Part shown: in pieces, positions 1 through 64,000 of the stretch
Numbering within the stretch: position 1 is the first letter of the stretch
Layout of the letters: every line of letters starts with the position of its first letter
Origin: Gemmatimonas sp.
GTDB lineage: Bacteria > Gemmatimonadota > Gemmatimonadetes > Gemmatimonadales > Gemmatimonadaceae
Direction of reading: 5' to 3'
Length of the DNA: 64,000 nt
Assembly (NCBI GenBank): GCA_965279375.1
Contig: OZ257156.1
Location: forward strand, 3,200,001 to 3,264,000
The notes under the pieces: generated by a model
The model's database searches: none
Told to the model about the DNA's origin: nothing
The model's input: only the letters and a program-made list of their open reading frames with translations
Made by a program: the position numbers and the translations under genes

Positions 1-27
1 CTTCACTTCTCGACGCTGACGTGACAC

Positions 28-1680
28 ATGGCTGATCTATTGCCGGATACGCCACGGACGTCCCGCCGTCGTACGCGCGGCATCGCTGCGGCGGTGATGT
101 TTGGTGGCCTGCTCGGGCTGGGCGGCTGGTGGACGGGGCGCGATCTGACCAAGGGTGAGCCGCCGAAGATTTCCTCGGTGGGCGGCGCGCACCTGTTCGA
201 TCAGGTGGTGGCAGCCGTCGCCCGCAGCTACGTGGACTCGCTTCCGGCGGACACGATCTACAGCAAGGCGGTGCTGGGGCTGCTTCACGAACTCAAGGAC
301 CCGTACACGACCTTCCTCGCGGAAGATCGGCTCAAGCGTCTCAACGAGCAGATCAGCGGCACGTATGCTGGCGTGGGGCTCCAGATGGACGTGCGCGACG
401 GATGGCCGGTGGTGATCGAGGCGATCCCCGGTGGTCCATCGCATCGAGCGGGCGTCCTGGCGGGCGATCGTCTCGTCAAGGTGGGCACCGAGTCGACCAA
501 GGGCTGGTCCTTCGGCGAAGTGGCACGCGCGCTGCGTGGACCGCCAGGCTCGCGCATCGCCGTGGCGATGGAGCGCGGCGATCAGCGGCTCAACTTCTCC
601 GTACAGCGCGATACGGTGCGCCTGCGCGCGGTCCTGCACGTCGTGCTGCTCCCCGGCGCTGTCGGATACGCCGACGTGAAGGTCTTCGGCAGCCAGACCA
701 CGACGGAGTTGCAGGCGGCGGTTGACTCGCTCGTCAAGCAGGGAGCGCGATCGCTCGTGCTCGACCTGCGCGGCAATCCTGGCGGGTTGCTGGAGCAGGG
801 CGTGGCTGTGTCCGAGCTATTCCTCGATCCGGGGCAGAGCATTGTGCAGCTGCGCGCGCGGCCGGGTGCGCAGCCACAGACGTACACCGATCGTGACGCG
901 CAGCGCTGGCCCACGCTCCCCATCGCCGTGCTCGTGGATGGCGGCAGCGCGAGTGCATCCGAGATTGTCGCCGGTGCGCTGCAGGACCACGATCGCGCGC
1001 TGGTGCTGGGGCGCACATCGTTCGGTAAGGGCAGTGCACAGAACGTCTACCCGCTGATGTCCGGCGGCGCGCTGCGACTGACGACGGCGCGTTGGTACAC
1101 GCCGGTGGGACGCAGCATCAATCGGCCTGCGCCGCGTGACAAGGATGACGAGCCCACGGATGCCAACGGCGTGGCACTGCCGGCCGATACGCTGCGGCCG
1201 AGCTTCCGCACCGATGCCGGTCGATCGGTGCTGGGCGGTGGCGGCATCACGCCTGACGTGATCGCGGGTGACACGGTGGCACCGCTGCCGGTGCAGGCGC
1301 TGGCTCGCGCGATGGGCAAGCACTTTGGCGCCTATCGCGACGCCATCGCCAAGCTTGCCATGCAACTGAAGCGCGGTATCAAGACGCCGTCCGATGCGGT
1401 GACACCGGCGATGCTCGACGCGCTGTTCGCCGACTTGCAGGCGCGTGGCGTTGCGCCGGACCGGAAGGTCTTCGACGCGGCGTCGCCGTGGATTGCGCGT
1501 TCGGTCGGCTACGAAATGACGCGTGTGGCGTTCGGCGCAGACGCCGATTTCCTGCGTCGCACCGAAGACGACGTGGCGCTGCAGCGTGCGCTGCAACTGA
1601 TGCAGGGCTCGCGGACGCCGCGCGATGTATTCTCGCGTCTCGAGCAGCAGCGGATTGTCGAGGTGCCGACGTCGCGCTGA
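28..1680 (+). CDS. S41A family carboxyl-terminal processing protease (CtpA-like) with PDZ domain
   Basis: N-terminal TM; DPYT, GVGLQ (PDZ), LDLRGNPGGLL, SASASEIVAGALQDH and SFGKG motifs (Ser/Lys dyad). Confidence 0.93.
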   Translation: MADLLPDTPRTSRRRTRGIAAAVMFGGLLGLGGWWTGRDLTKGEPPKISSVGGAHLFDQVVAAVARSYVDSLPADTIYSKAVLGLLHELKDPYTTFLAEDRLKRLNEQISGTYAGVGLQMDVRDGWPVVIEAIPGGPSHRAGVLAGDRLVKVGTESTKGWSFGEVARALRGPPGSRIAVAMERGDQRLNFSVQRDTVRLRAVLHVVLLPGAVGYADVKVFGSQTTTELQAAVDSLVKQGARSLVLDLRGNPGGLLEQGVAVSELFLDPGQSIVQLRARPGAQPQTYTDRDAQRWPTLPIAVLVDGGSASASEIVAGALQDHDRALVLGRTSFGKGSAQNVYPLMSGGALRLTTARWYTPVGRSINRPAPRDKDDEPTDANGVALPADTLRPSFRTDAGRSVLGGGGITPDVIAGDTVAPLPVQALARAMGKHFGAYRDAIAKLAMQLKRGIKTPSDAVTPAMLDALFADLQARGVAPDRKVFDAASPWIARSVGYEMTRVAFGADADFLRRTEDDVALQRALQLMQGSRTPRDVFSRLEQQRIVEVPTSR

Positions 1681-1704
1681 GTGCGCGCGACGTCGGATCG
1701 TCGA

Positions 1705-2403
1705 TCAGGTGCCGGGGATCTTGGTGACGACCTTGGCGCCCTTGGGCGGCGAGAACTTGAAGGCGTCGCGAGCAATGGTGGCGTCGGGCGACCAGGTGGT
1801 GAGCGTGATCAATCGATCGACGCCTTGCGCATCCACCACCTGCACACGAATCGGGCGAGGCTCCTTGTCATCCAGCCAAAGCGTGGCCCGCTGAAAGGGC
1901 ACCGTGCCGGCGGCCTTTGGCACCAGCGTCACCTTCTTTGTGGCGTGTCCCTCAATCGTGACTGCGTCACCACCGCCGATCGTGAAGGCTTCGCGTGGTG
2001 TCTCGAGCAATTGCCCCAGCAAGTCGGCCACGATGGCGCCGTCGGCGCTTGCCGGGAGCTTGAGCACCTGACCCGGTGCGCTGCTGGGCAAGTACACCCA
2101 CAGTGACTTGCCATCACCCACGATCCGGTCGCCTGCAGGGTCGGTGAAGGTGATGGAGACCAGCCCCGGACGCTGTTGCTGAAACAGTCCACGCGAGGTC
2201 ACCGTGCGACCGAGCAGCGGGTTGGTGATCTGTTGATCGAACTTCGCTTCGAGTGACTGCTGCGACGCCCATGCCTTGGCGACGCGCTCGTATGCGGCCT
2301 CGGCGGCTGGCGCCTGTGCGAACGTCACGCGAGCGGTGGTGGCGATTCCAACGGCCACCACCGCGGCTGCGATGATTCGAGATGACTGCTTGGCTGTGTG
2401 CAT
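1705..2403 (-). CDS. lolA: Outer-membrane lipoprotein carrier protein LolA
   Basis: Signal peptide from ATG 2403 (MHTAKQ...TFA-Q); AKFDQ, RPG, IVGDGKSLWVYLP and FKFSPPKGAKVV match the LolA pattern. Confidence 0.85.
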   Translation of the reverse strand: MHTAKQSSRIIAAAVVAVGIATTARVTFAQAPAAEAAYERVAKAWASQQSLEAKFDQQITNPLLGRTVTSRGLFQQQRPGLVSITFTDPAGDRIVGDGKSLWVYLPSSAPGQVLKLPASADGAIVADLLGQLLETPREAFTIGGGDAVTIEGHATKKVTLVPKAAGTVPFQRATLWLDDKEPRPIRVQVVDAQGVDRLITLTTWSPDATIARDAFKFSPPKGAKVVTKIPGT

Positions 2404-2449
2404 GGTCTTGGCTACCCCGCGCGTGTTCGCTCGTGCCGTTCGCGGTAGC

Positions 2450-3499
2450 TCAGGTCTTGGGAGTCGGCAGTCCGGGCGTCGGCGCAATCTCGCGGCCGAT
2501 CGCACCCGCGATGAGTCGCAGCTGCTTGACCAGCTCGGTGAACTGATCCGGATACAGCGACTGCGCACCGTCCGAAAGCGCCTTATCGGGCGTCGGATGT
2601 ACTTCCACCAGAATACCGTCCGCACCGGCAGCGACGGCCGCGCGCGCCATCGGCGTCACCTTGTCGCGCAGTCCCGTGCCATGGCTCGGGTCGGCAACGA
2701 TTGGCAGATGCGAGAGCTTCTGTACCACGGGAATCGCCGTGAGGTCGAACAGATTGCGCGTCGCCGAATCGAACGTGCGCACACCGCGCTCGCAGAGAAT
2801 CACGTTCGGATTCCCCTCGGCGAGAATGTACTCGGCGCTGAGCAGCAGATCGTTGATGGTGGCGGCCATGCCGCGCTTGAGCAGGACCGGCTTGCCGAGT
2901 TTTCCGACGTGCCGCAGCAGCGAATAGTTCTGCATGTTGCGCGCGCCGATCTGAATGCAGTCAGCGTATTCGGCCACGAGATCTGCGCCATGCTCGTCCA
3001 TCGCCTCGGTGACGATGGCCAACCCCGTCACTTCACGCGCCAACGCAAGCAGTTCGAGTCCCTTCTTGCCGAGCCCCTGGAAGGCATACGGCGACGAACG
3101 CGGCTTGAAGGCACCGCCGCGCAGTGCAGTCGCGCCACCAGCGCTGACGGCGCGCGCCGATGCCAGAATCTGCTCTTCGCTCTCGACGGAGCACGGGCCG
3201 GCGAACACGACGATGTTGCCGCCACCGACGCGCACGCCCGGCGCGATCTCGACGATCGTGGATTCGTTCTTCCATTCACGTGCGGCCTGACGATACGGCT
3301 TCTGCACGATCAGCACGCTGCTGACGGACGGCAGCCCTTCGATGTGTCCCCAGTCGATCTTGGAGTCGTCGCCGAGCAGGCCGATGGCCATGCGCGTCTC
3401 TCCGGGCATCGGCATGGGCTTGAATCCCTGGCGTACGATCTCTTCGCATACGCGCTGGATATCCGCTTCACTCGCCTTCGGCTGCATCACGACCAGCAT
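2450..3499 (-). CDS. aroF: 3-deoxy-7-phosphoheptulonate (DAHP) synthase, type I-beta with N-terminal regulatory domain
   Basis: [33 protein letters not shown] and DPSHGTG motifs; AGGA Shine-Dalgarno. Confidence 0.95.
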
Positions 3500-3553
3500 G
3501 GCACGTCCTCAGAAAACAAAATGGAAACGTCAGTTCGAAACGTCGGTGCGACG

Positions 3554-4312
3554 TCAGAATTCGATGGTCAGTCCGTCCGTCGCGAGCACCACCGGGCCCG
3601 CGTAGTGTTCGGCGACTTCCGCTGCGATGTCCACGTGTTCGACCGGCGCGTAGAAGTGCGTGAGAACCAGTCGTGACGCGTTCGCCTGCGCGGCCAACGC
3701 GCCAGCCTGTCGTGGCGTGAGATGCTCCCGGATCGCCATCGCGTCCGGCAGCGAGCACTCGGCCAGCAGCAGGTCACATCCGCTTGCCCAATGCGCCAGC
3801 GTTTCGTCCGCCCCCGTGTCCCCTGTGTACACGAGGCGTACCCGACCATCACCAACGGAATATGCCACGCTCTCCGAGGTATGCGGTACCGGCAGCGCCT
3901 CGAGATGAACGACGTCGTTGAGGGACAGCGAAGTCCGCGGCAGGAGCTCGCACACCGTGAGCGGAAACCCGGGGGCGAGCATCCACGCGCCGTACACGGC
4001 AGCCATGCGTTCCAGCAGTGCGGTCGTGCCCACCGGGCCATACAGCGTGACCGGGGCAGTGCGTGCCGGAAGCTGACCCCAGCGCCACCCCATCAGCAGC
4101 ATGGGCAGGTCGCTGATGTGATCGGCGTGGAAATGCGTCAGCGCGAGATGTGTGATGCCGGACCAATCGAGCCCGAGAGCGGCCATGCGGTGCACGCAGC
4201 CCGCGCCGCAGTCGAGCAGCAGGCGAACGTCTCCCGCTTCGACCAGATGCGCCGCAGCGACGCGCGACGGATGCGGCGCGGCGGTCCCGGTGCCGACTGT
4301 CGTCAGTCGCAT
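3554..4312 (-). CDS. Metallo-beta-lactamase-fold hydrolase, RNase Z / AtsA-like
   Basis: MRLTTVGTG start; LLDCG, THFHADH, YTGDTG, HLT and LTHF motifs. Confidence 0.85.
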   Translation of the reverse strand: MRLTTVGTGTAAPHPSRVAAAHLVEAGDVRLLLDCGAGCVHRMAALGLDWSGITHLALTHFHADHISDLPMLLMGWRWGQLPARTAPVTLYGPVGTTALLERMAAVYGAWMLAPGFPLTVCELLPRTSLSLNDVVHLEALPVPHTSESVAYSVGDGRVRLVYTGDTGADETLAHWASGCDLLLAECSLPDAMAIREHLTPRQAGALAAQANASRLVLTHFYAPVEHVDIAAEVAEHYAGPVVLATDGLTIEF

Positions 4313-4322
4313 GAAACGCTGA

Positions 4323-5387
4323 TCATCGCGGCCGAAAGAGCGCCTTTCGGAAGATCGGTGGTTCCTTGCCCACGCGAAAACGCAGCAAATAGACACCCGG
4401 TGCGACCGTGCGCCCATCGCTGCCGGTTCCGTCCCACACGAAGCGATTGTCGCAGTTGCTGCCGCCGCCGGGCGCGCCGCGTCCGTAGCGACCGGGCGGG
4501 AAGCTGAAGGCCGCGTCTGCCGGGTTCATGATCGACCGAATGAAGTTGCCGCGCACGTCCAGCACGTCTATCGCGACCTGTCCGCCCGGCTCGCCGATAT
4601 CGAACCAGAAACAGGTCGCAAACGCCGTCGCACTCGGAAACGGGTTCGGAAAGTTCTGATAGAAAATCGTCGTCGTCGGCAGCGGCGGGTCGATGATCAG
4701 GAAGCTCGCCGCATTCGTCAGCCGGATGGTCGCACCGGTGCCGAGCGTGGCGGTCAGCGTCCAACGATACGAGGTGTTGGCTTGCAGGTTGGTCGGCGGC
4801 CGAAAAACCGTGTCGCGAATGCCGCTCGCTGCCAGTTCGGTGCGTCCCTGCGAGGTGATTTCCAGTTGGTATGTCCAACCACGCGTTGCTGCGACCACCG
4901 GCGCACTGCGCCACACGAACAGCGGACGGCGCACGTCGAAGATGTTGCCGTTCACCGAATTCGGGTCGACGAGCGTCAGCCACGGCGGGACGCGACGTGG
5001 GCCGAATACGGTGGACAACGTGCGGACACCATTCGCCAGCTCGACGATGGCACGCAGATACACGTTCGCGTCGCTCGGCAGGGGACGCGTGATCTGCACC
5101 GCGTTTACGCTGTCGTTGCTCACGAAGGACGTGTCCAGCACCACGCTCGCGAAGTCGGCCGTCGTTGAGGCCTGCAGTGAGACTCGATACGGCGCCGCCG
5201 CACCGAATCCGCTGGCCCGCACCGTCACGGCGGGTGTGACCGTCAGGAGCGTCGCTTCAGACGGACCGGTAAGCGTCACCGTTTGCGCCGCCAACCCGGC
5301 GACGGGCGCTGCGCTCAACAGGCACAGCCGCCACATCGCCCAGCACCGCACGATCCTACGCAGGCGTTGACCCGGCGGTCGGTCCAT
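4323..5387 (-). CDS. Secreted protein with C-terminal FlgD-Ig / Por-secretion-tail-like domain
   Basis: Signal-like N-terminus; C-terminal YQNFPNPF...VLDVRGNFIR...WDGTGSDGRTVAPGVYLLR; start uncertain. Confidence 0.7.
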   Translation of the reverse strand: MDRPPGQRLRRIVRCWAMWRLCLLSAAPVAGLAAQTVTLTGPSEATLLTVTPAVTVRASGFGAAAPYRVSLQASTTADFASVVLDTSFVSNDSVNAVQITRPLPSDANVYLRAIVELANGVRTLSTVFGPRRVPPWLTLVDPNSVNGNIFDVRRPLFVWRSAPVVAATRGWTYQLEITSQGRTELAASGIRDTVFRPPTNLQANTSYRWTLTATLGTGATIRLTNAASFLIIDPPLPTTTIFYQNFPNPFPSATAFATCFWFDIGEPGGQVAIDVLDVRGNFIRSIMNPADAAFSFPPGRYGRGAPGGGSNCDNRFVWDGTGSDGRTVAPGVYLLRFRVGKEPPIFRKALFRPR

Positions 5388-8300
5388 CGTCGCCCTCGGC
5401 CAGCACCGCATCGAGCACATCCTCCAGCTCGACGGCGTTCGGATCGTCCTCTGTCGCTGATGCAGGCGACTCGTCGAGGACGTTGCCACCGCGCAATCGC
5501 ACGCTGACCACGGACGATACGCCCGGCTCCTGCATCGTCACGCCGTAGACGGCATCAGCCGCTTCCGTCGTGGTGCGCGGGTTGTGCGTGATGACGATGA
5601 ACTGCGTACGCGTCTTGAACTGGTTGAGCATCTTCACGAACCGGCCGACGTTCTGGTCGTCGAGCGGCGCGTCCACTTCGTCGAGCAGACAGAACGGGCT
5701 CGGCTTGGTGAGGAAGATGCCAAACAGCAGCGAGAGGGCGACGAGTGCGCGTTCACCGCTCGAGAGCAGATGAATGCGCTGCGTCTTCTTGCCGCGCGGC
5801 GAGGCGTGGATTTCGATGTCGCAGTCGAGCGGCTGATCCGGATTCTCGAGGCGCAGGTCGCACTCGCCGCCGCCGAACAACGTGAGGAAGATCTGGCGGA
5901 AATTCTCGCGCACCTGCGAGAACGTGACGAGGAACAACTCGCGCGCCGTGCTGTCGATTTCGCGAATGGCCTGATGCAGCGACTGCTTGGCCGCCACGAG
6001 ATCGTTGCGCTGGCTGGTGAGGAACTCCAACCGCCGCTGCTCTTCCTCGTGTTCTTCGATGGCCAGCGGATTGACCGGGCCCAATTCATCCAGAGACGCG
6101 CGCAGCTGCTGCGCTTCGGTGCGCAGTGCCTCGGTTTCGTCTTCCAGCGATTCGAAGCCGTTGAGCAAGTCTTCCAGCGAACGACGCCACTCCGTCTCCA
6201 ACCGCTGACGGATGGCCTCGCGACGGCCCGACAGCTCCGTGTGCCGCAACTGCGCACCGTGCAACTGCTCGCCCAGTGCCGTCGAGCGGCGTCGCGCTTC
6301 GTCCAATGCAACTTCCGCTGCATCGAGCGCCGTCGTGGACGAGGCGACCATGCGCTCCGCGTCGGCCAACCGTCCGTCGGCATCGGCCAGAGACTTCTGC
6401 TGCGTTTCCATCTCGGTGCGCCACGCCGCCAACTGCTCGGCCAACTGCTGGTCGGCGCTGGAGAGCGTGGAGAGCTCCTTGGCCAGCGATTCGAGACGTG
6501 CCGCCGCGGTGGAGTCCTCCTCGAGCAACCGCTTCTCGCGATCGATCGCGACGGACAAGCGCGCCTGCGCCTGTGCCTGCGTGACCTGGCACATGGAGCG
6601 GGCTTCGCGCGCCTGCTCCTGTTCGCGGTCCGCGTTGCTCAACTCTTCACGCGCATCAGCGATGGCGGTGTCCGCCTCGCCCGCGCGCGCCTGCAACGCC
6701 TCGACCTGCTCGGCCAACTTCGCCGACTTGGCCTCCAGTTCTGTAATGCGCGTGACCAGCCTTTCGGCGAGTGCACTCGACTGCTGCAGTTCGCGCTCTG
6801 CGCGTTCCTTGCGGCGTCCGACTTCCTTCTGCACTTCGTCGGCACGACGCGCTTCCTGCTGCGCGCGGTTAGACGCTTCCGTTGCCACCTGCTGCGCGCG
6901 CTCCGCTTCGCCGAGCGCGATGCGTGCATCGTCGGCGGCCATCATCGCTTCGTCGCCGCGCAGATCGGCGGCCTGCAGCTCGGCTTCCAGACGCGTCAGT
7001 TCGGCCTTTCGCTGCAGCGGGCCGGGGCCCGATGCGGTTCCCGGCAGGAACACCGCGCCGCGCTCGTCGATGAATGACTCGCCGGCGTCGGCCGTGCGCA
7101 CCTTGCCCAGCAGCGCCCGCACCCACGACACACCGGGACCCGTCGCCTGCACACGCGTGGCGAGTGCATCGGCGTCCACGCCCAACTCGGCAATCACATC
7201 GACAGGCAACAACAGCAGCGGTCCCGGCTGCGTCTGCGCATGCCACGCACGAATGGCCGTCGCCGCTTCCGCATCACGCACGACGATGGCGTGCATCGTC
7301 GCGCCGAGGTAGCGCTCGACCAGCTTGGCCGCCTCGCCGTCGGCGGTTAGGAAGTCGGTGAGCGGACCGAGAATGGCGCCAGCGCCAAACCGTTCACGCT
7401 CGCGCAGCAGCTTGGCCGCCGACGGCGCCAGACCGACACGCTCGCGCTCCAACGATTCGAGCGCGTGCACGCGCCCCTCGATGGCCGTGCGCTGCTGCAC
7501 CACCGTGGCCAACGCGCTCCGTGCTTCAGCGTCGGCGGTGCGTGCGGAGGCCGCCGCGAGGCGTGCGCCTTCGAGCGCGTGCAGGGCGTCCTGCGCATCC
7601 GACTGTGTAAGCGCGACCGCTTCGCTCGCCGCGACGAGTTCACGCTCGATGGTGGCGAACGCATCGGCCAGCTGCTGACGCTCGAGCTCGAGCACATCGC
7701 GGCGCTGCTGTGTTTCCGCGAACTCGCGTCCCGTGCCTTCGCGATCGAGCTCCAGTCGACGTGCCTGATCGCGATGCTCGCGCACCTGACGTTCGAGCTG
7801 ATCGAGCGCGGCGCGCGCGCGCTGTACGGCTTCACGCGTGGTCTGTTCGGCGGCGATGCGCTGCTGCAGTGCTTCACCCGCCTCGGCGAGTTCGCTTTCG
7901 AGCGTGGCACGATCGGACACGGCGCGCTCACGATCTTCGCGCAGACGCTGACCGAAGGCCTCGTTGTCCTTGCGTTCCTGTTCGGCGCGCTCGCGGCGCT
8001 GCAGCGTGCTGCGTTGCCGCTCTTCGGCGACGGCCAACTCCCGTTCGAGCTGCCGTGTCTTGTCGCGCTGTTCACTGGCCAGGCGCGCGAGTTCCAAACG
8101 ACTCGCTTCGGCCGTGGCGCGTGCACTGTGCGCGGTTTCGCGAGCGCCTTCGGCGGCCTGAATCACTTCGTCGGCGCCGGGCACTTCGGCTTGCAGCTCT
8201 GCCAGTCGCGTGTCGAGTGCAGTCAGCTCATCGCGCCACGCGGCCATCTCGCGCGTGGCCAGCGACAGCTCCACCTGAAAACGACGCGCCATCAGCTCCG

Positions 8301-8946
8301 CGTGCCGCTCCGCACGCCGACGTTGGCGTGCGAGAGAACGCACCTGACTCTGCACTTCGGCGATGAGATCGTCGAGGCGCGCCAGGTCCACCGACGTCTC
8401 CTCGAGACGACGTTCCGCGCTGCGACGACGATCGCGATACAGGCCAACGCCTGCGGCTTCTTCGAACAGTTCGCGCCGCTCGTCCGGACGGTCGGAGAGC
8501 AGGGCATCGATCATCTTGCTTTCGATGACGACGCCAGAGTCTGCGCCCAAGCCGGTGCCGCGCACCAGATCCTGAATGTCGCGCAGACGGCACGGCGCAC
8601 GATTCAGCAAATACTCGCTCTCACCCGAACGCAGCAGGCGGCGCGTCAGCACCACTTCCTTGAACGGGATCGGCAGCTCGCCGTCGTTGTTCTCGAAGTG
8701 CAGCGACACCTCGGCCATGTTCACCTGCTTGCGAGCCGACGAGCCGTGGAAAATCACGTCTTCCATCTTCGCGCCGCGCATGGCGCGCGCACGCTGCTCG
8801 CCGAGCACCCAACGAACCGCGTCGGAGACGTTCGACTTGCCGCTGCCGTTCGGACCGACGATCGCAGTCACACCGCGTTCGAACAGGAACTCGGTGTGAT
8901 CGGCAAACGCCTTGAATCCATGGACCTCGAGCTTCGTGAGCCGCAC
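5356..8946 (-). CDS. smc: Chromosome segregation protein SMC
   Basis: GTG start overlapping upstream TAG; GFKAF, Walker A GPNGSGKSN, coiled coils and hinge, LSSGE signature, LLDEVDAPLD, ITH. Confidence 0.97.
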   Translation of the reverse strand: MRLTKLEVHGFKAFADHTEFLFERGVTAIVGPNGSGKSNVSDAVRWVLGEQRARAMRGAKMEDVIFHGSSARKQVNMAEVSLHFENNDGELPIPFKEVVLTRRLLRSGESEYLLNRAPCRLRDIQDLVRGTGLGADSGVVIESKMIDALLSDRPDERRELFEEAAGVGLYRDRRRSAERRLEETSVDLARLDDLIAEVQSQVRSLARQRRRAERHAELMARRFQVELSLATREMAAWRDELTALDTRLAELQAEVPGADEVIQAAEGARETAHSARATAEASRLELARLASEQRDKTRQLERELAVAEERQRSTLQRRERAEQERKDNEAFGQRLREDRERAVSDRATLESELAEAGEALQQRIAAEQTTREAVQRARAALDQLERQVREHRDQARRLELDREGTGREFAETQQRRDVLELERQQLADAFATIERELVAASEAVALTQSDAQDALHALEGARLAAASARTADAEARSALATVVQQRTAIEGRVHALESLERERVGLAPSAAKLLRERERFGAGAILGPLTDFLTADGEAAKLVERYLGATMHAIVVRDAEAATAIRAWHAQTQPGPLLLLPVDVIAELGVDADALATRVQATGPGVSWVRALLGKVRTADAGESFIDERGAVFLPGTASGPGPLQRKAELTRLEAELQAADLRGDEAMMAADDARIALGEAERAQQVATEASNRAQQEARRADEVQKEVGRRKERAERELQQSSALAERLVTRITELEAKSAKLAEQVEALQARAGEADTAIADAREELSNADREQEQAREARSMCQVTQAQAQARLSVAIDREKRLLEEDSTAAARLESLAKELSTLSSADQQLAEQLAAWRTEMETQQKSLADADGRLADAERMVASSTTALDAAEVALDEARRRSTALGEQLHGAQLRHTELSGRREAIRQRLETEWRRSLEDLLNGFESLEDETEALRTEAQQLRASLDELGPVNPLAIEEHEEEQRRLEFLTSQRNDLVAAKQSLHQAIREIDSTARELFLVTFSQVRENFRQIFLTLFGGGECDLRLENPDQPLDCDIEIHASPRGKKTQRIHLLSSGERALVALSLLFGIFLTKPSPFCLLDEVDAPLDDQNVGRFVKMLNQFKTRTQFIVITHNPRTTTEAADAVYGVTMQEPGVSSVVSVRLRGGNVLDESPASATEDDPNAVELEDVLDAVLAEGDDGPTAGSTPA

Positions 8947-10322
8947 TAGAACGTTCTCCCCGTTCGGTAAACGAGCACTGGCGTGATGCCGAGCGCGCGC
9001 AAGGAATCTGCAAGCGTGGTCGCCTGATTCGGTGACTCGAACGCGCCCGTGTAGACGGTCGCGCTGCCATCCGCTTGCTGCAGTGCATACGCCATCAGGC
9101 CGCGCTTCGTGAGTTCGGCCAGACGTATCGAAACACTTCCCGCCGCCAGTCCAGTCTCGAGCCGGATCGCGTAGGGCACGCTGAGAATGCTGCCGGCGCC
9201 CACGATCTTGTCGGCGCGCAGCTTGTTGAGTTGTGCTTCCGCGCTGGCGCGCGTGGTGGCGGCGCCCACGGTGACGCGGAACCACGGTTCGGCGCCCTCG
9301 GGAACTGGCGACATCGCCACCGCGGAGAGTGCCTTCACGCGTGCGTCAGGCATCGCCGCTTCGCGCGTATTCGCCGTCGCCACGTAGATCGCATAGCGTG
9401 ACGCGTTCGCCGAGTCGGCCGGATTGGCGACGTCGAGCGCCGGACTCGCAGCCGTGGCGGTAGCGCTGTCGTTCGCGAGGCGCGTGGCGTCGGCACCCGT
9501 CGTGTCGCGCAGCACGCTATCGCGCAACGTCGAGTCCATCGGCGTTGGTGGCACAAGCATCGCCGCCGTGTCTGGCGGAGCACCAGCGAATAGAGCGGTG
9601 ATCTGCGGAGGCAACCGGTCACGCAGTTGTGGCCAGAACGCCCCGATGGAGACGGCAACGGCGCCGAGCGCCACGAAAATGGCGATCAGCTTGTTGCGGC
9701 GACGCTCGGAGTTGTCCGATGCCGCTTCGCGCGCACGCGCCGCACTCTCCGGCGCGGGATGCGGCGGCGGTGGCGGCGGAGTAGTGGGCGCGAGAATCAC
9801 CGGCACACCACTCGGCAGCGCAAAGCGCATGTCACCGACGGGCATGACGGAGCCGATGTACTCGCACAGCTCGGCGAAACCGGGGGTGCCTGGCACCGCG
9901 ACGATCAGCAGCAACGCGCCTACCTGGTGAAATCCGGCGGCCAGGCGACGCCAGCGTTCGTTCGCGTAGACCGAATCGTGCGCGACCGCTTCGGTGCCGC
10001 TGGGCATCACGAACACGTTGCCGGATTCGTTCACCGGCTGCGCGATCTTGTTGAGCGAAACGCCGTAGAGAAACGAGTCCGAAATGCCGTGCGGGTCATC
10101 GCCGGTAACCAACGCCTGTAGCGGCGCCACCTCGCCGACGAGATCGGCCACGGCCACCCGACGACGAATGCCTTGCACGCGCGCGATGCCGATCGCGACC
10201 GATGCGGCCGCGATCGGGTCGTTGCCCGCGACGACCGTCGCGAACACCTCATCGAGGAGTGGCGACAGACGCTGCCCTTCGTTTTCCCACGAATTGGGTG
10301 CAGCTGCTGGGATTCCCGTCAC
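8946..10322 (-). CDS. Membrane-anchored SPOR-domain protein with degenerate MinD/ParA/Wzc-like N-terminal domain
   Basis: GTGA overlap with upstream stop; one TM (LIAIFVALGAVAVSIGAFW); C-terminal WFRVTVGA...ASAE and VYTGAFES...QA SPOR-like repeats. Confidence 0.65.
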   Translation of the reverse strand: MTGIPAAAPNSWENEGQRLSPLLDEVFATVVAGNDPIAAASVAIGIARVQGIRRRVAVADLVGEVAPLQALVTGDDPHGISDSFLYGVSLNKIAQPVNESGNVFVMPSGTEAVAHDSVYANERWRRLAAGFHQVGALLLIVAVPGTPGFAELCEYIGSVMPVGDMRFALPSGVPVILAPTTPPPPPPHPAPESAARAREAASDNSERRRNKLIAIFVALGAVAVSIGAFWPQLRDRLPPQITALFAGAPPDTAAMLVPPTPMDSTLRDSVLRDTTGADATRLANDSATATAASPALDVANPADSANASRYAIYVATANTREAAMPDARVKALSAVAMSPVPEGAEPWFRVTVGAATTRASAEAQLNKLRADKIVGAGSILSVPYAIRLETGLAAGSVSIRLAELTKRGLMAYALQQADGSATVYTGAFESPNQATTLADSLRALGITPVLVYRTGRTF

Positions 10323-11809
10323 GGTGCGCCTCTGAAAATCCAATAACTCTGTGCGGACGCCTTGCCGATGCGCTCCGCCTCATCGCGGGTTGCATATGGC
10401 CCCATCACCACGCGATAGAGCGTCTTTCCGGCGCGCTCGGAGGTGGTGATGCGCGGCGATTGACCTTCGATCCGAATCTTCCCGGCCACCGAGCGAGCCT
10501 GCTGCTCATCCAGCACGGCCGCGAAGGATACCGTGTAGACCGTCGTCGCGCCCGAATCTGCGCGCCCGGCGGCCGCCTCGGTGCTGTCCGCCGACCCCAG
10601 GTCGGCGCTATCGATCGCTTCGCGCGGGGCGCTCGTCCGGAATTGCACCGGCTGATCGAGCCCCTTCGCGCGCGGCCGGAAGCCATTCCACCGCAGCGCA
10701 TACCAGAAGTCGTTGGCGCCGCCGGCGACCGTCCGGCTGTCGGCCAGTGTCGTGGGGTGGGCCAACACAACGTCGGCGCCACGCGCGAGTGCAATCGAGC
10801 CGTCCGGCAGCACGAGCGGGAGATCGCCGCGCCACGCGCTTCGCACCACACCCTGAACCTCGTCGCTGCCAAGGCTGACCACGAACACCGTGTCGCCGGG
10901 TCCGCGCGCCAGCAGCACGCGCCCCAGCGCATCCATGCGCAGGTCGAGCGCCGGCGTCGGCAACTTGATCTTGCCGTTGAGCCCTTCCTCGAACCGATCG
11001 ATGATGCGGATCGCCCGGTCGTCATCCAGCGCGACGAACAGGCGATCGCCGCTCGGCGTATTGGCGATGGCACGCACCGGATCGCCGAGATCGATGTCGA
11101 GCGCAGGCTGCATGTCGCGGCTGCGGACGACGACCACGGACTCGTTCGCCCCAAAGAAAATGCGGTCACCGACCATGCCGGCGGTCGCGGCGATCGTCTT
11201 GGCCACGGGCGCCGCGTCACCGCCCACATCGAACGACAAGCTGTCCGATACGGTCTGGCCAGGCGGTCGCACGCGCCAGACCACCACGCGCTTGCCGCGA
11301 ACACCGGTCACGATCAACGAACCATCCGCCTGCGCCGACATCGCCGACACGGGCAGCGGCGGCTTGAAGCGCCAGTCACCGCCACTCGGCGTGAACCGCG
11401 TCAGTTCACCGGCGCTGGTGAGTGCATAAATCGCCGAGCCGTCGCTGGAAGAGACCGCGGCGAGGGGATCTTTCCGCTCCGTCGTCACCGACCCCAGACG
11501 CAAATCGATGCGGACCGGCGAACCGCCTGTGTCGACCGCAGCGAGGTAGCCATCCTCGGCGCCGAACGCGATGACGCGCGTCAGGGCGGGCGCCTTGCTC
11601 GATGAGCGCCAGATGACCGAGTCGAGCGATGGATAGGCGTACGCCGACACTGTCCCACCGCCGCGCGAGACGCGCAGGACGACGGGATCGGGACCACCGG
11701 GGACACTGGGAGGGGCGCCGGCTCCAGAGGGGCGGGACGAGCTATCGGCACAGCCGCCGGCAAAGCCGCACGCGAGGAGCACGAGCGCCGTCGCGGAGAG
11801 CGTGCGCAC
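10319..11809 (-). CDS. Lipoprotein with beta-propeller-like region and C-terminal SPOR domain
   Basis: Likely GTG start 11809 giving MRTLSATALVLLACGFAGGC lipobox; C-terminal YRVVMGPYATRDEAE. Confidence 0.7.
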   Translation of the reverse strand: MRTLSATALVLLACGFAGGCADSSSRPSGAGAPPSVPGGPDPVVLRVSRGGGTVSAYAYPSLDSVIWRSSSKAPALTRVIAFGAEDGYLAAVDTGGSPVRIDLRLGSVTTERKDPLAAVSSSDGSAIYALTSAGELTRFTPSGGDWRFKPPLPVSAMSAQADGSLIVTGVRGKRVVVWRVRPPGQTVSDSLSFDVGGDAAPVAKTIAATAGMVGDRIFFGANESVVVVRSRDMQPALDIDLGDPVRAIANTPSGDRLFVALDDDRAIRIIDRFEEGLNGKIKLPTPALDLRMDALGRVLLARGPGDTVFVVSLGSDEVQGVVRSAWRGDLPLVLPDGSIALARGADVVLAHPTTLADSRTVAGGANDFWYALRWNGFRPRAKGLDQPVQFRTSAPREAIDSADLGSADSTEAAAGRADSGATTVYTVSFAAVLDEQQARSVAGKIRIEGQSPRITTSERAGKTLYRVVMGPYATRDEAERIGKASAQSYWIFRGAP

Positions 11810-11842
11810 GGCGGAAAGGTACCCGCTGACCCCCAACGAGGG

Positions 11843-11873
11843 GAGGGGGCGCACGGTGTCCGTACGCCCCCTC
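11843..11873 (-). terminator. GC-rich hairpin downstream of Omp85-family gene (possible terminator/attenuator)
   Basis: GAGGGGGCG ... CGCCCCCTC inverted repeat; weak U tail. Confidence 0.4.
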
Positions 11874-11924
11874 TGTGACCCACGTTCAGTTGTCGAGCCC
11901 GCTCACTCCGTCAGACGCGTTCGG

Positions 11925-14900
11925 TCAATACGACGCACCGAAGAACCACGTCCCGAAGCCCTTCGTGTTCGGGCGGTTGAGCGGCACCGCCCAGTCCCAA
12001 CGCACGATCGCGATGTTGAACAAGTTGAGGCGGAAGCCGTAGCCGTAGCTCCTGAGCAGCGCGCGCTGCTTGGAGAAGTCGTAGTTGGACGGCTGCGACA
12101 GCGTCACCGACTGCCCGGCCGACCACGCCACACCGGCGTCGTAGAAAAACAGGCCGTCGAGTGGCGGCAGGCTGATCGGCAGCGAGCGGAGATTCATCGG
12201 GCGGATGATCGGGAAACGCAGTTCCGCACTCGCGAAGGCTACGCGGCTGCCGATCGTTTCCACCGTGTTGCACTGCGAGCCGTCATCGGTCGGCAGTCCG
12301 CTGCACTGGATGCCGCTCAAGTCGTCTCGGTTGTATCCGCGGATGTAGTCGGGGCGCCCGATCCACTTGGGAAACCGCGTCTCGTCCTTGCCCACCGCCA
12401 GGCTGCTCGTAAAGCGCGGCGCGAAGGTGATGTAGTTGAACAGGATGGGGACGTACATGCGCGCATCGACCAGGTACTCCGTCCACTTCCACGTGCCGAT
12501 GTTGGGCTGAATCTGGAGGCGCGCGCGCTTGCCGCTGATCGGGCCTGTGTAGCCGAAGAGCGAGTTGTCCGTTACCCACGCCACATACGGCGACACCCAG
12601 TTGGCCGACGCAATGTTGCGCGTCGGGCCGCGTTCGTAGCCTGTGGCGTATCCGTAGGTGTAGTCCACCAGGCGCGTGAACGGGAAGACCTGCTGGTCCA
12701 CGTTGTTGAAGCGCGCGCCCAACTCATATCGCGTAAAGCGATTGACCGGATACAGCGCCGTCGCGAACACTTCGCGCAGCACGAGCCGATTGATCTCCTG
12801 CGTCTGCTGGTACTGGTTGTTGCCGATATCGGATTGCGTCGCGTTCGAGAGCAGATAGATCGGCTGCTGCGTCACGCCGGTCGTGTACTGCAGTCGCTTG
12901 CCCAGGCTCGTGTAGCCCACGAACACCTGCGCGTCGCTCAACTGCCCGTTGATCGATCCGGAGATCGCCAGTCGGTTGTTGCCCAGCAGGTCGCTCAGCA
13001 CGATGGTGGTGCCGCCGTACGTGCCCTGACCGAAGCCTCCCTGCTGATAGCCGATGCTCGGCTGCGCGATGTACTCGGGCGTGAAGCGCACCTTGTAGCG
13101 CGTGTCGCGGAAGCGCGTGGTGTCCGGCAGGTTGAAATCGAAGCTGTCCATCATCGCGCGCACGCTGATCTGCTCCGACGCACGAGCGGCCGTCAGTTGC
13201 GGCAAATCACTCGAGACACGCGCCAGGTCGGCGTTGGTCGGCCGATAGAACGACTGCCGCGAGACCGTCGTGTCGCGCACGCTGCCACGCCGCAGATGCG
13301 ACGTCGGATCGACTGGAGCGGCTGGCACGACTGGGTTGGCCGCACCCGTCGTCACGCCCGTCGTCACTCCCGGTGCCGTGGCCGACGCGACGCCGGGCAC
13401 GCTCACACTCGGCACGCCCGGAGCACCCGGTGCTCCCGGTACGCCCTGCGCTCCCGGTACGCCCTGCGCCACGAGCGCGGTGGCCGCGCCCGGCTTGAAC
13501 GGCTCCTTCTTGAGCGAACGCGGATTCGGAATCTTCCAGATCGCGTGCTCACCCTTCTCGTAGTACACGAACGCGAGCAGGTCTGCACCGTGCGCCCACG
13601 AAATCGCCGGTGACATCTCGGCGACCGCGTTGATCGCGCCGGCAACGTTCGTCAGCTGGTAGTGCAGCTTGGTGTCGAGGTCGAACAGGAACAGATTCGA
13701 GATGCCCGTGCGATCCGACAGGAAGGCGATGCTCTTGCCGTCCGGCGCCCACTGCGGATTGATGTTGAGCCCAGCCTGCGCCGGAAGTACGGTCACTTTG
13801 GCCGTCTCCAGATCGAACAGGCAGATCTTCATCTTGCCGAACTTGAGGATGCCGTAGTCGGTGTCCTCGCCGCGATCCGATGCGAACGCGATCGTGCGCC
13901 CGTCGGGCGACCACTGCGGCTGCAGATCGCCGTACGAATCCTTGGTGAGCTGTGTGATGCCCGGCGTGTCGAACGACACCATGTACAGGTCGCTCGTGCC
14001 CTGCTTCATGCCGCTGAAAATGATCTTGCGACCGTCCGGCGAGAACGTCGGACTCAACACCTGATCGAGCTGGAAGTCGAAGGTCTTGACCACGTCGCGC
14101 GTCTTCATGTCCAGCACGTACAACACATCGCGCCCACCACGCTGACCGGTGAACGCCAACAGCTTGCCGTCGGGCGAGAACTCGGGCTGCGAGTAGATGT
14201 ACCGGAGCTGCTCGAAGTCGGGATTGGTCGTCGTCTTGACCAGGCGCGCCAGCTTCTTGCCGGTCTGCGCATTCGCGAGATAGAGCTCCGGGAAAACTTC
14301 ACCGCGCAGCAAGCTGCCGTACGCCACGTACGTGATGAACTGTCCATCGGGCGAGAGCGACGGCGCGACGAACAGGCTCGCAATCGAGCCCGAGCGACGC
14401 TGCGACAGCAACGGCTCCGCGAACGAGCGCGGACGCTGCAGGTCGGCGATCTGCGGCAGATACTTCGCGCTCATCGCCTGCTTCCACTCGTCGCTCAGCT
14501 CATCGAGCGACATGCCGATCTCGCGACGGAACGCGCGATCGAGACCAAGGCTCGGCACCGCGTTCATGATCTCGCCGATCACCTCGTCACCCCAGCGCGC
14601 GCCCACGTACTGCCACACGCTCAAACCGTAGCGATACGGGAAGTACTTGTCGGGGCGCTCCATCATCTGCTGGATGCTCGGCAGCGTGCCGTTGACCACG
14701 CCATCGCGCACCCACGCGTCAGTCCACGGATGCTTGTCGCCAATGGAGAAGTATTCGGCGAGTCCTTCAATGAACCAGAGCGGCGGATTGACCATCGCGA
14801 GGTTCTGCAGGCCGCTGCCCGCGCGACCGCGCGAGAAGATGTCGAACTGGAAGACGTGCACCATTTCGTGCTGCAGCACGTGCTCGAAGCTGCCCCAGTC

Positions 14901-15293
14901 GCCGCTGAAGAACTGCGCCATGCGCTGGCGCAGCGGGTCGGTGACACCACCCGTGCCTTCGCCCAGATCGCCAAAGACGTTGCTCTGCGCGAAGTCGCCA
15001 GAGGATCCGAAGATCAGGATCGGCTTCTTCTCGCGGAACTGATGGGCCATCAAACGCGACAGCCGTGCGTACGACCGTTCGGCCATGCGCGCGGCATCAG
15101 GCGCGACGTCGGCAATCTCCGGGTAGTAATGCACCAGGAAATGCTCCGTCTCGATCACACGCCAGCGCAGGTGGTCGTACTGCACCTGATTCTGGCCGAA
15201 ATACCCTTGGGCCCTCGCCGGCGCTGCCATCGCGCTCAGGCCGAGGCCCAGCATTGTTGCCCACCGTGCAATTCGTCCGGCTGTCGGCTTCAC
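11925..15293 (-). CDS. Omp85/BamA-superfamily outer-membrane protein with N-terminal zinc-peptidase (MA-like) domain and PD40/TolB-like propeller
   Basis: Signal peptide (APARA-Q); HEMVH and WFIEGLAEY; several (F/W)SPDG repeats; IRGY loop motif; C-terminal FFGASY beta-signal; GTG start overlaps rsfS stop. Confidence 0.85.
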   Translation of the reverse strand: MKPTAGRIARWATMLGLGLSAMAAPARAQGYFGQNQVQYDHLRWRVIETEHFLVHYYPEIADVAPDAARMAERSYARLSRLMAHQFREKKPILIFGSSGDFAQSNVFGDLGEGTGGVTDPLRQRMAQFFSGDWGSFEHVLQHEMVHVFQFDIFSRGRAGSGLQNLAMVNPPLWFIEGLAEYFSIGDKHPWTDAWVRDGVVNGTLPSIQQMMERPDKYFPYRYGLSVWQYVGARWGDEVIGEIMNAVPSLGLDRAFRREIGMSLDELSDEWKQAMSAKYLPQIADLQRPRSFAEPLLSQRRSGSIASLFVAPSLSPDGQFITYVAYGSLLRGEVFPELYLANAQTGKKLARLVKTTTNPDFEQLRYIYSQPEFSPDGKLLAFTGQRGGRDVLYVLDMKTRDVVKTFDFQLDQVLSPTFSPDGRKIIFSGMKQGTSDLYMVSFDTPGITQLTKDSYGDLQPQWSPDGRTIAFASDRGEDTDYGILKFGKMKICLFDLETAKVTVLPAQAGLNINPQWAPDGKSIAFLSDRTGISNLFLFDLDTKLHYQLTNVAGAINAVAEMSPAISWAHGADLLAFVYYEKGEHAIWKIPNPRSLKKEPFKPGAATALVAQGVPGAQGVPGAPGAPGVPSVSVPGVASATAPGVTTGVTTGAANPVVPAAPVDPTSHLRRGSVRDTTVSRQSFYRPTNADLARVSSDLPQLTAARASEQISVRAMMDSFDFNLPDTTRFRDTRYKVRFTPEYIAQPSIGYQQGGFGQGTYGGTTIVLSDLLGNNRLAISGSINGQLSDAQVFVGYTSLGKRLQYTTGVTQQPIYLLSNATQSDIGNNQYQQTQEINRLVLREVFATALYPVNRFTRYELGARFNNVDQQVFPFTRLVDYTYGYATGYERGPTRNIASANWVSPYVAWVTDNSLFGYTGPISGKRARLQIQPNIGTWKWTEYLVDARMYVPILFNYITFAPRFTSSLAVGKDETRFPKWIGRPDYIRGYNRDDLSGIQCSGLPTDDGSQCNTVETIGSRVAFASAELRFPIIRPMNLRSLPISLPPLDGLFFYDAGVAWSAGQSVTLSQPSNYDFSKQRALLRSYGYGFRLNLFNIAIVRWDWAVPLNRPNTKGFGTWFFGASY
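13432..13467. repeat. 18-bp perfect tandem duplication within a Gly/Pro/Ala/Val linker
   Basis: GCTCCCGGTACGCCCTGC x2, encoding (AQGVPG)x2 on the minus strand. Confidence 0.85.
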
Positions 15294-15673
15294 CGCGCGC
15301 CCCCTATGGCAGCACCGAGTTGGACCGTCGTCGCGTCGCCCCACAGCCGTTCCAGCTGGTAGTACTGACGCATCGTCGGGTGAAACACGTGCACCACGCA
15401 GTCGTGGTAATCCAGCAGTGCCCACCGACCCTGCGTGAGCCCTTCGGTCATATTGGTAGACACGCCAGACGTTCGAAGCCCTGCCTGCACATGTTCGGCA
15501 ATCGAGCGGACATGTGTATCGGACGTGCCACTGGCAATAACAAAGAAGTCGGTCATGTCCGTCACACCGCGCAGATCCAGCACGACGATGTCGTTCGCCT
15601 TCAGCTCGTTCGCCAGTTCGGCGGCACGGCGGGCGGTGAATTCTCCGGAGTCTGTGACGCGGGCTGCAGCCAT
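15290..15673 (-). CDS. rsfS: Ribosome silencing factor RsfS (iojap)
   Basis: KANDIVVLDL, DFFVIASGTS, WALLDY..VVHVF..RQYYQLERLW. Confidence 0.95.
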   Translation of the reverse strand: MAAARVTDSGEFTARRAAELANELKANDIVVLDLRGVTDMTDFFVIASGTSDTHVRSIAEHVQAGLRTSGVSTNMTEGLTQGRWALLDYHDCVVHVFHPTMRQYYQLERLWGDATTVQLGAAIGGAR

Positions 15674-15783
15674 GATTCGTTGGGCGGGACGACAGGGAAG
15701 GGAACGGCGTACGAATGCTACGCCGTGATACCCGGCGCGGTTCTGCGGGGTTCGCGGAGGTTCGCGCCGGGCCGACTCCAGAC

Positions 15784-15811
15784 AGTATGCGTGTTGGCGC
15801 CACGGACACAA
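15784..15811 (-). promoter_or_regulatory. Putative sigma70-type promoter for rsfS and downstream genes
   Basis: TTGTGT-16 nt-CATACT on the minus strand, just downstream of the rplI terminator. Confidence 0.45.
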
Positions 15812-15853
15812 CCACCGGACCGTCCCGGTCGTGCCAGACGACACCGATTCCCC

Positions 15854-15892
15854 AAACGACACGAGGCCGTCGCGGTGAGCGACAGCCTCGTG
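15854..15892 (-). terminator. Intrinsic terminator after rplI
   Basis: CACGAGGCTGTCGC-TCACC-GCGACGGCCTCGTG hairpin followed by TCGTTT. Confidence 0.65.
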
Positions 15893-15935
15893 AGAACTCT
15901 CAGCAGACGGGATGAACCGCCTGTGTATTGCCGAG

Positions 15936-16379
15936 TTACTGCTTGATGACCCAGACCTTGATCTCGGGCTTCACGTCGGCGTGCAGACGCACACCCACGC
16001 GATAGACGCCGAGGGCCTTGATCGGCTCATTGAGCTCGATCTGGCGCTTCTCGATCTTGTAGCCCTGCGCCTCGAGCTGGTGGGCGATGTCGGCCGTGGT
16101 GACGGAGCCGAACAACTTGCCCTCTTCGCCGACGCGTGCCGCGAAGGTCACCGAGACTTCGCCCAGCTTCTCGGCGATCTGCGCCGCTGCGTTGCGACGC
16201 TCGGCCTCAGCGGCCTCGAGGCGGTTCTTTTCCGCTGCGATGCGCTTGCGGTTGCCTTCGGTGGCTTCGTAGGCGAAGCCGCGCGGCAGGAGGAAGTTGC
16301 GGGCGTAGCCGGACGACACGGAGACGATGTCACCCGGATGGCCGAGCTTGTCGATGGCGTTGCGAAGAATGACTTCCAT
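15936..16379 (-). CDS. rplI: 50S ribosomal protein L9
   Basis: MEVIL...LG..GDIV.V..GYARNFLLP; GKLFGSVT. Confidence 0.98.
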   Translation of the reverse strand: MEVILRNAIDKLGHPGDIVSVSSGYARNFLLPRGFAYEATEGNRKRIAAEKNRLEAAEAERRNAAAQIAEKLGEVSVTFAARVGEEGKLFGSVTTADIAHQLEAQGYKIEKRQIELNEPIKALGVYRVGVRLHADVKPEIKVWVIKQ

Positions 16380-16406
16380 GAGAACTCCGGGTCGAACCGG
16401 TAGAGA

Positions 16407-17543
16407 TTAGAGCAGCGACGACGGTCGGCGCGTGCCGACGCGGAAATCGCGCCAGGTGTCGCCCAACCCGAGTCCGAACGTGGTCGCCAAGACGATGGCG
16501 AGCACCCAGACCGGGCCGAGGAGCGGAATCAGAATCAGCAAAGCGATCAGCGCCATGACAGCGACGCGATCTGGGATCCACCACGTCAGCACACCCGCCC
16601 CGCGAAGCGCGTACAGCGTGCCAAAGAAACAAACGAAGTTCGCACCGGGCGTCCGCCATTCCGTCAGGGCGGGGAGGAGCAGGAACGTCACTCCAACCAC
16701 CAACCCCCAGACCAGCTGATCGTTGAACCGGAGATCACGCAGCTGACCGAGCGGAGGCCCGATGCGCACGCGCGACAACCGATGGTACGCTGCCCAGCCC
16801 AACCCGAGCGCCAGAAGCGACTCGAGTGCGAGCAGTGCAGGAGCCAGCAACAGCAGCGGACCGTGCGACGCCGTGGGACCGGAAACCGGCTCACCGAGCG
16901 CTGGCAGGATCGTCGCCATCTTTTCCGCACGCGCTGCCGCTTCCGGCATACGCTTCGCAAACGATTGCCACGACCCCGAATCCGTGCGGCGATGCCACGA
17001 GGCCAACGCTTCGCCGAGGCGACGCTGGTACTCGCTGCCGAGCATACGCGTGGCTTCGTCGAAGGGACTCGAATCCGCCGGCGCCCGACTGGACACCCCC
17101 GCCACCGTGACCGCACCCGCCAGTGCCACCGCCGCCAGCGCGCGCCCGAGAAACGGTCGCGCACTCGTCGCCAGACATACCAGCCCGAACGCGGCACCGA
17201 GCGACAGTGCCCACCCGCGCACGAACGCTCCGTAACCGACCAGCGGCAGCGGAACGAACCAAACCACCGCCGCCGCCAGCGCCACCCAGAGCAAGAGGCC
17301 GAGCACTCGCCCGCCCGCCCACCAGCCCACCAGCGCACAGGTCGCGAGCGACACCAGTACCAGCAGCGCGAACTGCTCGACCGGCAGCAGCAGGCGAACG
17401 AGTCCAGCGAGCAGAGCAACGGCCGGCGGCCAGACCGGCGCCGCCGTGATCACCACCATGAGCACGAGCGCGACGACAAACCATCGCCACCCGCGCTCCT
17501 GCGGAGCAGTCGCGGCGGAGCCCGACGCGACCGCTCCTGTCAT
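16407..17543 (-). CDS. DUF2232/YybS-like integral membrane protein
   Basis: Many TM segments; C-terminal GLGDTWRDFR; conserved position between rpsR and rplI. Confidence 0.75.
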   Translation of the reverse strand: MTGAVASGSAATAPQERGWRWFVVALVLMVVITAAPVWPPAVALLAGLVRLLLPVEQFALLVLVSLATCALVGWWAGGRVLGLLLWVALAAAVVWFVPLPLVGYGAFVRGWALSLGAAFGLVCLATSARPFLGRALAAVALAGAVTVAGVSSRAPADSSPFDEATRMLGSEYQRRLGEALASWHRRTDSGSWQSFAKRMPEAAARAEKMATILPALGEPVSGPTASHGPLLLLAPALLALESLLALGLGWAAYHRLSRVRIGPPLGQLRDLRFNDQLVWGLVVGVTFLLLPALTEWRTPGANFVCFFGTLYALRGAGVLTWWIPDRVAVMALIALLILIPLLGPVWVLAIVLATTFGLGLGDTWRDFRVGTRRPSSLL

Positions 17544-17544
17544 A

Positions 17545-17766
17545 TCAGCCCGTCTGTCCCTTGACGTACGGAAGCAGGGCGAGGAACCGCGCCTTCTTCA
17601 CGGCCTTGGACAGCTGACGCTGGTGACGCGCATCGACGCCGCTCAGACGGCTCGGCAGGATCTTGCCGTAATCCGTGATGAAACGGGCGAGGAGACGGTC
17701 GTCCTTGTAGTCCACGTAGCGGATGCCCGCTTCCGTGATCGGGCAGGGCTTCTTCTGTCGGCGCAT
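17545..17766 (-). CDS. rpsR: 30S ribosomal protein S18
   Basis: VDYKD..LL.RFIT..GKILPSR.SG...HQRQL..AVKKAR.LALLPY. Confidence 0.98.
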
Positions 17767-17769
17767 GGG

Positions 17770-18162
17770 TTATTCCTCGTCGTCGTCGTCGTCATCACTG
17801 CGCCCACGGCGGGCAGCCAACTCTTCATCCGTCAGCTTCGGCGCGCCGAGCTCGTGCTCGTGCAGCGTGACGAGGTACCGCACCACGCCTTCATCCAGCT
17901 TCAGTGCGCGCTCGAACTCGGGCAGCACCTTCGGCTCGGCGTTGAAATGCGAGATGATGTAGTAGCCGTTCTCGTGACGACCGATCTTGTACGCGAGGGC
18001 CCGACGGCCCCAATGCTCGATTTCGGCCGGCTCCTTGAGTTCCAGGAGCGCCTGCACCTTATCCAGCTTCTCGACAATGGCCGTGTCTTCCAGCGCAGAG
18101 TCGTAGATGTACACCGCTTCGTACCGCCGCGATGCCTGGCGGCGGATCTTGAGCTTTGCCAC
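17770..18162 (-). CDS. rpsF: 30S ribosomal protein S6
   Basis: RRYE..YI, WGRRALAYKI, GYY, VVRYLV; acidic tail; GTG start after GGGAGG. Confidence 0.96.
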   Translation of the reverse strand: MAKLKIRRQASRRYEAVYIYDSALEDTAIVEKLDKVQALLELKEPAEIEHWGRRALAYKIGRHENGYYIISHFNAEPKVLPEFERALKLDEGVVRYLVTLHEHELGAPKLTDEELAARRGRSDDDDDDEE

Positions 18163-18310
18163 TCGGCAATCCTCCCTATGGACTTGAGATGCCCCCCGCA
18201 GTGCCGTTCCGCAGGAGGAGGGGGCGCCGGAAGAAATCCGGCGCGGTAGAACCTAAAAACCTATTCGGGAGAGGGTCCGCGAGGCAAGGGACGAGGTTAT
18301 CTCTCTGTCC

Positions 18311-19015
18311 ATGTGCGGACGATACGGCTTCGGCAATCCTGCGCGGTTCGACGCGCTCGGCCTCGGCGTGGCCATGCCACCCCTGAGCCCTCGCTTCAAC
18401 GTGGCCCCGTCCCAGGCGGTCCCGCTCGTGGTGCAGGACGCGAGCGGGCGGCAGGGCGTCTTCGCCAAATGGGGGCTGGTCCCCGCCTGGGCCGACGAAC
18501 CCTCGATCGGCCACAAACTGGCCAACGCCCGCGGCGACACCGTCGCCACCAAGCCGTCCTTCCGGTCCGCCTTCAAGCAGCGCCGCGGCCTGATGCCCGC
18601 CGATCTGTTCTACGAGTGGCAGATCGTGCCCGGCCAAAAGACCAAGCAACCGTGGTGCATCCGATTTCCGGATCAGGCGCCTTTCCTGTTTGGCGCGATA
18701 TGGGAGCTGTGGCAGCCCAAGAACGATCCCATCGCCGAGCCCCTGCGTACCTGCGCGATCATCACCACTGATGCCAGTGCGGTCATGTCGAGTGTCCACG
18801 ACCGCATGCCGGTACTCATCGCATCCGCGGACGCCGACGAGTGGCTCGATCCGGCAACGCCGCCGGCACGTGCGCAGGCGCTGATTCGCTCATGGGAGGG
18901 GCCGCTGGAATTGCATCCGGTAAGCACCTGGCTCAACACGCCGCGCCATGACGACGCGAAGTGCGCCGAGCCGATCACGCTGTACAGCTACGACGAGCTG
19001 CACTTCACGGATTGA
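18311..19015 (+). CDS. SOS response-associated peptidase (SRAP, YedK/HMCES family abasic-site protein)
   Basis: N-terminal MCGRY; RFNVAP, WGLVP.W, NAR, FYEW, HDRMPV. Confidence 0.93.
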   Translation: MCGRYGFGNPARFDALGLGVAMPPLSPRFNVAPSQAVPLVVQDASGRQGVFAKWGLVPAWADEPSIGHKLANARGDTVATKPSFRSAFKQRRGLMPADLFYEWQIVPGQKTKQPWCIRFPDQAPFLFGAIWELWQPKNDPIAEPLRTCAIITTDASAVMSSVHDRMPVLIASADADEWLDPATPPARAQALIRSWEGPLELHPVSTWLNTPRHDDAKCAEPITLYSYDELHFTD

Positions 19016-19030
19016 GCGCTAGCGGGACCG

Positions 19031-19864
19031 TTACTTGGAAGCGCTCGCCGTCTTCGCGTTGTGCTTGCGGAGATAGAGGTTCAGCGAGCCGATCGAGAGC
19101 TTCGACTTGAGCTGCACCATCACGCGAGCGTCGTCGTCGGTGATCCAGATCTCCGCTTTGCCGTTCTCGCTGAACAGCCCCTTGGTCTTGAACGTCGGCT
19201 GCAACACGACGGTCTTGAAGCTTCCGGCCGGCGTCTGAATCACCTCACGACGCACGACCTTGATGCGCACCGGATTGGCATCCGGATTGAAGTAGCGTGA
19301 GAACGAATAGGTCGCGCCGACCTCGAGGGGGATGGTGCGCACGAAATACAGGAACGAGCCGTCGTCGAGCGGATTGGCTACCGTCGGTTGTTCCGGCTTG
19401 TCGTTCTGCTGATACATGCCGCGCTCGGGGAACATCTCGTAGTGGCGCTTCGGCTTGTAGTTGCCTTCCTCGATGTCCTGATGGAAACGGCGCGACGTCA
19501 GCGTGGTCACGTCAAACCACGACTCGTACTTGTCGTTCACCTTGTAAAACGGCACGCTGCCACCCACGAGAAACATCGTGTGCCACGACGACTTGCCGCG
19601 CACGTCGGTGATGTCGAGCACTTCCATGCTGGCGCTGCCCACCTTGAGCGCACCGAACTTCACGTCGTACTCGAGCTTCTCGCCCACGAAGAACGGCACC
19701 TTCATCGCGTCGGTCGATACCCGCGCCCCGGCAGTGCTCGGGGCAAACGAGTCCACTACCTGCGCCGACAGCGCGGTCGCCGGCACGCTCAGCGCGAGTG
19801 TCGCGGAGAGCGCGAACCGGCGGAGCGCCGGGAGAGTCGGGAGGTTACGTGCTGCGAGAGCCAT
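19031..19864 (-). CDS. DUF3108-like secreted protein
   Basis: Signal peptide; PF.VGEKLEYDVKFG, LDDGSFLYFVR, TPAGSFKT, IWITDD..R; start uncertain. Confidence 0.7.
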   Translation of the reverse strand: MALAARNLPTLPALRRFALSATLALSVPATALSAQVVDSFAPSTAGARVSTDAMKVPFFVGEKLEYDVKFGALKVGSASMEVLDITDVRGKSSWHTMFLVGGSVPFYKVNDKYESWFDVTTLTSRRFHQDIEEGNYKPKRHYEMFPERGMYQQNDKPEQPTVANPLDDGSFLYFVRTIPLEVGATYSFSRYFNPDANPVRIKVVRREVIQTPAGSFKTVVLQPTFKTKGLFSENGKAEIWITDDDARVMVQLKSKLSIGSLNLYLRKHNAKTASASK

Positions 19865-19972
19865 GAAGGCGGGGGCCAGAAGGCGAGAACCGTTGAGCAC
19901 CTGCTCCGCTACGGCATGGTGCGCATTCGCGCGACATGCTCCAGTGGACGCAACCATTACCCCTGCCGGTAC

Positions 19973-19994
19973 AAAAAGGGCCGAGCCCAGCCCC
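19973..19994 (-). terminator. Intrinsic terminator after ychF
   Basis: GGGCTG-GGCT-CGGCCC followed by TTTTT on the minus strand. Confidence 0.6.
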
Positions 19995-20020
19995 GGAGGG
20001 TCACAACCATCGTAGCATTG

Positions 20021-21121
20021 CTACACGTTGAAGCGGAACAGCAGCACGTCACCATCCTGCACCACGTACTCCTTTCCTTCCGAGCGGACCACGCCCTTTT
20101 CCTTGGCCGTTTTCCAGCCGCTGTACGTGATGAAGTCCGCAAAGGATGCGGTTTCGGCGCGAATGAACCCGCGCTCGAAGTCGGTGTGGATGACGCCCGC
20201 CGCCTGTGGAGCGGTGAAGCCGCGATGGATCGTCCATGCCCGAACTTCCTTCTCACCTGCCGTGAAATACGTCTGCAGGCCGAGCAGGTGGTAACCGGCG
20301 AGAATCAGCCGGTCGAGGCCCGCTGTTTCGAGGCCCAGCGACGAGAGGAACTCCTTGCGCTCTTCCATCGGCAGCTCCGCCAGCTCCGCTTCGATCTTGG
20401 CAGAGAAGGGCACGATCTCCGAGTGTTCGCCCGTCGCGGCCACCGCTGCGCGCAACGCCACGAGGTACTTGCCTTCGTCCCCCGCCAACTCGGCGTCGGT
20501 CACGTTGGCCGCATACAGCACCGGCTTGGCGGTGATGAGCTGCATGTGCTGGAGCTTGGCCATCTGCTCGTCGGAGAGCCCCGCGCGCAGCAGCGGCTTG
20601 CCGTCGGAGAGCGCGGCGAATGCCGCTTCGAGCGCGGGCAGTTCCGCGAGCGCTTCCTTGTCCGCCGCCTTGGCCGAGCGCTTCACCTTGTCGAGTCGCT
20701 TCTCGACCGTGGCGAGATCGCTCAAGGCGAGCTCCAACTCGATGATTTCCTTGTCGCGCGCAGGATCGGGGCTGCCCATGACGTGCGTGACGTCCGGGTC
20801 CTCGAAGCAGCGGATCACGTGCACGATCGCGTCGGTCTCGCGGATATTCTGCAGGAACTTGTTGCCCAGCCCTTCACCCGCGGACGCGCCGGCGACGAGA
20901 CCCGCGATATCCACGAACTGCACGACGGCCGGGACCGTACGCTGCGGCTGCACGACGACGGCCAACTGGTCGAGGCGCGTGTCCGGCACTTCGACCATGC
21001 CCACGTTCGGCTCGACGGTGCAGAACGGATAGTTCGCAGCTTCGGCCTTCGCGGCAGTGAGCGCGTTGAACAACGTGGACTTGCCCACGTTGGGGAGACC
21101 GACGATACCAAGACGAAGCAC
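20021..21121 (-). CDS. ychF: Redox-regulated ribosome-binding ATPase YchF
   Basis: GIVGLPNVGKST, ANYPFCT, DIAGLV, GEGLGNKFL, TGS domain ending FRFNV. Confidence 0.98.
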   Translation of the reverse strand: MLRLGIVGLPNVGKSTLFNALTAAKAEAANYPFCTVEPNVGMVEVPDTRLDQLAVVVQPQRTVPAVVQFVDIAGLVAGASAGEGLGNKFLQNIRETDAIVHVIRCFEDPDVTHVMGSPDPARDKEIIELELALSDLATVEKRLDKVKRSAKAADKEALAELPALEAAFAALSDGKPLLRAGLSDEQMAKLQHMQLITAKPVLYAANVTDAELAGDEGKYLVALRAAVAATGEHSEIVPFSAKIEAELAELPMEERKEFLSSLGLETAGLDRLILAGYHLLGLQTYFTAGEKEVRAWTIHRGFTAPQAAGVIHTDFERGFIRAETASFADFITYSGWKTAKEKGVVRSEGKEYVVQDGDVLLFRFNV

Positions 21122-21235
21122 GAGTCAGGAGGACGACGGGAATTGAAGTGCTGCGGCGGAACGCGCGTGGCGCGTGCCGCGAGACGTGACCAACGCCGAA
21201 ATCTAACGGCGGAGGGAATAGGGGAGCGGTCACAC

Positions 21236-21275
21236 AAGAAACGGGGACGCCGGCAGCCTGCCCGCGTCCCCGTTT
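21236..21275 (-). terminator. Intrinsic terminator after M28 peptidase gene
   Basis: AAACGGGGACGC ... GCGTCCCCGTTT perfect 12-bp stem with TTTCTTG tail on the minus strand. Confidence 0.75.
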
Positions 21276-21297
21276 GTCCATCAGAACCTCCTGCTGC

Positions 21298-23019
21298 TTA
21301 CTGCTGGCAGGTGCCCTTCGGATTCGGCTTCGGCTGGTCCACCACCAGACGCGGTCCGCGATTGCCGATCGTCACGGCGAGATCGGCAACGAACTTGCCG
21401 ATGCGCGCCATGTGCGGGTAGTCGATGTATTGCGGCTCGTCGGTGAGCTGGTGGTAGTCGGAGTGACCACCCGTCGTGAAGAACGCGATGGGGATGCCGT
21501 AGCGCGCGTACTCGTAGTGATCGCTGCGGCAGTAGATGTTCATCGGGTGACCGTTCGCATCGAGCGACATGTCGAACGAGAGCTTATGCTTGCCCGAGAC
21601 GTTGACTTCGTCGATGAGATTGCCGAGCTCAGTCGAGAGACGGCGTGCGCCGATCACCTGCAGGTAGTCCGGATTGCCGTGCAGCACGGCGCCTTCCTTT
21701 GTGGCACCGGTCACGTCCCACGCGTTGCCACGGCCGACCATGTCCATGTTGAGCTGCGCGACGATGGAATCGCGCGAGACGGTCGGATGATCGGTGAACC
21801 ACTCCGATCCCCACAGGCCTTTCTCCTCACCCACGTGCCAGACGAATAGCGTCGAGCGCTTCGGCTTGGTCTTGAGTGAGGCCATGTACTCCGCGATTTC
21901 CAGCACGGCCACGGAGCCCGAGCCGTCGTCGTCCGCACCGTTGAAGATCGAGTCGGGACGCGCCGGGTGCGTCTTCCGCCACTCGGCCAGCTCCGCGTTG
22001 ATCTGCGTCTGCTGTTCCGGGGTGGGGCGCTTGTTGCCGTCCTCCGCGCCGCCCGGGCGCACGAGATGCGTGAGGATGCGCAGCGAGTCATGATCGACGA
22101 CGCGCGTGGTCATCCCGACGTGATCGTTGTGCGCGCCGACCGCGACGTACTGCGCCTTGAGCTTGGGATCGCTGCCGGGGAGAATCGCCACGACGTTGCG
22201 CGCCGGGAATTCGATGGGCACAACGGAGAGGACCGCGTTCACCGAGGACTTGGCGCCGAGCGTGCCGAGCTTGAGTTCGTTGAGGGGCGTGGTGAATAGC
22301 TTGGTGGCGGCACCCGCATTCACGAAGAGGCGCACGCCTTCCGACTCGCCGTCGTCCTTGAAGGTCGAGCTGTTCTTCAGGAAGTTGACGATCTGCGGCA
22401 GCACTGGCGGCGGCATGAGAATGACGACGCCCGCGGCACCGGTCGGCGTGAAACCACCGCCTACGACTGCGCGATTGATCGCTTCGTTGGTGAGGGGCAC
22501 GGTGAGCACCACCAGCTTGCCCGCCGCCTGTTCAGCGGTGAGCTGCAACGAATCACCCAACGCGCCGCCGTAGATCACGTCCACGTCGGCCTTGTTGAGA
22601 GTGGTGTTGCCCATCGGCATCCACTCGGTGCCGAAGGCCAGCGATGCACCGCCAGCGATGAAGCTCGACATCGGATCGATCGTGCGCTTCTTGAGCGGCA
22701 GCGTCTGGAAGTAGGTGCCATTCTCACCGGCCGGGACCAGACCGATGCGCTTGACCTCAGCGGCCAGGTAGTCGGTGCCCATGGTGTTGCCCTTCGTGCC
22801 CGCGTCGCGCCCCATCATCGAGTCGTCGGCGAAGATGTACAGGCGCGTCATCAGGTCTTCGACGGAGATCGCGGCCTTGGTGGGCTTGGGCGCGAGCTTG
22901 AGCGGCAGCGTGGTGGCCGGTGCCGGAATGATCGCGATCGGCGTGGCCTTGGCAGGTTCCTGCGCGGCCAGCAGCGTCGGGAGCAGCGCTGCTGCAGAGA
23001 GCAGTGAAAGTCGGTTCAT
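21298..23019 (-). CDS. Secreted M28 family metallo-aminopeptidase
   Basis: Signal peptide MNRLSLL..LAA-Q; GAHNDH, NGADDDGSG, GEEKGLWGS, NMDMVGR, RSDH, DYH. Confidence 0.92.
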   Translation of the reverse strand: MNRLSLLSAAALLPTLLAAQEPAKATPIAIIPAPATTLPLKLAPKPTKAAISVEDLMTRLYIFADDSMMGRDAGTKGNTMGTDYLAAEVKRIGLVPAGENGTYFQTLPLKKRTIDPMSSFIAGGASLAFGTEWMPMGNTTLNKADVDVIYGGALGDSLQLTAEQAAGKLVVLTVPLTNEAINRAVVGGGFTPTGAAGVVILMPPPVLPQIVNFLKNSSTFKDDGESEGVRLFVNAGAATKLFTTPLNELKLGTLGAKSSVNAVLSVVPIEFPARNVVAILPGSDPKLKAQYVAVGAHNDHVGMTTRVVDHDSLRILTHLVRPGGAEDGNKRPTPEQQTQINAELAEWRKTHPARPDSIFNGADDDGSGSVAVLEIAEYMASLKTKPKRSTLFVWHVGEEKGLWGSEWFTDHPTVSRDSIVAQLNMDMVGRGNAWDVTGATKEGAVLHGNPDYLQVIGARRLSTELGNLIDEVNVSGKHKLSFDMSLDANGHPMNIYCRSDHYEYARYGIPIAFFTTGGHSDYHQLTDEPQYIDYPHMARIGKFVADLAVTIGNRGPRLVVDQPKPNPKGTCQQ

Positions 23020-23068
23020 CGATGGGATGGTGATGGACGTGCAGTAGTCGAGCAGTAGACAGAAAACG

Positions 23069-24385
23069 TCAGGGCGAGACAATCGGCGCCTTGTACACCA
23101 CACCGCCCTTCATGACAAACGCAACTTTGGCCAGCCTGGTTACATCGTCCAACGGGTTCCCCTGTACGGCCACGATATCGGCGAGCTTCCCGGCGCTGAC
23201 ACTGCCGATGTCCTTCTCGGCGCCCAAGAGCGTGGCCGCGTTCATGGTGCCGATGGTGATCGCGTCCATCGGTGTCGCGCCAAGGATGTCCACCATGTAC
23301 TTGAACTCCTCGCCATTGCGGCCGTGGATGTCGCTGGTGGCGTCGGTGCCCAGGGCGAACTTGACGCCGCTCTGATACGCCTTGCGCAGGCGGATACGGC
23401 GGTCACCGGCGATGGCTTTGGCCTTGGCGACGGAGTTGGCCGGCACGCCTTTACGAGCGCCGTCGGTGACGATCTCCTCGAGGATGATGAGCGTGGGCAC
23501 GAGATAGGTGCCGTGCTGCTTCATGAGGGCGATGCCTTCATCGTCCACGAGGCTGCCGTGCTCGATGCTGGCGACACCCGCGCGCACCGCGGCGTTGAGA
23601 CCTTCGCCGGCGTGCGCGTGCGCCATGACTTTGCGACCCAGTCGCGTGGCTTCGTCCACGACGGCCTTGAGTTCTTCATCGCTGAACTGCTTGGCGCCTA
23701 CGGCATCGCCGACCGAGAGAATACCGCCGGTGGCGACGACCTTGATCTGATCGGCGCCGTACTTGACGTTGAGTCGCACCTGCTTGCGTGCTTCGTCCAC
23801 GCCGTCGACGATCGCACCTGTGCCGGGAATCTTGAGCATCGGACTCCAGCCGTTCACGTCGGCATGGCCACCCGTGCTGCCGAGTGCGGGGCCGGCCGCG
23901 TGAATGCGCGGGCCGGGGATGAGACCGCGATTGACCGCGTCGCGCACGACCGCGTCCACGTAGTCGGTGCTGCCCGCTTCGCGCACGGTGGTGAAGCCGG
24001 CGTCGAGTGCTTTCTTCGCGTTGATGGTGGCGTAGATCGCCCCATGTGCCGCGGTTTCCTTGAGCACCGCCAGGTCGCCGCCATCGTTGTCGATGGAGGT
24101 GAGATGCGTGTGCATGTCGATGAAGCCCGGGAGCAGGGTATATCCCGTGAGGTCGACGACTTTGGCGCCGGCGGGAATCTTCACCTGTGCTGCGGTACCG
24201 ACGGCGGTGATCCGTTCGCCGTCGATGAGCACGACCGGCGAGGCGACCTGCGTGCCGTCGCCGATGATGAGTCGTGACGCCTTGATGGCGGTGACGGGAC
24301 CGGCAGCGGGTCGTTGAGCCAGCGCGGGCGTCGCGGCCAGCAGCAGCGACGCGGCGAGACGAAGTGCGGAGCGAAGTGGGTGCAT
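23069..24385 (-). CDS. Secreted metal-dependent amidohydrolase (Xaa-Pro dipeptidase-like subgroup)
   Basis: Signal peptide (PALA-Q); PGFIDMHTH, GFTTVR, TGGHAD, AHAH, SIEHG, GTDA, GKLADIVAV. Confidence 0.9.
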   Translation of the reverse strand: MHPLRSALRLAASLLLAATPALAQRPAAGPVTAIKASRLIIGDGTQVASPVVLIDGERITAVGTAAQVKIPAGAKVVDLTGYTLLPGFIDMHTHLTSIDNDGGDLAVLKETAAHGAIYATINAKKALDAGFTTVREAGSTDYVDAVVRDAVNRGLIPGPRIHAAGPALGSTGGHADVNGWSPMLKIPGTGAIVDGVDEARKQVRLNVKYGADQIKVVATGGILSVGDAVGAKQFSDEELKAVVDEATRLGRKVMAHAHAGEGLNAAVRAGVASIEHGSLVDDEGIALMKQHGTYLVPTLIILEEIVTDGARKGVPANSVAKAKAIAGDRRIRLRKAYQSGVKFALGTDATSDIHGRNGEEFKYMVDILGATPMDAITIGTMNAATLLGAEKDIGSVSAGKLADIVAVQGNPLDDVTRLAKVAFVMKGGVVYKAPIVSP

Positions 24386-24395
24386 GGGACGAAAG

Positions 24396-24968
24396 CTACC
24401 GCCCCATCGCACTCACCGCCTTCTCCGTGCCGTCGGTCAGCCACAGTTCGATGGCCTTCACCATGCGTTCATACTGCGCCTCCACCAACTCGCGCTCATC
24501 ACGCGGCATGGTGTGCAGCACGAAGTCGGCGAGGTCGCCGATCGTGCGCCGCTCGTCCACCGGGCGAATGCCGATTCGCAGTCGTGGATAGGCGGCCGAC
24601 TTGAGATGCGCCTCGATGCTCTTGAGGCCATTGTGTCCGCCGGGGCTGCCGGCGGCGCGCAGGCGATACTCGCCGGCAGGGACGGCCACTTCATCGACGA
24701 TGACCATGAGGTCCTGCGCGGCGTTGAAGCCTTCGCGTTTGAGATACGGGCGCAGCACGCTACCGCTCAGGTTCATGTACGTCTGCGGCTTGACGAGCCG
24801 CACTTTCTTGGTGCCCACGAGCCCTGTCGAGGTGAGCGCTTCGCCATCCTTGCGCCACGCGTCGAAGTGCCAGGTGCGTGCGAGATGATCGACGAGCCAC
24901 CAGCCGACGTTGTGGCGGGTGTCCTCGTACTCGCGGCCGGGATTGCCGAGTCCAACGATGACTTTCAT
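24396..24968 (-). CDS. pth: Peptidyl-tRNA hydrolase
   Basis: IVGLGNPG..Y..TRHNVG, KPQTYMNLSG, GGHNGLKSI, RLRIGI. Confidence 0.97.
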   Translation of the reverse strand: MKVIVGLGNPGREYEDTRHNVGWWLVDHLARTWHFDAWRKDGEALTSTGLVGTKKVRLVKPQTYMNLSGSVLRPYLKREGFNAAQDLMVIVDEVAVPAGEYRLRAAGSPGGHNGLKSIEAHLKSAAYPRLRIGIRPVDERRTIGDLADFVLHTMPRDERELVEAQYERMVKAIELWLTDGTEKAVSAMGR

Positions 24969-25061
24969 GCGGGGAAGACGCGCGGGGCGCGGTACGCGCC
25001 AGCGTGGAGTGACCATGCTGAGTGCGGACCGCGCCCCGTCGTGAAGAAGAACGACGACGAC

Positions 25062-25703
25062 TTACTTCGTGTCGTCCGGCTTGACCTTACGAATGAGCTC
25101 AGGCTCGGCGATGCTGCTCTCCGAGGTGGCCGCTTCGATGCTGGCACGCGACTGACCGATGACGCAGACCGTGGCGCCGGCATCGTCGAGCACCTTGATG
25201 CCCGCGGGGAGCACGAGGTCGGCGACGTGCAGCGACTTGCCGACGTGCAGGCCCGTGACATCGACGTCGATGTGGTTCGGGATGTTGGACGGATCGACCG
25301 AGATGTGCAGCTGGTGCATGACCTGGTCGAGGATGCCGCCTTCGGTGCGCACGCCGTACGGAACGCCGACGTACACGATCGGGCAATGCACGTTGATCGT
25401 CTCACCAGTCACCAGCTCCTGGAAGTCGATGTGCATGATCTGCTTCTTGAACGGGTGGCGCTGCACTTCGCGGATGAGCGTCTTGGAGACGGCACCATCG
25501 ATATTGAGCTCGATCACCGTGGCGCCCGTCGAGATACGCTGCAGGAGACGGTCGGTCTCGCGCGCATTGATGGTGAGCGACATCGGCTGACGGCCATGGC
25601 CGTAGATGACGGCGGGAATGCTGCCGGCCTGGCGGAGCTTACGGGCCGCGCCCTTTCCGTTCTCGGAGCGGGCGGTGGCGTTGAGGGTAGCGCTTGCGGT
25701 CAT
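25062..25703 (-). CDS. rplY: 50S ribosomal protein L25 / general stress protein Ctc (long form)
   Basis: GKGAARKLR..G.IPAVIYG, QRHP...HIDF, GV..GG.L, EPE; position between prs and pth. Confidence 0.95.
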   Translation of the reverse strand: MTASATLNATARSENGKGAARKLRQAGSIPAVIYGHGRQPMSLTINARETDRLLQRISTGATVIELNIDGAVSKTLIREVQRHPFKKQIMHIDFQELVTGETINVHCPIVYVGVPYGVRTEGGILDQVMHQLHISVDPSNIPNHIDVDVTGLHVGKSLHVADLVLPAGIKVLDDAGATVCVIGQSRASIEAATSESSIAEPELIRKVKPDDTK

Positions 25704-25812
25704 GCGAATATCCTGTGTGTGATAAGGTGGCGCGGGAGTAGCGACTGGTTGCCGTCCCGCCGCTCGACTACGGACACTTCACCTGCAACTGCAACAACAC
25801 CTGCAATCTCGA

Positions 25813-26763
25813 CTACTCGAACAGCACGCTGACCGACTGGTCGGCGTTGGTAAAGCGAATGGCTTTCGCCAGCAGCTCGCCCACGGACAGCACGCGCAGC
25901 GACGGGAAGCGACGCTCCGCGGGAAGATTGATGGAATCGGTGACGACGACTTCGGTGATGGGCGCATTGGCGAGGCGCTCGACGGCCGGACCGCTGAAGA
26001 GCGCGTGCGTGGCGCACACATAGATGTCGTTGGCGCCCAGCTTCTTGAGCGCGCGCGCGGCCTCGGACACGGTACCGGCGGTGTCGATCATGTCGTCGGG
26101 GATCAGGCAATCGCGTCCCTCGACGTCTCCGACGACGTTCACGACTTCGGCCACATTGGCCTTGGGGCGACGCTTGTCGATGATGGCGAAGGTGGCGTCG
26201 AGGCGCTTGGCGAATCCGCGGGCCATCTTGGCGGAGCCGACATCGGGCGCGACGACGCAGAGGTCCTTGAGGCCCTTGCGACGGAAGTAGTTCGTGAAGA
26301 CCGGCGCGGCGTACAAGTGATCCACCGGCACGTCGAAGAAGCCCTGTAGCTGGTGCGCGTGCAGATCGAGGCCGAGGACGCGATCTGCGCCGGCCTTTTC
26401 GATCATGTTGGCAATCAGCTTGGCGCCGATCGCGACGCGCGGCTGATCCTTGCGGTCCTGTCGGGCGTAGCCGAAGTAGGGCAGGACCGCGGTGACGCGG
26501 GCGGCCGAGGCGCGTCGCGCGGCGTCGATCAGCAGCAGCATCTCGAGCACGTTCTCTGCCGGCGGATTCGTGGACTGCACCACGAAGACGTCCGCACCGC
26601 GGATGTTCTCGTCGATGCGCACGAAGATCTCACCATCCGCGAAGCGCGAGCACGTCACCTTGCACGCTTCGACTCCAAGGTGGCGGGCCACCTCATCGAC
26701 GAGCGGTTGGTTGGACGTACCCGAGAGGATCTTGAAGCCACGCGACGAGGAGAGCCCGTCCAT
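25813..26763 (-). CDS. prs: Ribose-phosphate pyrophosphokinase
   Basis: RFADGEI, PYFGYARQDRK, DLHAHQLQGFFD, APDVG, DDMIDTAGT. Confidence 0.98.
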   Translation of the reverse strand: MDGLSSSRGFKILSGTSNQPLVDEVARHLGVEACKVTCSRFADGEIFVRIDENIRGADVFVVQSTNPPAENVLEMLLLIDAARRASAARVTAVLPYFGYARQDRKDQPRVAIGAKLIANMIEKAGADRVLGLDLHAHQLQGFFDVPVDHLYAAPVFTNYFRRKGLKDLCVVAPDVGSAKMARGFAKRLDATFAIIDKRRPKANVAEVVNVVGDVEGRDCLIPDDMIDTAGTVSEAARALKKLGANDIYVCATHALFSGPAVERLANAPITEVVVTDSINLPAERRFPSLRVLSVGELLAKAIRFTNADQSVSVLFE

Positions 26764-27111
26764 GCGAGTGAATCCCTGAGAAGGCAAGGCGTCGATACCG
26801 GAGCATAGCGAAGGGGGCGGAGTGTCACCGGTACCTCGTTGGTGAGGCGCGGCGTCTCCGTCCCGGAACATTGCAGCCTTTAAAAGTAGCCTCACCGCGC
26901 TCTGACCGGGAGTGGCAAACTCAGCCGGGAAAGGCTTTCTGCGGGCTGCGCAGGAGCGTCTGGCGAGAGGAACGGAGCGGCCGGACCGTGCCAGCTCCGT
27001 GACAGCGTCGTGGCGTTCCAGAGACCGCTTGATAACCCGACGCGCCGAGACTCCGCCGGCTTACGCAGGTCGTCCCTCTCGTCATCAGTCGGCTCCCCAA
27101 ATCGCACCCGA

Positions 27112-30100
27112 ATGCTCCTGAGTCTCTTGTCCAATCGTCGGCGGCTCGCGCCGCTGGCCCTGCTGTTCACCCTCGGCGGAACAGCGAAGGCGGTCGCCGC
27201 CCAGGCCACCGAGGGTTTCGTGGCCGGAACGGTTCGTGCCGCCGCCGGCGCGCCCGTCGTGGGTGCTACGGTAACCGCCCGCAATGAAGCCACCGGCACG
27301 CAGCAGGTCCGCCAGACCGACGCGCGCGGTCGGTATGTTTTCGCGCAGCTCCCGATCGGCGGACCGTACACGCTGTCCGTACGCCAGCTCGGCTTCCGGC
27401 CGGCACGGCGCACCGGACTGATGCTCAATCTTGGTGACCGTGTGGCGCTGGACATTTCCCTTGACGTTTCCGCGACGGAACTGGCCGCCATCGACGTGAA
27501 GGCAGACCGCGAGAGCAAGCGCGCCGAGCGCGTGGGCGGCAGCACGGTGGTGACGGAGAAGGAGATTCGTCAGCTTCCGATTCAGGACCGCTCCTTCGCC
27601 GATCTGTCGATCCTTGCGCCCACGACGTCGCGCGCCGGCACCGGCGGCATCATCACCTCGTCGTCGAGCATCGCTGGCGGGCGCGTGTCTGGCACGGACA
27701 TTCGCGTGGATGGCGTGCAGGCCAAGAATACGATCTGGGGCGCGGGCTTCGGTCGCGGTCCGTATTCGATCTCGGTGGAAGCGGTGCGCGAGTTCGAAGT
27801 CGTGACGAACGTCTATGACGTCACGCAGGGACGTCAGGGTGCGGGCGCGGTGAACGTGGCGACGCGCGCGGGCACCAACACGACGACCGGCTCGCTGTTC
27901 GTCTACAATCGCAATCAGGACTTCACCACCAAGACGAACTTCCTCGGGCAGAACATCACCAAGTTCGACAACCTGCAGTTTGGTGGCGCGCTTGGTGGTG
28001 CACTGGTGAAGGACAAGCTGCACTACTTCGTGGCGTACGATCGACAGCAGGTGGCCGAGCCGTTCTCGACGCTGCAGGTGGAGAACAACGCCGACTGGGC
28101 GCGATTGCAGGTTGCGCCCGACAGTGTCGCGCGGTTCCTCGACATTCTTCGGCGATCGTATGGACTGCCCACCGGCAAGCAGGCGGGCACGTTCGATCGC
28201 GGCAACACGCTGAACACCGTCTTCACTCGCTTGGACTGGCAGCTCAACGACGCGCACCGAGCGACGTTCCGCACGACCTACTCGGACTTCTTCTACGACA
28301 ACTCGATTCCCGATCGCGAGCTGTCGGTGTTCGAGAGCCGCGGCAATCAGAAGTCGCGTGAGATCCAGTCGATGGCGTCGGTGAAGTCGAACCTGCCGGG
28401 TGCGTGGACCAATGACGCGCGTCTGGCCTACACCAATCGCATCCTGCAGAACGAGCCGAACACGCGCCTGCCGCGCGGCTGGGTGAACGTCTCGTCGGCG
28501 CTGCCCAACGGTGGTACCGGCGCCAACCAGATCCTGCAGTTCGGCGGACAGCGTACGAGCCCTGAGCTGCAGACGGAAGAGTCGTATCAGCTCGTGGATG
28601 TGCTGCGTTGGGATCGCGACAACAGCGCGTTCACCTTCGGTACGGATCACTCGCTCAATAACCTTTCGATGTTCGTCTCCATCGAGACGGACGGACTCTT
28701 TCAGTTCGCCAATCTCGCCGCTCTCGAAGCCAAGCGGCCGTCGTCGTTCGCGCGCCTGGTGCCGCTCAAGGAACTCGAGCCGCGCATGCGGCAGTGGGTG
28801 TACGATGGCGGCGTGTTTGCGCAGGGGGAGTTTCGGTTGCGCCCCAACCTGAACGTGACGGCGGGTTTGCGTGCCGATATGACGGCGTTCCTCACGGGAG
28901 GTAACCCGAACGCCAATGTGGAAGCTGCGTTCGGCAAGCGTACCGACGTCAAGCCGACGGACATCGCGTTGCAGCCGCGCGCGCAGCTCACGTGGACGCC
29001 GGGTACTTCCGGGAAGAATCTGGTTCGCCTGGGCAGCGGCTACTTCACCGCGCAGCCGCACTACATGGCGCACATCAACAACCTGCTCAACGACGGATCG
29101 CAGTTGGCCGACGTGCTGCTCACCGGCGCGGCGGTGCCGACGCCCGACTTCAACGCGTATCGCCAGTCGTTTGCGAACACGCCGGGCATTCCGCAGGGGA
29201 GCGGTGCCCGACCGGCGTACATCAACATGTTCGGCCCCGACTTCAAGGTGCCGCGTACGTGGAAGAGCGACATCGCCTATCAACGCCGTCTCTTCAACGG
29301 CAACCTGACACTCGGCGCGGCCGCGCAGTACGCGCACACGTCGGAGCTGTATCGCTACGTGGACCTCAACCTGCGTGCGACGCCCGACTTCACGCTGGCC
29401 AACGAAGGCAACCGCAGCGTGTTCGTGCCCGCCACGAGCATCACGGCGACGGGTGGGCGCAACCCGGTGCTGGCGCGTCCGTTCGCGCAGTTCCAGCGTG
29501 TGCTCGAGCTGCGCAGCGACGCCGGGCAACACCAGAAGGCCGCGTTCATCGACGCCTCGCTGCGCCTGCCACGCAACGGTTCGATCAGCGGCTCGTTCAC
29601 GCTCAACGAAACGCGTGACAACAGCTCGTTCAACTGCTGCATCGCGATCACGTCGGTGTTCACGCCAGTGCCAAGCGATCCACGCGTGGCCACGTGGGGC
29701 GCAAGCGGTACGGACTTCCGTCACAAGCTGGTGCTCTACGGCGCGACGCCCGAGATCGGTGGCTTCCAGTTGAGCGCGCGCGTGATCGGTCAGTCCGGTT
29801 CGCCGTGGTCGGCCACGGTGGCGCAGGATATCAACGGCGACGACGTGGGCGCGGGAAGCTCGTTCGGCAACCAGAACGATCTGGCCTACATCTTCAATCC
29901 GGCGACGCCGGGGTTGCGACAGGGCTTCGCCGACTCGCTGCGACTTGTCTACAACAACCCGCAGAACATCGGTGGCGAATACCTGCAGGCCAATATCGGC
30001 CGCATCGCGGACCGCAACACGATTCGCAACCCGTTTGTCACGCAGGTGGATGTGCGTGTCTCGCAGAAGCTGCCCACGCTGCGTGGACAGCGCGCCGAGC

Positions 30101-30312
30101 TGACGCTCGACGTGTTCAATGCCGCGGCGCTGATCAACCACAACTGGGGCGCGGTCGTGGTGGTGCCGGGCGCCAACCAGACGCTGCTCAACGTGATCGG
30201 CTTCGATCAGACCACGCGCGAGTATCGGTACCGCGTGAACCCGAACTTCGGTCGGACGGTCAAGACGGGGAATCGCTACCAGATGCAACTGGGCGTGCGG
30301 TACCAGTTCTAG
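27112..30312 (+). CDS. TonB-dependent receptor, Oar-like, with N-terminal carboxypeptidase-regulatory-like domain
   Basis: Signal peptide; GTV....GAPVVGATVTARN..TG; LPI..R.F.DL plug; EAVREFEV; C-terminal QLGVRYQF. Confidence 0.9.
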   Translation: MLLSLLSNRRRLAPLALLFTLGGTAKAVAAQATEGFVAGTVRAAAGAPVVGATVTARNEATGTQQVRQTDARGRYVFAQLPIGGPYTLSVRQLGFRPARRTGLMLNLGDRVALDISLDVSATELAAIDVKADRESKRAERVGGSTVVTEKEIRQLPIQDRSFADLSILAPTTSRAGTGGIITSSSSIAGGRVSGTDIRVDGVQAKNTIWGAGFGRGPYSISVEAVREFEVVTNVYDVTQGRQGAGAVNVATRAGTNTTTGSLFVYNRNQDFTTKTNFLGQNITKFDNLQFGGALGGALVKDKLHYFVAYDRQQVAEPFSTLQVENNADWARLQVAPDSVARFLDILRRSYGLPTGKQAGTFDRGNTLNTVFTRLDWQLNDAHRATFRTTYSDFFYDNSIPDRELSVFESRGNQKSREIQSMASVKSNLPGAWTNDARLAYTNRILQNEPNTRLPRGWVNVSSALPNGGTGANQILQFGGQRTSPELQTEESYQLVDVLRWDRDNSAFTFGTDHSLNNLSMFVSIETDGLFQFANLAALEAKRPSSFARLVPLKELEPRMRQWVYDGGVFAQGEFRLRPNLNVTAGLRADMTAFLTGGNPNANVEAAFGKRTDVKPTDIALQPRAQLTWTPGTSGKNLVRLGSGYFTAQPHYMAHINNLLNDGSQLADVLLTGAAVPTPDFNAYRQSFANTPGIPQGSGARPAYINMFGPDFKVPRTWKSDIAYQRRLFNGNLTLGAAAQYAHTSELYRYVDLNLRATPDFTLANEGNRSVFVPATSITATGGRNPVLARPFAQFQRVLELRSDAGQHQKAAFIDASLRLPRNGSISGSFTLNETRDNSSFNCCIAITSVFTPVPSDPRVATWGASGTDFRHKLVLYGATPEIGGFQLSARVIGQSGSPWSATVAQDINGDDVGAGSSFGNQNDLAYIFNPATPGLRQGFADSLRLVYNNPQNIGGEYLQANIGRIADRNTIRNPFVTQVDVRVSQKLPTLRGQRAELTLDVFNAAALINHNWGAVVVVPGANQTLLNVIGFDQTTREYRYRVNPNFGRTVKTGNRYQMQLGVRYQF

Positions 30313-30340
30313 CCAGCGTCCCCAAGCGGCTGTCCAACAA

Positions 30341-30380
30341 CAACGCCCCCGAATCGGCTGGTGCCGGTTCGGGGGCGTTG
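30341..30380. terminator. Long hairpin between convergent TonB receptor and tRNA-Gln (likely bidirectional terminator)
   Basis: CAACGCCCCCGAATCGGC-TGGT-GCCGGTTCGGGGGCGTTG, 18-bp stem with one irregular pair. Confidence 0.75.
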
Positions 30381-30400
30381 CGCGTTGCGTTCATAACCCA

Positions 30401-30472
30401 TAGGCCCTGATGGAATCGAACCATCATCATCGGCTTCAAAGGCCGAGGTAATAGCCGTTATACGAAGGGCCA
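30401..30472 (-). tRNA. tRNA-Gln (anticodon UUG), CCA not encoded
   Basis: Hand-folded cloverleaf: acceptor TGGCCCT/AGGGCCT, D arm GTA..TAC with GG, anticodon stem TCGGC/GCCGA with loop CTTTGAA, T arm GATGG-TTCGATT-CCATC. Confidence 0.93.
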
Positions 30473-30517
30473 AGCGAAGTCGTAGAGTATTGGGGGGCGT
30501 GGTCGCTGCGCCAGTCC

Positions 30518-31927
30518 CTACGGTCGCTTGGAGGGCATCGAACCAACCGCGACGGGTGCGGTGGCGGGCGTCGTGCTGCGCTCCGCGCGCTCCCAGTCGT
30601 GCATGGGGAGGGCGTCACGTGCGCGGACCCCGTCGGCGAAGGGCCCGAGCAGGTGCACGATGCTGTTAGCGTAGTACGTGATGAGCGGGCGGCCTTTGGG
30701 AAGAATCAGGAAGCCATCGCCGGTACGCGCAATCACACGGCGCATGCGCAACATGCGGTACGCCCGATCGAACGTTTCGCCGATGTCGCGATCGGCACGA
30801 ACGACGCGACCGTTGAGTTCCATGAGCACGTCACGCATCGCGGCCATGCGCTCGAGCAGCTGCGTGCGCGTAACGAAGTCTGCGTCGAAGCTCTGCAGCG
30901 CGGCGCAGGCCAGGGGGACCGGCGTGACGGGAATGATCGCGCCAATGCGATCGAGCACATCATCGCAGAAGCGCTGGACCGCGGGAAGACGTTCGGCACG
31001 CGGCATATCGAACAGCGCGGTGCCGTCCGCCTCGACCTGTTTGAGCCACGTATCCACCGATAGCGGCGCGCCGATCGTGACGGCAGCACGACCGTACTTG
31101 CGCCAGCGCCCCGTCAACAGCCGAGCCGAATTGTAGAACACGAAGCGACTCACTTCGCGGAGCTGTGCCCAGCGCGAAGTGACCGGGCGATCTGCCTTGG
31201 CCTCGAGTTCGCGCAGCAGCGAGCGGTCCTCGATCACGCGATCGTAGTTGATCCCGACCGGCACGACGTACATGCGCGAACGCACACCGGGCTCACGAGC
31301 GACACCAAGTGCGTAGTCGAGCAGGCCGATCTTGCCCGGGCGCAGCGCGCCATCGCGTGTGAGGCCGCCCTCTGGGAAGACACCCTGCGTCACGCTGTTG
31401 CGCGTGATGAGCTGCACGTACGCCTCGAGGACGGCATGATACAGCGGCTCGCGATAGCGACGGCGAATGAAGTACGAGCCGAAACTCTTGAAGACGAACT
31501 CCAGCGGAAACGCGCGTGCCCACTCGCCGACGGCATACGAAATGGAAACGTCTCCCATCATCACGTAGGCCACGAGCACATAGTCCGCGTTGGAGCGGTG
31601 GTTCATCAGGTAGATGACCACCGAATCGCGCGGCAGCCCGCGAAACGGATCGGGGCGTTCGTACTCCACCGACACCTTGTAGAACAAGCCAAGCACGGCG
31701 CGGCTGACGTAGTAGCCGAGGTGGTAGTAGGCGAGAATGTTGAAGAAGGGGACGATCTCGTCGAGATAGCGTCTGACCCGTTGCCACGTGACGGCGGTCT
31801 CTTCGCCGTTCGCTTCGGCGTGCGCGCGTACTGCTGCCGCAACTTCCGGGGACTGCAACAGCTGCTCGACGACGAATCGTTTGCGCGTCAGCTTGAAGTG
31901 ATTGACGTCAATGCCGCGCCCCGCCAT
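30518..31927 (-). CDS. PlsB/PlsC-superfamily glycerolipid acyltransferase
   Basis: NHRSNADY (HX4D), YFIRR, VFPEGGLTRDG, VPVGINYDRV. Confidence 0.85.
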   Translation of the reverse strand: MAGRGIDVNHFKLTRKRFVVEQLLQSPEVAAAVRAHAEANGEETAVTWQRVRRYLDEIVPFFNILAYYHLGYYVSRAVLGLFYKVSVEYERPDPFRGLPRDSVVIYLMNHRSNADYVLVAYVMMGDVSISYAVGEWARAFPLEFVFKSFGSYFIRRRYREPLYHAVLEAYVQLITRNSVTQGVFPEGGLTRDGALRPGKIGLLDYALGVAREPGVRSRMYVVPVGINYDRVIEDRSLLRELEAKADRPVTSRWAQLREVSRFVFYNSARLLTGRWRKYGRAAVTIGAPLSVDTWLKQVEADGTALFDMPRAERLPAVQRFCDDVLDRIGAIIPVTPVPLACAALQSFDADFVTRTQLLERMAAMRDVLMELNGRVVRADRDIGETFDRAYRMLRMRRVIARTGDGFLILPKGRPLITYYANSIVHLLGPFADGVRARDALPMHDWERAERSTTPATAPVAVGSMPSKRP

Positions 31928-31935
31928 CGCACGCC

Positions 31936-32850
31936 CTACGCGAGCGCGTCGAGCGGCCAGAGCCAGGCCGCGCCGCGCACCCCGCTCGAGTCACCATGCA
32001 CGTTGCGGACGATGCGCGTATTGACCGCATCGGAGAACACCCAGCGCGGCAGCGCCTTCGTCACATCCTCGGCGAGATGGGGTGTGTTGGACATACCGCC
32101 GCCGAGCACGATGATGTCCGGGTCGAGCAGGTTGATGACCGAGGCGAGTGCACGGGCAAGACGATCGTGATAGCGCGTGAGCGTTTCGACGGCTTGCGCG
32201 TCACCCGCTGCGGCGAGTGCGTTGATCTCGCGGGCCGGCAGCATCTGCCCCGCGCGTTCGGCGTAGTCGCGCTGGAAGCCCGGGCCGGACAGCCATGACT
32301 CGATGCACCCCGACTTGCCGCAATAGCAGGACGGGCCGGGACGCTCATCGTCCTGCGGCCACGGCAGCGGGTTGTGGCCCCACTCGCCGGCGATGAGGTT
32401 GGCGCCCACGAGGCATTCGCCATTCACGACGATGCCACCGCCCACGCCTGTGCCCAGAATGACGCCGAAGACCACCGGCGCGCCGACGGCGCCGCCATCA
32501 CCGGCTTCGGAGAGGGCGAAGCAGTTGGCGTCGTTGGCGAGGCGGACCTGTCGGGTGAGTCGTTCCTCGAGGTCGAGGCCGAGCGGCTGCCCGATGAGCC
32601 AGACGGAGTTGGCGTTCTTGACGAGCCCCGTCTCGGGGACGACCGCGCCAGGAATGCCCACGCCGACCGTCGCCGATCCGGGCGACACGTGTGCGGCGTG
32701 CTCCAGTTCGTCCACGAGCGTGGCGATGGCGTGGACTGTCTCTTTGTACGAGCGCGGGGTGGGGACACGGAGCCGGGCGAGTGCTTCGCCGGATCTGGCG
32801 AGAGCGATGCCCTCGATTTTGGTGCCGCCGAGATCGATACCGATACGCAT
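31936..32850 (-). CDS. ROK family sugar kinase (Mak / manno-fructokinase-like)
   Basis: MRIGIDLGGTKIE, ANDANCFALSEA, GTGVGGG, GEWGHNPLPW, CYCGKSGCIE, HGDSSGVRGAAWLW. Confidence 0.92.
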   Translation of the reverse strand: MRIGIDLGGTKIEGIALARSGEALARLRVPTPRSYKETVHAIATLVDELEHAAHVSPGSATVGVGIPGAVVPETGLVKNANSVWLIGQPLGLDLEERLTRQVRLANDANCFALSEAGDGGAVGAPVVFGVILGTGVGGGIVVNGECLVGANLIAGEWGHNPLPWPQDDERPGPSCYCGKSGCIESWLSGPGFQRDYAERAGQMLPAREINALAAAGDAQAVETLTRYHDRLARALASVINLLDPDIIVLGGGMSNTPHLAEDVTKALPRWVFSDAVNTRIVRNVHGDSSGVRGAAWLWPLDALA

Positions 32851-32985
32851 GATGAGGGCCAGAGTGGCGCGGTGCCGCGCCCGAGGCAAGGGGCGCGGGT
32901 ACGGCAGGAGTTCTGCCTGTGCGGCAGCGCCGTCTGGAAGTAGTTTGGCCGCATGCATGCTGAATGGGTTCTGAAGCGTTCCGCG

Positions 32986-34578
32986 ATGGTCCGGCCAGTA
33001 CAACGCGCGGTGCGTGCGACCGCTGCTGCGGTCCTGCTTTCATCCTCGTTGGCGCTCGCGGCTTGCGGTGGCGGCGGCGACACGCCGACCGCGCCCGTAA
33101 CGCCGCCGCCGGTCGTACCTCCCACGCCGCCCGCACCGGTCACGGTCCCGGCGCTGACGCGCGAATTCCGCGGGTTGTGGATCGCGACGGTGGCGAACAT
33201 CGACTGGCCGTCGAGCTCCGGGCTCTCCATCGCCGCGCAGCAAGCGGAGCTGGTTGCGATTCTCAACCTGGCCCGTGCCACGGGGCTCAATGCCGTCGTA
33301 CTGCAGGTCCGCGCGAATGGCGATGCCTTGTACCAGTCCACACTGGAACCGTGGGCGCGCTCGCTGACAGGCACGCAAGGCACCAACCCGGGGTGGGATC
33401 CACTCTCATTTGCGGTGTCGCAAGCGCATGCGCGCGGTCTCGAACTGCACGCGTGGTTCAATCCGTTTCGCGCGGGCAACCTGAGCGACACGCTGCGCAT
33501 GGACGCGATGCACTTCGCCAAGCGGCGGCCGGATCTCGCGCGGGCGTACTGCTCGCAGCTGTGGTTCGATCCCGGCGAAACGGCCGTGCACGATCAGGCG
33601 ATTGCAGTCGTGCAGGACGTCGTGCGCCGCTACGCGGTCGATGCCGTACATCTGGACGATTTCTTCTATCCGTATCCTGAAACGCGTTGTCCGTCACTGC
33701 AATTTCCCGACAGCGCCGGATTCGCGCGCTATCGCACGGCGGGGGGATCGCTCGCGCGTGACGATTGGCGACGCGACAACGTGAATCGCTTTGTCGAGCG
33801 ACTGTATGGGGCCGTGCGCGCCGAATCACGAACGGTGCGGGTGGGCATCAGTCCATTCGGTATCTGGCGGCCTGGCAATCCGGCCGGGATCACCGGTCTC
33901 GACGCATACGGCTCGATCTACGCCGACTCTCGGCAGTGGCTGCAGCGCGGCTGGGTGGACTACTTCGCGCCGCAGCTCTACTGGTCGATCGCGTCGACGG
34001 GACAGAGTTTTCCAGCGTTGCTGGACTGGTGGTCACAGCAGAACACGCTGCGCCGGCACCTGTGGCCCGGACTAGCCGCATATCGTGTCGCCGACGGCAC
34101 CTCCAGTTCCTTCGGAGCCGGAGAGATCAACTCGCAGGTGCTCCTGGCTCGCGGACGGAGCGGCGCTGCGGGTGGCCCCACGGGAACGGTGTTGTACAAC
34201 ACGACGTCGTTGCGGCTGAACCGCGACGGGTTGGCCACGTTGCTCACGGGCGGCGCGTATGCTGCGGCGGCGCTGGTTCCGGCTTCCACGTGGCTGGATG
34301 CGACGGTGCCGTCGGCGCCGTCGCTGACGGTTGCAGCGGTGTCCGGACAGGGGACGATTTGGCGAGTGAACATCGCGGGAGATGGTGGCAAACCGTTGTC
34401 ATGGTGGGCGGTTCGCTGGCGCAACGGCAATAATTGGTCGATGCGCGTGGTGAGCGCCGATGAGCGAACGGTGGACGTACCGAACACGGCTGGTGGCGTG
34501 GGGACCGATGCCATCGCGGTGCACGCGGTGGATCGCGCGGGCAACGCAAGCGACGCGGCGGTGTGGCGCGCGCCGTAG
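32986..34578 (+). CDS. GHL10 (YddW/DigH-like) glycoside hydrolase lipoprotein
   Basis: LAAC lipobox, Pro-rich linker, REFRGLWIATVANIDWPS, ELHAWFNPFR, HLDDFFYPYP, GISPFGIW, PQLYW. Confidence 0.9.
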   Translation: MVRPVQRAVRATAAAVLLSSSLALAACGGGGDTPTAPVTPPPVVPPTPPAPVTVPALTREFRGLWIATVANIDWPSSSGLSIAAQQAELVAILNLARATGLNAVVLQVRANGDALYQSTLEPWARSLTGTQGTNPGWDPLSFAVSQAHARGLELHAWFNPFRAGNLSDTLRMDAMHFAKRRPDLARAYCSQLWFDPGETAVHDQAIAVVQDVVRRYAVDAVHLDDFFYPYPETRCPSLQFPDSAGFARYRTAGGSLARDDWRRDNVNRFVERLYGAVRAESRTVRVGISPFGIWRPGNPAGITGLDAYGSIYADSRQWLQRGWVDYFAPQLYWSIASTGQSFPALLDWWSQQNTLRRHLWPGLAAYRVADGTSSSFGAGEINSQVLLARGRSGAAGGPTGTVLYNTTSLRLNRDGLATLLTGGAYAAAALVPASTWLDATVPSAPSLTVAAVSGQGTIWRVNIAGDGGKPLSWWAVRWRNGNNWSMRVVSADERTVDVPNTAGGVGTDAIAVHAVDRAGNASDAAVWRAP

Positions 34579-34728
34579 CCCACGGGTCATGCGGTTGATG
34601 GGATTTGCTACATGTGGCAGCGCCACGGCGAGTTGTGCTCGCGGCGGCGGCGCTGCTGGTTCCGGAGGTGACGTGCCGCGACGCAGTGGCGTGTCTTGCG
34701 CTGGTATCTCACGCTTCACGTCGCTCTG

Positions 34729-37401
34729 ATGCTGTCTTCTCCTCGCGTGCGTTGGTACTCCGCAAGCATTCTCACCGCCGTTGTCGGCGCGGTGATCACG
34801 GTGGTCGTGTACCGAAGGACGGGGGTGGGCTACCCGTTCATCGCCGGCTGGACGATGCTGCTCGTGCTGCTGGGCGGCGCGGGGCCGTCGTTGGTGGCGG
34901 GGTGGGGCACGATGGCTTTGGCGTGCCTGATCAATCAGGGCCCGTCCATCTTCGTCTCCACGCGCGCGGACCTCGTACGCGCCGGTGCGAGCACAATCAT
35001 GATTGCGGGCGCGTCCTTTTTGGCGGAGTTGTGGCGGCGTAGTCGCATGGCGGCGGAGGAGCGAGAGGCGCGCGTGCGCGAGGGTGCATCGTCGCTGCAG
35101 GAGTTGCTGGACGGCCTGACGGATGGCGTGCTGCTCACTGACGCCGAGTTCCGGGCGACGTACGCCAACGCGCAGTTGCTCGAGATTCTGGGCATGTCGC
35201 GCGACCAGCTTATTGGTCGTTCGTGGGAGCAATTGCGCTCGATGGCCGACATCAACGGCGCACCGCTGGAGCTCTCGTCGCTCGCAGAGCGTGAGTCGGT
35301 GCTGGTGGAACGCGTCGTGCACCGCCTGGATGGCAGTTCGACGATCGTCGAGGCGTCGATACGCATGCTCCCCGGCGGACGTGTGTTGGCCTCCGTGCGC
35401 GACATCAGCGAGCGGCGACGGGCGCAGGAGCGGCAGCAGGCCGAGCGCAATCTTCTGGACGGCATTCTCGCGACGAGTGTGGCGGGCGTGCTGGTGGTGG
35501 ATCTCGACGGTGAGATCACGTTCGCCAATCGTCGCGCCGAAGAGGTGCTGGAACTCACCCGCACGGAACACGGCACGCAGCGATACGCGAAGCCCGAGTG
35601 GGAAACCGCCAGTCTTGATGGCACGCCCTGGACCACCGAGCAACGGCCGTCGTCGCGCGTGAAGGCCACGAATGCGCCTGTGTTCGACGTGCGTCACGCG
35701 ATCGACTTTCCCGACGGACGGCGACTCGTGCTCTCAGTGAATGCCGCGCCGCTCAACGCGGAGGATGGCAGCATTCGCGCGATCGTCGTGGTCGTCTCCG
35801 ACATCACCGAGGCAATCACGGCCGCGCAGGCGATTCAGGAGCGCGATGCGCAGCTCGCGCGCATCACGGAAGCGATTCCGGGAATGGTGTACCAGTACTG
35901 GCTCGACAGCAGCGGCTATGAGCGCTTTCTCTATGCGAGTCGTTACTCGATGACGCTGCTGGAGCAGCCACCTGAAGCGATCGTCGCCGATGCGTCGTTG
36001 GGCTGGTCGTTGATGCACCCCGAAGATGTGCCTGAGGTGCGGAGAACGGTCGCGATTTCGTTCAGCACTCTCGAGCCGTGGATGCACGAGTTCCGCATGC
36101 GCGATCCCAGATCGCCGGAGCACTGGCGCTGGATTTCCGCACGCGCGATCCCGGAGCGAGTCGAAGGCATGGATGCCGTCGTCTGGGCGGGGATCATGCT
36201 CGACGTGACGGAGCGCAAGCAGCTCGAGGACGAACTGCGACAGGCGCAGAAGATGGAGAGCGTGGGCCGGCTCGCGGGCGGAATCGCGCACGATTTCAAC
36301 AATCTGCTCACCGCAATTCTCGGTCACGCCGAGTTGCTGGCGCTCGATGCACCGTCAACCGGTGACTTCGCCGAAAGCATCGAGCAGATCCGCGCCGCGG
36401 CCGAGTCAGGAAGTGCGCTCACTCGGCAGTTGTTGGGCTTTGCGCGCAAACAGGTCGTCGCGCCGCAGCTCGTCGAGGTGAATGCGAGTGTGCGCCGACT
36501 TCCGTCGCTCATGCGCCGGTTGCTGAGCGACAACGTCGCGATCGACGTGACGCTCGATGAGGCGGTCGGGCACGTGCGCATCGATCCAGCGCAACTCGAT
36601 CAGGTGCTGATGAATCTGGCCGTGAACTCGATGGACGCGATGCCGTCGGGAGGTCAGCTCCAACTTACGACGTCGCGCATCGATGCGTCCGCCCGCACCG
36701 GCGAGCTTGCCGCCGCAGCGCCGGGTTCGCTCGTTCAGATTCTGGTGACGGACAGTGGACACGGCATGAGCGACGATGTGCGCCGGCGCGCGTTCGAACC
36801 GTTCTTCACCACCAAGGCGCAAGGCAAGGGCACCGGACTGGGCCTGGCGACCAGCTACGGCATCATCTCCCAAGCCGGCGGCGTCATTCTCATCGACAGC
36901 ACCGTCGGACGCGGTACGACCGTTCGCCTCTGTTTGCCCGAGGCGATGGATCCGGTTCCGCCTGCGCCCAGCGAGGCGATGCCGCTCGGGCGTGCAGCAC
37001 TCGGTGGCTCGGCGCACGAAGGTCGCGAGACCGTCCTCGTTGTTGACGACGACGAGCGCGTGCGCCAGATCACTGCAGAGTCGCTGCGCCGGTTCGGGTA
37101 CGTTGTGCTCACGGCGGAGAGTGGCGCGGCGGCGATAGATCTGTCGCGTGGCGAACCGGGGCGCATCGACCTGCTGGTGACCGATGTGGTAATGCCGGGC
37201 ATGAGCGGTCGTGAACTCGCTGACGTGCTGCAGCGAGAGCGACCGGCGATTCGCGTACTGTTCGTCTCAGGCTACACTGGAGGCGCCATCGAGCATCATG
37301 GCGTGATCGAGGCTGGGCTCTCGTTCTTGCAGAAGCCATATGATCGGGCCGAGCTGGCGAGGCATGTGCGCGCGCTGCTCGACGCGGCATCGCCGCTGTA
37401 A
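34729..37401 (+). CDS. Membrane-anchored multi-PAS hybrid sensor histidine kinase / response regulator
   Basis: N-terminal TMs, three PAS-like segments, [22 protein letters not shown]-box, GTGLGL, receiver VVDD..DVVMP..KPY. Confidence 0.92.
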
Positions 37402-37455
37402 CTCGCGTTCGTACGACGATTCCGTTTCAGCGTTACCCACTTCTTCGAGGTGTGC

Positions 37456-39342
37456 ATGCGACTGATGACAACGTGGTGCGTCGGCTTGCTGGCGCTCGCG
37501 GCGAGTGTGCCGCGCGTGGTAGACGCTCAAGTCCCTGCGGGAACATCCGCGACTGCCGCAGCCACGCGCTACTCGCCGGCGGACTACGTGCAGAGCTCGC
37601 ACGATATCTCAATGCGCGACGGCGTGACGCTGCATCTGGAAGTATTTGCGCCGCGGTCGATCGCGGAGCCACTGCCGTTCCTGCTGCAGCGCACGCCGTA
37701 CGGCGTTGGCGCAGCGGGGCTGCGATTGGCTGGGAGCTACAAGGAGTTGGCGGAGGATGGCTACATCTTCGTCTTTGCTGACATCCGAGGTCGCTACAAG
37801 TCGAACGGAACGTTCGTGATGCAGCGGCCGCCACGTCCGCTCGATGGCCCACAGACGGCGATCGACGAGAGCACCGACACGTACGACACCATTGCGTGGC
37901 TCGTCTCCAATATGCCGAGCAACAATGGGCGCGTTGGCATGCTGGGCGTGTCGTACGACGGTTGGACCGCCGCGATGGGCATGCTCGATCCGCATCCGGC
38001 ACTCAAGGCGGTGAGCCCGCAGGCGTCACCGGCGGACATGTTCATCGGCGACGACTTTCATCACAACGGGGCGTTCCGTCTGAGCTACGGCTTCGAGTAC
38101 GCGTTCCTGACCGAGGCGAGCAAGGAGAATTCGAACTTCACGTTCGATTCGTTCGATACGTACGAGTGGTATCTCAAGCTGGGGCCGTTGTCGAACGTGC
38201 AGTCGCGCTATCTGAAGGACAAGAAGCTCCCCACCTGGACTGACTTCGCGGAGCATCCCAACTACGACGCGTTCTGGCAGCGACAGGCGATGAAGCCGTA
38301 TCTCAAGCGCGTGACGATGCCGACGCTGAACGTGGCAGGGTGGTGGGATCAGGAAGACTTCTACGGCCCGGTCACCATCTATCGCGAGTTGGAGAAGCGC
38401 GACACACGCGGCGAGAACGCGCTGGTCGTTGGTCCGTGGTGGCACGGTGGATGGAGCAGCGGTCCCGGACAGAAGATCGGCGCCATCGATTTCAAGTCAG
38501 CGACGGGCGAGTACTACCGGCAGAAGATTCAGGCGCCGTTCTTCGCGCACTATCTCAAGGACGTTGGTCGCTACACGCCACCTGAAGCGACGGTGTTCGA
38601 GTCGGGGAGCAACACGTGGCGCACGTTCACCGCGTGGCCACCCAAGGAGGCGGTCACTCGATCGCTGTACTTCCGAGCGGACGGGCGACTGTCGTTCGAT
38701 GCGCCGACGGCCGCCGACGCCAATGGCGTGGATCGCTTCGTGAGCGATCCTGCGAAACCCGTTCCGTATCGCAAGCGGCCCATCGAGCCGACGTACAACC
38801 CGCAAGGTTCGGGGTGGCGGACGTGGCTGATGGAAGATCAGCGCTTCGTACAGAACCGCCCCGACGTACTGAGTTGGGAAACGGAGCCGCTCAAGGAAGA
38901 CGTGGTGGTCGCGGGTGACATCACGGCGCGACTGTTCGCCAGCACGACGGGACAGGACGCCGATTGGGTGGTGAAGCTGATCGATGTCTACCCGGAAGAC
39001 ATGCGCCCCGACTGGCAGCTGAGCGGCTACGAACTGATGGTGGCCAACGATGTGTTCCGCGGTCGCTTCCACAAGTCGTTCGAGCGCCCGGAACCGCTCG
39101 TGCCCAATCGTGTGACGCCCTTCACGGTGGATCTGCATACCCAGAGCTACCGGTTCCTCAAGGGGCACAAGATCATGGTGCAGGTGCAGAGCACTTGGTT
39201 TCCGCTCATCGATCGCAATCCGCAGACGTGGGTGCCCAACATCTTCCGCGCGAGTGCCAGCGACTACAGGGCGCAAACGCATTCCGTATGGCGCACACCG
39301 ACCAATGCCTCGCGCGTGGACATTCAGACCGTTGCACGATGA
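37456..39342 (+). CDS. CocE/NonD family serine hydrolase, alpha-amino acid ester hydrolase-like
   Basis: Signal peptide; MRDGV.L, RTPY, DIRGRYKS.G, GVSYDG nucleophile, GDDFHHNGAFR, WDQEDFYG, GPWWHG. Confidence 0.9.
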   Translation: MRLMTTWCVGLLALAASVPRVVDAQVPAGTSATAAATRYSPADYVQSSHDISMRDGVTLHLEVFAPRSIAEPLPFLLQRTPYGVGAAGLRLAGSYKELAEDGYIFVFADIRGRYKSNGTFVMQRPPRPLDGPQTAIDESTDTYDTIAWLVSNMPSNNGRVGMLGVSYDGWTAAMGMLDPHPALKAVSPQASPADMFIGDDFHHNGAFRLSYGFEYAFLTEASKENSNFTFDSFDTYEWYLKLGPLSNVQSRYLKDKKLPTWTDFAEHPNYDAFWQRQAMKPYLKRVTMPTLNVAGWWDQEDFYGPVTIYRELEKRDTRGENALVVGPWWHGGWSSGPGQKIGAIDFKSATGEYYRQKIQAPFFAHYLKDVGRYTPPEATVFESGSNTWRTFTAWPPKEAVTRSLYFRADGRLSFDAPTAADANGVDRFVSDPAKPVPYRKRPIEPTYNPQGSGWRTWLMEDQRFVQNRPDVLSWETEPLKEDVVVAGDITARLFASTTGQDADWVVKLIDVYPEDMRPDWQLSGYELMVANDVFRGRFHKSFERPEPLVPNRVTPFTVDLHTQSYRFLKGHKIMVQVQSTWFPLIDRNPQTWVPNIFRASASDYRAQTHSVWRTPTNASRVDIQTVAR

Positions 39343-39369
39343 GCACGCGCATTCGCTGAGGGCGATCGC

Positions 39370-41313
39370 GTGAGCACAGCCGTTGCGCTGGCGCTAATCG
39401 CGTGCGTGCTGCAGATCGCCACAGCAGTCGTGGTGTTCGTCATAGCGCGCGCGCCCGACTGGCAACGCGCGCGATTGTTCGGGTTCATCGCGCTCACTGC
39501 GGCCATTTACAGCGGCGTTGACATCTGGGCGGTGTCAGAGCCACTACCCATCGAGGCACTCGATTGGGTGGTGCGCATCAATCTCACCACAGCCGGTTTG
39601 CACGCGTCTGCGTGGCTGCTCTACACGTTCGCAGACGCGAGTGGGTCGTGGCGCAGTCTCAGTCCGCGCGTTCAGCGGCTGGCGCTCGGCAATATTGTGC
39701 TCACGGCTGTGCTCGGACTGTCGGGGCTGGCCATCGATCGCACTGCCGATGTGCGAATGACCATTCCGTCGCTCGGCGTGGACTACTCGATCCCGACGCT
39801 GACAACCGTCGGCGCGATCACCACGATTCTCGTCTTCTCCACGCTGCTCGTTTCGATCGCCGAATGGGTGCGACGCGCCATTCGTGGCGAGCCAGGCGCA
39901 GTGGGATTGTCGATCGGGTTCTCGCTGTTTCTGCTGTGTGCGCTGGAAGAAGCGCTGGTGAGCTCCGGCGCGTTGCACTTCCTCTTTCTCAGCGACCTCG
40001 GCTACATCTTCACCGCCGTGCCGGTGTTCGTGCAGCTCGTGCGTCGCTTCACCGACGATGCGCGGCGCGTGGCGGCATTGTCGCTACGACTTGCCGACGA
40101 GGTGCAGGCGCGTACGCAGGAGCGCGACCAGGCGCGGGATGCGCTGCTGCAACAGGAGCGTCTGGCGGCACTCGGTCGGTTTGCGGCAGGGGTTGGGCAC
40201 GAGGTGAACAACCCGCTGCAGTTCCTCATGCTCAGCCTCGAGGAGTTGCGCAACTCGATCAGCGTTGAAGAACGACAGCGCCTCGCGTTGCCACTGTCGA
40301 ACGCCGCTGAAGGGGCGTCGCGCATCAGGCGCGTGGTGGACGGCCTGCGTACGTACGCGATGCCGTCGAGCGATCGGTTCGTGGCAGTGGACATCAATCA
40401 AGTCGTACGCACCGCCATGCGAGTGGCGAGCGCGCAGCTCCAGCGTGTGGAGCGGGTCATCGCCGATCTTGGCACTGTACCGCCGGTACTCGGCGACGAA
40501 GGGCAGTTGGTGCAGCTGCTCATCAATCCGGTGGTGAACGCGGCGCAAGCGCTGGGTTCGTCGCGTGCGGGCGGTGCAACGCTTGCCGTGCCCGCAGAGA
40601 TTCGGGTGACCACACGACGTACGGAGAGTGGCGAGGTCGAGGTGATCATCGCAGACAACGGTCCGGGGTTCGCTGCATCGGTGTTGCCGCGCTTGGGAGA
40701 GCCGTACGTCACGACTCGCGCGAGCGATGGCGGTACGGGGCTCGGCGTGTTCGTCACTCGCGGACTGGTGCAGTCGCACGGCGGACGTATAGCGATGCAG
40801 AACGCGGAGACGGGTGGCGCGGTGGTGCGGATCGTCCTGCCGGCGAGCGACGAGGCGCAGGTGGTGAGTGCGACTGACAGCGCATCGTCCTCGGGCGCAT
40901 TCGTGATTCCGCAGACTTCGCGGCGCCGCGTATTGCTTGTCGATGACGAACCGCAAGTGTTGCGCGTGCTCTCGCGCGGGCTGGCCGGCGCAGGTTACGA
41001 GGTGCTGTGCGCGTCGGGTGCGGTGGAGGCGCTCACGTTGCTCGACTCGGAGCCGGTGGATGTCATCGTCTCCGACCTGATGATGCCGAACGTCTCCGGA
41101 ATAGAGCTGGCCGCGCGCGTGGCCGCGTCGCATCCCGCGCTGTCGCCACGGCTGTTGTTGATGACAGGAGGCGTAGTCTCGGAAGACGCCGCGGAGATCG
41201 CGCACGTGCCCGCCGATCGTGTCTTGCACAAGCCGATCGCGATCGCGTCGCTGGTGCGACGGCTTCAGTCGTTGGACGCGGCCTCACAGCACGACGCGAT
41301 TACTGCGCCGTAG
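39370..41313 (+). CDS. Hybrid histidine kinase / response regulator with about 7-TM N-terminal sensor
   Basis: Seven hydrophobic segments; GVGHEVNNPL H-box, DNGPG, GTGLG, receiver LVDDE..DLMMP..KP. Confidence 0.88.
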   Translation: MSTAVALALIACVLQIATAVVVFVIARAPDWQRARLFGFIALTAAIYSGVDIWAVSEPLPIEALDWVVRINLTTAGLHASAWLLYTFADASGSWRSLSPRVQRLALGNIVLTAVLGLSGLAIDRTADVRMTIPSLGVDYSIPTLTTVGAITTILVFSTLLVSIAEWVRRAIRGEPGAVGLSIGFSLFLLCALEEALVSSGALHFLFLSDLGYIFTAVPVFVQLVRRFTDDARRVAALSLRLADEVQARTQERDQARDALLQQERLAALGRFAAGVGHEVNNPLQFLMLSLEELRNSISVEERQRLALPLSNAAEGASRIRRVVDGLRTYAMPSSDRFVAVDINQVVRTAMRVASAQLQRVERVIADLGTVPPVLGDEGQLVQLLINPVVNAAQALGSSRAGGATLAVPAEIRVTTRRTESGEVEVIIADNGPGFAASVLPRLGEPYVTTRASDGGTGLGVFVTRGLVQSHGGRIAMQNAETGGAVVRIVLPASDEAQVVSATDSASSSGAFVIPQTSRRRVLLVDDEPQVLRVLSRGLAGAGYEVLCASGAVEALTLLDSEPVDVIVSDLMMPNVSGIELAARVAASHPALSPRLLLMTGGVVSEDAAEIAHVPADRVLHKPIAIASLVRRLQSLDAASQHDAITAP

Positions 41314-41319
41314 GGCGCG

Positions 41320-44115
41320 TCACCGCTTGAGCTTTGCCCGCAGTTCGTCGAAGAAGTGCTGCACCACCACGAGTGTTGGCGTCCCTGCCATGTCTTCCCA
41401 CTTGTTGTCTTGCACCATGAGGAATCGCCGATCGTCCGGACTGATCGCAAACGTACCCCCAAGCGGTGATCCCGCGCGGATTCTCTCGGGTATCGCGAAC
41501 AGGGCACGCGGTGGTTCAGCCGAAAAGGGCGGACCGGGATTGATGCGCACCATCTGCATCTTTCCGTTGGCGACGTAGAACAACTCGCGCCCGTTACGCG
41601 CCCAGAGCGGTGCACTGCCACCGCCGCTCGAGACTTGCCACTTGCCGCCGTTCACATCCGGAAATGGGCGCACGAACACCTCGTTTGTGCCCTGCTCGTT
41701 CGACACATAGGCGATCCAGCGGGAATCGGGCGACACCGCCGCCCCCGTCGCCTCGGATCCCGTCGCCACAAGTCTACGTGCCGCGCTGTCCGCTCCCGGG
41801 CGCGCCACGAGAATTTCTGTCGACGTCGAAGGCCGGGTCGACCCGGTCGCGCCGAGTACGAGCCACCGGCTGTCCGGACTCCGGAACGCGTCGCTCGGAA
41901 CATCCTTGTCCCAAACGAGCGCAGGTTCGCTCGTGCCGTCCGCCACCTGCTCCCACACATGGAACGGGTTCACGTTCGAGACCGCATCGGTTGCGAGTGG
42001 CCGGTCAGAGAGAAACGTGACGGCACGCCCGTCTGGTGTCCACGCTGGCGAGCGATCCGCACCGGCGTGCTGCGTGAGCCTCGTCGCAGGACCCGCCGGC
42101 AACTGCTTGATCCATATATCCGTGCCAAGATCAGTGAGCAGCGTGAGCGCAATGCGCCGTCCATCGGGCGACAGTGCGAGTCCCCACTCCACCTCCTCTA
42201 ACCCGCGGTAGCCGCCGCCCGTATTCACCTGCCACGTGGAGTCCACCGGCTCGACGCTCCCAGTTCGGTCCACCCAAACGACAGTCGCATTGGGCACGGG
42301 GCCCGGCGCAAATTCCGAGCGTCCCAGCAGGTAGTACGCGGTCCCTTCGTGCGAGATCACGAAGCCCGGCGCCTGAATCCCGTCCAGCACTGCCACGGGT
42401 TTGCCGGTCGTCGCAAGCGCAGCGTTATCCCAGGGCGCGGCCATGAGCGTGCCACCGCTCGTCAGGTACAGCACGTGTCCTGTGGGAACGTGCCACGCTC
42501 CGATGGCATCCTCGAAGAGCGCGCGGATGGTATCCCGTCCCGCGTCATACACATACACTCGACTCGGCCGACAGCTGACCGGTCCGACGCACTCCGTGCG
42601 ATGCGCGGTGAAGAGCACACCACGCGAGGCAGGAAGCGGTGATGGTAACCACGGGAACCGCCCCTCAAGCATCTCGCGTGACACGATCACTTTCGAGGTG
42701 GCCTCTCCGGACCGAAGGCGCTTGAGCGTGCGCGTTGTCGCGTCGTAATAGACAATCGAACCGTCTTCGAGCCACGCGCCGCGGTTGTAGGTGGAGTCGA
42801 CGGAGTCCTCGAGCTTGAGGGATGCACCGCCCGTGCTCGGGATTCGGCGCAGTTGCCCGCTGGCGATGAATCCGATCCATGCACCATCGGGAGAGAAGAA
42901 CGGTCCCGAGCCTCCTTCCGTGCCGGCGAGCGGCCGCGCCACGACTTCGTCGCGACGCTTGATGTACAGTTGGCCGGGCCCCGTGAGCGGTCTGCGGAAG
43001 ACCAAGGACGATCCATCGGGTGAGATCGCCGCCTCGACTCCGAATGTGATTCCGTCGAGGGCACCGGGCGCGCCGAGCGATGTCGGATAGCGCGCGACAG
43101 ACGTCGTTTCACTTGTGCGAGTCGAATCGTTGGTGGCCAGCACGAAGCCCAGCGCCGAAAGGCTCAGCACCGTCACGGCTAGCAAGGCGGGCAGCGCGAA
43201 CCGTCGAGATGCCAGAGCATTGCCGCCGACAGTAGCCGTCGTCGCCAGGGGCGACGTGAACGCCGGATTGTGAAGCGCGTCGGCAAAGGCCTTTGCGCTC
43301 TCGAAGCGGTCTGCCGGGAATTTCTCCAACGACGTTGCGACGGCTGCCGCGACGTTGGGCGGGACGGCCTTGCGAAGCTCTCTGACCGGACGGGCCACAT
43401 CCGACACGATCTTCAGAATGATCGCCTGCGCCGATGGGCCTGTATGCGGAGGTTCACCCGTCAGCAATTCATATAGCACGGAGCCGAGCGAGTAGATGTC
43501 CGAGCGATTGCTGATGTGCTTGTCGGCGGTCGCTTGCTCAGGAGACATGTAGTGCGGCGTTCCCAGCGACAAGCCCGTCTCGGTCATGCGGCCACCGGCC
43601 GCCGCGCTCACCGCCAGAGCAATACCGAAGTCCGCCACGAACGCGCGACCTTCTCGAAGGAGAATGTTCTCGGGCTTGATATCCCGGTGAATGACACCCT
43701 GCTCATGTGCGTGCTGCAAAGCGTCCGCGACATCGGTGGCAATCCTCACCGCCTCGTCGACGCTCATCTGCTGCTCGCGATCGAGCTTCGCCCTGAGCGT
43801 TTCACCTTCGATGTACGGCATGACGTAGTACAGGAGCCCAGTGCCACCGCCGTGCACCGCTGCCGTACTGCCACTGTCGTACAACGGCAGAATGTGCGGG
43901 TGCTGGAGTCGAGCGGTGGTCTTGATCTCCTGCAGGAACCGGTCGGCGCCGAGCACGACCCCGAGCTCGGGGCGCAGCACCTTCAGCGCGACGTTTCGGT
44001 CATGCTTCACATCGTGCGCGAGGTAGACGGTCGCCATGCCGCCTTCGCCGAGTTGACGCTCGATGCGGTAACGGTCGGCGAGGGCAGCGGAGAGCAGCTC
44101 GCGGATTTCATCCAT
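41320..44115 (-). CDS. Hanks-type Ser/Thr protein kinase with TM and PD40/TolB-like beta-propeller
   Basis: LGEGGMATVY, VALKVL, HRDIKPEN, DFGIA, GTPHYMSPEQ; many SPDG repeats. Confidence 0.95.
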   Translation of the reverse strand: MDEIRELLSAALADRYRIERQLGEGGMATVYLAHDVKHDRNVALKVLRPELGVVLGADRFLQEIKTTARLQHPHILPLYDSGSTAAVHGGGTGLLYYVMPYIEGETLRAKLDREQQMSVDEAVRIATDVADALQHAHEQGVIHRDIKPENILLREGRAFVADFGIALAVSAAAGGRMTETGLSLGTPHYMSPEQATADKHISNRSDIYSLGSVLYELLTGEPPHTGPSAQAIILKIVSDVARPVRELRKAVPPNVAAAVATSLEKFPADRFESAKAFADALHNPAFTSPLATTATVGGNALASRRFALPALLAVTVLSLSALGFVLATNDSTRTSETTSVARYPTSLGAPGALDGITFGVEAAISPDGSSLVFRRPLTGPGQLYIKRRDEVVARPLAGTEGGSGPFFSPDGAWIGFIASGQLRRIPSTGGASLKLEDSVDSTYNRGAWLEDGSIVYYDATTRTLKRLRSGEATSKVIVSREMLEGRFPWLPSPLPASRGVLFTAHRTECVGPVSCRPSRVYVYDAGRDTIRALFEDAIGAWHVPTGHVLYLTSGGTLMAAPWDNAALATTGKPVAVLDGIQAPGFVISHEGTAYYLLGRSEFAPGPVPNATVVWVDRTGSVEPVDSTWQVNTGGGYRGLEEVEWGLALSPDGRRIALTLLTDLGTDIWIKQLPAGPATRLTQHAGADRSPAWTPDGRAVTFLSDRPLATDAVSNVNPFHVWEQVADGTSEPALVWDKDVPSDAFRSPDSRWLVLGATGSTRPSTSTEILVARPGADSAARRLVATGSEATGAAVSPDSRWIAYVSNEQGTNEVFVRPFPDVNGGKWQVSSGGGSAPLWARNGRELFYVANGKMQMVRINPGPPFSAEPPRALFAIPERIRAGSPLGGTFAISPDDRRFLMVQDNKWEDMAGTPTLVVVQHFFDELRAKLKR

Positions 44116-44171
44116 GCGCGTCGCCTAGCGGATGTGAAATGAGGCTTCGGAAGTCGCGTTTCGGTCCAATG

Positions 44172-44205
44172 CGCGCTGCATCTCGCGCTGCAACTCGCGC
44201 TGCTA
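44172..44205. repeat. Imperfect 12-bp tandem repeat (about 3 copies) between MFS and kinase genes
   Basis: CGCGCTGCATCT / CGCGCTGCAACT / CGCGCTGCTA. Confidence 0.7.
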
Positions 44206-45501
44206 GTCGTCCGCCATTGTCTGCGCATGCCGCGTTTCCGGCATCGTCACGTATACGGCAAGCGAGGCAACGATGCACGCGGTGACGTACCAGTAGAACC
44301 ACGACTCGTGGCCCATGTTCTTGAACCAGAGCGCGAGATACTCTGCCGTGCCACCAAAGACCGAGACCGCGATCGCGTACGGAAAGGCGACGCCGAGTGC
44401 GCGGATGTTGGCGGGGAAGAGTTCGGCCTTGACCACCGCGTTGATCGCGGTGTAGCCGCTGATCACGAGGAGTGCGAGCGTGAGCAGGAGCATTGCGCTG
44501 GTGACCGTCGCGACGTGCGACAGCGAGGAGAGCAGGGGGAGCGTTCCCAGCGAGCCGATGACGCCAAAGGCGGTGAGTACCGGTCGACGGCCGATTCGAT
44601 CGGAGATGGCGCCGACGATCGGCTGGGCGCACATGAAGATCGCGAGTGAACCAGCGGACGCGAGGGTTGCGTCGTTCTTGCTGAGTCCCGCGGTGTTGAC
44701 GAGGAACTTCTGCGCGTACGTGGTGAATGTGTAGAACGCGACGGTGCCACCGGCGGTGAGTCCGACGACTGTTGCAACGCTTCGCGGATGTGCGAGGAGT
44801 CCTCGCAGCGTCGAGGCAGGAGTCACGGACGTGGCGGGGCTGGAGACGCGCTGGAATGCGGCGGTCTCTTCCAGTCCACGTCGGAGCGAAATCGCGACCA
44901 GCGCGCACGCGGCGCCGATGATGAAGGGGATGCGCCATCCCCACGATTCGAGCTGCGGTGTATCGAGGACGCGCTGCAGCACGAGGAGCACACCGAGTGC
45001 GAGCAATTGTCCCATGATCAGTGTGACGTACTGGAAGCTGGACCAGAATCCACGATGCTTCTGCCCCGCCATTTCGCTGAGATACGTCGCGCTGGCACCA
45101 TACTCCCCACCGACGCTGACGCCCTGCATCATGCGCGCCACCACGAGCAGGACTGGCGCGGCCACACCGATCGACGCGTACGACGGGGTGATGGCGATGA
45201 GCAGTGAGCCGGCGCACATCAGCAGCACCGACGCGGTGAGAGCCGTGCGTCGGCCGTGACGATCAGCGTACCGCCCCATGAGCCAGCCACCGACGGGGCG
45301 CATGAGAAATCCAACCGCGAAGACTGCGGCCGCGTTGAGCAGCTGCGCCGTCTGGCTGGCCGGCGGGAAGAACGATTTGGCGAAATAGAGCGAGAAGGCG
45401 GAGTAGACGTACCAGTCGTACCACTCGACGAGGTTGCCGACCGACCCGCCGATGATGGACCGGAGTCGATGGGATGCAGACGGCGGTGTCGCAGTGGCCA
45501 T
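44203..45501 (-). CDS. MFS metabolite:H+ symporter, alpha-ketoglutarate permease KgtP-like
   Basis: GSVGNLVEWYDWYVY, GFLMRP.GG, QG.SVGGEYG.SATYLSE, WGWRIPF, KAELFP, GGTAEY. Confidence 0.9.
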   Translation of the reverse strand: MATATPPSASHRLRSIIGGSVGNLVEWYDWYVYSAFSLYFAKSFFPPASQTAQLLNAAAVFAVGFLMRPVGGWLMGRYADRHGRRTALTASVLLMCAGSLLIAITPSYASIGVAAPVLLVVARMMQGVSVGGEYGASATYLSEMAGQKHRGFWSSFQYVTLIMGQLLALGVLLVLQRVLDTPQLESWGWRIPFIIGAACALVAISLRRGLEETAAFQRVSSPATSVTPASTLRGLLAHPRSVATVVGLTAGGTVAFYTFTTYAQKFLVNTAGLSKNDATLASAGSLAIFMCAQPIVGAISDRIGRRPVLTAFGVIGSLGTLPLLSSLSHVATVTSAMLLLTLALLVISGYTAINAVVKAELFPANIRALGVAFPYAIAVSVFGGTAEYLALWFKNMGHESWFYWYVTACIVASLAVYVTMPETRHAQTMADD

Positions 45502-45622
45502 GTCGATGATGGAGGTGGGACGCGCGGTAACTGCCGTGGCGCTGGTTGCAACGCTAGCATTCACATCTGCTTCACGTCGTGGCGATGCCTGCCACGCACA
45601 TCCCCCCGGAGAACTCCCGCTG

Positions 45623-46099
45623 GTGCTTCGTTTTATCGCGGCGTTCAAGTTCAGTCAAGCAATTACACTGATCGGCGTGGCGCTGGCCGCGTTTCAGCTC
45701 CTGCGTCCAGAAATCGCGAGGCTGGTGCAGAACTGGGTCGACACGTTGCCGATCGCGAGCGAGCAGACGGCCGTCGAGCATTTCGTCGGGTGGACGATGG
45801 GACTCGCGCCGCACCAGGTGATGGGGATCGGCTTTGGCGCGCTGCTGTACGCGCTGCTCTTCCTGGTCGAAGGGATCGGGCTCTGGCGGAAGAAGGCGTG
45901 GGCGGAGTGGCTGACCGTGATTGCCACAGGACTCCCGATCCCGTTGGAGATCTGGGAGGTGACGCGCCACGTCTCGCCGCTCGGCGTCGCCGCCCTCGTG
46001 GCCAACGTGGCGGTGGTTTGGCTGCTCATGCGACATCTCCGCCAGAAGCAAGCGCGAAAGCCGGCGGAGGCGCACACCGGTACGGCTCAGGTCCGATAG
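45623..46099 (+). CDS. DUF2127 family membrane protein
   Basis: LRFIAAFK, YALLFLVEGIGLW..K.WAEWLTVIATG..IP.EIWE; GTG start after GGAG chosen. Confidence 0.75.
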   Translation: MLRFIAAFKFSQAITLIGVALAAFQLLRPEIARLVQNWVDTLPIASEQTAVEHFVGWTMGLAPHQVMGIGFGALLYALLFLVEGIGLWRKKAWAEWLTVIATGLPIPLEIWEVTRHVSPLGVAALVANVAVVWLLMRHLRQKQARKPAEAHTGTAQVR

Positions 46100-47358
46100 C
46101 GCGCGATCATTCGTTGCAGTCGGTGTACCGCTTCGGTCACGGCCGTCTCCGTTGGCCCAAAGGAGAATCGGAGATACTGGCGGAATCGTGAGGTGTGATC
46201 GGCGCGACGCTTGCCGGGATTGATGTCGAAGAAGATGCCCGGGACCGTGATGACGTGTTCCGCCAGCGCGGCCTCGAAGAATGCTTCGCCATCGTTGAGC
46301 GGCGCGGGGAGCGACGACACACTGGCCCACACGTAGAAGCCTCCTTCCGGCTCTTGCTCCACGGTCAGTCCGGCCGCGCGCAGTCCGTCAGACAGAATGC
46401 GACGCTTGCGCAAGAACGCGTCGTGAATGGACACGACTTCCTGACGCGCGCGTTCCGGGTCGAGCAGCGCTGCGGCCGCCTCCTGCAACGGACGGTTACC
46501 ACCGCCGTCGAGAAAGCTGCCCGCGCTGGTGACGGCCTCGATCATAGACGCGGGGCCAACAATCCAGCTCAGCCGCCAGCCGGGGCAGCGCCAACCCTTG
46601 GTGAGTCCGTCGAGAATGACAACGGGATCGCTGTTCACGTCGTCAACATGCGCTGCCGCCGAGACGGTCACGTTGGCCTGCAGGTCCTGGCGCCAGATGT
46701 AGTGCGAGTAGAACTCGTCGAGGATGAGCGAGCAACGCAGGTCGCGCGCTTCACGCACCCAGCCCGCCAGCGCACTGCCTTCGAGCAAACGCCCCGTCGG
46801 ATTGGACGGATTGGAGAGCAGGAGCGCGCCGAGTCCTCGTCCGGTCACTTCGCGGCGCAGCTCCGCCGTGGAGAGGGCATAGCCCGAGCCCGGTTCAAGG
46901 AGAATGGGAATGGCGGAGAAGGTGCCGAAGATCTCGAGCAGCTCTTCGTACGCGGTATAGTCGGGGAGGACGTGGCCGAGGTTGATGTTGCCCAGCGAGG
47001 CGACGACACGAGTCAGTGACGCGCGACCACCGCCACAGATGCACACGTTCTCTGGACCGTACTGCGACTCGCGTCCTTGCCGGTACCGCGCGTTGTAGAG
47101 ATTCGCGACGGCGCGACGGAGCGCGTCGATGCCACCGACGGGTGCATACTCGTAGTCGTCAGCGTTGATGTGCACGTCCGCCGGCCGCGCGGGGCCCCCG
47201 GGGAGCGGTCCCGTCTCCGGTTGCCCTTGCCCGAGATTGCACCATGCCTGCCCGTCGGAGCCGTAGCCAAGTTCTTTGGCGCGGTCCATGACGTAGATGA
47301 CGCCCGTGCGTGGCACGGAACGAAACGCGGGAACGGCCGGACGATCCAATTCAGACAT
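46087..47358 (-). CDS. PLP-dependent class I/II aminotransferase
   Basis: NLGQGQPE, SNPSNPTG, LDEFYSHY, GLTKGWRCPGWR (PLP lysine), RFSFG. Confidence 0.9.
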   Translation of the reverse strand: MSELDRPAVPAFRSVPRTGVIYVMDRAKELGYGSDGQAWCNLGQGQPETGPLPGGPARPADVHINADDYEYAPVGGIDALRRAVANLYNARYRQGRESQYGPENVCICGGGRASLTRVVASLGNINLGHVLPDYTAYEELLEIFGTFSAIPILLEPGSGYALSTAELRREVTGRGLGALLLSNPSNPTGRLLEGSALAGWVREARDLRCSLILDEFYSHYIWRQDLQANVTVSAAAHVDDVNSDPVVILDGLTKGWRCPGWRLSWIVGPASMIEAVTSAGSFLDGGGNRPLQEAAAALLDPERARQEVVSIHDAFLRKRRILSDGLRAAGLTVEQEPEGGFYVWASVSSLPAPLNDGEAFFEAALAEHVITVPGIFFDINPGKRRADHTSRFRQYLRFSFGPTETAVTEAVHRLQRMIARYRT

Positions 47359-47391
47359 GATGTGCGGACAAGAAGTTCAAGCGGAGAGCAG

Positions 47392-48501
47392 TCAGGGAAC
47401 GATGAGTGCCTTGACGACGTCGCGGTTGGCGACGGCGGCCAACGCCTCGTTGGCCTGCGATAACGAGTAGCGCGCGGAGACGGCCTCGAGCCAAGGCAGT
47501 GCAGCGCCCTGATGCGCGAGCAGCTGCAACGCGCGATGGAAGTGCGAGTAGTCGCATCCCCAGCAGCCGCGGATCTCGGCGTGTTTGCGATTGATCTGGA
47601 GATGCGGATTGATGCTGATGTCGCCGCCGTTGGTATACTGGCCCGCGACGACGACCACCCCGCCGTCACGCACCATCTCGAGCGATTGCGACACCGCGTC
47701 AGGCGCGCCGGCCACCTCAATGACGACATCCACACCGCGTCCGCCATTGGCCGCGCGCACCGCATCGGCGCGTTCGGCAGGCGGCAGATCGAGCGGCACG
47801 ACATGCGTCGCACCCATGCGCTTGGCGAAGTCGAGTCGCGCGTTCGGCGCGCCCACGGCGATGACGGGATACGCACCGGACAGTGAGGCGAGGGCAATCG
47901 CGGCTTGCCCAACCGGTCCGACGCCCAACACGGCCACCGAGCTGCCCAGGCGCACGCCTCCACGTTCTACGGCGTGCATCGCCGTCACGAGCCCGCAGCC
48001 CCCCGCGATGAAGCGCGCCGGATCGACGCCATCGGGGATGCGCAGGATCTTCACGCCGGGCTTCATCCAGATGTGGTCTGCCCACCCGCCCAGCGGCCCA
48101 TCATTCACACCATACGTGATGCCGTAGACCTTGCGATGCGGGCATCGCGTGGACTGGCGCGTGACCAGACATTCGTAACACGCGCCGCACGTCTCATGCA
48201 CATCGAGAAAGGTGACCAGATCCCCTTCGCGAAACGGCACGCCGTCGATGTCGCGCACCGTGCCGTGGATGGCCGTCAGGTGTCCGACTGATACGTGTCC
48301 GGGCACGATGGGGTAGGGCACGCCCGACAATCGCCCGTGATGCAGATGCACGTCCGTTCCGCACACCTCCGAATACAGCGTGCGCAGCATCGCGCTGCCG
48401 GGCGTCAGCGTCGGCCACGGCAGCTCTTCCACGACGATGGGCGCGTGTGGTGCGCGCATGACCGCGGCACGCACTACAGATGCGGAGCTTGCGGCCGTCA
48501 T
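47392..48501 (-). CDS. Zinc-dependent medium-chain alcohol dehydrogenase
   Basis: VCGTDVH, PGHVSVG, CGACYEC..C structural Zn site, GVGPVG Rossmann motif. Confidence 0.88.
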   Translation of the reverse strand: MTAASSASVVRAAVMRAPHAPIVVEELPWPTLTPGSAMLRTLYSEVCGTDVHLHHGRLSGVPYPIVPGHVSVGHLTAIHGTVRDIDGVPFREGDLVTFLDVHETCGACYECLVTRQSTRCPHRKVYGITYGVNDGPLGGWADHIWMKPGVKILRIPDGVDPARFIAGGCGLVTAMHAVERGGVRLGSSVAVLGVGPVGQAAIALASLSGAYPVIAVGAPNARLDFAKRMGATHVVPLDLPPAERADAVRAANGGRGVDVVIEVAGAPDAVSQSLEMVRDGGVVVVAGQYTNGGDISINPHLQINRKHAEIRGCWGCDYSHFHRALQLLAHQGAALPWLEAVSARYSLSQANEALAAVANRDVVKALIVP

Positions 48502-49133
48502 GACGTCTCCGGGTGATGCGAGACCGAGACGCTGCTCAGGAGCGCGCGGCCAGTGATGCGAACGATCGACACAGGTTGTCCGAGGGCGGGGACTTGATTG
48601 GGAAGGCGCTCGCCGCGCGGCGCACGCAGATACTCGACCGAGCCCAGAACGGCCCGCGCAGAGTTCTCGACGACGACGTGCGACGGGAGCAGGATTTCGA
48701 CGTTGCCGAACGTCGCGTGAATCGAAATTTCGGTCACGCCGTCGGCGAAGTCCGCATCGCGCAGGTCCAGCTCGACGTTGCCCAAGCGCGCGGTGATCTC
48801 GAGCAGCGGAGGTACCGCGGTAAAGCCGGCACGTTCGACGTTGCTGAGAAAGGAGCTGATCTTGAGGCTGTTCGTGGTGCTCGAGTCGCTGCCGCTCCGA
48901 CCGACGCCGCGCGCATCCGACGCCATGGCCGGCAGATCGCGGGTGAGCAGCGCCAGGTCGTCTCGGGTGGAGGCGCGGTACACCGCATCGAGCCGCTGCT
49001 CGAACTCGTCCATCGGCAGCACATCGCGTGCGTACGCATCGGAGAGATGGGCGATCGCACGCTCCCGCTCATCGCCCGCGAGTCGCAGAGCTGGTGAGAG
49101 ACTGGGCTTGTCGCCGCGCGGATCAGCAGCCAT
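48498..49133 (-). CDS. DUF1707 (SHOCT-like) plus LiaF/DUF2154-like domain protein
   Basis: DERERAIAHLSDAYA...EFEQRLD.VY.A.TR.DL..L..DLP; C-terminal G.VELDLRDA, FG.VEILLP. Confidence 0.8.
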   Translation of the reverse strand: MAADPRGDKPSLSPALRLAGDERERAIAHLSDAYARDVLPMDEFEQRLDAVYRASTRDDLALLTRDLPAMASDARGVGRSGSDSSTTNSLKISSFLSNVERAGFTAVPPLLEITARLGNVELDLRDADFADGVTEISIHATFGNVEILLPSHVVVENSARAVLGSVEYLRAPRGERLPNQVPALGQPVSIVRITGRALLSSVSVSHHPETS

Positions 49134-49264
49134 GACCGGGGTATGAGGGCACATTGCAAAGTACCGCTCGCCACCGCCGCTCGACAGCGTTGCTCGACCA
49201 TACACCAGCGAACGCACGGCCTACTATTCGGGACCGATCGTCGCGCCTTCCTCTCCCCTCGCAT

Positions 49265-50083
49265 ATGCGCATCGACACTCGACGCTCGCTCGCCACAGGC
49301 CTGACTGCTGCATTCCTGGTGCTCACGGGCAGCGGTACCGTCCTCGCGCAGAGTGCAAGCGGGGGCGTGCGGCACTATCGAATCGACAGCAAGACCGAGC
49401 AGCTGGTGGATGCCGCGGCGATCGGCGCCGGAAAGCAGCAGGCGCTACTCGATCGGTCCGCGTTTCTCCGCGTGACGCTGGCCGATTCGGGAGCCGCGTC
49501 GACCATGCGCGTCGTCATCGATTCGCTTGTGGAGCGCGGCCCCAATTTGCCGCCGGGCATCGCGGCCACGGTGGACAGCGCCCGAGGCAAGGTCTTCACG
49601 GCGGCGCTCGACAAGGCCGGAAGCGTGACCCAACTCGCATATCCGAGTGCCGGCGGCACGTTGGCCACGGCGCTGGGCGGGCAGCTTGAGGTGTTCCTGC
49701 CGACCCTCAAGGCTGGCTTCGCGACGGGTGATACATGGACCATTCGCAGCGAACGGCCACAGACGATCACCAATGGACGCCTGACGGTGAAGCGCAGCAC
49801 GTCGTATACCGCCAAGGGTGAAGCGCTTCGGAATGGGGCCCCCGCACGGCGGCTCGACTTCACCTTCACGACGTCGGTGACCGGGACGCAGCAGCTCGGT
49901 GCGGCCTCCGCGCAGGTGGAGGGGACGTCCGTGGGCACTGGCACCGCGTTCGTTTCGCGCGCGGGCGTGTACCTCGGAGGCACGCGCACGGAAAAGGTCG
50001 AGCGCAGATTGCAACTCGATGGAGCGCCCGCGCCGGTGGTGGTGACCGCACAGAGCACCACCTCCATCACGCTGGTCAAGTAG
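49265..50083 (+). CDS. Hypothetical secreted beta-rich protein
   Basis: Signal peptide (TRRSL..VLA-Q); coherent codon usage; no recognised motif. Confidence 0.7.
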   Translation: MRIDTRRSLATGLTAAFLVLTGSGTVLAQSASGGVRHYRIDSKTEQLVDAAAIGAGKQQALLDRSAFLRVTLADSGAASTMRVVIDSLVERGPNLPPGIAATVDSARGKVFTAALDKAGSVTQLAYPSAGGTLATALGGQLEVFLPTLKAGFATGDTWTIRSERPQTITNGRLTVKRSTSYTAKGEALRNGAPARRLDFTFTTSVTGTQQLGAASAQVEGTSVGTGTAFVSRAGVYLGGTRTEKVERRLQLDGAPAPVVVTAQSTTSITLVK

Positions 50084-50145
50084 TGCCGCAGGTGCCCGCG
50101 CGAATGCGCTGAGCCCGCCGCGATCAAATTGAGTTGTGCCGGGGA

Positions 50146-50172
50146 GAAATCCGGCGTGCGGTGAGCGTCGTA
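50146..50172 (+). promoter_or_regulatory. Putative ECF-sigma (SigK/RpoT-like) promoter
   Basis: GAAATCC-16 nt-CGTA about 100 bp upstream of the DUF4331 operon. Confidence 0.4.
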
Positions 50173-50271
50173 GCTGGGGTGTTCGACCAAGCTCGGTTGA
50201 TCTGGGCCCGTCAATTGCGATAGGCGGGTGCGACCGAGTTCACGATACGTCCCCGTTCACCGGAGTCATCC

Positions 50272-50994
50272 ATGCCCCGTTCGTTTGTCACCAGGCGCCT
50301 GCTGCGCAATGCCGCATTTGTCGTCGCCAGCGTTACCGCGCTCACCGTCGCGCAGCGCGTCTACGCGTCCGATCACCAGGACACGCCCGAAGTCGAGCTG
50401 AATCCGCGTACGGACATCAACGATGTCTATGCGTTCCCGGGCTCCAGCGCCGATCGCATCGCGCTCGTACTGACGACGTCGAGCCCCATCGCGGGCACGT
50501 CGGCGTCGTTCGACCCGAATCTTCTGTATCAGCTGAAGATCGACAACACGGGCGACGCCGTCGAAGATCGCGTCATTCAGATCACCTTCGACGACGGTGT
50601 GGGTTCCGCGCAGAAGTACACCGTGCGCGGCCCGGTCGTACCCTCGATGACCGGCACCAAGACGGCGCTCGTCACGACGGGCGATGTGGTCACGGGCAAT
50701 GTCGGTAGCACGGCAGGTTCCGCCACCGCCACGCAGGTGTTCGCCGGGTTGCGCGCCGATCCGTTCGTGATCGATCTCGAACAGTTCTTCAACATCATCC
50801 CGGACCGTCGCCCGTCCACCGGGCCGCTCTCCGTACAGAATGGTGCGCCCGCCGGAGCGTTCCGCACGCCTGGCGTGGACTTCCTGAAGCCGTTCAATGC
50901 GCTCGCGATCGTCATCGAACTTCCCAAGGCGCTGCTGCAGTCCGCCACCGCTGCTGACGCGAAGTTCGGCGTCTGGGGCACGATCAGCCGCTAG
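50272..50994 (+). CDS. DUF4331 family secreted protein (N-terminal half)
   Basis: Signal peptide then SDHQDTP; DINDVYAF, Y.LKIDNTGD, VFAGLRADPF..DL; GGAG SD. Confidence 0.8.
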   Translation: MPRSFVTRRLLRNAAFVVASVTALTVAQRVYASDHQDTPEVELNPRTDINDVYAFPGSSADRIALVLTTSSPIAGTSASFDPNLLYQLKIDNTGDAVEDRVIQITFDDGVGSAQKYTVRGPVVPSMTGTKTALVTTGDVVTGNVGSTAGSATATQVFAGLRADPFVIDLEQFFNIIPDRRPSTGPLSVQNGAPAGAFRTPGVDFLKPFNALAIVIELPKALLQSATAADAKFGVWGTISR

Positions 50995-51071
50995 TTCGTC
51001 GCTGAGTCGCGCCGCATCACCGCAACTGCGCTGCATCTACTACGCCCTTTCACATACTCGGAGCTCTATCC

Positions 51072-51632
51072 ATGCGACAGCTGTTCTCGCCGCGCGCGTT
51101 CGCGCTGGCCCTCGCGATTCCCGTCCTGGCGGCTTGCTCGGACGACAACAACGACGGCGGCGGCATCACCACGCCCACGACGCCCGTCCGCACCTACACG
51201 CAGGTCGAGCGACTCGGCAATCCGCTCGTCAGCGAAGTGTTCTTCATGAAGCGCGATCACGGCCTGCACAACAGCACCGCACCGGCCACCGATGTCGCCA
51301 ATGATTTTGGTGGCAAGATCAAGGCGTTCACGAACGCGTTCAACCGTGGTCCTGCCATCGCCAACACGCTCGCGGCGGTGCTCGTCCCCGACATGTTGAT
51401 GGTCTACCCCAATCGCGCGGCGAACACCTCTGGTTGGTTGAGCTGGGCGCTCGCCAATGGCTACGGCGGACGCAATCTGCAGGATGACGTCGTCGACGCC
51501 GGCCTCACCGCCATCTTTGGCAAGCTGCTCGATCCGACGGCGACCGCGTTGGCTGGACTCACGTCGGACAACATCAGTACGTCGACGCGCACGTACCTGA
51601 CGACCTTCCCGTACCTGGAAGCGGCACGCTGA
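51072..51632 (+). CDS. DUF4331 family lipoprotein (C-terminal half)
   Basis: LAAC lipobox; QVERLGNPLVSE, PDML, GGRNLQDDVVD, FPYL; GGGAG SD. Confidence 0.78.
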   Translation: MRQLFSPRAFALALAIPVLAACSDDNNDGGGITTPTTPVRTYTQVERLGNPLVSEVFFMKRDHGLHNSTAPATDVANDFGGKIKAFTNAFNRGPAIANTLAAVLVPDMLMVYPNRAANTSGWLSWALANGYGGRNLQDDVVDAGLTAIFGKLLDPTATALAGLTSDNISTSTRTYLTTFPYLEAAR

Positions 51633-52876
51633 TGTCGATACGGACGATGCGTCGGCTGGTACTCGTTGCCATCGCTGCGGCACTTGGCGGTCTGGCCATC
51701 GTCCGTACGTCAGACCTCACGCCGGCCGCGACAAGGCAAACCACGAAAATCGCGGCGGTACAGCACGAACCCGGATTCTCCGAACGCGATATGCGCGACG
51801 AGCAGATTCGGGTGTGGCATCAGGCCCTCGATGCCGACCCAACGAGCGCGATTGCGTTGGGTCAGCTCGCAGCCTTGCATCTGCAGCGTGCCCGCGAAGG
51901 CGGCACGTGGGATGACTACGTACAGGCCGAGTCATTCGCGCGTCGCTCGCTCGGCAAACGGACACAACGCAATGCGGCGACCGCCTCGACGCTGGTCTCT
52001 GTGTTGCTGGCGCAGCATCGCTTCACGGAAGCGCGCGATGTGGCGGCCGAACTGGTGGAGCGCGAGCCCGACATCCCGCAGTATCGCGCCACGCTCGGCG
52101 AAGTCGCCATGGAGCTTGGTGACGACGCGACGGCCGAGCGGATGTTTCGCTCGGTGTGGCGGGAGCGCCATCTGTTGACGATCGCGCCGCGCGTTGCGCG
52201 TTGGCTCGAACTCACCAATCATGTTCGCGAGGCGCGGCAGCTACTGATTGCGGCGCGCAACGACGCCGTATCGCGACGCGACGTGGCCAAGGAAACGCAG
52301 GCCTGGTTCGAGATGCGCGTCGGCGACCTGGAGCTGCGCGACGGGCATCTGCGCGCAGCCGAGACGGCGTTCCGCGCGGGGCTGGCCATCGAGCCGGATG
52401 ATCCGCGACTTCTTGCGGCAATGGCGCGACTGGCCGACGCGAAGGGCAACGCGGCTGATGTCGCATCGTGGGGAGAACGCGCCATCGGATTGCAGCTCGA
52501 TCCAGCAACGCTCGGCCTCGTAGGCGATGCGTACGCCGCGCAGGGCGATAGTGCACGGGCGGCGGAATACTTCCAGTCTCTCGAAGTCGCGGTCAGCATG
52601 CAGCCGGGAGCGTATCATCGCGCGTGGAGCCTGTACCTGCTCGAGCACGGCCTCCGTGTGGACGACGTGCTGCGCAAGGCGCAGGACGAACTGGTGCAAC
52701 GCAAGGACATCTACGGCTACGACATTCTGGCGCTCGCGCTCTACAAGTCCGGGCGACAGGCGGAGGCACAAGAGGCGATGCGGCAAGCGCTGCGACTGAA
52801 CACGCCCGATCCGCTGTTGCGCCGTCATGCGCAGCTGATCAACGCGCCGTTGATCGCCTCGGCCGTGGTGCGCTGA
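51632..52876 (+). CDS. Tetratricopeptide-repeat protein with N-terminal anchor/signal
   Basis: TGATG coupling; helical Ala/Leu/Glu/Arg repeats such as LALALYKSGRQAEAQEAMRQAL. Confidence 0.82.
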   Translation: MSIRTMRRLVLVAIAAALGGLAIVRTSDLTPAATRQTTKIAAVQHEPGFSERDMRDEQIRVWHQALDADPTSAIALGQLAALHLQRAREGGTWDDYVQAESFARRSLGKRTQRNAATASTLVSVLLAQHRFTEARDVAAELVEREPDIPQYRATLGEVAMELGDDATAERMFRSVWRERHLLTIAPRVARWLELTNHVREARQLLIAARNDAVSRRDVAKETQAWFEMRVGDLELRDGHLRAAETAFRAGLAIEPDDPRLLAAMARLADAKGNAADVASWGERAIGLQLDPATLGLVGDAYAAQGDSARAAEYFQSLEVAVSMQPGAYHRAWSLYLLEHGLRVDDVLRKAQDELVQRKDIYGYDILALALYKSGRQAEAQEAMRQALRLNTPDPLLRRHAQLINAPLIASAVVR

Positions 52877-52878
52877 AC

Positions 52879-53484
52879 ATGTCGGAACTCTGGGCATTCG
52901 CGCAGCTGGGATTCGGACACATCGTCGCGTGGGATGCGGCGGATCACATTCTGTTCCTGCTGGTTCTGGCGGCTATCTACCGCGGCCGCGATTGGCGCGC
53001 GGCGCTGGCGGTGATCAGCGCGTTCACTGTTGGTCATTCGCTGACGCTCGCGCTCGCGGTCACCGATACGCTCGTGCTCCCTTCCCGCATCGTCGAATTT
53101 CTGATTCCCGTGACGATCGTCGCGACGGGCGTTGAGAATCTGTGGCTGCGCGAACGAGCCGCTGCGGGAACGTCAGCGAGACATCGGCCAATCTTCGCCG
53201 GCCTGTTCGGCCTTGTGCATGGCGCTGGCTTTGCGGGCTACCTCAAGAGTCTCTTCGTGGCGCAGCTCGCGCTCCCGTTGCTTGGCTTCAACCTTGGCAT
53301 CGAGGTGGGGCAGTTGGTCGTGCTCGCCGCCGCTGCGGTCGTATTCCTCACCGGCGATCGACTGTTGCGCGTACTGTTCGCGCCGCGGACCGCCTCGAGT
53401 GCGTTTCAGTGGCGACTGATGTGTGTGTCCGCCGTCATCACCGTGATCGCGAGCGGGTGGGCGTGGGAGCGCTTTCCGCGATGA
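52879..53484 (+). CDS. HupE/UreJ family membrane protein (putative Ni/Co transporter)
   Basis: LGFGHI, DHILFLL, AFTVGHSLTL, VEFLI..TI, FGLVHG.GFA, FNLGIEVGQ. Confidence 0.9.
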   Translation: MSELWAFAQLGFGHIVAWDAADHILFLLVLAAIYRGRDWRAALAVISAFTVGHSLTLALAVTDTLVLPSRIVEFLIPVTIVATGVENLWLRERAAAGTSARHRPIFAGLFGLVHGAGFAGYLKSLFVAQLALPLLGFNLGIEVGQLVVLAAAAVVFLTGDRLLRVLFAPRTASSAFQWRLMCVSAVITVIASGWAWERFPR

Positions 53485-53990
53485 GCACGAACGTGTGGCG
53501 GCGGTGGGGAGTGGTCGCGGCCTCGATGGCAATGCTGGTTGCCTCGCCACGACTGGCGCACGCGCACGCGATCCATACCACGATGACTGTGGTGACCGCC
53601 GATGCCGGAGGGGTCACGCTGCGCATTCGATCGTTCGCGGATGACTTCTCCGGCGCCGTTGCTCGGTATGCCGGCCGGTCGGCTCCTCGCGATTCGTCCG
53701 TGCTGGAGGCCGAAGTGCTGCGCTATGTGCGAGCGCAGTTCACTGCGGCGTCGTCAAGCGGCACTGCACTGCAACTCAGCTCCTGTGGCATCACACGCGC
53801 CAAGGAGCTGTACTGGGTGTGTGTGCGCATTGACGGTGCGCGATCGCTGGCCGGCCTGCTGCTGCGCAACCGCATGCTGACCGAATGGCACGCCGATCAG
53901 GTGAACATCGTGCAGGTTGAAGGCCCCAAATCCCGACGAACGATGCTCTTCACGAAGAACAGTGCTCCCGCCGCTATCGGCGCGGCATGA
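53481..53990 (+). CDS. DUF6702-like secreted protein
   Basis: ATGA coupling; signal peptide ending AHA then HAIHTTMT; IRSFADD; N.ML.E...DQVNIV. Confidence 0.7.
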   Translation: MSTNVWRRWGVVAASMAMLVASPRLAHAHAIHTTMTVVTADAGGVTLRIRSFADDFSGAVARYAGRSAPRDSSVLEAEVLRYVRAQFTAASSSGTALQLSSCGITRAKELYWVCVRIDGARSLAGLLLRNRMLTEWHADQVNIVQVEGPKSRRTMLFTKNSAPAAIGAA

Positions 53991-55056
53991 GCACGGTGTA
54001 GTCGAAGTCGAGCACGACCGCAGGATCGTACGCGCCGTTCGCGTCCTGGTACGGAAAGTCTGCACAGGCGCGATCCTTCGTCGCGACGGTGCGCAGGCGC
54101 ATCGCACCTATGTCCGATCGCCCGGGCAGCGCGTCCTTCGACAACACCTCCGTCCACGCATAGATGGTGTCGCCCGCGAAACAGGGCGCCACGTGCCGCC
54201 CTCCGTTGATGGCCGCGATCGTCTGCGCGTTCGCCAAGCCGTTGAACGACAGCGCACGTGCGAGGCTGATGATGTGGCCACCGTACACGATCCGTCGCCC
54301 GAAGCGTCCCTCGCGTTCCACGTGCGAGTTGAAGTGCACCTTGGCCGTGTTCTGGTAGAGCCGAGCCGCGAGCATGTGCTCCGCCTCCTCGATTGTCATA
54401 CCGTCCACATGATCGATGTGCTCGCCGACGGCGTAGTCGTCCCAGAGAAACGGACTGCCGGCCATGGTCGTGTCGTAGCGCCCCGGTGCGACGGCGTACG
54501 GCACGTGCAGCGTTGCAGTTGCCACAGATTCAGACAACTCGGGGACGACTGGCGTCGGGGCCGCTGCCGACACAGCGCGCTTGCGCACCATGGCCCAGCG
54601 CGTGTACTCGACCACCATCGCACCATGCTGATTGGTTCCCACCGAGCGCACGTACACGACGCCGGTCTTTCCGTCCTTGTTCTCCTTTACGCCCAGCACG
54701 GTGGACGTGGTCGTCACCGTGTCGCCCGGATACAGCGGCTCACCAAACCGACCGTCGGCGTAACCCAGATTGGCGATGGCGTTGAGCGATACGTCAGGCA
54801 CGGTCTTGCCAAAGACCAGGTGAAACGCGAGCAGACTATCCACCGGCGCGGTGGGCAAGCCAAGCGATTGCGCGAACGGCGCTGACGAGTTGATCGCGAA
54901 GCGCCCGCCGAAGAGCGCTGTGTAGAGCGCGACCTCGCCGGTCGTAACCGTGCGCGGCGTGGCGTGCTGAATGACTTGTCCGAGAAAGAAGTTCTCGAAG
55001 AAGTTGCCAGCACGCGTCTTACCGGTGAGTCCGGTGTCGACCGGCGTCGCGTTCAT
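53974..55056 (-). CDS. mch: Mesaconyl-C1-CoA hydratase (beta-methylmalyl-CoA dehydratase), double MaoC fold
   Basis: KT.AGNFFE.F..GQVI.HATPRTVT, FGKTVPDVSLNAIANLGYA, YQNTAKVHFN, YGGHIIS.ARALSFNGL; cluster context. Confidence 0.92.
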   Translation of the reverse strand: MNATPVDTGLTGKTRAGNFFENFFLGQVIQHATPRTVTTGEVALYTALFGGRFAINSSAPFAQSLGLPTAPVDSLLAFHLVFGKTVPDVSLNAIANLGYADGRFGEPLYPGDTVTTTSTVLGVKENKDGKTGVVYVRSVGTNQHGAMVVEYTRWAMVRKRAVSAAAPTPVVPELSESVATATLHVPYAVAPGRYDTTMAGSPFLWDDYAVGEHIDHVDGMTIEEAEHMLAARLYQNTAKVHFNSHVEREGRFGRRIVYGGHIISLARALSFNGLANAQTIAAINGGRHVAPCFAGDTIYAWTEVLSKDALPGRSDIGAMRLRTVATKDRACADFPYQDANGAYDPAVVLDFDYTVLMPRR

Positions 55057-55060
55057 CGGT

Positions 55061-56104
55061 TCAGAACCCATAGGCTGCAGCGAGCTCCGGATCCTTTCGT
55101 GCGACGAGCTCTGCGAGGTCCACGATCACCTTCGCCTGCTTCCACGTCGCGTCGTCCTGCATCTTCCCGTCGATAGTGGCCACACCGCTGCCCGACGGAA
55201 TCGCCTCGATCACGCGCTTGGCGAACAGCACTTCCTTCACATCCGGACTGAAGACACGACGCGCGATGGCGATTTGATTGGGAGCGAGTGACCACGCGCC
55301 GCTGCATCCCATGATGAATGCGTTGCGGAACTGTGCCTCGCATCCCGCTTCGTCCTTGAGATCGCCAAACGGACCGTAGAACGCACGGATACCGTGTGAC
55401 ACGCAAGCGTCCACCATGCGCGCGACGGTGTAGTGCCACAGATCCTGCTGCACGAACGTTCGCGCCGCGCCATCGTCGGTTGGATCACCCAGCACGCCGT
55501 AGAATGGATGCCCGCCGCCGACTCGCGTTGTCTTCATGCCGCGCGATGCCGCAAGATCCGCCGGCCCGAGGCTCATGCCATGCATACGCGGACTCGCGCC
55601 CGCGATCTGCTCGACGTTCTTGACCCCTTCGGCGGTCTCCAGAAGCGCATGCAGCAGGATGGGGCGCTTCACCTGATAGCGCGCCTCCAGCAACGCGAGA
55701 TACTGATCGACAAAGTGGATGTCCCACGGTCCCTCCACCTTGGGAATCATGAACACGTCCACCTTGTTGCCGGCTTCGCGCACGATGTCGTGCAGATCGT
55801 CGAGGAACCACGGGCTGTTGAGACAGTTCACTCGCACCCAGAGTGCGGTGTCGCCAAAGTCATTGTCGCGCGCAACGCTGATGAACCCCTGTCGCGCCGC
55901 TTCCTTGTCGTCGATGGGGATAGCGTCTTCCAGATTGCCGCAGAGGACATCGGTCTGCTTGGCCATCTCGGGCACACGGGCGCGGATCTTCTCGATGTGC
56001 GGCGGAAAGAAGTGAATCATCCGCTCGGGGCGCACCGGGAGTTCGCGCAACGGCACAGGTGCACCGATGGCGAGCGGCTTGTAGAAATTCACAGGGAGCT
56101 TCAT
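55061..56104 (-). CDS. mcl: (S)-malyl-CoA / beta-methylmalyl-CoA / (S)-citramalyl-CoA lyase, Chloroflexus type
   Basis: [84 protein letters not shown] match the recalled C. aurantiacus Mcl. Confidence 0.95.
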
Positions 56105-56140
56105 ACCGGTTACCAGTTTCGGGTTACGGGTGGCGAGTAG

Positions 56141-57361
56141 TTAGGAGACGGGCCCCGACACCACATGCGCGTCGTGGAGTGCGCCAACGGCGGCGGCGCT
56201 GAGGCCGAGCACGTCGAGCAGGATCTCGTCGGTGTGTTGGCCGAGTCGTGGAGCGCTGGCTGCGGGGAGTCGGTCGGAGGCGCTGAAGTGCAGGGGAGTG
56301 CCGGGAGTCAGATAGTGGCCGGTATCCGGATGCGTCACGTCAGCAAACAGCGGGTTGTCTGTTGAGAGATCGAGATCTTCCAACAGCGCTTCGCGCACCG
56401 TCCGATACGGGCCCCATGTCACGCGATGTGCGTCCAGCGTCGTGCGCACATCGGTCAGCGGGCGTGCGGCAAACCACGGTTCGAGCAGCGCGGCGATCTG
56501 TTCGCGTGCCAGGAACCGGTTGCCCTCGGTCGCGAGATCGAGCCCCAGCGACTCGCCGAGCGCGCGCACATCCTCGGCGATGCCCGTTGCCTTCACCAGT
56601 GTGCTCCACTGCAGCTCCGTGAGTCCGACGACCATCACGCGCGCACCGTCCGCCGTGGTGAAATCGCGTCCGAAGGCACCGTACAGGTAGTTGCCGTAAC
56701 GCGGCCGATCCTCATCGTTGACGGACACTTCCGCGATCATCCCCAGATTGCCGAGCATCGCCAGCCCGACATCCTTGAGTGCGAGCGTCACGAGCTGCCC
56801 CTCACGCGTACGCGAGCGATGGCGTTCGGCTGCGAGAATCGCCACCGCGATCATGTTCCCCGTGATGGCGTCCCACGCCGGAAATACATGGTTAACCGGA
56901 TCGGACGCGTCGGGTGCGCCTGTCAGGGCGGGGAAGCCGAGCGCAGGATTGACGGTATAGTCCACCTCGGATCCGCCGTCCCGGCGGCCGAGGAGGTTGA
57001 CCATGATCAGATCGTCGCGCTGGGCGCGCAGGCGTTCGTAGTCGAGCCAGCCGCGCGCGGGGAAGTTGGTGCTGAAGATGCCGGCGTCCGCACCCGGTGC
57101 GCAGATCAGTTGCGTGAGCAATTCCTGGCCGCGCGGGTTTCGCAAATCCACCGCAATCGATCGCTTGCCCTTGTTGAGCCCATCCCAGAACAGGCTATGG
57201 CCCGTCGACTGTGAGACGGGCCAGCGTCGATAGTCGAGGCCACCGCCAATCTGATCGAAGCGGATCACATCAGCGCCAAGCTGGGCCAGCGTCATGCCAC
57301 CCAGCGGCGCCGCGACGAACGCGGACCCTTCGACGATGCGCATGCCGCGCAACACGCCCAT
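56141..57361 (-). CDS. mct: Mesaconyl-CoA C1-C4 CoA transferase (2-methylfumaryl-CoA isomerase), family III
   Basis: VEGSAFVAAPLGGMTLAQLGADVIRFD, GGGLDY.RWP, GRRDGGSEVDYTVN; TGATG coupling to smtB. Confidence 0.93.
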   Translation of the reverse strand: MGVLRGMRIVEGSAFVAAPLGGMTLAQLGADVIRFDQIGGGLDYRRWPVSQSTGHSLFWDGLNKGKRSIAVDLRNPRGQELLTQLICAPGADAGIFSTNFPARGWLDYERLRAQRDDLIMVNLLGRRDGGSEVDYTVNPALGFPALTGAPDASDPVNHVFPAWDAITGNMIAVAILAAERHRSRTREGQLVTLALKDVGLAMLGNLGMIAEVSVNDEDRPRYGNYLYGAFGRDFTTADGARVMVVGLTELQWSTLVKATGIAEDVRALGESLGLDLATEGNRFLAREQIAALLEPWFAARPLTDVRTTLDAHRVTWGPYRTVREALLEDLDLSTDNPLFADVTHPDTGHYLTPGTPLHFSASDRLPAASAPRLGQHTDEILLDVLGLSAAAVGALHDAHVVSGPVS

Positions 57362-58587
57362 CAGATGACCCGCTTCTGCCGCAGCGTTGCGATCTCCGAA
57401 TCGCTCAGTTCCAGCAATTCTCGCAGCACTTCGTCGGTGTGTTGCCCAAGCGTGGGGCCTAGGCTGCGGATGCTCCCGGGCGTCTCTGACAGCAGCGGTA
57501 CAGGTGACGGCACGATGATGGACTCACCGGTCGAGGGTTCGTCCACCGCCACAAGATTGCGGCGCGCGTGAAACTGACGATCGCCAAAGATGTCCGCGAT
57601 GTTGTTGAGCGGTCCTGCCGGCGTATCGGTGGCGTAGCAGCGCTCGAGCACCTCTTCTCTCGTAAGCGAGCCGCACCAGTCGCGGACGATCTCGTTCACG
57701 TCGTGGCGGTGATGCAACCGCGTCTTCTGCTCGCCGTATGTACTCGACGAGGCAAGCTCGGGGCGGCCCATCGCCAGTGCCAGTCGCATGAACAGCTTGT
57801 CGGTGGCGCACGAAATGGCCACCCACTTGCCGTCCTTGGTGGCAAAGTGTCCGTGAGGACAGGCGAAGTCGTTGTGCGACGAGCCCAGTCGCTCGCGCAC
57901 GATGCCGTACATCGCAAAGGCGGGTGCCAGCTCCTCGGTGGCGCGGAATACCGATTCATACAGTGCCGCGTCCACGTACTGCCCTTCGCCCGTCGCCTCG
58001 CGATGACGTAGCGCCATCAGCACGCCGAGGCAGCCATAGAGCCCGGTCATGTAGTCGCCGAGCGTCGTGGAGCCCGGGGTCACGGGAGTGCCCTTGGGCA
58101 TACCGGCGAGGTATGCGATGCCGCCGACGGCATGCGCGACACGCGCGAATCCAGGTCGGTCGCTGTAGGGGCCCGTTTGTCCGTAGCCCGTGACCCGCAG
58201 CATGATCAGTCCCGGATTGATCTCGTGCAGCACATCCCACCCCAGGCCCCACTTCTCGAGCGTGCCGGTGCGGAAGTTCTCGCAGAGGATGTCGGTCTTG
58301 GCGACAAGCTGCTTGAACACCTCGACGCCTTCGGGCCGGCGCAGATCGAGCGTGACGGAGCGCTTGTTGCGCCCTTCGCTCATCCACGTGAGCGTATCGC
58401 CGCGCTTGGAGGGGGTGCCGAAGCGACGCAGGGCATCGCCGCCGACCGGATGCTCCACCTTGAGCACGTCCGCGCCGAACTCGCCGAGAATGGTGGCGCA
58501 GTACGGCGCCGCGATCACGGTCGCAATATCCATCACGCGGATGCCGTCCAGCGGCAACGTGCTGTTCGCTTGCTTCGTGGAGGTCAT
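57361..58587 (-). CDS. smtB: Succinyl-CoA:(S)-malate/(S)-citramalate CoA-transferase subunit B
   Basis: Family III CoA-transferase; [49 protein letters not shown] match recalled SmtB. Confidence 0.88.
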
Positions 58588-58658
58588 GGCTGCGTCGAAA
58601 TCCGCTGAGCGTGAGGCATTCGTCGGTTAACCGTTCGTTGGTCGGCCGCAGGACCGGA

Positions 58659-59909
58659 CTAGATGATCTTGTGTTGCCGCAGGCGCTGAATCTCGGCCGC
58701 CGATATGCCGAGCAGCTCGCGCATGACCTCCACCGTGGCATCACCGAGCGTCGGTCCCAGACTGTCGATGCGCCCGGGCGTCGCCGAGAGCGTTGGCACG
58801 ACGCCTGGCACCACGACATCTCCGATGCCCGGTTCATCGAAGCGCGCGAGGTTGCCGCGGGCGATGAAGTGTTCGTCCTCGAAGATGTCGGCGATGCTGT
58901 TGACCTTCCCCACCGGCACTTCCTCGGCCAGACACTTCGTCAGCACCTCGTCGCGCAGTTGACTCCCCACCCACTCGATCACGAGCTGATTGACGACATC
59001 GCGCGCCGCCAGCCGCTTGCGCTGATCGCCGTACAATCCGGACGACGCGAGCTGCGGTTGCTCCATCGCCACCGAGAGTCGCTCGAACATCTTGTCGGTC
59101 GTGCAGGCGATCGCGATCCACTTGTCGTCTTTCGTGCGGAAGTGCCCGTGCGGACAGGCCACGAAGCTCCCCGATCCTTCGCGCTCGCGAATCCGTCCAT
59201 CCACGCCGTAGGCAGCCGCGATCTCTTCCAACACGCGAAAAACGGCCTCGTAGATGCCAACGTCGATGATCTGCCCCTTGCCGGTCCGTTCCTTGTGGCG
59301 CAGCGCGATCATGATGCCGATCGCCCCGTACAGACTGGCGATGTAGTCGCCGAGGGGCACGGTGCCCGGAAGTACGGGCGTTTCACCCGGAAAGCCCGCG
59401 AGATAGTTCAAGCCACCGAACGCCTGCGCGATGTGCGCAAACCCGGAGCGACGGCGATACGGACCTGTCTGTCCGTAGCCGGATACCCGCAGCATCACGA
59501 GACCCGGGTTTGCGGCGCTGAGTTCCTTCCAGCCGAGTCCCCACTCTTCCATCGTGCCCGGACGGAAGTTCTCGATCAGCACATCCGATTTGGCCACCAG
59601 CTTGAGAAAGAGCTGCACGCCTTCCGGTTGTCGCAGATCGACCGTGACGGACTTCTTGTTGCGCGCCTCACTCAGCCAGTTGAGCGTCGCGTCGGGGCGC
59701 TTGGTCGGCGTGCCGAAGCGCCGCATCGGATCACCCGCGATCGGGTGTTCGACCTTGTACACCTCGGCGCCGAACTCTCCGAGCATCGATGCGGCGTAAG
59801 GGCCGGCGAGAAAGTTGCCGACGTCCAGCACTCGCACGCCGGTGAGCGGGCGTACCGTCTGGCCCTGCTCGGCCGCTGGTGCCGCCTCCGCGTCATTGGC
59901 TCGAGTCAT
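58659..59909 (-). CDS. smtA: Succinyl-CoA:(S)-malate/(S)-citramalate CoA-transferase subunit A
   Basis: Paralog of the adjacent gene; DVGNFLAGPYAAS, LNWLSEARN, RRSGFAHIA, ACPHGHF; GGGAG SD before ATG 59909. Confidence 0.88.
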   Translation of the reverse strand: MTRANDAEAAPAAEQGQTVRPLTGVRVLDVGNFLAGPYAASMLGEFGAEVYKVEHPIAGDPMRRFGTPTKRPDATLNWLSEARNKKSVTVDLRQPEGVQLFLKLVAKSDVLIENFRPGTMEEWGLGWKELSAANPGLVMLRVSGYGQTGPYRRRSGFAHIAQAFGGLNYLAGFPGETPVLPGTVPLGDYIASLYGAIGIMIALRHKERTGKGQIIDVGIYEAVFRVLEEIAAAYGVDGRIREREGSGSFVACPHGHFRTKDDKWIAIACTTDKMFERLSVAMEQPQLASSGLYGDQRKRLAARDVVNQLVIEWVGSQLRDEVLTKCLAEEVPVGKVNSIADIFEDEHFIARGNLARFDEPGIGDVVVPGVVPTLSATPGRIDSLGPTLGDATVEVMRELLGISAAEIQRLRQHKII

Positions 59910-60007
59910 CGCGTGCACTCCCACGAAAGCCTGAAGTTCGGCAGCGCCGATACGGGATCGGGCCGCCGCGAGTATTTTCCACTGAATCACTACCGTCACG
60001 CTGCGCT

Positions 60008-60025
60008 GCTGCAACTTTGTGCAGC
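60008..60025. promoter_or_regulatory. Palindrome in the smtA/meh divergent promoter region (possible operator)
   Basis: GCTGCA-ACTTTG-TGCAGC. Confidence 0.35.
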
Positions 60026-60056
60026 TCTTGAGCGCGCTTCCCGCCTTCGCCCTGTC

Positions 60057-60905
60057 ATGACAGAACCTGTGGTGGAGTATCGCGACTGGATAGGGCGCAT
60101 GGAAAGTCTTCACGATCCGCTCTGTCCAACGCAAGCAGCGGCTGCCGCTGCGACATTCGATGAGCCGGACACGCCCGTCGGCGTTGGTGATCCGCTGCCC
60201 CCACTGTGGCACTGGTTCTACTTTCTGCCTCGCGCGATGCAGCAGACGCTGAACGGCGATGGCCACCCCGCGCGTGGGGAATTCATGCCACCGGTACCGT
60301 ATCCGCGGCGCATGTTCGCTGGCGCGCGCCTCACGGTGCATCGCCCTCTTCTCATTGGGCATGGCGCGCAGCGAGAGGGCGTCATTCGTGATGTCGTGCT
60401 CAAGTCGGGTCGGACAGGAGCGCTCGCCTTTGTCACGGTGGGCTATCGCATCGTGCAGGACGGCGTGCTCTGTATCGAGGAGGAGCAGGACATCGTGTAT
60501 CGGGAGCCGGGTGTTCCGGTGGTGGCGCCGAATGTCACCGCGTTGCCGCCCCTCGCCCCCGGGGTATGGTCACGCATGGTTTCGCCGGACTCACGTCTGC
60601 TCTTTCGGTTTTCGGCGCTAACGTTCAACGCGCACCGAATTCACTACGATCGCGCGTACGCGATGGAGCAGGAGGGGTACCCGGGACTCGTCGTGCACGG
60701 GCCGCTGACCGCCATGCTGATGGTGGGTCTTGTGCGCCAACACTCGCCGCGGTCGGTTCGCGGCTTCACCTTTCGCGGCTTGGCTCCTCTCTTCGACCTC
60801 TCCCCGTTTCGGATTTCCGCCCGCCCGGTCTCGGATGACGTGCACTGTCTGGCGGAAGGCCCGGACGGAAAGCCGGCGCTCGAAGCCACCGTTCAGCTGC
60901 AGTAG
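60057..60905 (+). CDS. meh: Mesaconyl-C4-CoA hydratase (3-methylfumaryl-CoA hydratase; itaconyl-CoA hydratase family)
   Basis: WIGR, LPPLWHWFYF, DGHP.RG.F.PP, RRMFAG, EEQDIVYR, LFRFSALTFNAHRIHYD, GLVVHGPL; cluster context. Confidence 0.9.
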   Translation: MTEPVVEYRDWIGRMESLHDPLCPTQAAAAAATFDEPDTPVGVGDPLPPLWHWFYFLPRAMQQTLNGDGHPARGEFMPPVPYPRRMFAGARLTVHRPLLIGHGAQREGVIRDVVLKSGRTGALAFVTVGYRIVQDGVLCIEEEQDIVYREPGVPVVAPNVTALPPLAPGVWSRMVSPDSRLLFRFSALTFNAHRIHYDRAYAMEQEGYPGLVVHGPLTAMLMVGLVRQHSPRSVRGFTFRGLAPLFDLSPFRISARPVSDDVHCLAEGPDGKPALEATVQLQ

Positions 60906-61015
60906 CCCGTTCCGTTAGCTCGTGACTGCGAGGCGCGGCGTACGACGCCGTACGCCGTCTCGTGAATGTCGCGCGGCGTCACGTCTGTCGTCGTCCGTTG
61001 CCGCTCTCGATATCC

Positions 61016-64000
61016 ATGGATCAGTACCGCGTCCTGCAATTCGCGCCGGAAGGATTTCTCGTCCTCGACGCCGAGTGTCGCATCCGATTCGGCAACGCGG
61101 CGGCCGAACAACTCTGTGCCGCACGCGGAACGGAGTGGATGGGCGCGCTGCTCTGGCAGGCGCTTCCGGTCGGATCGCCGGAGTTGCTCGAAGCGTCGGT
61201 CCGTCGCGCGGCCGCCGAGCAAAACAGCGTGGAGTTTGTCGGCCGACACGAGGCGTCGGGCGACGAGTTCCGGGTGACGATCTTCCGCGCGGAGGACTGC
61301 CTCGTCGTGTCGCTGCTCGATCTCGAGGCGCTGCAGTCGACCGAGCGTGCGCTGCTGGCTCGAGAGGCGCAGCTGGAACGCGTACTTGTTGCGACAGGCG
61401 CGGCGGCATTCGACCTCGATCTCGTCACCGGCGAGACGTATCTCAACGCGCACTTCGGGGAGCTCTTTGGCTACCGCGAAGGAGAGGCTCCAACTGACTG
61501 GCCGTCGTACGCGTCGCACTTCGACGCGGACGATCTCCGTGCTGCAGAAGCCGCCGCGCATCAGGCGCTGCTCAGCGGCACATCGTACACCGTCGACTGC
61601 CACATCACGCGTGCGGACGGACGATCGGCGTGGGTGCGACTCCGTGGCGATGTGATGCCCAACGAAGAGGGACGTGCCATTCGGAGCTCGGGCACGGTGA
61701 TCGACATTACCGCCGAGCGCGAACGGGCGACGGCGTTGCAGGAGAGCCAGCGTCAACTCAGCGCGGCGCAGCGGTTGGCGGGGGTGGGCAGTTGGTCGTG
61801 GGACATTCGAACCGGCGCGGTCGCGTGGTCCGATGAGATGTTCCGCATCCTTGGCTATGATGTCGCCTCGGTGGCTGCGTCGTTCGAGCTGGTAACCGCA
61901 CTGGCAGTCGACGATACGCGGCGCGAGGAGTTCATGGCGCGCGTGCAGCGCTCCCTCGAGGGAGAGTCCGGATACGACTTCGAGATGCCGATGCGGCGTC
62001 CGGACGGACAGATCCGGCTGCTGCACACCCGAGGCGAGGTGGAGCGCGATGGGAGTGGCGCGCCCATTCGCATGACTGGCACGGCCGAAGACGTGACCGA
62101 TCGACGCGCGGCCGTCATGGCGCTTCGCCGCTCGGAGGAGGAGCTCTTCCGCGCGCAACGCATGGCGCGCATTGGCAGCTTCGTGCGCTCAGTGGAGACG
62201 GGATCGCTGTGGTGGTCGCCGATGACACGCACGATTCTCGAGATCGGCGACGACGAGGTCCCCACCCTCGAACTCGCGCTGACGCGCGTGCCGGCGGAGG
62301 CGGCGGATCGCTACCGACAGTTGGCGAAGCGCGCCGCGGAGACTGGTTTGCCTTACGAGATGGAGTCCGAGGCGGTGGTACCCAGCGGACGGCGGCTCGT
62401 GCTCCGATTGTCCGGCGAAGTGGATCGCGACGCGGAAGGACGCACGATCTCCATCCACGGCCTGCTCGCGGACATCACGGAGCAGCGCGAACAGGAGCGC
62501 GCTCTGCGCGAGAGCGAGGTGCGCTTTCGCACCGTCTGGGAGGCCTCGCCGATCGGCATTCGCCTGACCGACGCGCAAGGCAAGACGTTGTACGTGAATC
62601 CGCGTGCGTTGCAGATGTTTGCCTGCACCGAAGGGGAGTTTCTCGCGGAGCGCTGGCGTGATCATCTGCATCCGGACGACCGTGAACGCGTGGCGCTGGA
62701 AGGGCGTGACGCGGTACAGCGGGAGCGCGACAAGCGGGTGGAGTACCGTGTGATGCGGCCAGATGGACGGACCATCTACGTGCGGGCGACCATCGCCGCC
62801 GTGCGGGCACCGGACGGTCGTTTTGCGGGTCACGTTGGCGCACTCGAAGATCTCACCGAAGAAGTCGAGGCGCGGCGCGAGAAGGAGATGCTGGAGCAGC
62901 AGATGCACCAGGCGCAGAAGCTCGAGTCGCTCGGCGTGCTGGCCGGTGGGATTGCGCACGACTTCAACAACCTGCTCGTGGGTGTGCTGACGAATGCGAG
63001 CATGGCGCTGATGGACCTCTCGCCGGACGCCCCAGCGTACGAGACCGTGCGCGATATCGAACGCGCCGCCCAGCGCGCCGCCGACCTCACGCGGCAGCTG
63101 CTCGCGTATTCGGGCAAAGGACGATTCATCATCGAGCCGTTGTCGCTCTCCGAGTTGGCCGTCGAGATGACGCAGCTCTTGCGCACGGTCGTCTCCAAGC
63201 GTGCCACACTGCAGCTCGACCTGCACCACGAACTGCCACTCGTGCGGGGCGACGCCACGCAGCTGCGGCAAGTGGTGATGAACCTCATCACGAACGCCTC
63301 GGACAGCCTCGGCGAGTCCGACGGTGAGATCACGCTGCGCACGACACGCCAAGTGCTGCAGCACGGTATCCCCGACGCAATCAGCTTCGGCGGTCCGCTC
63401 GCCCCGGGTGAGTACGTGGTGCTGGAAGTCGCCGATACAGGCGTCGGTATGGAGCCCGCGACGATCCAGCGGATCTTCGATCCGTTCTTCACGACCAAGT
63501 TCACCGGGCGCGGCCTTGGCCTCGCGGCGACGCTTGGCATCGTGCGCGGTCACGACGGCGCAATCGGTGTGCGCAGTCGTCCGGGGATAGGCACCAGCAT
63601 GTCGCTCTACTTTCCCGTGTCCAACGGCGTGCGGCGCGAGGCTGCAGCCGGCCTCGCTGCTCCGCTCTCCGGTCACGGCGCGATTCTGGTTGTGGACGAC
63701 GACGATGGCGTGCGTGCAGTCGCTCGCGCACTCTTGCAGCGACAGGGGTTCGGTGTCATTCTCGCGGCGAACGGTCAGGAGGCGGTCGCACAGTTCGCGG
63801 CGCATCGGGCGGAAATCCGCGCGGTGCTGCTGGACCTGACCATGCCGGTGATGGGTGGCGAAGAGGCACTGCGGCGACTCCGAGAGGCGGACCCGACGGT
63901 GCGCGTCGTCCTGATGTCGGGCTATAGTGATGTGGACGTGGAGGGCACCTTTGCCAGTGCCGGCCTGTCCGGGTTCCTGCAGAAGCCGTTTCGCGCCGAT
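61016..64000 (+). CDS. Cytoplasmic multi-PAS hybrid histidine kinase / response regulator (3'-partial, absent from ORF track)
   Basis: ATG 61016 (MDQYRVLQFAPEGF) and the last codons (GFLQKPFRAD) share a frame; about 5 PAS segments; [35 protein letters not shown]; receiver VVDDD..LLDLTMP. Confidence 0.9.
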   Translation, partial: MDQYRVLQFAPEGFLVLDAECRIRFGNAAAEQLCAARGTEWMGALLWQALPVGSPELLEASVRRAAAEQNSVEFVGRHEASGDEFRVTIFRAEDCLVVSLLDLEALQSTERALLAREAQLERVLVATGAAAFDLDLVTGETYLNAHFGELFGYREGEAPTDWPSYASHFDADDLRAAEAAAHQALLSGTSYTVDCHITRADGRSAWVRLRGDVMPNEEGRAIRSSGTVIDITAERERATALQESQRQLSAAQRLAGVGSWSWDIRTGAVAWSDEMFRILGYDVASVAASFELVTALAVDDTRREEFMARVQRSLEGESGYDFEMPMRRPDGQIRLLHTRGEVERDGSGAPIRMTGTAEDVTDRRAAVMALRRSEEELFRAQRMARIGSFVRSVETGSLWWSPMTRTILEIGDDEVPTLELALTRVPAEAADRYRQLAKRAAETGLPYEMESEAVVPSGRRLVLRLSGEVDRDAEGRTISIHGLLADITEQREQERALRESEVRFRTVWEASPIGIRLTDAQGKTLYVNPRALQMFACTEGEFLAERWRDHLHPDDRERVALEGRDAVQRERDKRVEYRVMRPDGRTIYVRATIAAVRAPDGRFAGHVGALEDLTEEVEARREKEMLEQQMHQAQKLESLGVLAGGIAHDFNNLLVGVLTNASMALMDLSPDAPAYETVRDIERAAQRAADLTRQLLAYSGKGRFIIEPLSLSELAVEMTQLLRTVVSKRATLQLDLHHELPLVRGDATQLRQVVMNLITNASDSLGESDGEITLRTTRQVLQHGIPDAISFGGPLAPGEYVVLEVADTGVGMEPATIQRIFDPFFTTKFTGRGLGLAATLGIVRGHDGAIGVRSRPGIGTSMSLYFPVSNGVRREAAAGLAAPLSGHGAILVVDDDDGVRAVARALLQRQGFGVILAANGQEAVAQFAAHRAEIRAVLLDLTMPVMGGEEALRRLREADPTVRVVLMSGYSDVDVEGTFASAGLSGFLQKPFRAD

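Follow-up and report, generated by a model that had tools for sequence, protein, structure and literature searches.

A five-gene envelope cassette of Gemmatimonas sp. that may load metal onto a split DUF4331 protein

How metals are selected in the cell envelope for exported proteins is an open question, and a 64,000-nucleotide stretch of DNA from Gemmatimonas sp. (GCA_965279375.1 OZ257156.1:3200001-3264000; the window) carries a cassette that brings together a candidate client, a permease and an interface predicted to work as a holdase (Table 1). Does such a cassette import metal through HupE/UreJ-2, as the anglerase model assumes, or does it supply exported metalloproteins? The cassette is a direct test ground for these two possibilities. 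A first-pass annotation of the window had proposed a relay for metal capture or metal loading; our analysis supports a conserved envelope transition-metal system with a TPR partner and His motifs predicted to be exposed, and of the two options the evidence leans towards loading, in which DUF4331 would receive the metal. This gives a testable role to DUF4331, a widespread family of unknown function.

Table 1. The cassette genes and the predicted promoter, in positions of the window
Feature	Position	Strand	Length	Basis
Predicted ECF18/ECF19-type promoter, ATCC-N16-CGTA (-35/-10 boxes)	50149-50172	+		Motif conservation
Gene 1, DUF4331 N-terminal half, predicted exported	50272-50994	+	240 aa	Pfam PF14224
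Gene 2, DUF4331 C-terminal half, predicted lipoprotein	51072-51632	+	186 aa	Pfam PF14224
Gene 3, TPR protein	51632-52876	+	414 aa	Pfam TPR families
Gene 4, HupE_UreJ_2 (PF13795) membrane protein, likely transition-metal permease	52879-53484	+	201 aa	Pfam E 2e-41
Gene 5, DUF6702 protein, predicted exported, likely metal shuttle	53481-53990	+	169 aa	Pfam E 8e-19

The open reading frames and their junctions (in gene order a 77-bp gap, a TGATG overlap, a 2-bp gap and an ATGA overlap) agree with the earlier description of five co-oriented genes, the last four tightly linked, and none of the five proteins matched an NCBIfam family above cut-off. Linkage was assessed in the best 80 of 305 confirmed loci, from which the 56 with at least 4 kb of downstream sequence were kept and 24 were dropped. 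In these Gemmatimonadota loci, gene 1 was followed by gene 2 and the TPR gene in 56/56, by the DUF6702 gene in 52/56 and by the HupE gene in 46/56. The linkage of the five genes exceeds chance. The permease was missing from 10 of the 56 loci, four of which also lacked DUF6702. Co-occurrence across phyla, which the first-pass annotation had raised, was found in part: the full set recurs in 46/56 Gemmatimonadota loci, but the exact set including DUF6702 was seen in that phylum only, and outside it DUF4331 and TPR are partnered by a permease with a fused His1 domain. The upstream gene (49154-50083) was rejected as a cassette member: it precedes the promoter, matches no Pfam family and was found by tblastn at 8/80 loci.

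The promoter is an element beyond the earlier description. Its motif, taken with a spacer of 16 or 17 nucleotides, was found within 200 bp upstream at 61/67 related loci versus 113/6700 shuffles, the site in the window ranked second of 867 genome candidates with a matrix trained on other loci, and ATCC...CGTA agrees with the ECF18 consensus in Table 4 of PMC13492112, so the cassette is predicted to be under an ECF18/19-type promoter. The candidate sigma factor (G000:C1:30090-30815) is 52% identical to a cassette-linked sigma factor and adjoins an RskA_C gene; its own promoter site ranks only 20 of 867. A SigK-type disulfide redox switch was rejected because this protein contains no cysteine. 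The top hits of the predicted regulon were DUF547/radical SAM, VTT, DUF4394 and a PEP-CTERM protein.

The two DUF4331 genes cover complementary parts of PF14224, positions 1-236 for gene 1 (E 8e-30, 104.9 bits) and 250-420 for gene 2 (E 8e-16, 58.7 bits; cut-off 27 for both), and 29 of 150 relatives of the N-terminal half also match the C-half profile, bearing out the reading of a split protein with fused relatives. Gene 2 carries a LAAC lipobox with a predicted lipid-anchored Cys22 (51135-51137). This lipoprotein cysteine is present in 66/66 orthologues, query included, and because the C-terminal half has its own lipoprotein signal throughout, a frameshift or assembly artefact was rejected as the cause of the split. 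The only criteria used for export were hydropathy and the (-1,-3) rule. In gene 1, predicted cleavage after VYA would give a mature start at Ser33-Asp34-His35 (50368-50376), as the first-pass annotation had proposed. D34 and H35 are kept in 74/74 orthologues (query included) and His35 is present in 123/137 distant representatives; among exported forms, the (-1,-3) rule allows His at position 3 in 116/122, at position 2 in 51 and at position 1 in 1. An N-terminal Xaa-Xaa-His binds Cu(II)/Ni(II) tightly, and the processed form would have what an ATCUN site requires, namely a free amine, His at position 3 and no Pro at position 2. Across the family a single His is nearly invariant, alongside Asp and Arg residues, and no Cys is conserved; after processing, the only Cys in either half would be the lipid-anchor residue.

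DUF4331 is not confined to the envelope. Signal-peptide-less forms start with x-Ser/Ala/Gly-His-His in 120/120 of those listed, which are the best of 2374 (73-100% identical to the query), and plasmid copies of this kind from Alphaproteobacteria and Actinomycetota start with Met-Ser-His/Asn-His in 9/9, one of them after its start codon was re-called at an internal Met. As the initiator Met is removed before Ser, His would be kept at mature position 3 under two processing routes, exported and cytoplasmic. At cytoplasmic loci, the TPR gene was found in 0/80, only 45 of which had at least 1.5 kb downstream. Cytoplasmic DUF4331 lies directly upstream of a HoxN-type NiCoT (L099, L100, L180) or a PF04955 HupE/UreJ (L105), and a Ni/Co importer adjoined it at only 1/80 metagenome loci. 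Since a cytoplasmic protein is unable to capture metal for import and yet adjoins importers, this arrangement favours DUF4331 as a user of metal. On three related roseobacter plasmids, DUF4331 is surrounded by genes for type II secretion, and no permease is seen nearby. Overall, 1800 clusters (50% identity) match the N-terminal half, DUF4331 was found in 59/301 Gemmatimonadota genomes searched, and it also occurs on plasmids of Cyanobacteriota, Actinomycetota and Pseudomonadota. A literature search, which left most subscription journals outside its coverage and may have missed a mention, returned no main text naming DUF4331.

Sequence and structure searches gave the family few relatives: a PDB sequence search with the DUF4331 profile returned 0 matches, Foldseek against the PDB gave nothing at E<=0.001 for the models, and ESM Atlas entries without PF14224 gave no usable match. 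The best structural neighbour of both models was 7UWU, the starch-binding protein Sas6 (Z 8.0, rmsd 5.5 over 211 aligned residues and Z 8.1, rmsd 4.2 over 192), followed by 1ULV, 2IVF chain C and 1I82. The fold matches spanned Z 5-8 (DOMON-like Z 5-6) at 6-13% identity, Z of about 8 being the background level of the tool. The many Asp residues of DUF4331 may bind structural Ca2+, as in the DOMON/CBM74-like matches. Together with CBM9 and glucodextranase domains lower in the ranking and fasciclin genes in 8/80 loci, the match to 7UWU would suit a glycan-binding or adhesion protein with a CBM74/CBM9-like fold and structural Ca2+, the metal genes serving something else. Apart from the background Z, this would leave unexplained the His at position 3 under two routes, the cytoplasmic forms and the four Ni/Co permease classes described below, and we consider it very improbable.

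The TPR protein, which has an N-terminal hydrophobic segment (residues 9-27), was proposed earlier as the partner of DUF4331, and both its position after the pair in 56/56 loci and modelling point the same way. A complex model of TPR with the N-terminal half scored 0.85, while the best of three controls scored 0.00; the mark for such scores is reached by 116/157 solved versus 2/215 mismatched pairs, counts that are only rough here. At least 86% of contacts agreed between runs, the partner pLDDT was at least 89, and 23/49 interface residues of TPR were at least 90% conserved versus 71/314 elsewhere. The model thus predicts that a conserved TPR groove holds the DUF4331 arm right behind the His; S33-D34-H35 themselves fall outside its confident interface residues.

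The permease matches PF13795 from residue 7, with no fused N-terminal His1 domain. Its HupE/UreJ histidines are present as the first-pass annotation had noted, with H14, D22, H23, H53 and H114 in 50/50 orthologues (query included), but its equation with characterised Ni/Co-transporting HupE/UreJ proteins did not hold, because the HupE/UreJ proteins scanned from hydrogenase and urease clusters belong to PF04955. This profile gave no hit for the window permease at E<=0.1 and none in the genome, in a search that detected both controls. Direct hhalign comparison with HupE, RcnA-like and NiCoT pairs gave probabilities below 1%, with templates of only two sequences each. In the text consulted of PMC12537917, no transport assay of any PF13795 protein was seen. 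The absence of urease and hydrogenase from the window was confirmed by a genome-wide search, which found no urease at all and placed the sole [NiFe]-hydrogenase about 1.4 Mb from the cassette. Only 8 kb from this hydrogenase lies a NicO-family gene of its own, so the cassette is unlikely to be its supplier.

The class of permease beside DUF4331 varies among PF13795, PF04955, HoxN-type NicO and a His-rich NicO type (L089, L090) that we take to be RcnA-like. RcnA-like permeases are an efflux family. Importer-type permeases also adjoin exported DUF4331 (P0182, P0184, L109), and these loci break the rule that exported forms go with exporters and cytoplasmic forms with importers, which was rejected. 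The His-rich permeases and the tight Cu(II)/Ni(II) binding of Xaa-Xaa-His would suit an ECF-induced resistance system, with a permease that expels surplus Ni/Co/Cu and with DUF4331 and DUF6702 as passive envelope sinks only. Such a sink would be costly, holding one ion per two-chain protein of about 360 residues with its own TPR, the importer-type neighbours do not fit it, and the upstream region of rpoP gave no reporter activity under metal stress in a wild-type background (PMC13492112); we therefore regard this reading as improbable. Swapping among four Ni/Co-type classes is what one would expect of a client that is served by a transporter of its own, as seen in sodN-sodX-sodT (PMC4284471) and in the hydrogenase of this genome with its nearby NicO gene.

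Gene 5 had been called DUF6702-like; the family was right and the wording too cautious, as the protein is a true member of PF20420 (68.5 bits, cut-off 24). A PDB sequence search with DUF6702 returned 0 matches. Predicted cleavage after AHA would expose His-Ala-Ile-His, as proposed earlier, with His29 as His1 and His32 as His4; the (-1,-3) rule fits 46/54 orthologues (query included), in which H29, H32 and D55 are kept in 54/54 and D54 in 53/54. Compared by eye with PaDUF6702, the tri-His site is not kept, Asp54 standing in the place of His28 and no His at 32. HupE_UreJ_2 and DUF6702 also flank an M1 peptidase in the genome of the window, and when 20 DUF6702 loci were picked by hand in genomes that lack DUF4331, M1 peptidases, assigned by Pfam, were confirmed at seven, five of them with HupE_UreJ_2. 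M1 peptidases are usually zinc enzymes, so the supplied metal need not be nickel. A DUF6702 member, termed a metal sequesterase, binds Ni/Co/Cu through His1, with pM affinity for Ni2+ and no enzyme activity, and M1 peptidases are mentioned as neighbours of the family (PMC12537917). In the same source (2025), His1 domains fused to HupE/UreJ-2 are proposed as metal anglerases that feed the permease. The first-pass annotation knew of no functional description of the assembly; for two of its parts, DUF6702 and the HupE/UreJ-2 fusions, there is one. In that paper, DUF4331 and TPR have 0 occurrences in the main text, and the 3 mentions of DUF4331 are all neighbour counts in the source data.

These descriptions favour an uptake relay, in which TPR-held DUF4331 and DUF6702 would pick up scarce Ni/Co/Cu within the envelope and pass it to HupE_UreJ_2 for import, in effect a split anglerase with an extra receptor. 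Five permeases outside Gemmatimonadota (L089, L090, L091, L095, L097) have, by eye, an N-terminal extension that is His-first after a predicted signal peptide, importer classes adjoin exported DUF4331, and TonB-dependent receptors occur in 16/80 loci. Against it, cytoplasmic DUF4331, which in places adjoins importers, also begins with His at position 3, the supply pair also flanks M1 peptidases, no other obvious metal transporter is among the top hits of the predicted regulon, and RcnA-like permeases come from an efflux family. It is a strong rival that we nevertheless judge rather unlikely.

We tentatively propose, at somewhat less than an even chance, that the cassette builds and metal-loads one exported protein, DUF4331, as the end user of a nickel-class ion and not as an import receptor. 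The operon would be turned on by an ECF sigma factor under RskA control, whose gene lies elsewhere in the genome; the N-terminal half would be exported and cleaved to expose Ser-Asp-His, and would join the lipid-anchored C-terminal half as one beta-sandwich protein at a membrane. There, the membrane-tethered TPR protein would act as a maturation holdase whose arginine-rich groove grips the acidic arm (residues 36-47) behind the His, both the fold and this contact being predicted from models, and the ion would come from HupE_UreJ_2 and DUF6702, the latter a His1 protein, which together form a supply unit that can be moved between clients. The loaded protein would most likely serve stress protection, as an enzyme or a metal sink. 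Several observations weigh against DUF4331 as client: importer-type permeases beside exported forms clash with outward delivery, TonB-dependent receptors are present, importers are rare at cytoplasmic metagenome loci, the permease can be lost, the permease pair persists without DUF4331 (L203, L205), the His motif lies outside the confident interface, and the family's residues are a single nearly invariant His with Asp and Arg, many of the Asp perhaps holding structural Ca2+. ATCUN sites with four nitrogen ligands usually hold their metal tightly and are fairly inert. To our knowledge, nickel enzymes are few, and it would be unusual for an ATCUN-type site to serve as a natural active site. We think it unlikely, and offer only as a speculation, that DUF4331 represents a hitherto unrecognised class of nickel (or copper) enzymes with a processed N-terminal Xaa-Xaa-His site, probably acting against oxidants or electrophiles, which TPR, HupE_UreJ_2 and DUF6702 metallate outside the cytoplasm, HupE_UreJ_2 moving metal outward to exported clients.

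Compared with known systems, the cassette shares with ECF18/ECF19 (SigK-RskA-like) regulons the ATCC...CGTA promoter and, beside the candidate sigma gene, an RskA_C gene for a putative anti-sigma factor, and DUF4394, fasciclin and DUF4331 are listed neighbours of ECF18 subgroups (PMC7826278, PMC13492112); different from SigK-RskA-like regulons, its candidate sigma and anti-sigma factors are encoded outside the window and the candidate sigma factor is cysteine-free. With anglerase::HupE/UreJ-2 it shares a PF13795 permease and a genuine DUF6702 protein whose predicted signal peptide is followed by His1, whereas its His1 domain is a separate gene, and different from PaDUF6702, gene 5 lacks the His1/His28/His32 set and has an invariant His4 (PMC12537917). 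Like the PF04955 HupE/UreJ importers, which replace PF13795 beside other DUF4331 genes (L105, L109), the permease is a membrane protein of about 200 aa with His-x(n)-Asp-His near its N-terminus, but it has the spacing H-x7-D-H and lies apart from any urease or hydrogenase gene. The beta-sandwich domains of the DOMON/CBM9-like and CBM74 kinds (7UWU, 1ULV, 2IVF chain C, 1I82) are the best, though weak, structural matches to the DUF4331 models, which add a helical region and an N-terminal His arm. In nickel superoxide dismutase, the metal site forms at the processed N-terminus, in a His1-Cys2...Cys6 hook. DUF4331 differs in that its His stands third, Cys is not conserved and the predicted fold is a beta-sandwich; Sod_Ni had no Pfam match in either half and none in the genome, where the control likewise went undetected. 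The helper is a TPR protein and not a peptidase as in sodN-sodX-sodT, with which the proposed cassette shares its general plan, a metal client served by a maturation factor and a Ni permease that are both dedicated to it (PMC4284471).

The five forward-strand genes that the first-pass annotation had proposed were confirmed in position, strand and junctions by the window sequence (77 bp between genes 1 and 2, then TGATG shared by genes 2 and 3, 2 bp between genes 3 and 4, and ATGA shared by genes 4 and 5), and Pfam bore out their domain content: DUF4331 N-half, DUF4331 C-half, TPR, HupE_UreJ_2 (PF13795) and DUF6702. The host genome, one 5.3-Mb contig (G000:C1) with 99.95% completeness, has a single DUF4331 locus, and the nearest relatives belong to Gemmatimonadota without exception. 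The cassette is real and conserved. The MaoC-like downstream gene is unrelated by Pfam and converges on the cassette, its gene run overlapping it by 17 bp. Of 80 loci, 8 have the exported-looking upstream protein in the neighbourhood of the cassette.

Features of the window and of the host-genome contig G000:C1
Feature	Coordinates	Strand	Basis
Five-gene DUF4331 cassette	window 50272-53990	+	window sequence; Pfam
MaoC/mesaconyl-CoA hydratase-like gene, then apparent lyase and several CoA-transferase genes	window 53974-60362	-	Pfam; rest by eye
Exported-looking protein of ~270 aa, upstream of promoter	window 49154-50083	+	no Pfam or NCBIfam match
ECF18-type promoter motif ATCC-N16/17-CGTA	window 50149-50172	+	motif search upstream of cassette
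Second HupE_UreJ_2, with M1 peptidase and DUF6702 (L004, L008)	G000:C1:5278658-5282021		
Third HupE_UreJ_2, long form (L005)	G000:C1:139477-141462		
[NiFe]-hydrogenase large subunit, NicO-family gene ~8 kb off	G000:C1:1762353-1772588		
Two divergent ECF-type sites (L191) between DUF547 with radical SAM and VTT; highest genome score at the first site	G000:C1:150684 and 150701		
Cassette-type promoter ahead of collagen-linked DUF4394 lipoprotein (L192)	G000:C1:546322		
Cassette-type promoter ahead of PEP-CTERM protein (L193)	G000:C1:2842299		

From the best 80 of 305 confirmed loci, 24 with less than 4 kb downstream were left out; the remaining 56 are kin rather than independent samples. The C-half and the TPR gene were each present in 56/56, DUF6702 in 52/56, the permease in 46/56 and all four in 46/56. 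Of 301 Gemmatimonadota genomes, 59 yielded DUF4331 and 89 yielded DUF6702. The permease is lost and DUF6702 kept directly 3' of TPR in L016, L019, L022, L036, L037 and L073, and both are missing from L052, L056, L060 and L074. Among 12 plasmid loci of other phyla with an exported DUF4331, annotation placed a TPR next in 3 and reading by eye added another 3; 6 had a Ni/Co-type permease within four genes, and in 5 the permease itself carried a predicted His1 extension. DUF6702 was annotated in none of the 12. Among the loci read, the complete five-gene set recurred within the phylum only. Locus counts inside and outside the phylum indicate that DUF4331 and TPR form the core, the permease part being variable.

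Some arrangements differ. Three related roseobacter DUF4331 copies (L093, L098, L103) sit inside type II secretion clusters with an adjoining prepilin peptidase, and are possibly secreted substrates. A split DUF4331 of Croceicoccus (L097:6576-7322) has a lipoprotein C-half with motifs in reversed order by eye, an apparent circular permutation. In the database proteins P0182 and P0184 (541 aa each), a NicO-family permease is joined to a signal-peptide-bearing N-half, by either true fusion or stop read-through.

His35 of the N-half was conserved in 74/74 orthologues and in 123 of the 137 distant representatives in which that column is occupied (from 150 listed among 1800). A hydrophobic core was found in 121 of the 122 with His and leader, and under the (-1,-3) rule 116 could be cut so that His becomes the third residue, 51 so that it becomes the second and 1 so that it becomes the first. 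The cleavage proposed to expose this motif is a rule-based prediction. A large DUF4331 subfamily lacks a signal peptide; among its matches, the best 120 start with MSHH (109), MAHH (8), MGHH (1) or LSHH (2), and 9/9 plasmid cytoplasmic copies, some only ~26% identical to the query, start with Met-Ser-His/Asn-His (one start re-assigned). As a rule the initiator Met is removed before such residues, which would make the His of the cytoplasmic form again third. That two processing routes yield the same His spacing argues that His3 would act jointly with the free amine, in the manner of an ATCUN site. Some fused homologues lack the His (e.g. P0138, P0145). In DUF6702, His1 and His4 were retained in 54/54, and the cassette type is without His28/His32 of the characterised member.

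Models of fused homologues were confident (cytoplasmic P0276, pLDDT 90.9; exported P0170, 90.5), the first residues being least certain (pLDDT <50 at 1-3 in one of the two). The best structural match of both was the starch-binding protein Sas6 (Z 8.0 and 8.1), followed by DOMON-like domains, all near background, and a PDB sequence search with DUF4331 gave no match; glycan binding by DUF4331 appears very improbable. From the aligned ranges, which reach beyond the N-half, the C-half would appear to contribute strands to the beta-sandwich. In the complex job, both halves together reached pLDDT 87-88, and replacing the N-half dropped non-partner chains to 57. TPR docked on DUF4331 with a complex score of 0.85 versus 0.00 for the best control, a score mark attained by 116/157 solved and 2/215 mismatched pairs; these counts apply no more than roughly to the three-chain job. 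The runs shared at least 86% of contacts, with partner pLDDT at least 89. The predicted interface joins N-half residues 36-47, immediately after His35, to an arginine-rich TPR groove, where 23/49 TPR residues are at least 90% conserved versus 71/314 elsewhere in TPR. The modelling supports a predicted binding of TPR to DUF4331.

The promoter motif lies within 200 bp upstream in 61/67 loci versus 113/6700 shuffles, and agrees with the ECF18 consensus in Table 4 of PMC13492112; ECF18 neighbours listed in the supplement of PMC7826278 include DUF4331, DUF4394 and fasciclin. The motif was found in 3/12 exported loci of other phyla, 0/9 cytoplasmic plasmid loci and 1/69 cytoplasmic metagenome loci. 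An ECF sigma gene was present in 16/80 loci and an RskA gene in 11/80. The best candidate sigma of the host genome, 52% identical to a cassette-linked sigma, lies next to an RskA_C gene and contains no Cys; its own promoter site ranks no higher than 20 of 867. Ranked by score, the first five genome sites stand ahead of DUF547 with radical SAM, the cassette, a DUF4394 lipoprotein, PEP-CTERM and VTT proteins, in this order; no clear gene follows the sixth. No main-text mention of DUF4394 was found in the searchable literature.

We tentatively read DUF4331 as a metal client, at somewhat under an even chance. Counted for this were the lack of TPR in all 80 cytoplasmic loci (45 with at least 1.5 kb downstream), the position of cytoplasmic DUF4331 immediately 5' of an importer (HoxN-type or PF04955) in 4/89 loci, the alternation of the neighbouring permease among four classes, an M1 peptidase of the host genome likewise flanked by HupE_UreJ_2 and DUF6702, and a Pfam-confirmed M1 peptidase in 7/20 DUF6702 loci picked by hand in genomes that lack DUF4331. 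That DUF4331 is instead a receptor for metal import is less probable, with several points in its favour: the anglerase model and a DUF6702 binding nickel at pM (PMC12537917), importers adjoining exported DUF4331 (P0182, P0184, L109), TonB-dependent receptors in 16/80 loci, scarce importers near cytoplasmic copies (1/80 metagenome loci), and permease with DUF6702 occurring without DUF4331 (L203, L205). A resistance sink seems improbable. Our preferred candidate for the metal is nickel; copper and cobalt are also compatible, and zinc may be.

The order HupE_UreJ_2-M1 peptidase-DUF6702 recurs in at least 5/20 other loci examined. The third HupE_UreJ_2 begins with a predicted His1 domain and is extended at its C-terminus by a stretch with a CxxCH motif; it is encoded near a PQQ-type protein and a heavy-metal P-type ATPase, and also near the DUF547/VTT promoter pair.

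For the loaded client, the top neighbour of cytoplasmic copies was an alpha/beta hydrolase (22/80), which we take to be of the non-heme haloperoxidase type; a ferritin-like protein, peroxidase, glyoxalase-like protein, glutathione S-transferase and flavodoxin were single-locus neighbours, and glutathione reductase lay near one exported copy. These raw counts hint weakly at stress protection. The exported DUF4331 of L109:3911-6854 lacks a TPR; behind it come a c-type cytochrome, which may point to a redox role, then DUF4198 and HupE/UreJ of the PF04955 family.

The first-pass annotation knew of no functional description of this assembly. Two of its parts are members of families whose description dates from 2025, and the DUF4331-TPR core is discussed in no searchable main text, appearing only in neighbour lists of two supplements. 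As a client arrangement, the DUF4331 cassette resembles sodN-sodX-sodT (PMC4284471).

Follow-up and report, generated by a model that had tools for sequence, protein, structure and literature searches.

An intact six-gene 3-hydroxypropionate bi-cycle operon in a Gemmatimonas genome that also encodes form II RuBisCO

The window, a 64,000-nucleotide stretch of Gemmatimonas sp. DNA (contig OZ257156.1, positions 3,200,001–3,264,000), contained a six-gene operon of the 3-hydroxypropionate bi-cycle that was real and intact (Table 1). The operon is a faithful copy of the known Chloroflexus operon and ordinary by itself. The form II RuBisCO/phosphoribulokinase (PRK) cluster found elsewhere in the source genome (G000; one contig, 99.95% complete) is the less ordinary feature, and the presence of the predicted remainder of the bi-cycle together with Calvin cycle genes in one complete genome is the unusual part.

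Table 1. Locations and assignments of the operon features (window positions) and of two further gene clusters (positions in G000)
Feature	Location	Strand	Assignment	Basis
mch	53974-55056	-	beta-methylmalyl-CoA dehydratase (mesaconyl-C1-CoA hydratase), double MaoC fold, 360 aa	PDB 4e3e, 583 bits; PF19315 over cut-off
mcl	55061-56104	-	(S)-malyl-CoA / beta-methylmalyl-CoA / (S)-citramalyl-CoA lyase, Chloroflexus type, 347 aa	PDB 6kin, 664 bits; 4l7z, 658 bits
mct	56141-57361	-	2-methylfumaryl-CoA isomerase, 406 aa	PDB 7xkg, 649 bits; 8apq, 642 bits
smtB	57361-58587	-	smtB-position subunit, succinyl-CoA:(S)-malate CoA-transferase, 408 aa	PF02515
smtA	58659-59909	-	smtA-position subunit, succinyl-CoA:(S)-malate CoA-transferase, 416 aa	PF02515; putative start codon
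smtA-meh spacer	59910-60056	.	presumed two-way promoter region	147 bp between divergent starts
meh	60057-60905	+	mesaconyl-C4-CoA hydratase, 282 aa	identity to divergent gene of Chloroflexales operons; best PDB match 8khg
pcs-mcr	G000:C1:3950229-3959494		Pcs (1826 aa) and Mcr (1262 aa)	adjacent, intact
cbbM-fbp-prk	G000:C1:608549-612022		form II RuBisCO, FBPase, PRK	adjacent, all over cut-off

The meh gene was divergent from smtA-smtB-mct-mcl-mch, all six genes were open frames from ATG to stop, and the stop codon of smtB overlapped the start of mct by one base. The sigma-70 consensus had no match in the smtA-meh spacer (0.8 expected), and a promoter and terminator scan at the operon gave no match. 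A public contig corresponded to window positions 50001-63511 with zero mismatching letters; since this contig may be the source sample, the match was not independent support. The operon stretch was contained in four sequencing runs of a single study, with no RNA run among them. The codon use of the operon and pcs-mcr genes was host-like, least so for meh, the GC3 of which was at the 4th percentile.

The enzyme identities were assigned by comparison with solved structures and curated profiles. Mcl scored far higher to 6kin and 4l7z, which we take to be the Roseiflexus and Chloroflexus enzymes, than to 4l9y (196 bits) and 5ugr (187 bits), presumably the malyl-CoA lyases of Rhodobacter and Methylorubrum, and CitE structures scored at most 95 bits; therefore Mcl was of the Chloroflexus type, as first read from the sequence. 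For Mct, the second-best CoA-transferase structure reached 88 bits, far from the values of 7xkg and 8apq. The key residues described for Mct are the catalytic Asp165, Arg47 and Tyr136 of the mesaconate pocket, Leu/Ile43 at the entrance, and Arg75, Phe101, and Arg104 of the CoA clamp (PMC9813914). Residues L43, R47, R75, F101, R104, Y136, and D165 of the C. aurantiacus enzyme were conserved, and the sole change among the eight positions checked was I to L at position 74, where L also occurred in 2 of the 15 Chloroflexales rows. Mct scored 686.9 bits to TIGR04253, below the curated cut-off of 725; this cut-off is narrow because the copy of Ca. Viridilinea, a member of the Chloroflexales, also missed it (702.9), two other Chloroflexales copies scoring 909 and 866. 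Meh was without a close solved structure, its top match being the itaconyl-CoA hydratase 8khg (224 bits), and it was identified by 62–65% identity to the divergent Chloroflexales gene, compared with 36–46% to look-alikes adjoining other, mostly alphaproteobacterial, mct-like genes. The smtA product was 57% identical to that of the neighbouring smtB.

When the operon was compared with 15 fetched Chloroflexales operons, all six genes were orthologous, and gene order and orientation were identical in every one. The identities were 72–75% for mch, 79–82% for mcl, 68–72% for mct, 77–84% for smtB, 76–83% for smtA, and 62–65% for meh. The orthology, the structure matches, and the synteny thus supported the pathway call and the Chloroflexus gene order of the sequence-only reading, whereas its description of the proteins as nearly identical to those of Chloroflexus held for stretches and failed for whole proteins (62–84%). 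The Chloroflexales cluster, known from Chloroflexus and Roseiflexus, shares genes, order, orientation, and Mct active-site residues with the Gemmatimonas operon; the latter differs in lying in another phylum with tighter spacers, in having pcs and mcr as a separate two-gene unit 0.69 Mb away in G000, and in the additional form II RuBisCO and PRK of that genome.

The host is, on marker identity, of the Gemmatimonas type and not a member of the Chloroflexota, which supports the Gemmatimonadota host proposed from the sequence. The window Prs was 95–98% identical to its counterparts in three genomes whose titles read Gemmatimonas, Gemmatimonadales, or Gemmatimonadaceae; identity was 75% for a fourth genome and 46% for one of the Chloroflexales. 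A contaminating Chloroflexota contig was ruled out by the single contig, the host-like codon use, and flanks common to named Gemmatimonadales loci. G000 also carried the phototrophy genes pufL, pufM, pufC, acsF, and bchE, with BchE over its cut-off, and genes for a cbb3 oxidase.

The remaining steps of the bi-cycle had candidate genes throughout G000. Pcs matched 6eqo over its full length (2496 bits) and had the ligase, hydratase, and reductase domains; Mcr scored 1214 bits to 8hi4, also matched 8hjw over its full length, and kept both YxxxK motifs. The accA, accB, accC, and accD genes, mce, the N- and C-domains of mcm, and sdhABC were over their cut-offs, and meaB was present. Pcc candidates consisted of a second biotin carboxylase adjoining a carboxyltransferase and of a biotin carrier located two genes further along; no Pcc-specific model was over its cut-off, and the carboxyltransferase is a putative assignment, its best model being mmdA (788 of 999). 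A class I fumarase-like gene scored 274 of 276, with its domain model over cut-off. With pcs-mcr, acc, pcc-like, mce, mcm, sdh, and fum genes all encoded, the bi-cycle therefore appears closed at the level of candidate genes. Substrates could be supplied by a glcDEF-like triplet, all three genes of which fell below NCBIfam cut-offs, by acs, and by a prpE-like ligase.

Other glyoxylate routes gave negative results. Isocitrate lyase was found in none of the five carriers tested (controls positive in 8 of 14), malate synthase was over cut-off in 1 of the 87 genus genomes, which was not G000, and glyoxylate carboligase in 0 of 87, the match in G000 being an acetolactate synthase. Besides Pcs, no Ccr-like gene was seen in G000: the Pcs reductase domain, which as a query recovers Ccr in the PDB at 170 bits, had one other match at 25% identity and 61 bits. 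Among the genes that the sequence-only reading had named for a genome search, mcr, pcs, acc, mcm, and pufLM were thus found and pcc-like and glcDEF-like candidates obtained, while isocitrate lyase, malate synthase, and Ccr were not found in G000. Motif screens, which are weak tests and cannot prove absence, gave no credible match to CoxL form I, SoxY, nitrogenase, NarG, NosZ, CbbQ, or PhaC.

CbbM scored 888 bits to PRK13475 (cut-off 489) and 887 bits to the form II RubisCO 5c2c, with the KNDE carbamylation motif intact, and Prk scored 501 of 362 to PRK15453. The cluster had host-like codon use and 86–91% identical copies in three other genus genomes. Of the regeneration genes, tkt, rpe, rpiB, gap, and tpi were over a cut-off, a pgk-like gene lay within the gap operon, two class 1 FBPases were present, and transaldolase was just below its cut-off. 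The only aldolase was a divergent class II enzyme (47 bits, cut-off 25.5); a PF01791 search returned DeoC only, and the controls of the PF00274 search were silent. A hydrogenase large subunit, clustered with maturation-type genes, scored 884 bits to 7uus and 7utd, while other hydrogenases reached 212 bits at most; we take these two structures to be the group 2a Huc enzyme, and the G000 protein is hence called group 2a-like. In addition, an FccAB-like pair had FccB domains over cut-off and adjoined a small cytochrome-like gene. The hydrogenase, the FccAB-like pair, and bchE of G000 would fit real autotrophy equally well and so count against a mainly mixotrophic use.

Both halves of the bi-cycle were present in 13 of the 87 genus genomes, several of the 13 being 81–89% complete; ten of the 13 had pufL, and two, G000 and G042, were single-contig. 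The pcs-mcr pair occurred in 13 of the 14 mct carriers. Six genus genomes had pcs-mcr with no detected mct, and therefore the halves can be kept apart. The operon sat in several differing neighbourhoods across the genus. Operon and host (DapE-like and Asd) distances in 13 genomes, the latter from a weak two-gene tree, gave a rho of 0.08, a value attained in 607 of 2000 permutations, and hence no support for strictly vertical inheritance of the operon within the genus.

To our knowledge, the function of the bi-cycle has been demonstrated in Chloroflexales only, and the reactions of SmtAB, Mcl, Mch, Mct, and Meh are established in Chloroflexus. In this bacteriochlorophyll-based Gemmatimonas, the operon would supply the steps of a complete bi-cycle that form glyoxylate and then assimilate it, its orthology being shown and its activity predicted. 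SmtAB would charge malate with CoA taken from succinyl-CoA, and the resulting malyl-CoA would be cleaved by Mcl to acetyl-CoA and glyoxylate. Mcl, Mch, Mct, and Meh, followed by Mcl once more, would convert glyoxylate and propionyl-CoA into pyruvate and acetyl-CoA, while Acc, Mcr, Pcs, Pcc, Mce, and Mcm would be supplied from other sites in the genome. Phototrophic Gemmatimonas are usually regarded as photoheterotrophs, and the everyday role of the pathway is probably mixotrophic: aided by light, the cell would assimilate acetate, propionate, and glycolate together with bicarbonate. This metabolism would be driven by ATP made in the light and by surplus reductant, algal glycolate would be among its substrates, and the conversion of glycolate and HCO3- to pyruvate would give net bicarbonate uptake. 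The pathway would replace the glyoxylate shunt, the ethylmalonyl-CoA pathway, and glycerate routes, none of which was found in G000.

The sequence-only reading had left the choice between autotrophy by the full bi-cycle and co-assimilation. The intact mcr and pcs elsewhere in the genome mean that autotrophy is therefore not refuted, and the choice between the two uses is only half settled. On a broad reading, which we consider unlikely though it deserves some weight, G000 would be either photo(litho)autotrophic or strongly mixotrophic and would run the complete bi-cycle alongside a form II Calvin cycle, with a type II reaction centre and H2 or sulfide; glycolate made by RuBisCO would also be salvaged through the operon with a gain of carbon. 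In that case the bi-cycle would date far back in phototrophic Gemmatimonas, with a fixed pcs-mcr site and repeated loss, and would form a sister branch to the Chloroflexales pathway instead of having been copied from it recently. True photolithoautotrophy, meaning growth at low O2 with bicarbonate as the only carbon source, fixed by the closed bi-cycle, the Calvin cycle, or both, with electrons drawn from H2 or sulfide and reverse electron flow at the type II reaction centre, seems slightly less probable again. The candidate gene for each bi-cycle step, the hydrogenase cluster, the FccAB-like pair, BchE, and the cbb3 oxidase are consistent with it, as is the reported boost by H2 of the growth of CO2-fixing strains, though not of G. 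aurantiaca (PMC7784904, in the part available). The group 2a-like hydrogenase, however, was present in only 2 of the 13 genomes with both halves and absent from 11, several of which are 81–89% complete, and therefore an inorganic electron donor is not the usual companion of the pathway. SoxB was also below cut-off in 5 of 5 carriers, the accessible text of PMC9426454 and PMC11316326 describes a phylum without an isolated autotroph, and a cultured phototrophic species, which may or may not carry these genes, showed no autotrophic growth on sulfide or thiosulfate (PMC7844134, in part).

The operon might instead be a natural carbon-positive photorespiratory bypass in G000, by which glycolate from the oxygenase reaction of form II RuBisCO would be converted through glyoxylate to pyruvate with Acc, Mcr, and Pcs and one extra carbon fixed. 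The intact cbbM cluster with its host-like codon use and its copies in three other genomes, the candidate Calvin regeneration genes, the lack of any alternative glyoxylate route found in G000, and the synthetic construction of the same design with Chloroflexus genes (Shih 2014, cited in PMC6432428) agree with this idea, which is nevertheless doubtful. RuBisCO was found in just 2 of the 13 genomes with both halves, and 2 of the 4 RuBisCO genomes were without mct and mcr; therefore a bypass cannot explain retention of the operon in the genus. Moreover, the single phosphoglycolate phosphatase candidate was unconvincing (106 against a cut-off of 180, with PpaX fitting better), and the operon and the cbbM cluster lay about 2.65 Mb apart. 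Breakdown of the C5 dicarboxylates itaconate, mesaconate, and citramalate to pyruvate and acetyl-CoA is very improbable as the main job. It is suggested by the itaconyl-CoA hydratase as closest solved relative of Meh and by matches of Mch and Mcl to the RipB and RipC models, but these were far below the cut-offs (108 of 340 and 130 of 375), such a route would need neither Mct nor Mch, and pcs-mcr accompanies nearly all mct genes. Least credible is a decaying relic that is out of use. Decay was visible in relatives (mct and mch broken and smtAB absent in G014, smtAB missing from G069 and G536, mcr split in G081, only scraps of pcs and mcr in G051), whereas in G000 all eight genes were full length, with host-like codon use and the catalytic residues kept in Mct and Mcr, the two checked.

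The novelty that had been seen in the host did not stand, since Garritano et al. (2022, PMC9802188) had already described the bi-cycle with the same operon order in a pair of Gemmatimonadaceae MAGs, and a 2026 bioRxiv survey preprint, which may also list genomes with both 3-HPB and CBB markers, flagged 3-HPB markers in freshwater Gemmatimonadota and, in its accessible part, treats a role of 3-HPB outside Chloroflexales as not established. The published MAGs resemble G000 in their family-level host, operon order, and bacteriochlorophyll-synthesis matches, and differ in that they were 87–90% complete with a 92% complete pathway, whereas G000 is a single contig (99.95%) with a full-length Mcr. 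The available text of the Garritano et al. survey of 52,515 MAGs lists 23 dual-pathway MAGs, all Sulfolobales, none with the bi-cycle and the Calvin cycle, and the Gemmatimonadaceae MAGs are not among them. The 13 of 87 genus genomes turn the two-MAG remark into a common and testable trait that bears on bicarbonate uptake. A partial bi-cycle occurs in Ca. Kentron, Ca. Thiosymbion, Ca. Accumulibacter, and Ca. Competibacter, where the same glyoxylate/propionyl-CoA module was proposed for organic co-assimilation, and Ca. Thiosymbion likewise runs the Calvin cycle (PMC6593406). The cycle of Ca. Kentron is open because mcr and pcs are absent, whereas both are intact in G000. A closed genome that carries the bi-cycle as well as form II RuBisCO mirrors a bypass attempted by synthetic biologists: the synthetic 3HP photorespiratory bypass (Shih et al. 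2014, cited in PMC6432428) combined the same enzyme set with RuBisCO and a glycolate oxidase-like complex. That bypass was built in an engineered cyanobacterium and, as far as PMC6432428 relates, gave no growth phenotype, whereas in G000 the co-occurrence is natural, known from genes, and accompanied by a candidate phosphatase only.

The genome carrying the window (G000) was one contig of 5,309,734 bases, 99.95% complete, and encoded both 3-hydroxypropionate bi-cycle halves. The six glyoxylate-assimilation genes placed at 53974..60905 by the sequence-only reading were all found there intact, and mcr and pcs, which that reading had left to be sought elsewhere, were both present. Gaps of 4, 36, -1, and 71 bp from mch to smtA gave the minus-strand genes an operon-like arrangement. 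Each of the six genes was single-copy in G000, where the sole other family III CoA-transferase found was only 28–31% identical. Their codon use was host-like, with a GC3 of 0.74–0.81 against a genome median of 0.80. The genes convergent with mch flanked the operon in some relatives and were missing in others. The hybrid histidine kinase immediately 3' of meh, which held the same position in the closest relatives, is a possible candidate regulator of the operon.

Features of the window (plain positions) and of contig C1 of genome G000
Feature	Location	Strand	Remark
Split DUF4331 pair, TPR-like, HupE/UreJ-like, and DUF6702 genes	50272-53990	+	convergent with mch
mch	53974-55056	-	intact frame
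mcl	55061-56104	-	intact frame
mct	56141-57361	-	intact frame
smtB	57361-58587	-	intact frame; named by position and sequence-only reading
smtA	58659-59909	-	intact frame; named by position and sequence-only reading
meh	60057-60905	+	intact frame; 147-bp spacer before it
Multi-sensor hybrid histidine kinase	61016-64000	+	
cbbM-fbp-prk	G000:C1:608549-612022		form II RuBisCO 888 bits (cut-off 489), PRK 501 (cut-off 362)
cbbM-fbp-prk to prpE-like ligase (L029, L287)	G000:C1:608549-615479		
Hydrogenase cluster (L030)	G000:C1:1762236-1780017		
FccB-like flavoprotein and small cytochrome-like gene (L193)	G000:C1:2026160-2027820		adjacent
Divergent class II aldolase candidate (L278)	G000:C1:3051302-3052768		488 aa
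ABC-permease-like genes	G000:C1:3136167-3146215		eight in tandem, ~415 aa each
Second biotin carboxylase, carboxyltransferase, and biotin carrier	G000:C1:3932400-3937445		likely Pcc
mcr	G000:C1:3950229-3954017		1262 aa; 1214 bits to 8hi4
pcs	G000:C1:3954014-3959494		1826 aa; 2496 bits to 6eqo

When the proteins were compared with solved structures, Mcl scored 664 and 658 bits against 6kin and 4l7z, respectively, and 196 and 187 bits against the other malyl-CoA lyase type. Mct scored 649 (7xkg) and 642 bits (8apq), with the next transferase at 88 bits, and Mch scored 583 bits against 4e3e. The 8APQ structure is the Mct of C. aurantiacus, and among eight residues named in the available text of that paper (PMC9813914), seven were identical in the window copy and the eighth was changed from I to L. 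On the TIGR04253 model the window Mct reached 686.9 bits, below the cut-off of 725, as did the Mct of Viridilinea, a Chloroflexales genome (702.9 bits).

The Prs of G000 was 98, 96, and 95% identical to Prs from records titled Gemmatimonadaceae, Gemmatimonadales, and uncultured Gemmatimonas sp., respectively, 75% identical to that of another record titled Gemmatimonas sp., and 46% identical to that of Viridilinea. These values agreed with the Gemmatimonadota-type host suspected earlier. Together with operon-flanking genes common to named Gemmatimonadales loci and the host-like codon use, they indicate that the host is probably a Gemmatimonas.

In G000, pcs ran straight into mcr with overlapping ends. 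The accA, accD, accB, and accC genes, methylmalonyl-CoA epimerase, the mutase subunits with MeaB, SdhABC, PPDK, PEP carboxylase, PEP carboxykinase, Acs, and beta-carbonic anhydrase were all above model cut-offs, and class I fumarase scored 274 against a cut-off of 276. Orthology, synteny, and the Mct and Mcr catalytic residues were established by sequence, and each step of the bi-cycle had at least a candidate gene. Isocitrate lyase was found in none of five operon carriers searched. Malate synthase was not found in G000 and was above cut-off in 1/87 genus genomes, glyoxylate carboligase was above cut-off in 0/87 (the G000 match was IlvB), and Ccr was not found in G000. A glcD-glcE-glcF-like triplet was present, each gene under its own cut-off.

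The photosynthesis gene cluster of G000 included pufL, pufM, pufC, and acsF, and the genome also encoded oxidases of the cbb3 and CtaD types. Two cyclases were present, one anaerobic (bchE, 633399-635090 of the contig) and one aerobic (acsF, 3104478-3105563), with bchE outside the photosynthesis cluster and ~21 kb from the cbbM cluster; the ABC-permease-like genes lay beside the photosynthesis cluster. The hydrogenase large subunit scored 884 bits against 7uus/7utd, which are group 2a, and at most 212 bits against other hydrogenases. Its cluster included maturation-type genes and was preceded by a sensor-like protein and a response regulator. Sulfide might feed the reaction centre through the flavocytochrome c sulfide dehydrogenase-like pair; the SoxB match stayed under cut-off. 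The form II RuBisCO–PRK cluster was unexpected. Of the remaining Calvin cycle genes, tkt, rpe, rpiB, gap, and tpi were above a cut-off, and a pgk-like gene lay inside the gap operon. The sole fructose-bisphosphate aldolase candidate, a divergent class II protein, adjoined pgi in a tal-pyk-pgi cluster and was present in 5/5 genus genomes tested. A prpE-like propionate-CoA ligase lay two genes past cbbM-fbp-prk, and immediately after prk in genome G095; this proximity suggests that CO2 fixation takes up surplus electrons when propionate is used.

In Chloroflexus, SmtAB and Mcl yield glyoxylate and acetyl-CoA from malate, and Mcl, Mch, Mct, Meh, and again Mcl turn glyoxylate and propionyl-CoA into pyruvate and acetyl-CoA. 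The same enzymes of G000 would carry out both conversions. Because no standard acetate or glyoxylate route was found and most carriers had no matching inorganic donor, the cycle is probably used, with the aid of light, to co-assimilate acetate, propionate, and glycolate together with bicarbonate, and as an electron sink. Two further roles, compatible with co-assimilation, concern G000 specifically. True lithoautotrophy, for which this genome encodes candidate inorganic donors, is rather unlikely, and salvage of RuBisCO-derived glycolate is slightly less likely; no phosphoglycolate phosphatase was established in G000. Use of the operon in C5-dicarboxylate catabolism is very unlikely, and the least likely reading is that the operon, with its six intact frames, is a relic.

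The genus census covered 87 genomes including G000; because many were incomplete and kin do not count as independent, its numbers carry no statistical claim. It gave mct in 14, mcr in 19, pcs in the same 19, pufL in 54, and form II RuBisCO in 4, and a group 2a-like hydrogenase at ≥78% identity in 12, with only distant hydrogenases in 5 more. Both halves occurred in 13/87, showing that the trait is common in Gemmatimonas-type genomes. Among these 13, pufL was present in 10, not far from the overall 54/87, RuBisCO in two (G000, G019), and hydrogenase in two (G000, G015); only G000 combined all of these. G042 (L117, L118), a second single-contig genome, carried pcs-mcr and pufL along with the six-gene operon but had neither RuBisCO nor a group 2a-like hydrogenase. 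All six operon genes occurred together in 10/14 mct carriers; the operon was split over two contigs in G066, the contig began at smtB in G019, and smtAB was missing between meh and mct in G069 and G014. Among 401 genomes drawn from across the phylum, mct turned up in 7, which all belonged to the host family and represented four genera. Many Mct-like genes with 45–63% identity occurred in Alphaproteobacteria, Gammaproteobacteria, Burkholderiales, and Actinomycetota (L041, L047-L085), where the rest of the operon was absent within the DNA compared; mct alone is therefore a poor bi-cycle marker.

The pcs-mcr site, upstream of a dapE-like gene, was inspected in 70 of 80 genomes with a dapE-like match. 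It held mcr in 16/18 mcr carriers and was empty, with the flanking small gene at most 150 bp away, in 29/52 genomes without mcr. In G051 (L152, 812-1429), a short pcs-start-like piece abutting the last 98 mcr codons at the usual site is a deletion scar. Together with the spread of carriers over a two-gene host tree (DapE-like and Asd), this pattern favours an old pcs-mcr insertion that was later lost in some lineages. The six-gene operon is more mobile, because it was found in several different neighbourhoods and its distances showed no correlation with host distances. At L052:1-11400, from a record titled Gemmatimonas sp., pcs-mcr adjoined meh and the five-gene operon, so that the bi-cycle-specific genes form one island there.

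The sequence-only reading had placed the novelty in the host; however, all bi-cycle genes in the same operon order have been published for two Gemmatimonadaceae MAGs, with bacteriochlorophyll-synthesis hits among their supplement rows (PMC9802188, whose Fig. S2 legend lists the bi-cycle enzymes). The table of 23 two-pathway MAGs in that source held only Sulfolobales, with HP/HB plus DC/HB. Markers of the 3-HPB, termed unvalidated, were detected in freshwater Gemmatimonadota (bioRxiv 10.64898/2026.09.02.748891). Wastewater Gemmatimonadota with type II RuBisCO were described in PMC10581226, as was the presence of glcDEF in this phylum; the available text of that paper does not mention hydroxypropionate. 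Phototrophs of the phylum are described as photoheterotrophs with autotrophy unconfirmed (PMC7844134, PMC8547001, PMC9426454, PMC11316326). Partial bi-cycles in Proteobacteria (PMC6593406), oxidation of H2 by G. aurantiaca of the group 2a type (PMC7784904), and a synthetic 3HP bypass (PMC6432428) have been reported; PMC12011081 and PMC11194577 contributed no specific information. No report of a Gemmatimonadota genome with a full bi-cycle and Calvin cycle was found in the literature searched, mostly open-access texts without preprint supplements. The added value lies in the context, a closed genome with at least candidate genes for the full bi-cycle, a reaction centre, candidate inorganic donors, and Calvin cycle genes.

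A quick 84-row Mct tree placed the 19 Gemmatimonadaceae rows together (SH-aLRT 89), with one Rubrivivax and one Thiohalocapsa row inside, beside and not within the main Chloroflexales clade (97). An unrooted concatenated tree also kept the Gemmatimonadaceae and Chloroflexales groups apart with a support of 1.0. No specific profile model or close solved structure was found for SmtA, SmtB, and Meh, and synteny was therefore used as their test. An order-level search around Ca. Viridilinea gave mct in 29/81 genomes, and 15 of these 29 operons were compared. Identities were 72–75% for mch, 79–82% for mcl, 68–72% for mct, 77–84% for smtB, 76–83% for smtA, and 62–65% for meh. The window operon is real, intact, and correctly named, and it matched the Chloroflexales operon in gene set, order, and orientation in 15/15 cases.
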